Of a stretch of DNA of 6,850 nt, positions 1 to 6,850 are shown piece after piece. The stretch's first letter is position 1. Every line of letters starts with the position of its first letter. The stretch lies in the IMG/VR virus record IMGVR_UViG_2526164629_000022. The stretch is one strand, 5' to 3'. The stretch is from a virus. Lineage: Duplodnaviria; Heunggongvirae; Uroviricota; Caudoviricetes. The notes under the pieces are model-generated. The model had not been told where the DNA came from, did no database searches, and worked only from the letters and a program-made list of their open reading frames with translations. The position numbers were made by a program, and so were the translations under genes.

Positions 1-1074
1 TCATTTGTCGATTTCAATTTTGTCCCATTCCCGTCCACGGCTGTCTCTATACCGCGCCGCCATTGAATCTGATTTATGCCCGAGAAGACGTTGAGCAAAT
101 TTATCGCCAATCTGGTTCCGGTATAGCCTCGCTGACAGGCTACGCAGTTCATGGAATGTTGGCGGGTTTCCATCAAATGAGAGTCCAGATGCATTTCTCG
201 CCTTTGTAAAATACTTTGATACTGTTTTCGGGGAAAGAGGATCGTAATGCTTTGATGCGATTATAGTTTCACTGCTGCTGGCCTCCCTGCATTTCTGTAG
301 TGTATCAGCCAATGAGATATTGAGCGCGTCAATCGTTAGCGTTAGCGGAATGGCGAGTTTAGCCCCTGTTTTACTCTGTTCAATGTGAAGATGGTTGTCG
401 TTTATGTCTGACCATTTCATTCTGCACAAATCGCCGACTCTCTGCCCTGTAACGACGGCCAAATCCATCGCCAGCCTTAGCCAGATAGGGAGAGGTTCGG
501 CTGCATGGTAAATCTCGACATACTCATTAGCTGTCAGCCTTGAGCGCCTTACTTCTGACTTTGCTGTACGGGTTGCTGTTACCGGATTCGTTGCCACATG
601 CCCCTCGGCTATTGCTTCACGAAAAACGTCAACAAGGGTTGACCTGATTAATTTTGCGGAAGCTGCTTTACCTTCTGCTACGTAGGTGTTTAGCATTGCT
701 GCCACTTCTTTCGTTGATATGTCAGTGAGCGGTTTGTCCGGCAATTTTCTTCGGATTGCCCTGATTTTGCTGGCGTAGTCGAGTAGAGTTTTCGGCCTGA
801 TCCCCCTTTCGGTGAGGATTGTTTCATATCGGTCAAGCCACACATGAAGAGTGATTGCGTCACCGCCTTTAATTCTGTCTATTAGTGATTTGCGTCCGCT
901 GTCTGAGAGTAACTCAATATTGGCCTGTATTGCTTCAGTGATTGCTATCCTCCTGTCTCGGCCTAAACCAAACTCTTTACCCGTCCTTGGGTCCCTGTAG
1001 CAGTAATATCCATTGTTTCTTATATAAAGGTTAGGGGGTAAATCCCGGCGCTCATGACTTCGCCTTCTTCCCAT
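1..1074 (-). CDS. int: Tyrosine-type site-specific integrase, lambda Int family (357 aa, complete; stop codon at 1-3)
   Basis: Translation MGRRRSHERRDLPPNLYIRNNGYYCYRDPRTGKEFGLGRDRRIAITEAIQANIEL... ending ...HELRSLSARLYRNQIGDKFAQRLLGHKSDSMAARYRDSRGREWDKIEID is collinear with lambda Int as I recall it, including the C-terminal catalytic region. At 357 aa it is one residue longer than lambda Int, so it may be closer to an HK022-type integrase. The start overlaps the 3' end of xis, as in lambda. Confidence 0.96.
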   Translation of the reverse strand: MGRRRSHERRDLPPNLYIRNNGYYCYRDPRTGKEFGLGRDRRIAITEAIQANIELLSDSGRKSLIDRIKGGDAITLHVWLDRYETILTERGIRPKTLLDYASKIRAIRRKLPDKPLTDISTKEVAAMLNTYVAEGKAASAKLIRSTLVDVFREAIAEGHVATNPVTATRTAKSEVRRSRLTANEYVEIYHAAEPLPIWLRLAMDLAVVTGQRVGDLCRMKWSDINDNHLHIEQSKTGAKLAIPLTLTIDALNISLADTLQKCREASSSETIIASKHYDPLSPKTVSKYFTKARNASGLSFDGNPPTFHELRSLSARLYRNQIGDKFAQRLLGHKSDSMAARYRDSRGREWDKIEIDK

Positions 1075-1270
1075 TTCTGATCCTCTTCAAAAGGCTACCT
1101 GTTACTGGTCGATTTAAGTCAACCTTTACCGCTGATTCGTGGAACAGATACTCTCTTCCATCCTTAACCGGAGGAGGGAATATCCTGCATTCGCGCACCC
1201 ATCGACGAACTGTTTCAAGGCTTCTTGGGCGTCGCTGGCGAGCGTTCCACTCCTGAAGTGTCAAGTACAT
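1052..1270 (-). CDS. xis: Excisionase Xis (72 aa)
   Basis: From the internal ATG at 1268-1270 the product is MYLTLQEWNARQRRPRSLETVRRWVRECRIFPPPVKDGREYLFHESAVKVDLNRPVTGSLLKRIRNGKKAKS, matching lambda Xis in sequence and length. GGAG lies 9 nt upstream of this ATG. The longer 102-aa track ORF (to 1360) is an upstream extension, and the 3' end overlaps the int start by 23 nt. Confidence 0.93.
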   Translation of the reverse strand: MYLTLQEWNARQRRPRSLETVRRWVRECRIFPPPVKDGREYLFHESAVKVDLNRPVTGSLLKRIRNGKKAKS

Positions 1271-1282
1271 CGCAAAGTCTCC

Positions 1283-1296
1283 GCAATTACACGCAA
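1283..1296 (-). promoter_or_regulatory. cII-type activator site TTGCGTGTAATTGC (TTGC-N6-TTGC) just upstream of the xis start; probable pI-like int promoter region
   Basis: The minus strand reads TTGC GTGTAA TTGC, a perfect tetranucleotide direct repeat with 6-nt spacing. Lambda cII binds TTGC-N6-TTGC flanking the -35 region of pRE, pI and paQ, and pI lies at the xis 5' end. The -10 element and transcript start were not located. Confidence 0.5.
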
Positions 1297-1318
1297 GAAA
1301 AAGCCGCATTGATGCGGC
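1295..1318 (-). terminator. Rho-independent terminator (minus strand) between the 114-aa ORF and xis
   Basis: Minus strand reads GCCGCA-tcaa-TGCGGC followed by TTTTTCTT: a perfect 6-bp GC-rich stem with a 4-nt loop and a U-tract. Confidence 0.6.
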
Positions 1319-1353
1319 GATGGTAGGTCTGGATATCATTGAGCAATGAACAG

Positions 1354-1372
1354 GCCTCACCGAGTGTGAGGC
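1354..1372. other. Perfect 7-bp inverted repeat GCCTCAC-cgagt-GTGAGGC immediately 3' of the 114-aa ORF stop
   Basis: Palindromic stem-loop seen directly in the sequence. There is no U-tract after it on the minus strand, so it is more likely an RNA stability or processing hairpin, or a protein-binding palindrome, than a terminator. Confidence 0.4.
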
Positions 1373-1387
1373 GGTGTTATTTCATGG

Positions 1388-1732
1388 TTAGTCCTTGCGT
1401 AGCTCGCTGATTCTTCTGTAAGTCTCTGGTGCTTTGTTTCCGTGTATCTTCATTTCAGACTTCAACAGAGCAACGAGGGAATCCCATTCGTTGAGGATTC
1501 CTTTGAATGCCGGAACGCGCTTTGCAACCTTGTTGAATGAATCTCTGATTTCTGGAATCTGCTCAACAAGTGCAACGCATCGTCTGAAATCGGCTGCGTC
1601 ATGGGGAGCGCCGAAGTGATGACCATAGATATTCTTTTTCAGTCCACATGCGATTGAGGCAAGAGTTGCGCTACTGATGCCAACATCGCCAGTCGATTGC
1701 CATTTCAAAACCTTCATAGCCAAATCTGACAT
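1388..1732 (-). CDS. Hypothetical protein, 114 aa, no family recognised
   Basis: Single clean ORF (MSDLAMKVLKWQSTGDVGISS...RRISELRKD) with GGAG 9 nt upstream of the ATG. It has no counterpart that I recognise in lambda, where ea8.5 occupies this position. Confidence 0.7.
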   Translation of the reverse strand: MSDLAMKVLKWQSTGDVGISSATLASIACGLKKNIYGHHFGAPHDAADFRRCVALVEQIPEIRDSFNKVAKRVPAFKGILNEWDSLVALLKSEMKIHGNKAPETYRRISELRKD

Positions 1733-1746
1733 TTCTTGTCTCCAAT

Positions 1747-1768
1747 AAAAAAACCGCCATCAGGCGGC
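1747..1768 (-). terminator. Rho-independent terminator (minus strand) directly abutting the RBS of the 114-aa ORF
   Basis: Minus strand reads CCGCC-tgat-GGCGG followed by TTTTTTTT, then attGGAGacaagaaATG. This is a 5-bp GC stem plus an 8-nt U-tract. Confidence 0.65.
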
Positions 1769-1814
1769 TTGGTGTTCTTTCAGTTCTTCAATTCGAATAT
1801 TGGTTACATTGTTT

Positions 1815-2012
1815 TCATATATGAATAAATAAATTAGCTTTTTTCGTTGCCTTCGCGTTCTTTATTAATTTTGACAAAATCGTTTTTACCACGCTCTCCA
1901 AATGCGTCTTTAGAGTCGTTGTATCCGCAATCGCAGCACACATAATCATCAGACCATCCACGCATTGTTTTTCTTTTGCAATATTTCCAGAACCGCATTT
2001 TGGACAAGACAT
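1815..2012 (-). CDS. Small Cys-rich protein, putative zinc-ribbon, 66 aa as read; reading frame uncertain
   Basis: ATG at 2010-2012 is preceded by GGAGG with a 7-nt spacer. The product MSCPKCGSGNIAKEKQCVDG... starts with a CxxC pair. The track ORF start at 2045 is a TTG and is rejected. The -1 frame carries a second Cys pair (see findings). The 3' part lies in a markedly AT-rich stretch. Confidence 0.5.
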   Translation of the reverse strand: MSCPKCGSGNIAKEKQCVDGLMIMCAAIADTTTLKTHLESVVKTILSKLIKNAKATKKANLFIHI

Positions 2013-2108
2013 ATCACTACCTCCAAAGCATGAGAGAGATGACAACGTAACATTGATTGGAGATTAACAATAGATTGCTGATGTAAAAGATATGTATAAG
2101 CTTAGCTA

Positions 2109-2960
2109 TCAAAGAGGAGGTTCTGGTAGTTGCATCCAGTCGGTTACATTGCGACTCTGTGTTTCGAAAAATTCATCACCATTGCGGACAATATCGAAAA
2201 ACTCTCCGTCTCGATATTGCGCATAAAGAACGAATGCGCCATCACATAAAATAATTACGTGCTGACCATCATCTGGCATTAGCTCACTACAGCTTATCCA
2301 ACCATCCGGAGTTACCGGATAGTTGCCCGATAGTGCATTCTGCTCCAGTGATGCTTTTACAAACCACGCTGCCTGAACTATAACGCCATGAATCCAGCGC
2401 AAATCAGCATCGCGATCTTTCTTTTTCATCTTTTCGCCACTTAAGGCCTTGCTTATGTGGCTGCGTACCAGGTCTTCATGTAATTCCTTCGCCTCCTCAA
2501 TGGTGAAACCACCAGGCAGAAGAGCCGGAGTTACCGGAGAGCTGGTTGACGCTTCCGGGATTTTCCGAAAATTATTGGTTGACGAATCTTTATTTTCCCG
2601 AAAGTTTCCGGACTGAAGCATGGCTTCGCGGCAATCGTTCCAGCCTGTAGCGTATGCAGTCGCTTTGCTGCTGCCTTCAACTGGCGCATCCTGCCAATAC
2701 ATTTCTTCCGGCACTATCGGCGCTGGAGGGGCGGCAAATAGATATCCGCCAAAGTCAGGAAGCTCTCTAATGGCCTGTACGAATTTTTGTTTGCCTACGT
2801 CAACCCCTAATGGGTAATGAGCTATAATCTTTGCCACCGGCTCTGCTTCCAGCGATGCCAGCGCAATCCGTGCCAGTTCCATTTGTTCGCCACGAGTAAG
2901 CCCGTTTTCAAGCGGATTTTTAATGAACAATTCAATACGTTCTTTGGTAATAGTGGTCAT
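2109..2960 (-). CDS. DUF551-type prophage protein (Ea22-like C-terminal module), 283 aa
   Basis: The C-terminal segment DGWISCSELMPDDGQHVIILCDGAFVLYAQYRDGEFFDIVRNGDEFFETQSRNVTDWMQLPEPP has the pattern I associate with DUF551 domains of lambdoid Ea22-like proteins. AGGA lies 8 nt upstream of the ATG, and the middle region is low-complexity and Pro/Ser-rich. Family assignment is from memory, not a search. Confidence 0.7.
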   Translation of the reverse strand: MTTITKERIELFIKNPLENGLTRGEQMELARIALASLEAEPVAKIIAHYPLGVDVGKQKFVQAIRELPDFGGYLFAAPPAPIVPEEMYWQDAPVEGSSKATAYATGWNDCREAMLQSGNFRENKDSSTNNFRKIPEASTSSPVTPALLPGGFTIEEAKELHEDLVRSHISKALSGEKMKKKDRDADLRWIHGVIVQAAWFVKASLEQNALSGNYPVTPDGWISCSELMPDDGQHVIILCDGAFVLYAQYRDGEFFDIVRNGDEFFETQSRNVTDWMQLPEPPL

Positions 2961-2970
2961 TTGTTAGTCC

Positions 2971-3726
2971 TTAAAGTGCTAGTTGCAATTGCATTTCAAA
3001 GCGGTCGCGTTGTTCACAATACGCAAGAGAACCAGGGCTATTGTGTGCCTCAATCCGTTCTACCATTAATGCTGCGCGTGTCTCTTTACTTGCAGGTGCA
3101 TAAGCCCCAGACCAGGCTTTATCAATACCGATGTTTCGAGCGACGTTCGTACTATCTGCGCTGGCTAAGGGTAATTTTGTGAATATCAGCGGATTTAACA
3201 TGCGCAATCCATGTAGTTTCGTAACCGGCTGACCATGCCCATCAACAATGTGACGAATCAGGTCTTTCATTCTGGCTACCGCAAGAGTTGGGCGCTTTAC
3301 GTCATAGTCGCCACAACTACCGATAGCCACTCGCGGAAACTCATTGCACAAATGAATAAATCGCTCGTCACTTTCATTCATGTGCCACACTGGAACGCCA
3401 GCTAGTTTTCCGTGAGGCCACTCATTCAGAAGCGCATCATTTTCCTCCTCTCCGCCATCAATAACATCCGGGATAATGGCAAAATCGAATCCTGGGTGAT
3501 TCTTCCAGCGAGCAACAAACTCGTAGTAATCGCTCCAGTCGATTTTGTTTTTGCCAGCTGCTTTCCAGGCGGTGAATGCACCGTTGTCCAGCGCGAACGA
3601 CTGACAGTATTCAGCCGCGAGATTGATCTGGCCTGAATGCGCAAAACTGATAAACGCATGTCGCCCTTTCCATGCTCTCATTGCGCACGTATCAGGAGTA
3701 ATAGGCCCACCGTGGTAGTGAATCAT
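2971..3726 (-). CDS. TGT-fold protein, candidate DpdA-like 7-deazaguanine DNA transglycosylase (252 aa from the ATG at 3726)
   Basis: Starting at MIHYHGGPITPDT (GGAG 6-7 nt upstream), the protein shows, in the same order as bacterial tRNA-guanine transglycosylase: ALDNGAF (compare LTDSGGF), DFAIIPD (compare DIVMIFD), VAIGSCG (compare YAVGGLAVG), KLHGL (compare YLMGVG) and ADSTNVARNIG (compare FDCVMPTRNARNG). It lacks the C-terminal CxCxxC...H zinc subdomain, as reported for DpdA. This is motif-level recognition by eye. The track ORF's earlier start at 3768 would overlap the upstream gene. Confidence 0.5.
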   Translation of the reverse strand: MIHYHGGPITPDTCAMRAWKGRHAFISFAHSGQINLAAEYCQSFALDNGAFTAWKAAGKNKIDWSDYYEFVARWKNHPGFDFAIIPDVIDGGEEENDALLNEWPHGKLAGVPVWHMNESDERFIHLCNEFPRVAIGSCGDYDVKRPTLAVARMKDLIRHIVDGHGQPVTKLHGLRMLNPLIFTKLPLASADSTNVARNIGIDKAWSGAYAPASKETRAALMVERIEAHNSPGSLAYCEQRDRFEMQLQLAL

Positions 3727-3727
3727 C

Positions 3728-4056
3728 TCACTCTCCTTTGATGCGAATGCCAGTAGCGCGGATTGCATCGATGACTTCAGAAACTTTGTATGCCATTACC
3801 GTTTGGTAATCATCGTGAAAATCTGTTCGATGAAGCATGCTGCTACGTTCCGGGAGCAGTATTTCCCGCGCTTCCAGTTCTGCAATGCGCTTTTTTGCTG
3901 CTTCCAGTTCATCCAGTAATTCCAGCACGGTAGCCGGATTAGCCTTGGCAACAAAATCCCGGACTGGCTTACAATCAATCTCCGCAATGGGTTGATACGA
4001 TGTGTAGCCATGCTGTCTTGTATAACTACCGTGACGAATAACGAAAAAATCACCAT
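3728..4056 (-). pseudogene. Ea22-like N-terminal coiled-coil protein, interrupted by a -1 frameshift at an A6/T6 run (plus 4044-4049); about 109 aa if repaired
   Basis: The ATG at 4054-4056 opens a frame that turns to nonsense after MVIF. The adjacent frame reads as continuous protein-like sequence, FFVIRHGSYTRQHGYTSYQPIAEIDCKPVRDFVAKANPATVLELLDELEAAKKRIAELEAREILLPERSS...IRIKGE, with no start codon of its own before the GTG at 3928. One extra T in the minus-strand T6 run joins the two frames. Confidence 0.5.
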
Positions 4057-4134
4057 TTATTTTTTAGCCTGCCACTTATCTTCACCGGCTTTCTCTGCCG
4101 CTTCACGCAGTGCCTGAGAGTTAATTTCGCTCAC
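4057..4134 (-). CDS. Possible 25-aa small ORF (MSEINSQALREAAEKAGEDKWQAKK), GTG start
   Basis: The GTG start overlaps the TraR-like stop as GTGA, with AGAGAGG 6 nt upstream. Its TAA stop is immediately followed by the ATG of the Ea22-like gene (TAAATG). The short length makes this speculative. Confidence 0.25.
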   Translation of the reverse strand: MSEINSQALREAAEKAGEDKWQAKK

Positions 4135-4352
4135 TTCGAACCTCTCTGTTTACTGATAAGCTCCAGATCCTCCTGGCAACTTGCACAAGTCCGACAACCC
4201 TGAACGACCAGGCGTCTTCGTTCATCTATGGGATCGCCACACTCACAACAATGAGTGGCGGATATAGTCTGGTAGTTCAGACGACGCATTTTTATTGCTG
4301 TATTGCGCTGTAATTCTTCAATTTCTGATGCTGAATCAATGATGTCCGCCAT
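4131..4352 (-). CDS. TraR/DksA-family C4 zinc-finger protein (73 aa)
   Basis: Carries the motif CCECGDPIDERRRLVVQGCRTCASC, that is CxxC-x17-CxxC with a conserved G/P and Arg cluster. This matches F-plasmid TraR and phage TraR-like proteins, which act as RNA polymerase secondary-channel binders. The length also matches TraR. Confidence 0.8.
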   Translation of the reverse strand: MADIIDSASEIEELQRNTAIKMRRLNYQTISATHCCECGDPIDERRRLVVQGCRTCASCQEDLELISKQRGSK

Positions 4353-4401
4353 CTTTCATTAATCCCTGAATTGTTGGTTAATACGCTTGAGGGTAAATGC
4401 G

Positions 4402-4428
4402 AATAATAAAAAAGGAGCCTGTAGCTCC
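4402..4428 (-). terminator. Rho-independent terminator (minus strand) between the 71-93 aa ORF and the TraR-like gene
   Basis: Minus strand reads GGAGC-tacag-GCTCC followed by TTTTTTATTATT: a 5-bp stem plus a U-rich tract, starting 22 nt after the upstream stop codon. Confidence 0.55.
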
Positions 4429-4450
4429 CTGATGATTTTGCTTTTCATGT

Positions 4451-4732
4451 TCACCGTTCCTTAAAAACGCCGTTTAACATGCCGATTGCCAGGCTTAAAT
4501 GAGTCGGTGTGAATCCCATCAGCGTTACCGTTTCGCGGTGCTTCTTCAGTACGCTACGGCAAATGTCATCGACGTTTTTATCCGGAAACTGCTGTCTGGC
4601 TTTTTTGATTTCAGAATTAGCCTGACGGGCAATGCTGCGAAGGGCGTTTTCCTGCTGAGGTGTCACTGAACAAGCCCCATGTCGGCAAGCATAAGCACAC
4701 AGAATATGAAGCCCGCTGCCAGAAAAATGCAT
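4451..4732 (-). CDS. Hypothetical small protein in the position of lambda orf61; start ambiguous (ATG 4732 gives 93 aa, GTG 4666 gives 71 aa)
   Basis: The C-terminal 71 aa (VTPQQENALRSIARQANSEIKKARQQFPDKNVDDICRSVLKKHRETVTLMGFTPTHLSLAIGMLNGVFKER) read as protein-like. The N-terminal 22 aa from the ATG (MHFSGSGLHILCAYACRHGACS) overlap an alternative small hydrophobic ORF in another frame. Confidence 0.6.
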   Translation of the reverse strand: MHFSGSGLHILCAYACRHGACSVTPQQENALRSIARQANSEIKKARQQFPDKNVDDICRSVLKKHRETVTLMGFTPTHLSLAIGMLNGVFKER

Positions 4733-4746
4733 TCAGTGGTTGTCAT
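4663..4746 (-). CDS. Possible 27-aa hydrophobic peptide (MTTTECIFLAAGFIFCVLMLADMGLVQ)
   Basis: Its ATG overlaps the orf63-like stop as ATGA, and its TGA overlaps the GTG at 4666 as GTGA. The composition resembles a single-pass membrane peptide. It conflicts with the N-terminal extension of the 93-aa ORF. Confidence 0.3.
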   Translation of the reverse strand: MTTTECIFLAAGFIFCVLMLADMGLVQ

Positions 4747-4934
4747 ACCTGGTCTCTTTCATCTGCTTCTGCTTTCGCCACCATCATTTCCAGCTTTTGT
4801 GAAAGGGATGTGGCTAACGTATGAAATTCTTCGTCTGTTTCTACTGGTATTGGCACAAACCTGACTCCAATTTGAGCAAGGCTATGTGCCATCTCAATAC
4901 TCGTTCTTAACTCAACAGGAGATGCTTTGTGCAT
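4743..4934 (-). CDS. Lambda orf63-like small protein (63 aa)
   Basis: [63 protein letters not shown], with GGGAGG 4 nt upstream of the ATG. Its size, position and 28-nt overlap with the next gene match the lambda orf63/orf60a arrangement as I recall it. Confidence 0.7.
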   Translation of the reverse strand: MHKASPVELRTSIEMAHSLAQIGVRFVPIPVETDEEFHTLATSLSQKLEMMVAKAEADERDQV

Positions 4935-5089
4935 ACCGCCTCCCGTTTATTATTTATCTTCTCAGCCAGCCGCTGTGCTTTCAGTGGATTTCTGATAACA
5001 GAAAGGCCGGGAAATACCCAGCCTCGCTTTGTAACGGAGTAGACGAAAGTGATCGCGCCTACCCGGATATTATCGTGAGGATGCGTCAT
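4907..5089 (-). CDS. Lambda orf60a-like small protein (60 aa)
   Basis: The ATG at 5087-5089 overlaps the exo stop as ATGA, and the product is [60 protein letters not shown]. The track start at 5095 adds two residues (MA) and is less likely. Confidence 0.65.
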
Positions 5090-5766
5090 CGCCATTGCTC
5101 CCCAAATACAAAACCAATTTCAGCCAGTGCCTCGTCCATTTTTTCGATGAACTCCGGCACCATCTCGTCAAAACTCGCCATGTACTTTTCATTCCGCTCA
5201 ATCACGACATAATGCAGTCCTTCACGCTTCATACGCGGGTCATAGTTGGCAAAGTACCAGGCATCTTTTCGTGTCACCCACATGCTGTACTGCACCTGGG
5301 CCATGTAAGCCGATTTTATGGCCTCGAAACCACCGAGCCGGAATTTCATGAAATCCCGGGAGGTAAACGGGCATTTCAGTTCAAGGCCGTTGCCGTCACT
5401 GCATAAACCATCCGGAGAGCAGGCGGTGCGCATACTTTCGTCGCGATAGATGATCGGGGATTCAGTAACATTCACGCCGGAAGTAAACTCAAACAGGGCT
5501 CTGGCGTCGTTTTCGTACTGTTTTCCCCAGGCCAGCGCTTTAGCGTTAACTTCCGGAGCCACACCGGTGCAAACCTCAGCAAGCAGGGTGTGGAAGTAGG
5601 ACATTTTCATGTCAGGCCACTTTTTTCCGGAGCGGGGTTTTGCTATTACATTATGAACTTCTGACGCTGTGATGACACCGAGCCGTAATTTGTGCCACGC
5701 ATCATCCCCCTGTTCGACAGCTCTCACGTCGATCCCGGTACGCTGCAGGATAATGTCCGGTGTCAT
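5086..5766 (-). CDS. exo: Lambda exonuclease (Red-alpha), 226 aa
   Basis: [76 protein letters not shown]...GFVFGEQWR is near-identical to lambda Exo as recalled. The start overlaps the bet stop as ATGA. Confidence 0.97.
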
Positions 5767-6548
5767 GCTGCCACCTTCTGCTCTGCGGCTTTCTGTTTCA
5801 GGAATCCAAGAGCTTTCACTGCTTCGGCCTGTGTCAGTTCTGACGATGCGCGAATGTCGCGGCGAAATATCTGGGAACAGAGCGGCAATAAGTCGTCATC
5901 CCATGTTTTATCCAGGGCGATCAGCAGAGTGTTAATCTCCTGCATGGTTTCATCGTTTACCGGAGTGATGTCGCGTTCCGGCTGGCGTTCTGCAGTGTAT
6001 GCGGTATTTTCGACAATGCGCTCGGCTTCATCCTTGTCATAGATACCAGCAAATCCGAAGGCCAGGCGGGCACACTGAATCATGGCTTTATGCCGTAACA
6101 TCCGTTTGGGATGCGACTGCCACGGCCCCGTGATTTCTCTGCCTTCGCGGGTTTTGAATGGTTCGCGGCGGCATTCATCCATCCATTCGGTAACGCAGAT
6201 CGGATGATTACGGTCCTTGCGGTAAATCCGGCATGTACAGGATTCATTGTCCTGCTCAAAGTCCATGCCATCAAACTGCTGGTTTTCATTGATGATGCGG
6301 GACCAGCCATCAACGCCCACCACCGGAACAATGCCGTTCTGCTTATCAGGGAAGGCGTAAATTTCTTTCGTCCACGGATTAAGGCCGTACTGGTTGGCGA
6401 CGATCAACAATGCGATGAACTGCGCATCGCTGGCATCACCTTTAAATGCCGTCTGGCGAAGAGTGGTGATCAGTTCCTGTGGGTCGACAGAATCCATGCC
6501 GACACGTTCAGCCAGCTTCCCTGCCAGCGTTGCGAGTGCTGTACTCAT
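5763..6548 (-). CDS. bet: Single-strand annealing protein Beta (Red-beta), 261 aa
   Basis: [100 protein letters not shown]...KAAEQKVAA matches lambda Bet. Confidence 0.97.
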
Positions 6549-6553
6549 CCGTT

Positions 6554-6850
6554 TTATACCTCTGAATCAATATCAACCTGGTGGTGAGCAATTGTTTCAA
6601 CCATGTACCGGATGTGTTCTGCCATGCGCTCCTGAAACTCAACATCGTCATCAAACGCACGGGTAATGGCTTTTTTGCTGGCCCCGTGGCGTTGCAAATG
6701 ATCGATGCATAGCGATTCAAACAGGTGCTGGGGCAGGCCTTTTTCCATGTCGTCTGCCAGTTCTGCCTCTTTCTCTTCACGGGCTATCTGCTGGTAGTGA
6801 CGCGCCCAGCTCTGAGCCTCAAGACGATCCTGAATGTAATAAGCGTTCAT
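6554..6850 (-). CDS. gam: Gam, host RecBCD inhibitor; 98-aa GamS form complete, any longer GamL N-terminus lies beyond the window edge
   Basis: [98 protein letters not shown] matches lambda Gam. The window ends exactly at the internal Met codon, so the upstream extension cannot be assessed. Confidence 0.9.

Follow-up and report, generated by a model that had tools for sequence, protein, structure and literature searches.

Gene content and limits of the variable cassette

Judged by its sequence, the window (the whole stretch of 6,850 nucleotides analysed here) represents the early-left arm of an E. coli prophage of the lambdoid type, integrated beside torS. Its flanks are lambda-like, as an earlier note on this DNA had described them: blastn matches to lambda cover positions 4093-6850 (97.3% identity to lambda 30354-33112) and 1-1318, the latter int-xis part with an identity of only 75.6%. 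The first of these segments holds the ea22 5' end, orf73/TraR, orf61, orf63, orf60a, exo, bet and gam, and profile searches detected DUF1317, DUF1382 and the TraR zinc finger in the window. ORF calling and profile searches placed every element of the cassette between the flanks on the minus strand (Table 1), and the genes listed in the earlier note were all found, i.e., a 114-aa ORF, a Cys-rich ORF, a DUF551 gene, a TGT-like gene and a disrupted Ea22-like gene. The variable block itself is real, but relative to lambda it extends from 1319 to 4092 rather than from 1388 to 4056 as first proposed, and the Ea22-like gene reaches 4134. A profile of GC and GC3, in line with a check suggested in the same place, singled out only 1733-2108, the sole AT-rich stretch (GC 0.36 against a window average of 0.48). 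With GC 0.484 and GC3 0.448, the TGT-like gene is no different in composition from its neighbours.

Table 1. Features of the cassette, in window positions
Feature	Position	Strand	Remarks
114-aa ORF	1388-1732	-	First variable-block gene beside xis; phrog_1229 full-length, E 1e-51
60-nt lambda island, mosaic junction	1748-1807		100% lambda identity (blastn)
Eag, Cys-rich zinc-ribbon gene	1834-2012	-	59 aa when intact; split by 1-nt deletion at 1967/1968
EaA-type DUF551 protein, 283 aa	2109-2960	-	PF04448 at residues 220-282, 63.9 bits (cut-off 22)
L001-type DUF551 end	2109-2319	-	blastn breakpoints
P13374/AU5Stx1-type middle of DUF551 gene	2320-2846	-	blastn breakpoints
EaA N-terminal module, conserved	2847-2960	-	MTTITKE...ASLEAEPVA, common to BTP1 EaA
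Downstream dpdA junction	2938-2970		10-nt spacer and first EaA-type codons (MTTITKE)
Stand-alone ('singleton') DpdA-family gene, 251 aa (RefSeq start)	2971-3726	-	Candidate DNA 7-deazaguanine transglycosylase, TGT superfamily
Upstream dpdA junction	3725-3753		Conserved 3' end of ea22-type genes with the downstream gene's ribosome-binding site and start
Ea22-like gene (PF13935), 135 aa when intact	3728-4134	-	Frameshift by 1-nt deletion at 4059/4060
Conserved ea22 5' end, junction	4093-4134		MSEINSQALREAAE; lambda-type homology resumes

The cassette lies between exo and xis, on the pL strand and beside the conserved orf60a-orf63-orf61-orf73-ea22 block, and the gene content from ea22 to xis is variable and swapped between phages at short conserved sequences. 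This corresponds to the exo-xis region of lambda and Stx phages, composed of the same block and a variable part, as described by the Wegrzyn and Donaldson groups (PMC7093339, PMC10834534). Position and strand agree, as does the near-identity of the conserved block to lambda given above, and ea22 is a mosaic of conserved N-terminus, coiled coil, variable C-terminal part and K/R-G-E end. The place of ea8.5 and orf55 in lambda is taken in the window by dpdA, the EaA-type DUF551 gene, Lar-like Eag and the 114-aa ORF; its Ea22 variant is short, its int-xis part is divergent, and the prophage adjoins torS. We consider it very likely that the cassette is the known, pL-transcribed variable half of the lambdoid exo-xis accessory region, an ordinary one shuffled by recombination.

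On the xis side, the 114-aa ORF found no match in Pfam, NCBIfam, PADLOC or PDB; its counterpart in relatives, WP_001281197.1, is annotated as hypothetical, and phrog_1229 is a family of unknown function. The adjacent island is the only match to lambda in this part, and homology to the related prophage L002 stops at its end, 1807. Within it lies a hairpin resembling a terminator (1751-1770, minus strand), with a T-run behind it; this non-coding run lacks one base at 1746/1747 when compared with relatives (A8 to A7, plus strand). The Cys-rich ORF in the AT-rich stretch is present as the earlier note had it, but its frame in the window is split by a single-base homopolymer deletion (T6 to T5 in the alignment with L001); both frames match phrog_2945. 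The intact translation, MSCPKCG...CCDCG..., bears the PGAP name 'Eag protein'; in the independent assembly L096, gene calling gives the full 59 aa, which match Lar weakly. Eag resembles Lar, the restriction alleviation protein of the Rac prophage, as a small CxxC...CxxC zinc-ribbon protein of the lambdoid early region, but the intact 59 aa score 23.0 bits on Lar_restr_allev (PF14354), below the gathering cut-off of 28.6, so that membership is not established.

The EaA-type DUF551 gene is, by its blastn matches, a three-part chimera. L001, the closest relative, matches window positions 1-2319 and 2847-6850, and P13374 and AU5Stx1 match 2249-2879. The middle of the L001 counterpart is a dATP/dGTP pyrophosphohydrolase domain (PF04447, DUF550; 141.5 bits); this domain, which P22-type EaA also has, was not matched by the window protein in the profile search. 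The joint QNALSGNxPVTPDGW precedes the C-terminal DUF551 in the window and is conserved with 933W, IAI39 and P13374. What sets the window apart is this recombinant eaA-type gene, in which a middle of P13374 type has taken the place of the pyrophosphohydrolase one.

A stand-alone DpdA-family protein

The TGT-like protein matched phrog_887, 'queuine tRNA-ribosyltransferase', with an E-value of 2e-103, while no match was obtained in Pfam or NCBIfam and no sequence-level match to E. coli Tgt or any PDB chain. In tblastn it shared 38% identity with the singleton DpdA of MED16 and 36% with that of 7-11 (E 1e-24 to 1e-34), and 25% with the DpdA of Iggyvirus Knedl (E 5e-6), which sits within a full FolE-QueD-QueC-QueE cluster. 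Profile alignment to Knedl DpdA with hhalign gave 96.9% probability (E 1.3e-10) and brought the LDxGAF and (A/C)DS motifs into register. Two aspartates, D47 (FALDNGAF) and D191 (SADSTN), do not vary among 92 homologues and align with LDSGAF and SCDSS of Knedl DpdA; a catalytic role is predicted for them, and we take them to be the counterparts of Asp102 and Asp280 in the TGT of Zymomonas mobilis. Canonical TGT and bacterial DpdA have a zinc-binding CxCxxC...H subdomain, which is absent here: the protein ends at residue 251, and its cysteines (C14, C41, C127, C138 and C236) form no cluster, only C14 and C127 being conserved.

These matches place the protein, as far as sequence can tell, in the 'singleton DpdA' family already catalogued (Hutinet 2019, PMC6884629). 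Two phages with a DpdA of this family carry dADG, Salmonella phage 7-11 at about 0.02% and Pantoea phage MED16 at about 0.13% of G (PMC6884629, PMC8306585). The window protein is homologous to their DpdAs and is likewise the sole 7-deazaguanine gene, with a host that encodes the preQ0 pathway, but its own clade (BTP1, SPN3UB and E. coli prophages) is located in the early-left operon of temperate phages. DpdA1 of Queuovirinae and Iggyvirus (CAjan, 9g, iggy) and bacterial DpdA (PDB 7UI4) are more distant, with about 25% identity; relative to them the window protein is shorter (251 aa vs 312 or 413) and lacks the zinc cysteine cluster, adjacent FolE/QueD/QueE/QueC genes and a DpdB partner. Our literature search found no paper that tests the DpdA of BTP1, SfI or HK106.

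No 7-deazaguanine supply gene is present in the window, and a link to such genes is seen only in family members elsewhere. Among the immediate dpdA neighbours in 80 other species were seven Vut_1/YhhQ-type transporters, two QueD, one radical SAM protein, about nine DNA methyltransferases and two Lar; in Caulobacter phage DMCA, QueD directly abuts the DpdA homologue. Taken together, the protein probably places bases of preQ0 type, made by the host, in the DNA of the phage. It would be made from the early-left operon upon induction or infection and would replace guanines there by preQ0 or a derived 7-deazaguanine base, supplied by the host FolE-QueD-QueE-QueC pathway. The modification would probably be low-level and protect partially against restriction. 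A different activity, such as the attachment of a deazaguanine to a protein in the manner of Cap10, a tRNA-directed reaction or another TIM-barrel function, appears unlikely: the sequence-profile homology is to phage DpdA and not to Cap10, the neighbourhoods with YhhQ and QueD are those of phage DNA modification and anti-restriction, and the window has no CD-NTase or QueC-like partner gene.

The Ea22-like gene and three homopolymer deletions

The earlier note had described a disrupted N-terminal part of an Ea22-like gene. The reading frame is indeed interrupted in the window, where one T is missing from a run of seven (T7 to T6 on the plus strand), but this is a whole gene, encoding 135 aa in relatives. 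The repaired protein scored 64.1 bits on Ead_Ea22 (PF13935; cut-off 27) and matched the 133-aa phrog_1667 over its full length; the broken 66-aa piece, as it stands in the window, reached only 19.9 bits.

The window is 100% identical to contig AIGY01000028.1 of the draft assembly GCA_000250175.2, and three homopolymer deletions are private to this assembly: those in the Ea22-like gene and in Eag, and the non-coding one beside the lambda island. The independent assembly L096 (GCA_012533075.1) agrees with it throughout 3,283 nt save at these three positions and has both Ea22 (135 aa) and Eag (59 aa) intact. Most likely, the frameshifts of the Ea22-like gene and Eag are draft-assembly errors, i.e., single-base losses in homopolymer runs. 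Were they real, the isolate would have inactivated, or would phase-vary by homopolymer slippage, a pro-lysogenic Ea22 gene and a Lar-like gene. The deletions do stand in the deposited assembly, such runs are genuine hot spots of slippage, and two of the three changes strike coding sequence, yet this reading is improbable. All three differences are deletions, located in the two longest shared runs (A8 and T7) and one T6 run; one of the three sits in a non-coding T-run; not a single substitution occurs in 3.3 kb vs the independent assembly or in about 6.3 kb vs L001 outside the recombinant tract; and the T6 form of the Ea22 run was found in 0 of 278 E. coli genomes carrying this allele. The disruption is a private single-base deletion in a run that is intact in L096 and in these 278 genomes.

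The dpdA slot and its neighbours

All breakpoints detected by blastn coincide with the ends of genes or with joints between domains (1807, 2249-2343, 2847-2879, 2938-2960, 3725-3760 and 4088-4093). At the upstream dpdA junction, lambda matches 3725-3753 at 100%, AU5Stx1 matches 3724-3753, and IAI39 and 2014C-3061 match up to 3760/3766; with lambda, AU5Stx1 and 2014C-3061, homology sets in again at 4088-4093. Nucleotide homology to BTP1 covers exactly 2940-3727, and that to IAI39 covers 2938-3766. The upstream junction piece alone matches many E. coli genomes without dpdA, as do positions 1-50 of the query 2925-3770, which match hundreds of them. In the phages without dpdA, the slot holds a 77-aa ORF (P13374), a 171-aa ORF (AU5Stx1) or other small ORFs (ST131). 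Among 5,426 complete E. coli genomes, about 1,190 matched a query spanning dpdA and both junctions, roughly six times as many as matched dpdA alone (about 204). In this arrangement, dpdA occupies a slot between ead/ea22-type and eaA-type genes and very likely was not inserted into a gene; in other phages these junctions enclose other cargo.

The order ead - dpdA - eaA was collinear in every dpdA-bearing locus of E. coli and Salmonella examined by annotation (L001, L002, BTP1, IAI39, APEC O78, 2014C-3061 and L096) and in nine of the ten full-length matches of the junction-spanning query. BTP1, a P22-like Salmonella phage, has the ea region eaE - ead - 'queuine tRNA-ribosyltransferase' - eaA - ... 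- xis - int; its DpdA is 92.8% identical to that of the window in protein and 82% in DNA, with the same overlapping stop and start upstream and the same 10-nt spacer and MTTITKE downstream. It differs in its 214-aa ead allele, in the DUF550 (PF04447) of its eaA, in an Erf/Abc instead of a Red recombination module, and in that nucleotide homology stops at the dpdA junctions.

The trio could form a functional unit in which, for example, the DUF550/DUF551 protein or the Ea22 coiled-coil protein assists or targets DpdA. The collinearity at every sampled locus of E. coli and Salmonella, the joint move into the nin region of IAI39 and the tight packing, with stop/start overlap and short spacer, would fit such a unit, but we regard it as doubtful. 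The ead and eaA partners differ in allele and domain content beside a nearly invariant dpdA, the neighbours in the 80 other species include just one Ead_Ea22 and one DUF551 protein, dpdA adjoins DUF1317 in SfI and KO-TP1, and the junctions are about six times more widespread than dpdA, as given above.

An insertion of the TGT-like gene into an ancestral single ea22-type gene, or recombination within it, as the earlier note had suggested, is not supported, because both dpdA neighbours are complete with canonical ends, and we judge it highly improbable. The upstream gene ends in ...TGIRIKGE as lambda Ea22 does, with its last 29 nt 100% identical to lambda ea22 (the K/R-G-E tripeptide is the common Ea22 C-terminus; PMC7093339), and the downstream gene has a full EaA-type N-terminal module and a 175-aa middle without counterpart in 933W Ea22. 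Fused Ead_Ea22 and DUF551 proteins do occur elsewhere, e.g., 933W NP_049538.1 (PF13935 at residues 2-155, PF04448 at 231-296; class Ea22_V2, PMC10834534), but this architecture is not typical as had been assumed: lambda Ea22, BTP1 Ead, AU5Stx1 gp13 and P13374 ORF14/15 have the Ead_Ea22 domain only. The 933W protein shares with the window both Pfam domains and the DUF551 joint (QNALSGNxPVTPDGWISCSE, 2271-2343, 90% DNA identity), but in the window the domains belong to two separate complete genes, and the DUF551 gene has an EaA-type and not an Ea22 N-terminus. Recombination at this joint is the simpler account of the 933W fusion, the ead and DUF551 genes are separate also in phages without dpdA, and BTP1 has the same trio with nucleotide homology confined to dpdA and its two junctions. 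The same collinear order without a sign of insertion, which the earlier note itself had named as evidence against a split, was found in every annotated dpdA locus of E. coli and Salmonella examined; the other such observation that it named, a complete lack of fused forms elsewhere, does not hold, as 933W shows.

Breakpoints and alternative cargo support the more general view of that note, in which accessory genes vary between conserved modules at a hot spot of recombination. The cassette is very likely a set of complete, independently exchangeable genes (114-aa ORF, Eag, EaA-type DUF551 gene, stand-alone dpdA and short Ea22 variant), joined by short conserved junction sequences where lambdoid and P22-like phages recombine. 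As a more speculative extension, to which we give little credence, the stand-alone DpdA together with Ea22-type coiled-coil and EaA-type DUF550/DUF551 proteins might constitute a DNA-marking module of temperate lambdoid and P22-like phages that depends on host preQ0. If so, the module would be switched on at induction and alter how the DNA of Stx phages and other prophages is handled by restriction systems, or by glycosylase-type defences that sense deazaguanine, and the ead - dpdA - eaA linkage would be functional, beyond a mere sharing of junctions for recombination.

Gene content and placement of the cassette

All genes of the window lie on the minus strand (ORF calls), and their assignment to families by Pfam and PHROGs confirmed the gene inventory of the earlier note.

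Genes of the window, with their positions, strand and family assignments
Gene	Position	Strand	Family or remark
int	1-1074	-	
xis	1052-1270	-	
114-aa ORF	1388-1732	-	phrog_1229
Small Cys-rich gene	1834-2012	-	"Eag protein" by PGAP
283-aa DUF551 protein	2109-2960	-	
251-aa TGT-like protein	2971-3726	-	phrog_887
Ea22-like gene	3728-4134	-	PF13935, phrog_1667
TraR/orf73	4131-4352	-	
orf61-like	4451-4732	-	93-aa ORF; only 71 aa in the PGAP annotation
orf63	4743-4934	-	DUF1382
orf60a	4907-5095	-	DUF1317
exo, bet, gam	5086-6850	-	

Positions 1-5960 are 100% identical to contig AIGY01000028.1 of assembly GCA_000250175.2, in which the prophage adjoins torS. Compared with lambda, the window has 97.3% identity over 4093-6850 and 75.6% over int-xis (1-1318). 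A variable cassette had been proposed for 1388-4056; it is present, but relative to lambda it extends over 1319-4092, where only two islets match, 1748-1807 and 3725-3753, each at 100%. The GC profile suggested in the earlier note shifts only at 1733-2108, which is AT-rich (GC 0.36), and not at the TGT-like gene, whose GC and GC3 equal those of the neighbouring genes; a foreign origin of this gene by composition was therefore rejected.

PADLOC returned no match to any cassette protein. The 114-aa ORF, which is conserved and widespread among lambdoid prophages, also lacks matches in Pfam, NCBIfam and the PDB. Between this ORF and the Eag gene sits the 60-nt islet 1748-1807, identical to lambda ~29106-29165 just upstream of xis. 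It contains a terminator-like GC hairpin (1751-1770, minus strand) with a T-run, which may be a conserved pL-operon terminator doubling as a recombination junction.

A chimeric DUF551 gene and three homopolymer deletions

The DUF551 gene is itself chimeric. Its segments 2847-2960 and 2109-2319 match the closest relative, E. coli 13E0767, at 99.9-100%, whereas 2249-2879 is 97.9% identical to phages P13374 and AU5Stx1. In 13E0767, the middle of the same gene encodes a PF04447 (DUF550) dATP/dGTP pyrophosphohydrolase domain, which the closest relatives keep next to the TGT-like gene and which is swapped out in the window (2320-2846, minus strand, vs 3935-4398 of the 13E0767 locus, L001); the replacing region is of the P13374/AU5Stx1 type and unrelated to that domain. 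This exact combination occurs in no complete E. coli genome of the collection and in only two NCBI draft assemblies.

Over ~6.3 kb outside the recombinant tract, three single-base deletions are the only differences from 13E0767. Relative to the 135-aa gene of close relatives, the Ea22-like gene has lost one T from a T7 run (4059/4060, leaving T6); one T missing from a T6 run (1967/1968, leaving T5) splits the Cys-rich ORF; and the third deletion, A8 to A7 at 1746/1747, lies in the T-run of the terminator-like hairpin. Two of the three thus create apparent pseudogenes (Ea22-like and Eag), and both longest homopolymers of the shared sequence are hit. The rare chimeric DUF551 gene is also present in an independent assembly, GCA_012533075.1. 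Over 3,283 nt, this assembly differs from the window at these three positions only, and its Ea22-like and Eag genes are intact. Moreover, this Ea22 allele occurs in 278 complete E. coli genomes, never in the T6 form. Together with the otherwise complete agreement with 13E0767, this indicates that the deletions most likely are homopolymer errors of the draft assembly, a pattern typical of homopolymer under-calling. That they are real private mutations of the isolate we consider improbable. Programmed or phase-variable frameshifts were judged unlikely, given the intact genes of the independent assembly and the missing T6 form in complete genomes. The Ea22-like gene, described in the earlier note as disrupted, therefore probably owes its disruption to an assembly artefact, illustrating that homopolymer errors in draft assemblies can look like gene disruption.

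The slot between ead and eaA

The TGT-like gene, which belongs to the stand-alone ("singleton") dpdA family, had been thought to be inserted into, or recombined within, an ea22-type gene. This was not supported, as both neighbours are complete, the gene order recurs and the cargo of the slot varies. Judged from its sequence, the gene upstream of dpdA is a complete Ea22 variant: the repaired protein aligns with the 133-aa phrog_1667 over its full length, reaches 64 bits against PF13935 and ends in ...GIRIKGE, as does lambda Ea22, with K/R-G-E reported as the common Ea22 terminus (PMC7093339). The last 29 nt of the gene, in which dpdA has its ribosome-binding site and translation start, are identical to lambda. 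By the same kind of evidence, the downstream gene encodes a complete EaA-type protein; its product has its own N-terminal module (MTTITKE...ASLEAEPVA), which is common to BTP1 EaA and the DUF550-DUF551 protein of 13E0767.

In phages without the TGT-like gene, ead and the DUF551 gene are separate all the same, with other cargo between them: a 77-aa ORF in P13374, a 171-aa ORF in AU5Stx1 and other small ORFs in an ST131 prophage. The order ead - dpdA - eaA was found in E. coli 13E0767, 2013C-4538, APEC O78, 2014C-3061 and IAI39, and also in Salmonella phage BTP1, whose nucleotide homology to the window covers exactly dpdA and its two junctions (2940-3727). A query comprising both junctions and dpdA had matches in 1,190 of 5,426 complete E. 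coli genomes vs 204 for dpdA alone, which identifies the position of dpdA as a slot with exchangeable cargo. In IAI39 (NC_011750.1, 2781765-2783812), a partial ead, dpdA and a DUF551 gene reside in the nin region instead of exo-xis, flanked by replication protein P/DUF1064 and NinX/terminase; hence, the three genes moved together at least once. A functional basis for the linkage ead - dpdA - eaA, which is constant in temperate phages of enterobacteria, is unlikely in our estimate.

Fused Ead_Ea22 and DUF551 domains, which the earlier note regarded as typical, do exist in 933W, corresponding to Ea22_V2 (PMC10834534), but DUF551 is absent from Ea22 of lambda and of most others. The 933W fusion can be explained by recombination at a conserved DUF551 joint (window 2271-2343). 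Altogether, the cassette is an ordinary mosaic exo-xis cassette carrying an already catalogued gene type; the mosaic region and singleton DpdA in lambdoid/P22-like phages (HK106, SfI, BTP1, SPN3UB) are already on record.

Homology, context and proposed role of DpdA

Pfam, NCBIfam and PADLOC gave the TGT-like protein no name, and PDB sequence searches with the single sequence and with a profile found no meaningful match. The protein matches phrog_887 (E 2e-103) and belongs to a very large family (7,855 of the 8,000 scored 90%-identity clusters at E <= 0.001) that is spread over many bacterial phyla. In tblastn searches, it was 92.8% identical to BTP1 and SPN3UB, 67.6% to SfI and 36-40% to HK106, SEN1, SE131, 7-11 and PEAT2, all of them DpdA-only phages (Hutinet et al. 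2019, Supplementary Data 1, PMC6884629), and 38% to Pantoea phage MED16. Identity to DpdA of Iggyvirus Knedl, whose gene lies within a QueE-QueC-QueD-FolE-DpdA cluster, was 25% (E 5e-6); hhalign of the family profile against this protein reached 96.9% probability (E 1e-10), pairing LDNGAF with LDSGAF and SADST with SCDSS. All 92 homologues in an alignment have D47 and D191; the canonical TGT zinc cluster is missing from the protein. An AlphaFold model from the 92-sequence alignment is a TIM barrel (pLDDT 81.4) with non-specific Foldseek matches in the PDB; the single-sequence model was useless (pLDDT 37).

Naming of the DpdA homologues reveals an annotation gap as well as inconsistency: PGAP calls them "hypothetical protein" in all sampled rows from the 204 complete E. 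coli genomes, and several phage RefSeq records use "queuine tRNA-ribosyltransferase". Two further records look mislabelled or contaminant. OR850331.1 ("Staphylococcus phage SA 1298 Kay", 1,719 bp) holds a 92.8%-identical enterobacterial DpdA and a DUF551 piece, and MW057783.1 ("Campylobacter phage CJLB-4") has the match statistics of lambda to the window and nearly its genome length.

Immediate neighbours of dpdA homologues in 80 other species (L008-L087), surveyed by Pfam scans, included seven transporters of the Vut_1/YhhQ type, reportedly the preQ0 transporter family (Zallot et al. 2017), two QueD, about nine DNA methyltransferases and two Lar, and only one Ead_Ea22 and one DUF551. Purpose-built small HMMs for Ead, DUF551 and DUF550, which are narrow, likewise found almost no such neighbours in these loci. 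These neighbourhoods are evidence for a role in modifying DNA with deazaguanine and against Ea22 or EaA being required partners. In most of the 80 loci, a same-strand upstream ORF of very variable identity ends at or overlaps the dpdA start codon, suggesting translational coupling of dpdA to whatever gene is upstream. The intact Eag product is a 59-aa CPxC...CxxC zinc ribbon with a sub-threshold match to Lar (23 bits, cut-off 28.6); combined with the true Lar-family genes directly adjoining dpdA in two loci, this may point to an anti-restriction theme for the cassette.

Since dpdA belongs to the pL operon, its expression would be off in the lysogen and would start early upon induction or infection. 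Having no preQ0 genes of its own, the phage would rely on the FolE-QueD-QueE-QueC pathway of the host, and DpdA would replace guanines of the phage's DNA by preQ0 or one of its derivatives. Relatives with measured DNA modestly back such a mechanism: dADG amounts to ~0.02% of G in Salmonella phage 7-11 and ~0.13% in MED16 (PMC6884629, PMC8306585), and mycobacteriophage Orion, whose host lacks the preQ0 pathway, has no dADG. In the literature, we found no functional test of DpdA from the BTP1/E. coli clade, SfI or HK106. In ~204 complete E. coli genomes, of which many are STEC, the RefSeq label leaves without a name a gene of Stx-type prophages that has a putative role in DNA modification.

Follow-up and report, generated by a model that had tools for sequence, protein, structure and literature searches.

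In a catalogue published in 2019, Hutinet et al. (PMC6884629) sorted 182 viruses by gene content, and their Supplementary Data 1 lists as 'DpdA-only' the phages SPN3UB (YP_007011024), SfI (YP_009147480), HK106, SEN1, BTP1 and 7-11. Phages of this kind encode a DpdA transglycosylase but carry no genes for making preQ0, and they were presumed in that study to be users of host preQ0. Within the gamma-proteobacterial 'DpdA-only' phages (group 3 of the catalogue) chemistry data are available for 7-11 only, a distant virulent phage in which dADG was found at 50 per 10^6 nucleotides, equal to 0.02% of G (PMC6884629). A further solo phage, Orion, whose host is without preQ0, carried no modification (PMC6884629). 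The literature that we found on DpdA in temperate and lambdoid phages consists of mentions in catalogues, and our search returned no later study of this clade.

Several other systems invite comparison. The DpdA1 enzymes of the Queuovirinae phages CAjan and 9g are validated DNA preQ0 insertases, and these phages carry folE, queD, queE and queC, together with yhhQ or gat-queC; about 25-30% of their G is modified. The bacterial DpdA of the Dpd restriction-modification system, represented by the enzyme of Salmonella Montevideo (PDB 7UI4), is a protein of 413 aa with a large helical insertion (Ins8) and a conserved CxCx2Cx22H zinc site (PMC10164549); it needs the DpdB ATPase and lies in a dpdA-K island (PMC10164549). 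Bacterial TGT and archaeal ArcTGT are covered by the Pfam family PF01702. Finally, the TGT-like ancillary protein Cap10 of the type IV CBASS (PDB 9NTN) acts on the N-terminus of a protein, together with Cap9 and a CD-NTase.

The locus described here lies in a stretch of 6,850 nucleotides, referred to below as the window, from the caudoviricete record IMGVR_UViG_2526164629_000022. One of its genes had been read from sequence as a candidate DpdA-like enzyme, and this reading is supported, with corrections. The gene product is probably a guanine transglycosylase of the phage DpdA family, a single-domain (beta/alpha)8 protein that belongs to the gamma-proteobacterial 'DpdA-only' cluster and uses a base made by the host. 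The identification itself is already published and thus not new, since the 92.8%-identical ortholog of SPN3UB and the homologs of SfI and HK106 were all catalogued within the 'DpdA-only' group by Hutinet et al. in 2019. The members of that group belong to the same protein family and are likewise without preQ0 genes, and in SfI and HK106 the gene is located comparably, in the early accessory region of temperate lambdoid phages. Nothing of substance separates the window protein from this group, the allele studied here being that of an E. coli prophage.

The gene and its neighbourhood in a lambdoid prophage

The window represents the left arm, early and leftward, of a lambdoid prophage (Table 1), and a near-identical region adjoins torS in E. 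coli 13E0767. The open reading frame runs from 3726 down to 2971 and comprises 756 nt, that is, 251 codons and a stop, so that the length of 252 aa first given for the protein was wrong by one. RefSeq uses the identical start (WP_000582233.1, 756 nt), under the label 'hypothetical protein'. A version of 265 aa beginning at ATG 3768 was rejected, as it overlaps the ead/Ea22-like gene and this ATG is not the one used by RefSeq.

Table 1. Features of the window and codons of predicted functional residues in the dpdA-like gene
Feature	Position	Strand	Remarks
int	1-1074	minus	followed by xis
small accessory genes, several	after int/xis in map order	minus	
DUF551 modular gene	2109-2960	minus	
DpdA-like (TGT-fold) transglycosylase CDS, solo	2971..3726	minus	251 aa + stop
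Asp191, ADSTN	3154..3156	minus	corresponds to CAjan Asp206, predicted nucleophile; 75/75
His172, KLHGLR	3211..3213	minus	corresponds to CAjan His187; 75/75
His115, PVWH	3382..3384	minus	corresponds to CAjan His132, predicted base-pocket His; 74/75
Asp87, IPDVI	3466..3468	minus	most likely base-recognising Asp; 74/75
Asp47, LDNGAF	3586..3588	minus	corresponds to CAjan Asp63, predicted general acid/base; 75/75
RBS AAGGAG	3733..3738	minus	6 nt before ATG 3726; sequence read directly
ead/Ea22-like gene	upstream of dpdA-like gene	minus	
TraR/DksA-type zinc-finger gene	4131-4352	minus	
DUF1382 and DUF1317 genes	between TraR/DksA-type gene and exo	minus	
exo	5086-5766	minus	
bet	5763-6548	minus	
gam	6554-6850	minus	

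The stop codon (TGA, 3730-3728) of the upstream ead/Ea22-like gene lies one base ahead of the start codon at 3726, an arrangement that suggests translational coupling of the two genes. The Ea22-like gene is frameshifted in the window. The dpdA-like gene shares its strand with gam, bet, exo, xis and int, and no promoter-like site was detected on that strand within 1700-4800. By comparison with lambda, this would agree with transcription of the gene within the early leftward transcript. The downstream gene, a DUF551 or 'dATP/dGTP pyrophosphohydrolase' gene, was considered as a functional partner and no linkage is claimed. Although no other neighbour is more frequent, it is not constant, being present in 32 of 80 related loci, many of which are near-identical prophages.

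The original prediction had noted that queC, queD, queE and folE were missing from the window, and this observation extends well beyond it. The annotation of the corresponding regions in two E. coli genomes includes none of the four, and tblastn searches for FolE, QueC, QueD and QueE within 10 kb of the gene detected none in the window and none in 79 out of a set of 80 close viral relatives of the locus (81-100% identity; 1.1 Mb altogether). The solo status of the gene is therefore genuine. The absence of dpdB and dpdC was equally borne out, the neighbours being lambdoid accessory genes and none of 75 relatives matching a PADLOC model. In addition, the window contains neither a dpdD-K module nor a Cap10-type operon, in which a QueC-like Cap9 and a CD-NTase with a Gly-rich N-terminus would be expected.

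Relatives of the protein, unlike the window and the 79 close loci, are associated with genes for the synthesis or transport of 7-deazaguanines, and also with DNA modification. In one viral locus (L059) the ATG of an 89%-identical copy overlaps the stop codon of the gene before it, which is of the Vut_1/YhhQ type (Pfam, E=3e-9); both genes belong to a block of the nin region that also contains NinB and a Dam methylase. The virulent coliphage Phleasolo has a 42%-identical homolog located after a gene annotated as a putative VUT family protein, the product of which has no Pfam match and is 43% identical to the Vut_1 protein of L059. In Caulobacter phage DMCA the homolog lies adjacent to QueD, which precedes it, a metagenomic relative (P0261) is fused to QueD (PTPS, E=1e-24), and another, in a P2/186-like prophage (P0241), is fused to a D12 Dam DNA methylase.

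Relationship to characterised transglycosylases

The protein shows significant homology to an experimentally validated phage DpdA. The comparison with CAjan DpdA proposed with the original prediction gave a BLASTP match at E=3e-9, and when a family profile built from 75 diverse sequences (31-94% identity to the query) was aligned to CAjan DpdA with hhalign, the match had a probability of 98.75% and E=1.5e-16 over 172 columns. Identity to the DpdA of Salmonella phage 7-11 is 36% (E=6e-33) and to the HK106 homolog also 36%; by tblastn it reaches 92.8% in SPN3UB and 67.6% in SfI. The protein further matches phrog_887, 'queuine tRNA-ribosyltransferase' (E=5e-104), and several GenBank records give homologs this same name.

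General-purpose profile libraries were silent. The protein had no Pfam match at E<=1, so that the suggested hit to PF01702 did not materialise, and no match to PF01702 was found among the 75 relatives at E<=10. No TGT or DpdA match was obtained from NCBIfam, and no PADLOC model matched either the protein or its 75 relatives. Searches of PDB sequences by phmmer and with two profiles gave nothing relevant, nor did hhalign with two profiles find a match to a single E. coli TGT sequence. Pfam is equally silent for the DpdA proteins of CAjan, HK106 and SfI and for 7-11-like DpdA; since even a validated enzyme escapes it, little significance attaches to the negative results from Pfam, NCBIfam, PADLOC and PDB.

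The ordered series of five transglycosylase motifs listed in the original prediction is present in full (LD47NGAF, D81FAIIPD87, AIG136SCG, LH172GL and AD191STNVARNIG). In CAjan DpdA, Asp206 has been assigned as the nucleophile and Asp63 as the general base, and the preQ0/guanine pocket is formed by Ser64, Phe67, Asp105, His132, Gly153/154 and Phe189 (Kot et al. 2020, PMC7544227). These residues were transferred to the window protein through the hhalign register, and conservation was counted over the 75 family members. The pair of catalytic Asp residues, on which the prediction had been staked, is in place, with both Asp47 and Asp191 invariant. Ser192, next to Asp191, corresponds to CAjan Ser207 (75/75). 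Most of the pocket residues also have counterparts in this register: besides His115, Gly136 corresponds to Gly153 (72/75), Leu174 to the base-stacking Phe189 (71/75) and Phe51 to Phe67 (Phe or Tyr in 72/75). In the third motif the hhalign register sets CAjan Asp105 against Asp90, a residue retained in just 38 of the 75 sequences, whereas Asp87, three residues earlier, is conserved in 74. The register is uncertain at this point, and Asp87 is likely to be the base-reading residue, shifted from VLD105 in CAjan to IPD87 here.

The window protein resembles the CAjan and 9g enzymes in homology, in the catalytic Asp pair and in the His, Gly and hydrophobic residues of the pocket. Like them it lacks a zinc motif, and it would be a single-domain TIM barrel that needs no ATPase partner. 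Identity to CAjan DpdA is only about 25%, however, and the window protein is 55 aa shorter; it also has DNG where DpdA1 of CAjan and 9g has DSG. The zinc subdomain is missing from the window protein, as the prediction had stated, and no CxCxxC zinc motif occurs in it or in any of the 75 relatives. The accompanying claim that a missing zinc subdomain is the DpdA architecture holds for phage DpdA, CAjan likewise being without CxCxxC, but not for bacterial DpdA, which keeps CxCx2Cx22H (PMC10164549). With 251 as opposed to 413 aa and neither the zinc site nor Ins8, the protein is distinct from the bacterial form. From bacterial TGT and ArcTGT it differs in being about 125 residues shorter, in the lack of the zinc subdomain and in the silence of the Pfam and other profile searches.

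Structure prediction supported a TGT-like (beta/alpha)8 barrel. A first AlphaFold model, built from a shallow alignment (>=66% identity), had a pLDDT of 74.5 and retrieved only generic TIM barrels with Foldseek; the AF2 model from the diverse 75-sequence alignment reached a pLDDT of 94.2 and a pTM of 0.90, with strands and helices alternating as expected for a beta/alpha barrel. Modelling upheld the barrel predicted for this protein, but the Foldseek matches remained generic, with a TM of about 0.45, and the lead over unrelated barrels (13.5-13.6) is slight. The predicted fold supports the assignment to DpdA but is insufficient alone.

Membership of the TGT superfamily by fold raises the question of whether the substrate could instead be tRNA or another RNA, with preQ0 or preQ1 inserted at a new position, or in competition with the host TGT, so as to re-tune translation during lytic growth. 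Nothing in the sequence argues this away, the isoelectric point did not separate candidate substrates, and the GenBank names of homologs would agree with it. These 'tRNA' names, however, are automatic transfers from PHROG or TGT annotation, the zinc subdomain is missing and there is no Pfam TGT match. Moreover, DNA is the substrate of the closest characterised homologs, fusion to a DNA adenine methylase is seen in one relative, and the 89%-identical copy shares its block with a Dam methylase. An RNA target is on these grounds highly unlikely.

A second departure from the DpdA reading takes the DNG motif as its point of origin. The serine of DSG in TGT, DpdA1 and Cap10, CAjan Ser64, is replaced by Asn48 in the subfamily of the window protein (69/75). 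Together with the extreme conservation of the solo clade (see below), this could mean that the clade has diverged in target or chemistry, and that it uses a different 7-deazapurine such as preQ1 or queuine, acts as an excision-only glycosylase, or, in the manner of Cap10, interacts with deazaguanylated proteins, possibly against type IV CBASS. Such a divergence is unlikely. The DNGAF, IPDVI, PVWH, HGLR and DS motifs are common to 7-11, the DNA of which is modified, and to the YhhQ-coupled, QueD-adjacent, QueD-fused and Dam-fused relatives, so that Asn48 is a trait of the subfamily rather than a mark of solo copies. As for Cap10, the difference in Z is trivial, identity in the structural alignment is 9%, no Cap9/QueC-like or CD-NTase partner lies nearby and none of the 75 relatives matches PADLOC, and the strong sequence homology is to the DNA-acting DpdA of CAjan. 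Both an RNA target and a Cap10-like or otherwise diverged function are less favoured by the evidence than a DNA transglycosylase.

Host precursor and the proposed action of a solo enzyme

If the gene encodes a DNA transglycosylase of the phage DpdA type, as the profile homology to CAjan, the conserved catalytic Asp and pocket residues and the coupling of relatives to YhhQ and QueD indicate, its action can be outlined as follows. Once the phage has infected or been induced, the gene would be switched on together with the rest of the leftward early genes (gam-bet-exo ... xis-int). The enzyme would flip a guanine out of double-stranded DNA at a short sequence motif, whereupon Asp191 would attack C1' and release the guanine, giving a covalent enzyme-DNA intermediate. 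Asp47 would then deprotonate N9 of the incoming 7-deazaguanine base, held in a predicted pocket of Asp87, His115, Phe51 and Leu174, and the intermediate would thereby be resolved. By homology this double-displacement exchange would proceed without an ATPase partner, unlike that of bacterial DpdA with DpdB. As the phage carries no preQ0 genes, the base (preQ0, possibly preQ1) would have to come from the FolE-QueD-QueE-QueC(-QueF) pathway of the host or from uptake. The resulting modification would be expected to be low-level and restricted to a motif, and could give phage DNA partial protection from DNA-targeting host defences.

Dependence on host preQ0 is plausible, and two results show that such a supply can work in E. 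coli. The DpdA of 9g, when expressed alone, introduced 84-790 dPreQ0 per 10^6 nucleotides into plasmids (0.03-0.3% of G), and, as a direct precedent, a queC deletion mutant of CAjan still contained 3.5 dPreQ0 per 10^3 nucleotides derived from the host (PMC7544227). The same mutant, however, had 12-fold less dPreQ0 and was no longer protected against EcoRV or HaeIII (PMC7544227). Since the level supported by the host was too low to block these enzymes, a classical anti-restriction benefit of the solo gene is doubtful, and it is the weakest step in the scheme. Three explanations offer themselves: the target of the solo enzyme may be a less frequent motif, for which a small pool suffices to reach saturation; import of the precursor may count, as suggested by the YhhQ-coupled relatives; or the phage may benefit in some way other than through bulk anti-restriction.

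The last of these options, an active DNA transglycosylase with a role other than classical anti-restriction, could take several forms, such as the evasion of a particular defence at a rare motif, the marking of replicated or packaged DNA, or the modulation of recombination or expression. The low modification obtained from host preQ0, whether in the unprotected CAjan mutant, in 7-11 or with 9g DpdA alone, is in its favour, as are the extreme purifying selection on the gene in spite of this low precursor supply and its occurrence in at least two contexts, exo-xis and nin. On the other hand, even a small precursor pool could suffice for complete modification of a narrow motif, and the YhhQ-coupled copy suggests a boosted supply of the kind that bulk modification would call for. 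A role of this sort is unlikely.

Distribution, selection and significance

The presence of a DpdA-like gene at this locus is confirmed, and the family to which it belongs lies far beyond chance resemblance. The best homologs of the 251-aa protein are retrieved at E=2e-164. Grouped at 90% identity, the homologs make up more than 7,855 clusters, and at 50% identity (E<=1e-3) 1,569. Of 5,426 complete E. coli genomes, 201 (about 4%) have the open reading frame intact, and it is always annotated there as hypothetical. One carrier is an Stx1a prophage, and near-identical copies are present in Stx1a prophages. Besides the exo-xis region, the gene also occurs in the nin region, so that at least two genomic settings are represented. 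Compared with Salmonella-type alleles the protein is 93-94% identical but the DNA only 81-83%, which corresponds to a dN/dS of 0.013-0.023; for more distant alleles synonymous sites are saturated. Purifying selection on the gene is thus extreme.

One might suppose that a gene without precursor genes, lying in an accessory region next to a frameshifted Ea22-like gene, is a decaying or inactive remnant. This is scarcely credible given such low dN/dS values with saturated synonymous sites, catalytic residues that are invariant across 75 diverse members, and an open reading frame that is intact in the 201 E. coli genomes mentioned above. Decay is effectively refuted by the selection data.

Since the family was already catalogued, the remaining interest of the locus is modest, and lies in the correction of annotation and in a tractable test of solo DpdA function. 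The first is a practical gain, as a gene found in about 4% of complete E. coli genomes is at present labelled 'hypothetical protein'. As to the second, the question of whether solo DpdAs put a limiting host precursor to any good use has been posed since 2019, and a lambdoid, inducible and genetically tractable setting is well suited to it. Should the less probable case hold, that the solo clade has a distinct target, the gene would represent a new early counter-defence or regulatory tool of temperate phages. If the enzyme is an active DNA transglycosylase, common prophages of E. coli and Salmonella, including Shiga-toxin phages, would leave their hosts with 7-deazaguanine marks derived from the queuosine precursors of the host. 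This would affect their sensitivity to restriction and CRISPR, the behaviour of their DNA in sequencing, and how far they are open to attack by modification-dependent defences, among them Dag glycosylases and GrwAB.

Organization of the block around the DpdA-like gene

The block of TraR, Ea22-like, DpdA-like, DUF551 and Eag genes is flanked, on the coding strand, by two terminator-like hairpins with T tails; in a lambda-like phage, transcription subject to N antitermination would presumably pass both of them. Directly upstream of the DpdA-like gene, the ead/Ea22-like gene has lost one base from an A run (A6, window 4060-4065, minus strand), which shifts its reading frame. In the best-matching complete E. 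coli genomes this A-run gap is the sole difference, and the gene is annotated as intact; in strain 13E0767, which carries an almost identical region, it is 408 nt long with A7 in the run. The A6 frameshift is either a sequencing error or the mark of a pseudogene; translational coupling into the DpdA-like gene could be weaker as a result of it.

Features of the window and of related viral loci
Feature	Location	Strand	Remark
Terminator-like hairpin, T tail	4412-4430	minus	
ead/Ea22-like gene	3728-4135	minus	frameshifted
DpdA-like gene	2971-3726	minus	
Modular DUF551 protein gene	2109-2960	minus	
Small Cys-rich ORF	1815-2045	minus	
Terminator-like hairpin, T tail	1751-1770	minus	
Vut_1/YhhQ-type transporter and DpdA-like gene	L059 9414-10756		two-gene cassette, different lambdoid phage
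P0261	L011 2840-3847		QueD/PTPS domain N-terminal to DpdA-like domain
P0241	L012 6001-7266		D12 Dam DNA methylase N-terminal to DpdA-like domain

Downstream genes

Directly downstream of the DpdA-like gene, members of the DUF551 gene family occur more often than any others (in 32 of the 80 viral loci, at a distance of 14 nt). The window's DUF551 protein is modular: its N-terminal 38 and C-terminal 75 residues match exactly a 13E0767 protein annotated as 'dATP/dGTP pyrophosphohydrolase domain-containing', whereas the central module has been swapped. The small Cys-rich ORF has a weak, below-threshold match to Lar restriction-alleviation proteins (Pfam E=0.029), and the equivalent position in 13E0767 is annotated 'Eag protein'.

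Gene pairing, domain fusions and conservation among relatives

Viral locus L059 encodes a transporter of the Vut_1/YhhQ type (Pfam E=3e-9); the stop codon of its gene overlaps the ATG of an 89%-identical DpdA-like gene, and the pair lies between a DnaB-like helicase gene and those for NinB and a Dam methylase. Two relatives are fusion proteins, P0261 and P0241, the latter encoded between a TraR-like gene and gpA in a P2/186-like prophage; each fusion occurs on one contig, and may be an artefact of assembly or gene calling. Compared with its relatives at loci L036-L091, the DpdA-like gene retains 81-94% amino-acid identity while synonymous sites are saturated (dS > 1.6 or not computable), and it is conserved to an unusually high degree among phage accessory genes.

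Follow-up and report, generated by a model that had tools for sequence, protein, structure and literature searches.

A one-base homopolymer contraction, probably a sequencing undercall, splits the ead/Ea22-like gene of a draft lambdoid prophage

In the draft sequence of a lambdoid prophage, an ead/Ea22-like gene is split by a run of six A's where its orthologues have seven, and the missing base is probably an undercall of the homopolymer during sequencing or assembly, rather than a change in the phage's DNA. The stretch of DNA that we analyzed (the window, 6,850 nucleotides) is, in reverse complement, an exact substring of contig AIGY01000028.1 of the draft assembly GCA_000250175.2. It is the early-left (pL) arm of the prophage, and the minus strand carries all of the genes. 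The genes, the two parts of the split gene, and the homopolymers that we will discuss are:

1-1074, minus strand: int
about 1052-1270, minus strand: xis, 219 nt (position from the annotation of 13E0767)
1388-1732, minus strand: gene for a 114-aa protein
1747-1753, minus strand, non-coding: third contraction, plus-strand A7 instead of A8 in 13E0767 and L112
about 1834-2012, minus strand: small Eag gene
1968-1972, minus strand: second contraction, plus-strand T5 where relatives have T6; it puts the 59-aa Eag / Lar-like zinc-finger gene out of frame
2109-2960, minus strand: gene for a 283-aa DUF551 protein
2971-3768, minus strand: gene for a 251/265-aa protein
3728-4134, minus strand: ead/Ea22-like gene (PF13935; identical to WP_001289864.1 after a one-base repair; RefSeq label of the orthologous place)
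3728-4063, minus strand, -1 frame: C-terminal 111 codons of the ead/Ea22-like gene (KINGDFFVIRHG...ATGIRIKGE, then the stop at 3730-3728)
4044-4049, minus strand: coding-strand T6 (plus-strand A6), unaltered in alignments with orthologues
4057-4134, minus strand: N-terminal fragment of the ead/Ea22-like gene, 25 codons (VSEINSQALREAAEKAGEDKWQAKK), from GTG at 4134-4132 to a premature TAA at 4059-4057
4060-4065, minus strand: the lesion, coding-strand A6 (plus-strand T6) instead of A7 in orthologues (alignments with FORC 064, P13374, 13E0767, and L112)
4131-4352, minus strand: orf73, 73-aa TraR/DksA zinc-finger protein (Pfam PF01258, E = 8.4e-9; RefSeq annotation of orthologues)
5086-5766, minus strand: exo
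5763-6548, minus strand: bet
6554-6850, minus strand: gam

The torS sensor-kinase gene adjoins the prophage, just beyond int (L109, 7095-8273; L076, 1-206).

Judged by its sequence, the split gene belongs to the Ead/Ea22 family. Its 135-aa form is the short one, which Stx and lambdoid prophages commonly carry, and the locus holds nothing new. If one base is added at 4060-4065, then the gene encodes a 135-aa protein that is identical to WP_001289864.1. Pfam's PF13935 (Ead_Ea22) matches residues 2-109 of the repaired protein (64.1 bits, with a cut-off of 27; E = 2.6e-17), and the break, at residues 25/26, falls inside this match. Homologues from the protein search have precomputed PF13935 matches as well. 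At the orthologous place, RefSeq has a single 135-codon "ead/Ea22-like family protein" (WP_001289864.1), with the same GTG start and the same overlap with the TraR/DksA gene, and its first 25 codons are identical to the window's N-terminal fragment. Residues 1-14 of lambda Ea22 (MSEINSQALREAAE) are also identical in the window's N-terminus. A sequence-only reading of the window had described the N-terminal fragment as a separate small ORF that is coupled to the gene downstream. Because the PF13935 match spans the break, and because the 14 residues are identical to lambda Ea22, this small ORF actually belongs to the same ea22-like gene, as its first 25 codons.

The gene's GTG start (4134-4132) overlaps the stop codon of orf73 as GTGA, with AGAGAGG upstream of the start; orf73 lies immediately upstream and is translationally coupled to the ea22-like gene. 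The gene lies in the exo-xis region of the prophage, between exo/orf73 and xis/int. Directly downstream is a conserved gene for 251 aa (265 aa from the first ATG; 2971-3768, minus strand), whose ATG lies two bases past the stop of the ea22-like gene (TGAGATG). Its product matches no Pfam family and is labeled "hypothetical protein" by RefSeq.

In the deposited record, the ea22-like gene is not a single ORF: codon 25 is followed by TAA, and what remains is shifted to the -1 frame. This conserved frame is 111 codons long (4063 down to the stop at 3730-3728), and it has no ATG, GTG, or TTG before GTG 3928; the sequence-only reading had likewise noticed a long frame here that lacks its own start codon. 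Gene callers start at GTG 3928 and report a 66-aa product. The sequence-only reading was also right that a one-base change in the length of a homopolymer interrupts an Ea22-like gene and leaves the remainder in the -1 frame, but it chose the wrong homopolymer.

That reading placed the lesion at 4044-4049, and it proposed that a separate gene begins at ATG 4056, is coupled by TAAATG to the ORF upstream, and has been put out of frame because this run lacks a base. The elements are all present on the minus strand: TAAATG at 4059-4054, ATG at 4056-4054, and the plus-strand A6. Adding a base to that run does, mechanically, yield an ORF of 109 codons from ATG 4056. However, the orthologues have the same length there, and the real difference is in the neighboring run at 4060-4065 (A6 instead of A7). 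A 421-base stretch of the window has matches in 1,351 of 5,426 complete genomes of E. coli; the best of these are 99.8% identical and have one base more. When we aligned the window to FORC 064 and to phage P13374, the only gap fell within 4060-4065, the coding-strand A-run, and the run at 4044-4049 was identical in all three sequences. More broadly, 68 loci have exactly the window's local sequence at 4044-4049 (T6). A synonymous C-to-T substitution yields T7 in 7 further loci, and one draft (L107) has T5. In the orthologues, this run is read as Asp-Phe-Phe within one 135-codon ORF, and ATG 4056 is internal to an Ile-Asn-Gly stretch.

Other parts of the proposal fail as well. The frame from ATG 4056 was said to collapse after four codons, but it is open for 86 codons (3796-4056), though it is not the conserved frame. 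As a called gene, this 86-aa ORF is on record nowhere, which is consistent with a spurious frame. ATG 4056 has no Shine-Dalgarno sequence or other ribosome-binding site upstream, and the gene starts at GTG 4134 instead. The sequence-only reading had named, as grounds for abandoning it, orthologues with the same run and a short ORF that begins at GTG 3928. At 4044-4049, the run is indeed just as long in the orthologues, but it lies within a 135-codon ORF that does not start at GTG 3928. Since the unchanged run lies inside that ORF, and the upstream ORF is the N-terminus of Ea22, the alignments refute a separate gene from ATG 4056, and we give it next to no chance of being correct. The two homopolymers are just 10 bases apart, and either repair yields an ORF, but only one of the repairs gives the real gene. 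This case illustrates that frame breaks should be positioned by aligning orthologues.

The lesion in the ea22-like gene is one of three similar differences from close relatives. Over 6.3 kb, just three indels separate the window from 13E0767, the closest complete genome, and in each of them a homopolymer is one base shorter in the window. On the plus strand, these contractions are A8 to A7 (1747-1753), T6 to T5 (1968-1972), and T7 to T6 (4060-4065). Both of the homopolymers of at least 7 bases in 13E0767 are one base longer than in the window. The only substitutions are a cluster of three SNPs at a mosaic junction (2853-2868). Contig DABAZL010000086.1 of GCA_012533075.1 (L112) is the only other one on record to encode the window's exact 283-aa DUF551 protein. 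Across 3,283 bases (1242-4524 of the window), L112 has 0 substitutions and exactly 3 gaps, each of which is a one-base contraction of a homopolymer in the window. Homopolymer length accounts for every difference from L112 (3 of 3) and for every indel relative to 13E0767 (3 of 3). In L112, the Ea22-like and Eag genes are both intact.

The contraction at 1968-1972 breaks the Eag / Lar-like gene (MSCPKCGSGNIAKEKTMRGW... in relatives) by changing A6 to A5 on the coding strand. This run is T6 on the plus strand in 9 of 9 related loci, and it is longer in L112 as well. The contraction at 1747-1753 is non-coding: the A7 run is the T-tail of a terminator-like hairpin on the minus strand (AAGCCGCC-TGAT-GGCGGTTT, 1747-1770), and among relatives its length is 6, 7, or 8. 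The sequence-only reading had offered a decaying prophage as one of its options, but int, xis, exo, bet, gam, and orf73 are all intact in the window, and these three contractions are all that separate it from the sister contig L112.

Part of the 283-aa DUF551 gene (2320-2846) is a mosaic segment that does not align to the closest complete genomes, which have a dATP/dGTP pyrophosphohydrolase-DUF551 gene in its place. Just two contigs on record, the window's source and L112, encode exactly this 283-aa mosaic protein.

The A6 allele of the ea22-like gene is rare. Among the 5,426 complete genomes of E. coli, it is present at 0 of 305 places (in 278 genomes). For this search, we used a 70-base query, centered on the run. 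None of the places reached 99% identity, which implies that none of them has the A6 allele. Among viral contigs from IMG/VR, 72 have A7 and one (L026) has A6, while metagenome contigs have A7 in 23 of 23 cases. An exact-pattern scan for the tract in GTDB's species representatives, including the representative genomes of other species, found no match. In a large protein collection, the intact 135-aa protein is encoded by at least 1,000 contigs, and the 66-aa product from GTG 3928 is encoded by 27 contigs.

Some of the contigs with the 66-aa product have neighboring accessions. Among the matches listed, 5 of 10 contigs have the neighboring accession prefixes AIGG, AIGP, AIGQ, AIGR, and AIGY, and these five contigs represent at least four different prophage contexts. 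These assemblies may be drafts from the DEC collection, based on 454-type data. The same lesion in several prophage contexts, across assemblies with neighboring prefixes, is the pattern expected from systematic undercalling of homopolymers. One of the five contigs (L107) has A6 and also the adjacent T5 (about 4871-4881). When another of them (L101, with prefix AIGG) is compared to phage P13374, a reference of unknown quality, 3 of 3 gaps are in homopolymers, and two of these are expansions.

The 66-aa product can also arise from other lesions. L102 (a 4.76-Mb contig) has A9 instead of A7 (about 4860-4870), and L104 has a 2-nt deletion (TC) near codon 7 of the ea22-like gene (about 4800-4830). 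Gene callers report the same 66-aa product for L102, L107, and L104. The A9 in L102 and the deletion in L104 indicate that the ea22-like gene is sometimes broken in deposited assemblies. Furthermore, A6 is found in three divergent prophages whose sources are unrelated: L105 (GCA_023724145.1), L106 (Logan SRR10271553), and L026 (from IMG/VR). In each of these, A6 is the only homopolymer indel that we found, or one of very few. For L026, whose relatives are only about 98% identical, the sole other gap that we saw over this stretch, relative to the three closest, is outside of any homopolymer. Since L105, L106, and L026 have few or no other homopolymer indels, genuine slippage mutations from A7 to A6 probably exist, and the tract probably mutates in nature at a low frequency.

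L026 (IMGVR_UViG_3300045988_078236, which is metagenome-derived) has A6 beside the synonymous C-to-T substitution, so that the neighboring T-run has a length of 7 (5839-5871); if reliable, this is an independent occurrence of A6.

For this record, the three private homopolymer contractions, without any substitution, make an artefact the better reading. We would then have an ordinary ead/Ea22-like gene, of the functional type, in a lambdoid prophage beside torS, whose coding-strand A7 was entered in GCA_000250175.2 / AIGY01000028.1 with a base missing, leaving A6 at 4060-4065. The lost base would create the TAA after codon 25 and would shift the remaining 110 codons to the -1 frame. In the phage itself, translation would probably run unbroken from GTG 4134 as far as the stop at 3730-3728, with the GTGA overlap coupling the gene to orf73, and no special expression mechanism would be needed. 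Among the three options that the sequence-only reading had offered, the evidence thus favors a sequencing error in a homopolymer. Two points run counter to an artefact: real replication slippage would likewise favor the longest runs, and A6 is present in the unrelated loci L105, L106, and L026.

The main alternative is that replication slippage in the A7 tract truly removed one A, so that the ea22-like gene is a pseudogene whose only products are a 25-aa peptide and, perhaps, 66 aa translated from GTG 3928. The recurrence of A6 in L105, L106, and L026, without an excess of other homopolymer indels, fits with this explanation, as do the A9 in L102 and the 2-nt deletion in L104. Also, accessory genes of the exo-xis region are dispensable in the lysogen. 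(For the context of these genes, see PMC3824215 and PMC10834534.) On the other hand, a true mutation would require three independent one-base contractions, with zero substitutions, over the 3.3 kb that are shared with L112, and the 6.3-kb comparison to 13E0767 likewise has no substitutions outside of the mosaic junction. The absence of A6 from all 305 places in complete genomes, and the clustering of the lesion in assemblies with neighboring prefixes from at least four prophage contexts, also argue against it. We consider a true mutation to be rather unlikely for this record, at somewhat less than one chance in four. If the deletion is real, then the prophage has lost an accessory pro-lysogenic gene, which would be unremarkable.

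Another alternative is that the A6 allele is leaky or regulated, instead of null: at GCU AAA AAA UAA, either tRNA-Lys could slip by -1 or RNA polymerase could add an A, which would give a low level of the 135-aa protein. A -1 shift anywhere in the A-run would yield ...AKKINGDFF..., which is identical to the orthologue, and A-rich heptamers are known to support -1 frameshifting in E. coli, as with A AAA AAG (dnaX) and the A6C motif (IS1). But the out-of-frame arrangement is not conserved, as A6 is found at 0 of 305 places in complete genomes, while A7 is found in 72 of 73 IMG/VR contigs and in 23 of 23 metagenome contigs. The site has six A's after a T, not seven as in A AAA AAA or A AAA AAG. 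If GCU AAA AAA UAA is viewed as a heptamer (X XXY YYZ), then re-pairing in the A site would be perfect, but the P site would re-pair with UAA. We found no stable structure downstream (for the fold of 3975-4075, z = +0.38, and 123 of 200 shuffled sequences fold at least as well), and we noticed no Shine-Dalgarno-like stimulator immediately before the run. As for transcriptional slippage, the tracts that are known to support it efficiently are longer than six bases. Programmed or leaky slippage is very unlikely.

A related proposal is that the A7 tract (codons 24-26) of this widespread gene is a true hot-spot for indels. In Stx and lambdoid prophages, it might then switch a pro-lysogenic gene of the exo-xis region crudely on and off, or leave it leaky, and -1 slippage of tRNA-Lys could restore a little of the product from the A6-TAA form. 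The basis for this proposal is that A6, A7, and A9 alleles are on record and that the 66-aa call is found on 27 contigs from several sources. We view it as very improbable. Returning to the undercall, which we consider the probable explanation, the apparent ea22-like and Eag pseudogenes should not be counted as prophage decay or as candidate recoding sites; they are mainly a matter of quality control.

Like the programmed -1 sites of dnaX (A AAA AAG) and IS1 (A6C), the window has an A-run that is read by tRNA-Lys, and a -1 slip would join the two frames to give a single functional protein. In contrast to those sites, the norm at this locus is an in-frame A7, we found no stimulatory element, and the zero-frame product is a 25-aa stub without any sign of function.

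PMC10834534 describes lambda Ea22 (182 aa) as an early, pro-lysogenic protein from the exo-xis region. Its gene, like the window's, lies between exo and xis in the pL operon, and the two proteins have in common only the N-terminus (MSEINSQALREAAE), VLELLDE at the start of the coiled coil, and GIRIKGE at the C-terminus. However, they are only about 37% identical, over a gapped local alignment of 84 residues. The window's protein is shorter, its insert INGDFFVIRHG...CKPVRDF is unmatched in the alignment to lambda Ea22, and the lambda-type C-terminal domain is not evident in it.

A much closer match is WP_001289864.1 (135 aa), from lambdoid and Stx prophages of E. coli. Once one A is restored, the window's protein is identical to it, and the locus is also the same: the gene follows orf73 (TraR/DksA) with the GTGA overlap and is followed by the same 251-aa gene. 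The difference is that A6 replaces A7 in the window, which splits the ORF into 25 and 111 codons. The differences from close relatives also resemble homopolymer errors in draft assemblies, which give apparent frameshifts that are then annotated as truncated ORFs or pseudogenes. All of the indels are one-base contractions of the longest homopolymers, without substitutions; two adjacent small genes are "broken" in the same way; and the lesion recurs in assemblies with neighboring prefixes.

Follow-up and report, generated by a model that had tools for sequence, protein, structure and literature searches.

Between orf63 and the next gene of a lambda-type early-left operon lies a 27-codon open reading frame that shares nucleotides with the stop codon before it and the start codon after it, which raises the question of whether this micro-ORF is a small gene in its own right or a coincidence of the neighbouring frame. 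A sequence-only reading had presented it as a coupled gene, with the alternative that the downstream gene simply starts at an ATG at position 4732 and that the micro-ORF is accidental. The interest of the micro-ORF comes from its location inside orf61 of phage lambda, the reference temperate phage; the genes of the surrounding exo-xis region are being studied one at a time, since this region shifts the balance between lysis and lysogeny in Shiga-toxin phages. The stretch analysed here, referred to as the window, is 6,850 nt long. From the comparisons described below, we found that the micro-ORF is probably a genuine coupled small gene, which would encode a membrane peptide under purifying selection and double as a relay to the 71-aa gene that follows it.

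The window represents the early-left (pL) operon of a lambdoid prophage and is approximately 97% identical to phage lambda, where the lambda coordinate equals the window coordinate plus 26262; positions 4440-4950 match a prophage of E. coli 13E0767 at 100% identity. All genes of interest lie on the minus strand. The order begins with a partial gam, followed by bet (6548-5763), exo (5766-5086), orf60a (starting at 5095 or 5089 and ending at 4907) and orf63 (4934..4743; DUF1382, phrog_292). These are followed by the micro-ORF (4746-4663), the 71-aa gene of PHROG 303 (4666-4451; PGAP CDS WP_000188870.1), a 31-codon ORF (4454-4359) that is annotated in phage 434 and others, and a TraR/DksA-type gene (4352-4131), beyond which further genes and then xis and int are found.

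The micro-ORF, given in the ORF list as MTTTECIFLAAGFIFCVLMLADMGLVQ, begins with the ATG at 4746-4744, which forms an ATGA overlap (4743-4746) with the TGA stop of orf63 (4745-4743). It ends with the TGA at 4665-4663, which forms a GTGA overlap (4663-4666) with the GTG (4666-4664) opening the 71 codons of the next gene. This arrangement is exactly as the sequence-only reading described it. The 71-aa gene starts with ATG in 297 of 329 relatives and with GTG in the window, and the second overlap is ATGA in most relatives, lambda included. Four-nucleotide overlaps are typical of this operon, as they also join bet to exo (5763-5766), exo to orf60a (5086-5089) and the 71-aa gene to the 31-codon ORF (4451-4454; GTGA in the window and ATGA in lambda). 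The stop/start relay had been taken as a mark of real coupled genes; the overlaps are exact, but the anatomy of the micro-ORF taken alone is weak evidence and not beyond chance, since its 26 internal codons (a 78-nt interior) stay open in 32% of composition shuffles. It is the comparative evidence, and not the anatomy, that raises the micro-ORF above chance.

For this comparison, 329 loci consisting of the 71-aa gene and its upstream sequence were drawn from IMG/VR, metagenomes, genomes and annotated records. The 27 codons (ATG, 26 sense codons and an overlapping stop) were intact in 316 of them, and the identical peptide was encoded by 280 of these 316, with variable flanking DNA. Three further loci carried Q27stop, in which TAATGA makes the frame one codon shorter while the next start is still overlapped. 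The micro-ORF was missing from six loci of the L005 type and from L232, which carries the distant homologue P0078. Of the individual disruptions, the 1-nt deletion in L248 stems from a contig with a coverage of only 1.3x, L255 has a mutated micro-ORF stop and next start, and a 14-nt deletion in L089 abolishes the micro-ORF and joins its ATG to the long (93-aa) frame. Relatives with a broken micro-ORF beside an intact long frame, which the sequence-only reading had named as evidence against a coupled gene, amounted to essentially one case, L089, and H132 may be a further one.

The 84 nt of the micro-ORF were present at 90-100% identity in 3140 of 5426 complete E. coli genomes (approximately 58%). 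The family is narrow, consisting of E. coli lambdoid prophages that are 95-100% identical, and in a tblastn search of 50,697 phage records the 27-aa peptide was confined to the lambda/Stx clade, with no distant relatives. Two candidate divergent homologues, P0069 and P0075 (51-52% identity), were rejected as indel-ridden assemblies of the same sequence. Most matches in a scan of genome contigs were contaminating lambda DNA in unrelated genomes, and diversity was not increased. No locus had the micro-ORF but not the 71-aa gene. The reverse was seen, and as the 71-aa gene works without the micro-ORF in L005-type E. coli prophages and in all distant relatives, the micro-ORF could be dispensable or purely accessory.

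Synonymous (S) and nonsynonymous (N) substitutions were then counted in each frame across 63 haplotypes from the 316 intact loci. The micro-ORF frame revealed a synonymous excess (S=12, N=13, omega 0.37, p=0.013; 26% synonymous expected), in contrast to the 93-aa frame, which appeared neutral (S=5, N=15, omega 1.1, p=0.66), and the third frame (S=7, N=19, omega 0.94, p=0.52; omega 0.7-0.9 over data sets). In the first data set alone, the micro-ORF frame showed an omega of 0.28 (p=0.005), and its non-singleton variants gave S=11 and N=4 (p=1.6e-4). The 71-aa gene, used as a positive control, had an omega of 0.39 (p=0.001). Additionally, synonymous alleles were common (up to 242 loci), whereas nonsynonymous alleles were rare (<=11 loci each; Mann-Whitney p=0.007) and mostly conservative, T3A, F8L, G12V, V25I/A and I14V among them. 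Because the family is young, the test comprises only about 25 mutational events, with p values near 0.01. The comparison of both frames that had been suggested as a check favoured the micro-ORF frame (omega 0.28-0.37) over the 93-aa frame (approximately 1.1); judged by these substitution patterns, the micro-ORF frame is under purifying selection and the 93-aa frame is not.

The antisense frame that shares the wobble positions of the micro-ORF gave a weaker signal (S=9, N=11, p=0.02), as expected for an echo of the micro-ORF signal. Antisense coding by the plus-strand ORF at 4679-4864 is unlikely in view of this weaker signal, an out-of-register overlap with orf63 and the lack of a convincing promoter. 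The locus had no matches in Rfam, and an RNA element was not supported.

The start signals differed between two upstream contexts. Behind orf63, pairing with the anti-Shine-Dalgarno (anti-SD) sequence at the micro-ORF ATG was calculated at -3.9 kcal/mol with a wrong spacing of 0 (range for this context -3 to -5), and the GTG of the 71-aa gene was also weak at -4.7 kcal/mol; orf63 itself reached -10.3 kcal/mol for comparison. Both sequence features of coupled cistrons were therefore present, namely stop/start overlaps and weak independent signals at the dependent starts. In E. coli B-type and other prophages, the micro-ORF ATG marks the exact point where homology to the window sets in; here, too, this ATG forms an ATGA overlap, with the stop codon of a Dam-like methyltransferase gene. 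In this methyltransferase context, the micro-ORF ATG is preceded by GGGAGG, with an anti-SD energy of -10.3 kcal/mol.

These observations bear on the view that the segment is an untranslated intergenic or leader spacer of approximately 80 nt, in which the frame arose by chance, the 71-aa gene initiates by itself and conservation reflects recent descent. Such a view fits the open 26-codon frame in about 32% of shuffles, the regional DNA identity of 95-100% and the RefSeq/PGAP and curated phage records, in which the micro-ORF is not annotated. However, it does not account for variation that is frame-specific and biased towards synonymous changes, for stop/start overlaps that are exact on either side of the micro-ORF behind two unrelated upstream genes, for the strong SD before the ATG in the methyltransferase context or for Q27stop, which lands on the overlap again in three loci. 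We consider the spacer explanation quite improbable.

The ATG at 4732 lies in the 71-codon frame, directly behind an in-frame TGA (4735-4733), and would add a 22-codon N-terminal extension (MHFSGSGLHILCAYACRHGACS, 4667..4732) to give 93 aa. An exhaustive HMMER search revealed 19 distant homologues of the 71-aa protein with 32-65% identity, of which 18 are 69-78 aa long and one is 89 aa long. They align from their first residues (M-x(3-6)-NALR...GxLNG), and the 22-residue extension is absent from all 19. These homologues directly follow an MT-A70 methyltransferase or a YqaJ exonuclease, usually with an ATGA-type overlap and with no intervening ORF. In the L005-type E. coli prophages, which have no micro-ORF, the 71-aa gene lies behind another gene and has its own GAGG. 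PGAP also calls the 71-aa form (WP_000188870.1). As predicted by AlphaFold2, the 71-aa protein alone forms three helices (3-26, 32-49 and 54-64) with a mean pLDDT of 87.7; a PDB search with this fold gave no significant match. The label 'ZapA' carried by some annotations goes back to a sub-threshold Pfam match (E=0.014).

The start at ATG 4732, which would make the micro-ORF an out-of-frame coincidence, has several points in its favour: forms of 93 aa or longer are annotated in many records (Phi24B, 933W and several phages), PHROG 303 was built on them, the Orf61 of Phi24B/933W has been treated as a 93-aa protein (PMC8614690), and L089 has an ATGA-coupled 93-aa frame. The annotated long forms nevertheless vary between records, with predicted N-termini giving 93, 95, 97, 99, 100 or 102 aa, and AlphaFold and RoseTTAFold models disagree on residues 1-23 of Orf61, which are not consistently placed (PMC8614690). 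No SD was found at usable spacing before ATG 4732, and omega over the 22 extra codons was approximately 1.1. Together with the short homologues, the E. coli copies that start at the 71-aa position behind another upstream gene, the PGAP call and the fold of the 71-aa protein, this makes it very unlikely that the 93-aa start is real, and the alternative offered by the sequence-only reading did not hold up. In these comparisons, the 71-aa gene emerged as the true core of the Orf61 of the literature, with its start placed at the GTG/ATG overlap, and we judge the extension at 4667..4732 to be noncoding in the 93-aa frame.

The mosaic junctions also suggest how the micro-ORF may have come to lie before this gene. 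An initiation region, ACGGAGGCNGC-ATGA, with an upstream protein that ends in (T/R)EAA, stands directly before the 71-aa-family gene in L232 and L234-236, which have no micro-ORF. The same region is found ahead of the micro-ORF in E. coli L004 and ahead of the fused frame in L089. The simplest history would be an insertion of approximately 80 nt, with ATGACA on both sides, immediately downstream of the start that the 71-aa gene originally had. By this insertion, the micro-ORF would have captured the ancestral SD and ATG, and the 71-aa gene would have come to depend on the stop/start overlap. A comparison did not support divergence of the micro-ORF from a tandemly duplicated 5' end of the 71-aa gene: the two have just the 6 nt ATGACA in common and scored lower than shuffled controls.

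In another reading, only the act of translation matters, which feeds the weak 71-aa start from orf63 or from the captured SD, and the peptide is a quickly degraded by-product. This reading agrees with the finding that the micro-ORF never occurs apart from the 71-aa gene while the reverse occurs, with an apparent insertion between the 71-aa gene and the SD and ATG that it originally used, with the GTG and weak SD at the 71-aa start here, and with L089, which tolerates a deletion fusing the ATG directly to the downstream frame. An open frame would suffice for this role, however; a synonymous excess with rare amino-acid changes is not predicted by it, nor are 280 identical peptides among 316 loci despite variable flanking DNA. 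We regard a relay whose product is irrelevant as unlikely.

In the preferred reading of a coupled gene whose peptide is itself selected, ribosomes that end orf63 at the ATGA overlap would restart on the micro-ORF; in the methyltransferase context, they would load at its own GGAGG instead. They would make the 27-residue peptide, with a polar head (MTTTE) and one hydrophobic helix, stop at the G/ATGA overlap and there initiate again on the 71-aa gene, whose own signals (GTG and a poor SD) are weak, and the 31-codon ORF would be the next link of the same stop/start relay. The peptide would most probably reside in the inner membrane and act by binding a membrane protein of the host or of the phage soon after infection or induction. 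The sequences show the anatomy, the conserved frame, purifying selection in this frame but not in the 93-aa frame, the 71-aa start and the mosaic boundaries at the ATG; translation, the coupling mechanism, membrane insertion and any target are inferred.

The peptide consists of the polar head MTTTE, followed by CIFLAAGFIFCVLMLADMGLV (residues 6-26) and a final Q. Its GRAVY is 1.62, and the best 21-residue window (residues 6-26) has a mean Kyte-Doolittle hydropathy of 2.42, so that the approximately 21 hydrophobic residues are long enough for one predicted membrane-spanning helix and membrane insertion appears plausible. D22 lies inside the hydrophobic stretch. The peptide has two acidic residues and no K or R, and the positive-inside rule consequently gives no topology. 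In profile searches with the 27-aa peptide, Pfam gave nothing, the best PHROGs match was phrog_21538 'membrane protein' (E=0.68), and the best NCBIfam match, TIGR02507 (E=0.034), was below the cutoff of that family. The earlier comparison with small membrane peptides thus stood with regard to hydrophobicity, but not with regard to a toxin, Kil or regulator, for which neither a family match nor a feature of a type I toxin was found.

Several known systems are similar to the micro-ORF in part. Small hydrophobic inner-membrane proteins of E. coli include KdpF (29 aa), MgtS (31 aa) and AcrZ (49 aa), of which KdpF has no basic residues. The micro-ORF peptide is alike in size, in having one predicted helix and in its position within an operon, and it lacks basic residues like KdpF, although it is phage-encoded and no sequence similarity to any family was detected. 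The type I toxins TisB, Ibs, Ldr, ShoB and DinQ are short hydrophobic peptides of 19-35 aa. The micro-ORF peptide is likewise short and hydrophobic, whereas the micro-ORF is an internal cistron of the pL operon and not a stand-alone locus, and its peptide is without basic residues. Neither an antisense RNA nor a convincing antisense promoter was found at the locus; the one weak plus-strand match, at 4378-4407, represents fewer matches than expected by chance and lies approximately 250 nt outside the micro-ORF. A type I toxin-antitoxin locus, which would be stand-alone with its own promoter and antisense RNA, was rejected on these features. Lambda Kil is a 47-aa FtsZ inhibitor of the pL operon and is not a predicted membrane peptide. 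Both are small early products of the pL operon, but the micro-ORF peptide shows no similarity to Kil and its gene occupies another position in the operon.

ATGA-type coupled overlaps are known from trpE/trpD and trpB/trpA in E. coli. Like the coupled overlapping genes bet/exo and exo/orf60a, the micro-ORF has 4-nt overlaps, here on either side, and the starts that would depend on coupling have weak SD sequences; the micro-ORF is unusual as a very short middle link between two genes, and the coupling here is predicted from sequence. Its closest counterpart by position is orf61 of lambda, or vb_24B_7c of Phi24B (PHROG 303), since the micro-ORF lies at the same locus and wholly inside lambda orf61 and the 93-aa Phi24B/933W annotation. 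It is read in another frame, however, and encodes an unrelated hydrophobic peptide.

In lambda, the identical 27-aa peptide is encoded at 30925-31008 (complement), unannotated and within the annotated orf61 (30839-31024). Lambda reads GGA where the window has the TGA at 4735-4733, which lets the long frame extend upstream to an ATG within orf63, and one extra A in the A-run corresponding to window positions 4601-4606 frameshifts the 71-codon gene. Owing to these two changes, lambda orf61 is a chimera of the long-frame extension and a frameshifted stub of the 71-aa gene; lambda Orf61 was previously noted to appear truncated (PMC8614690).

This composition affects how published mutants are read. 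In the delta-orf61 mutants, the whole annotated ORF was swapped for an 87-nt scar (PMC6213356), and by its coordinates this replacement also takes out the micro-ORF together with the final 20 nt of orf63. Effects of delta-orf61 on the lysis-lysogeny decision, or lysogenisation, and on prophage induction have been reported even in lambda. Because the micro-ORF and the end of orf63 are removed as well, these effects are not cleanly attributable to orf61. A stronger proposal is that the peptide acts as an early effector in the inner membrane on a host protein, that part of the 'orf61' phenotype is its own and that its gene was born by an insertion capturing a ribosome-binding site. It draws on the removal of the micro-ORF in delta-orf61 and on the persistence of the phenotype in lambda, where the 71-aa core is frameshifted; we consider this extended proposal unlikely in full.

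Among new peptides from lambda ribosome profiling summarised for the exo-xis region, only those of 7 aa and 31 aa were given, the latter encoded by orf2313 in this conserved region (PMC8614690). The 31-codon ORF at 4359-4454 would correspond to orf2313 by its matching length. If so, orf2313 is the neighbouring micro-ORF of the same relay, with a start that overlaps the stop of the 71-aa gene; it encodes a different peptide and has already been reported as translated, whereas the 27-aa ORF is not listed there (PMC8614690).

If the coupled-gene reading is true, a conserved gene for a membrane peptide would be present but unannotated in lambda and approximately 58% of complete E. coli genomes, the length of the protein modelled as a 93-aa Orf61 should be 71 aa, the orf61 annotation of lambda would be that of a frameshift chimera, and the published delta-orf61 phenotypes would be confounded. 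The micro-ORF was not annotated in lambda NC_001416, phage 434, Turner, PhiR11_1 or the sampled RefSeq/PGAP genomes. A search of a literature library for the 27-aa peptide sequence gave no match, and no description of the micro-ORF was found in the consulted papers that name orf61, orf63 and orf60a together. Prodigal and similar common gene callers have a minimum near 90 nt. The micro-ORF, which is just 84 nt long, would be an example of the very short cistrons in overlapping-gene relays that such callers miss. In protein collections, the exact 27-aa sequence does occur as a 'hypothetical protein' (UniRef A0A0A2SGE8_ECOLX), encoded on 981 contigs.

The minus-strand genes running from bet through exo, orf60a and orf63 to the micro-ORF, the 71-aa gene and a 31-codon ORF were found to be linked by five successive 4-nt stop/start overlaps, each reading ATGA or GTGA (5763-5766, 5086-5089, 4743-4746, 4663-4666 and 4451-4454). 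The only differing junction was that of orf60a and orf63, where the overlap was 28 nt. The entire stretch from bet to the 31-codon ORF looks built for ribosome hand-over. The start codon of the 31-codon ORF (4359-4454, minus strand) overlaps the stop of the 71-aa gene, and this overlap is GTGA in the window and ATGA in lambda. It may be orf2313, a 31-aa ORF reported from lambda ribosome profiling (PMC8614690), as judged only from the same length and region. The reading frame of the 31-codon ORF runs straight across an intrinsic-terminator-like hairpin at 4412-4430 (AGGGAGC-TAC-AGGCTCCTT followed by TTTTATTATT), and its translation could hinder terminator formation.

Comparison of the related loci revealed that ACGGAGGCNGC-ATGA, encoding the protein C-terminus (T/R)EAA, was common to the 3' ends of unrelated upstream genes in L004 (approximately 1990-2004), L089 (1420-1438), L232 (405-422) and L234-L236 (1487-1504). 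These upstream genes encode a Dam-like methyltransferase, MT-A70 methyltransferases, a DGQHR/DndB-like protein and a 139-aa protein. The downstream module seems to carry its own initiation region along, overwriting the final codons of any upstream gene. In L089 (Escherichia sp. E1V33; 371-1716), the gene directly upstream of the module encodes a 355-aa DGQHR-domain (DndB-like) protein, and the long frame, joined to the ATG of the micro-ORF by a 14-nt deletion, encodes a 93-aa product (MTISSGGLHILC...). This is the sole natural copy found whose long frame looks deliberately used. A match in E. coli EC13 (H132), limited to the 3' half of the micro-ORF, may be similar.

The orf61 gene as annotated in reference lambda (L003, NC_001416, 840-1025) was found to be a chimera. 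The 71-aa gene (4451-4666) is frameshifted in lambda because A7 replaces the A6 that the window and most relatives carry at window positions 4601-4606, and the long frame reaches back into orf63 because GGA stands in lambda for the TGA of the window (4733-4735). In the delta-orf61 mutants published for lambda and Phi24B, an 87-nt scar stands in place of the entire annotated orf61 (PMC6213356). By coordinates, the micro-ORF was also lost in these deletions, as were the last 20 nt of orf63 in the case of lambda; therefore, the published Orf61 phenotypes are not gene-specific.

In some RefSeq and GenBank records, the 71-aa protein (4451-4666, minus strand) bears the name "cell division protein ZapA". 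The Pfam ZapA match was below threshold (E = 0.014; 16 bits versus a cutoff of 23.8 bits), and a PDB search with the predicted fold revealed no significant match; the name looks unfounded. Among the genome contig matches, L090-L103 were contigs of approximately 48.5 kb or fragments with a sequence identical to that of lambda. The assemblies that contain them carry labels such as Shewanella, Pseudomonas, Bradyrhizobium, Paenibacillus and Kitasatospora, which almost certainly reflects contamination by lambda control DNA rather than host range.
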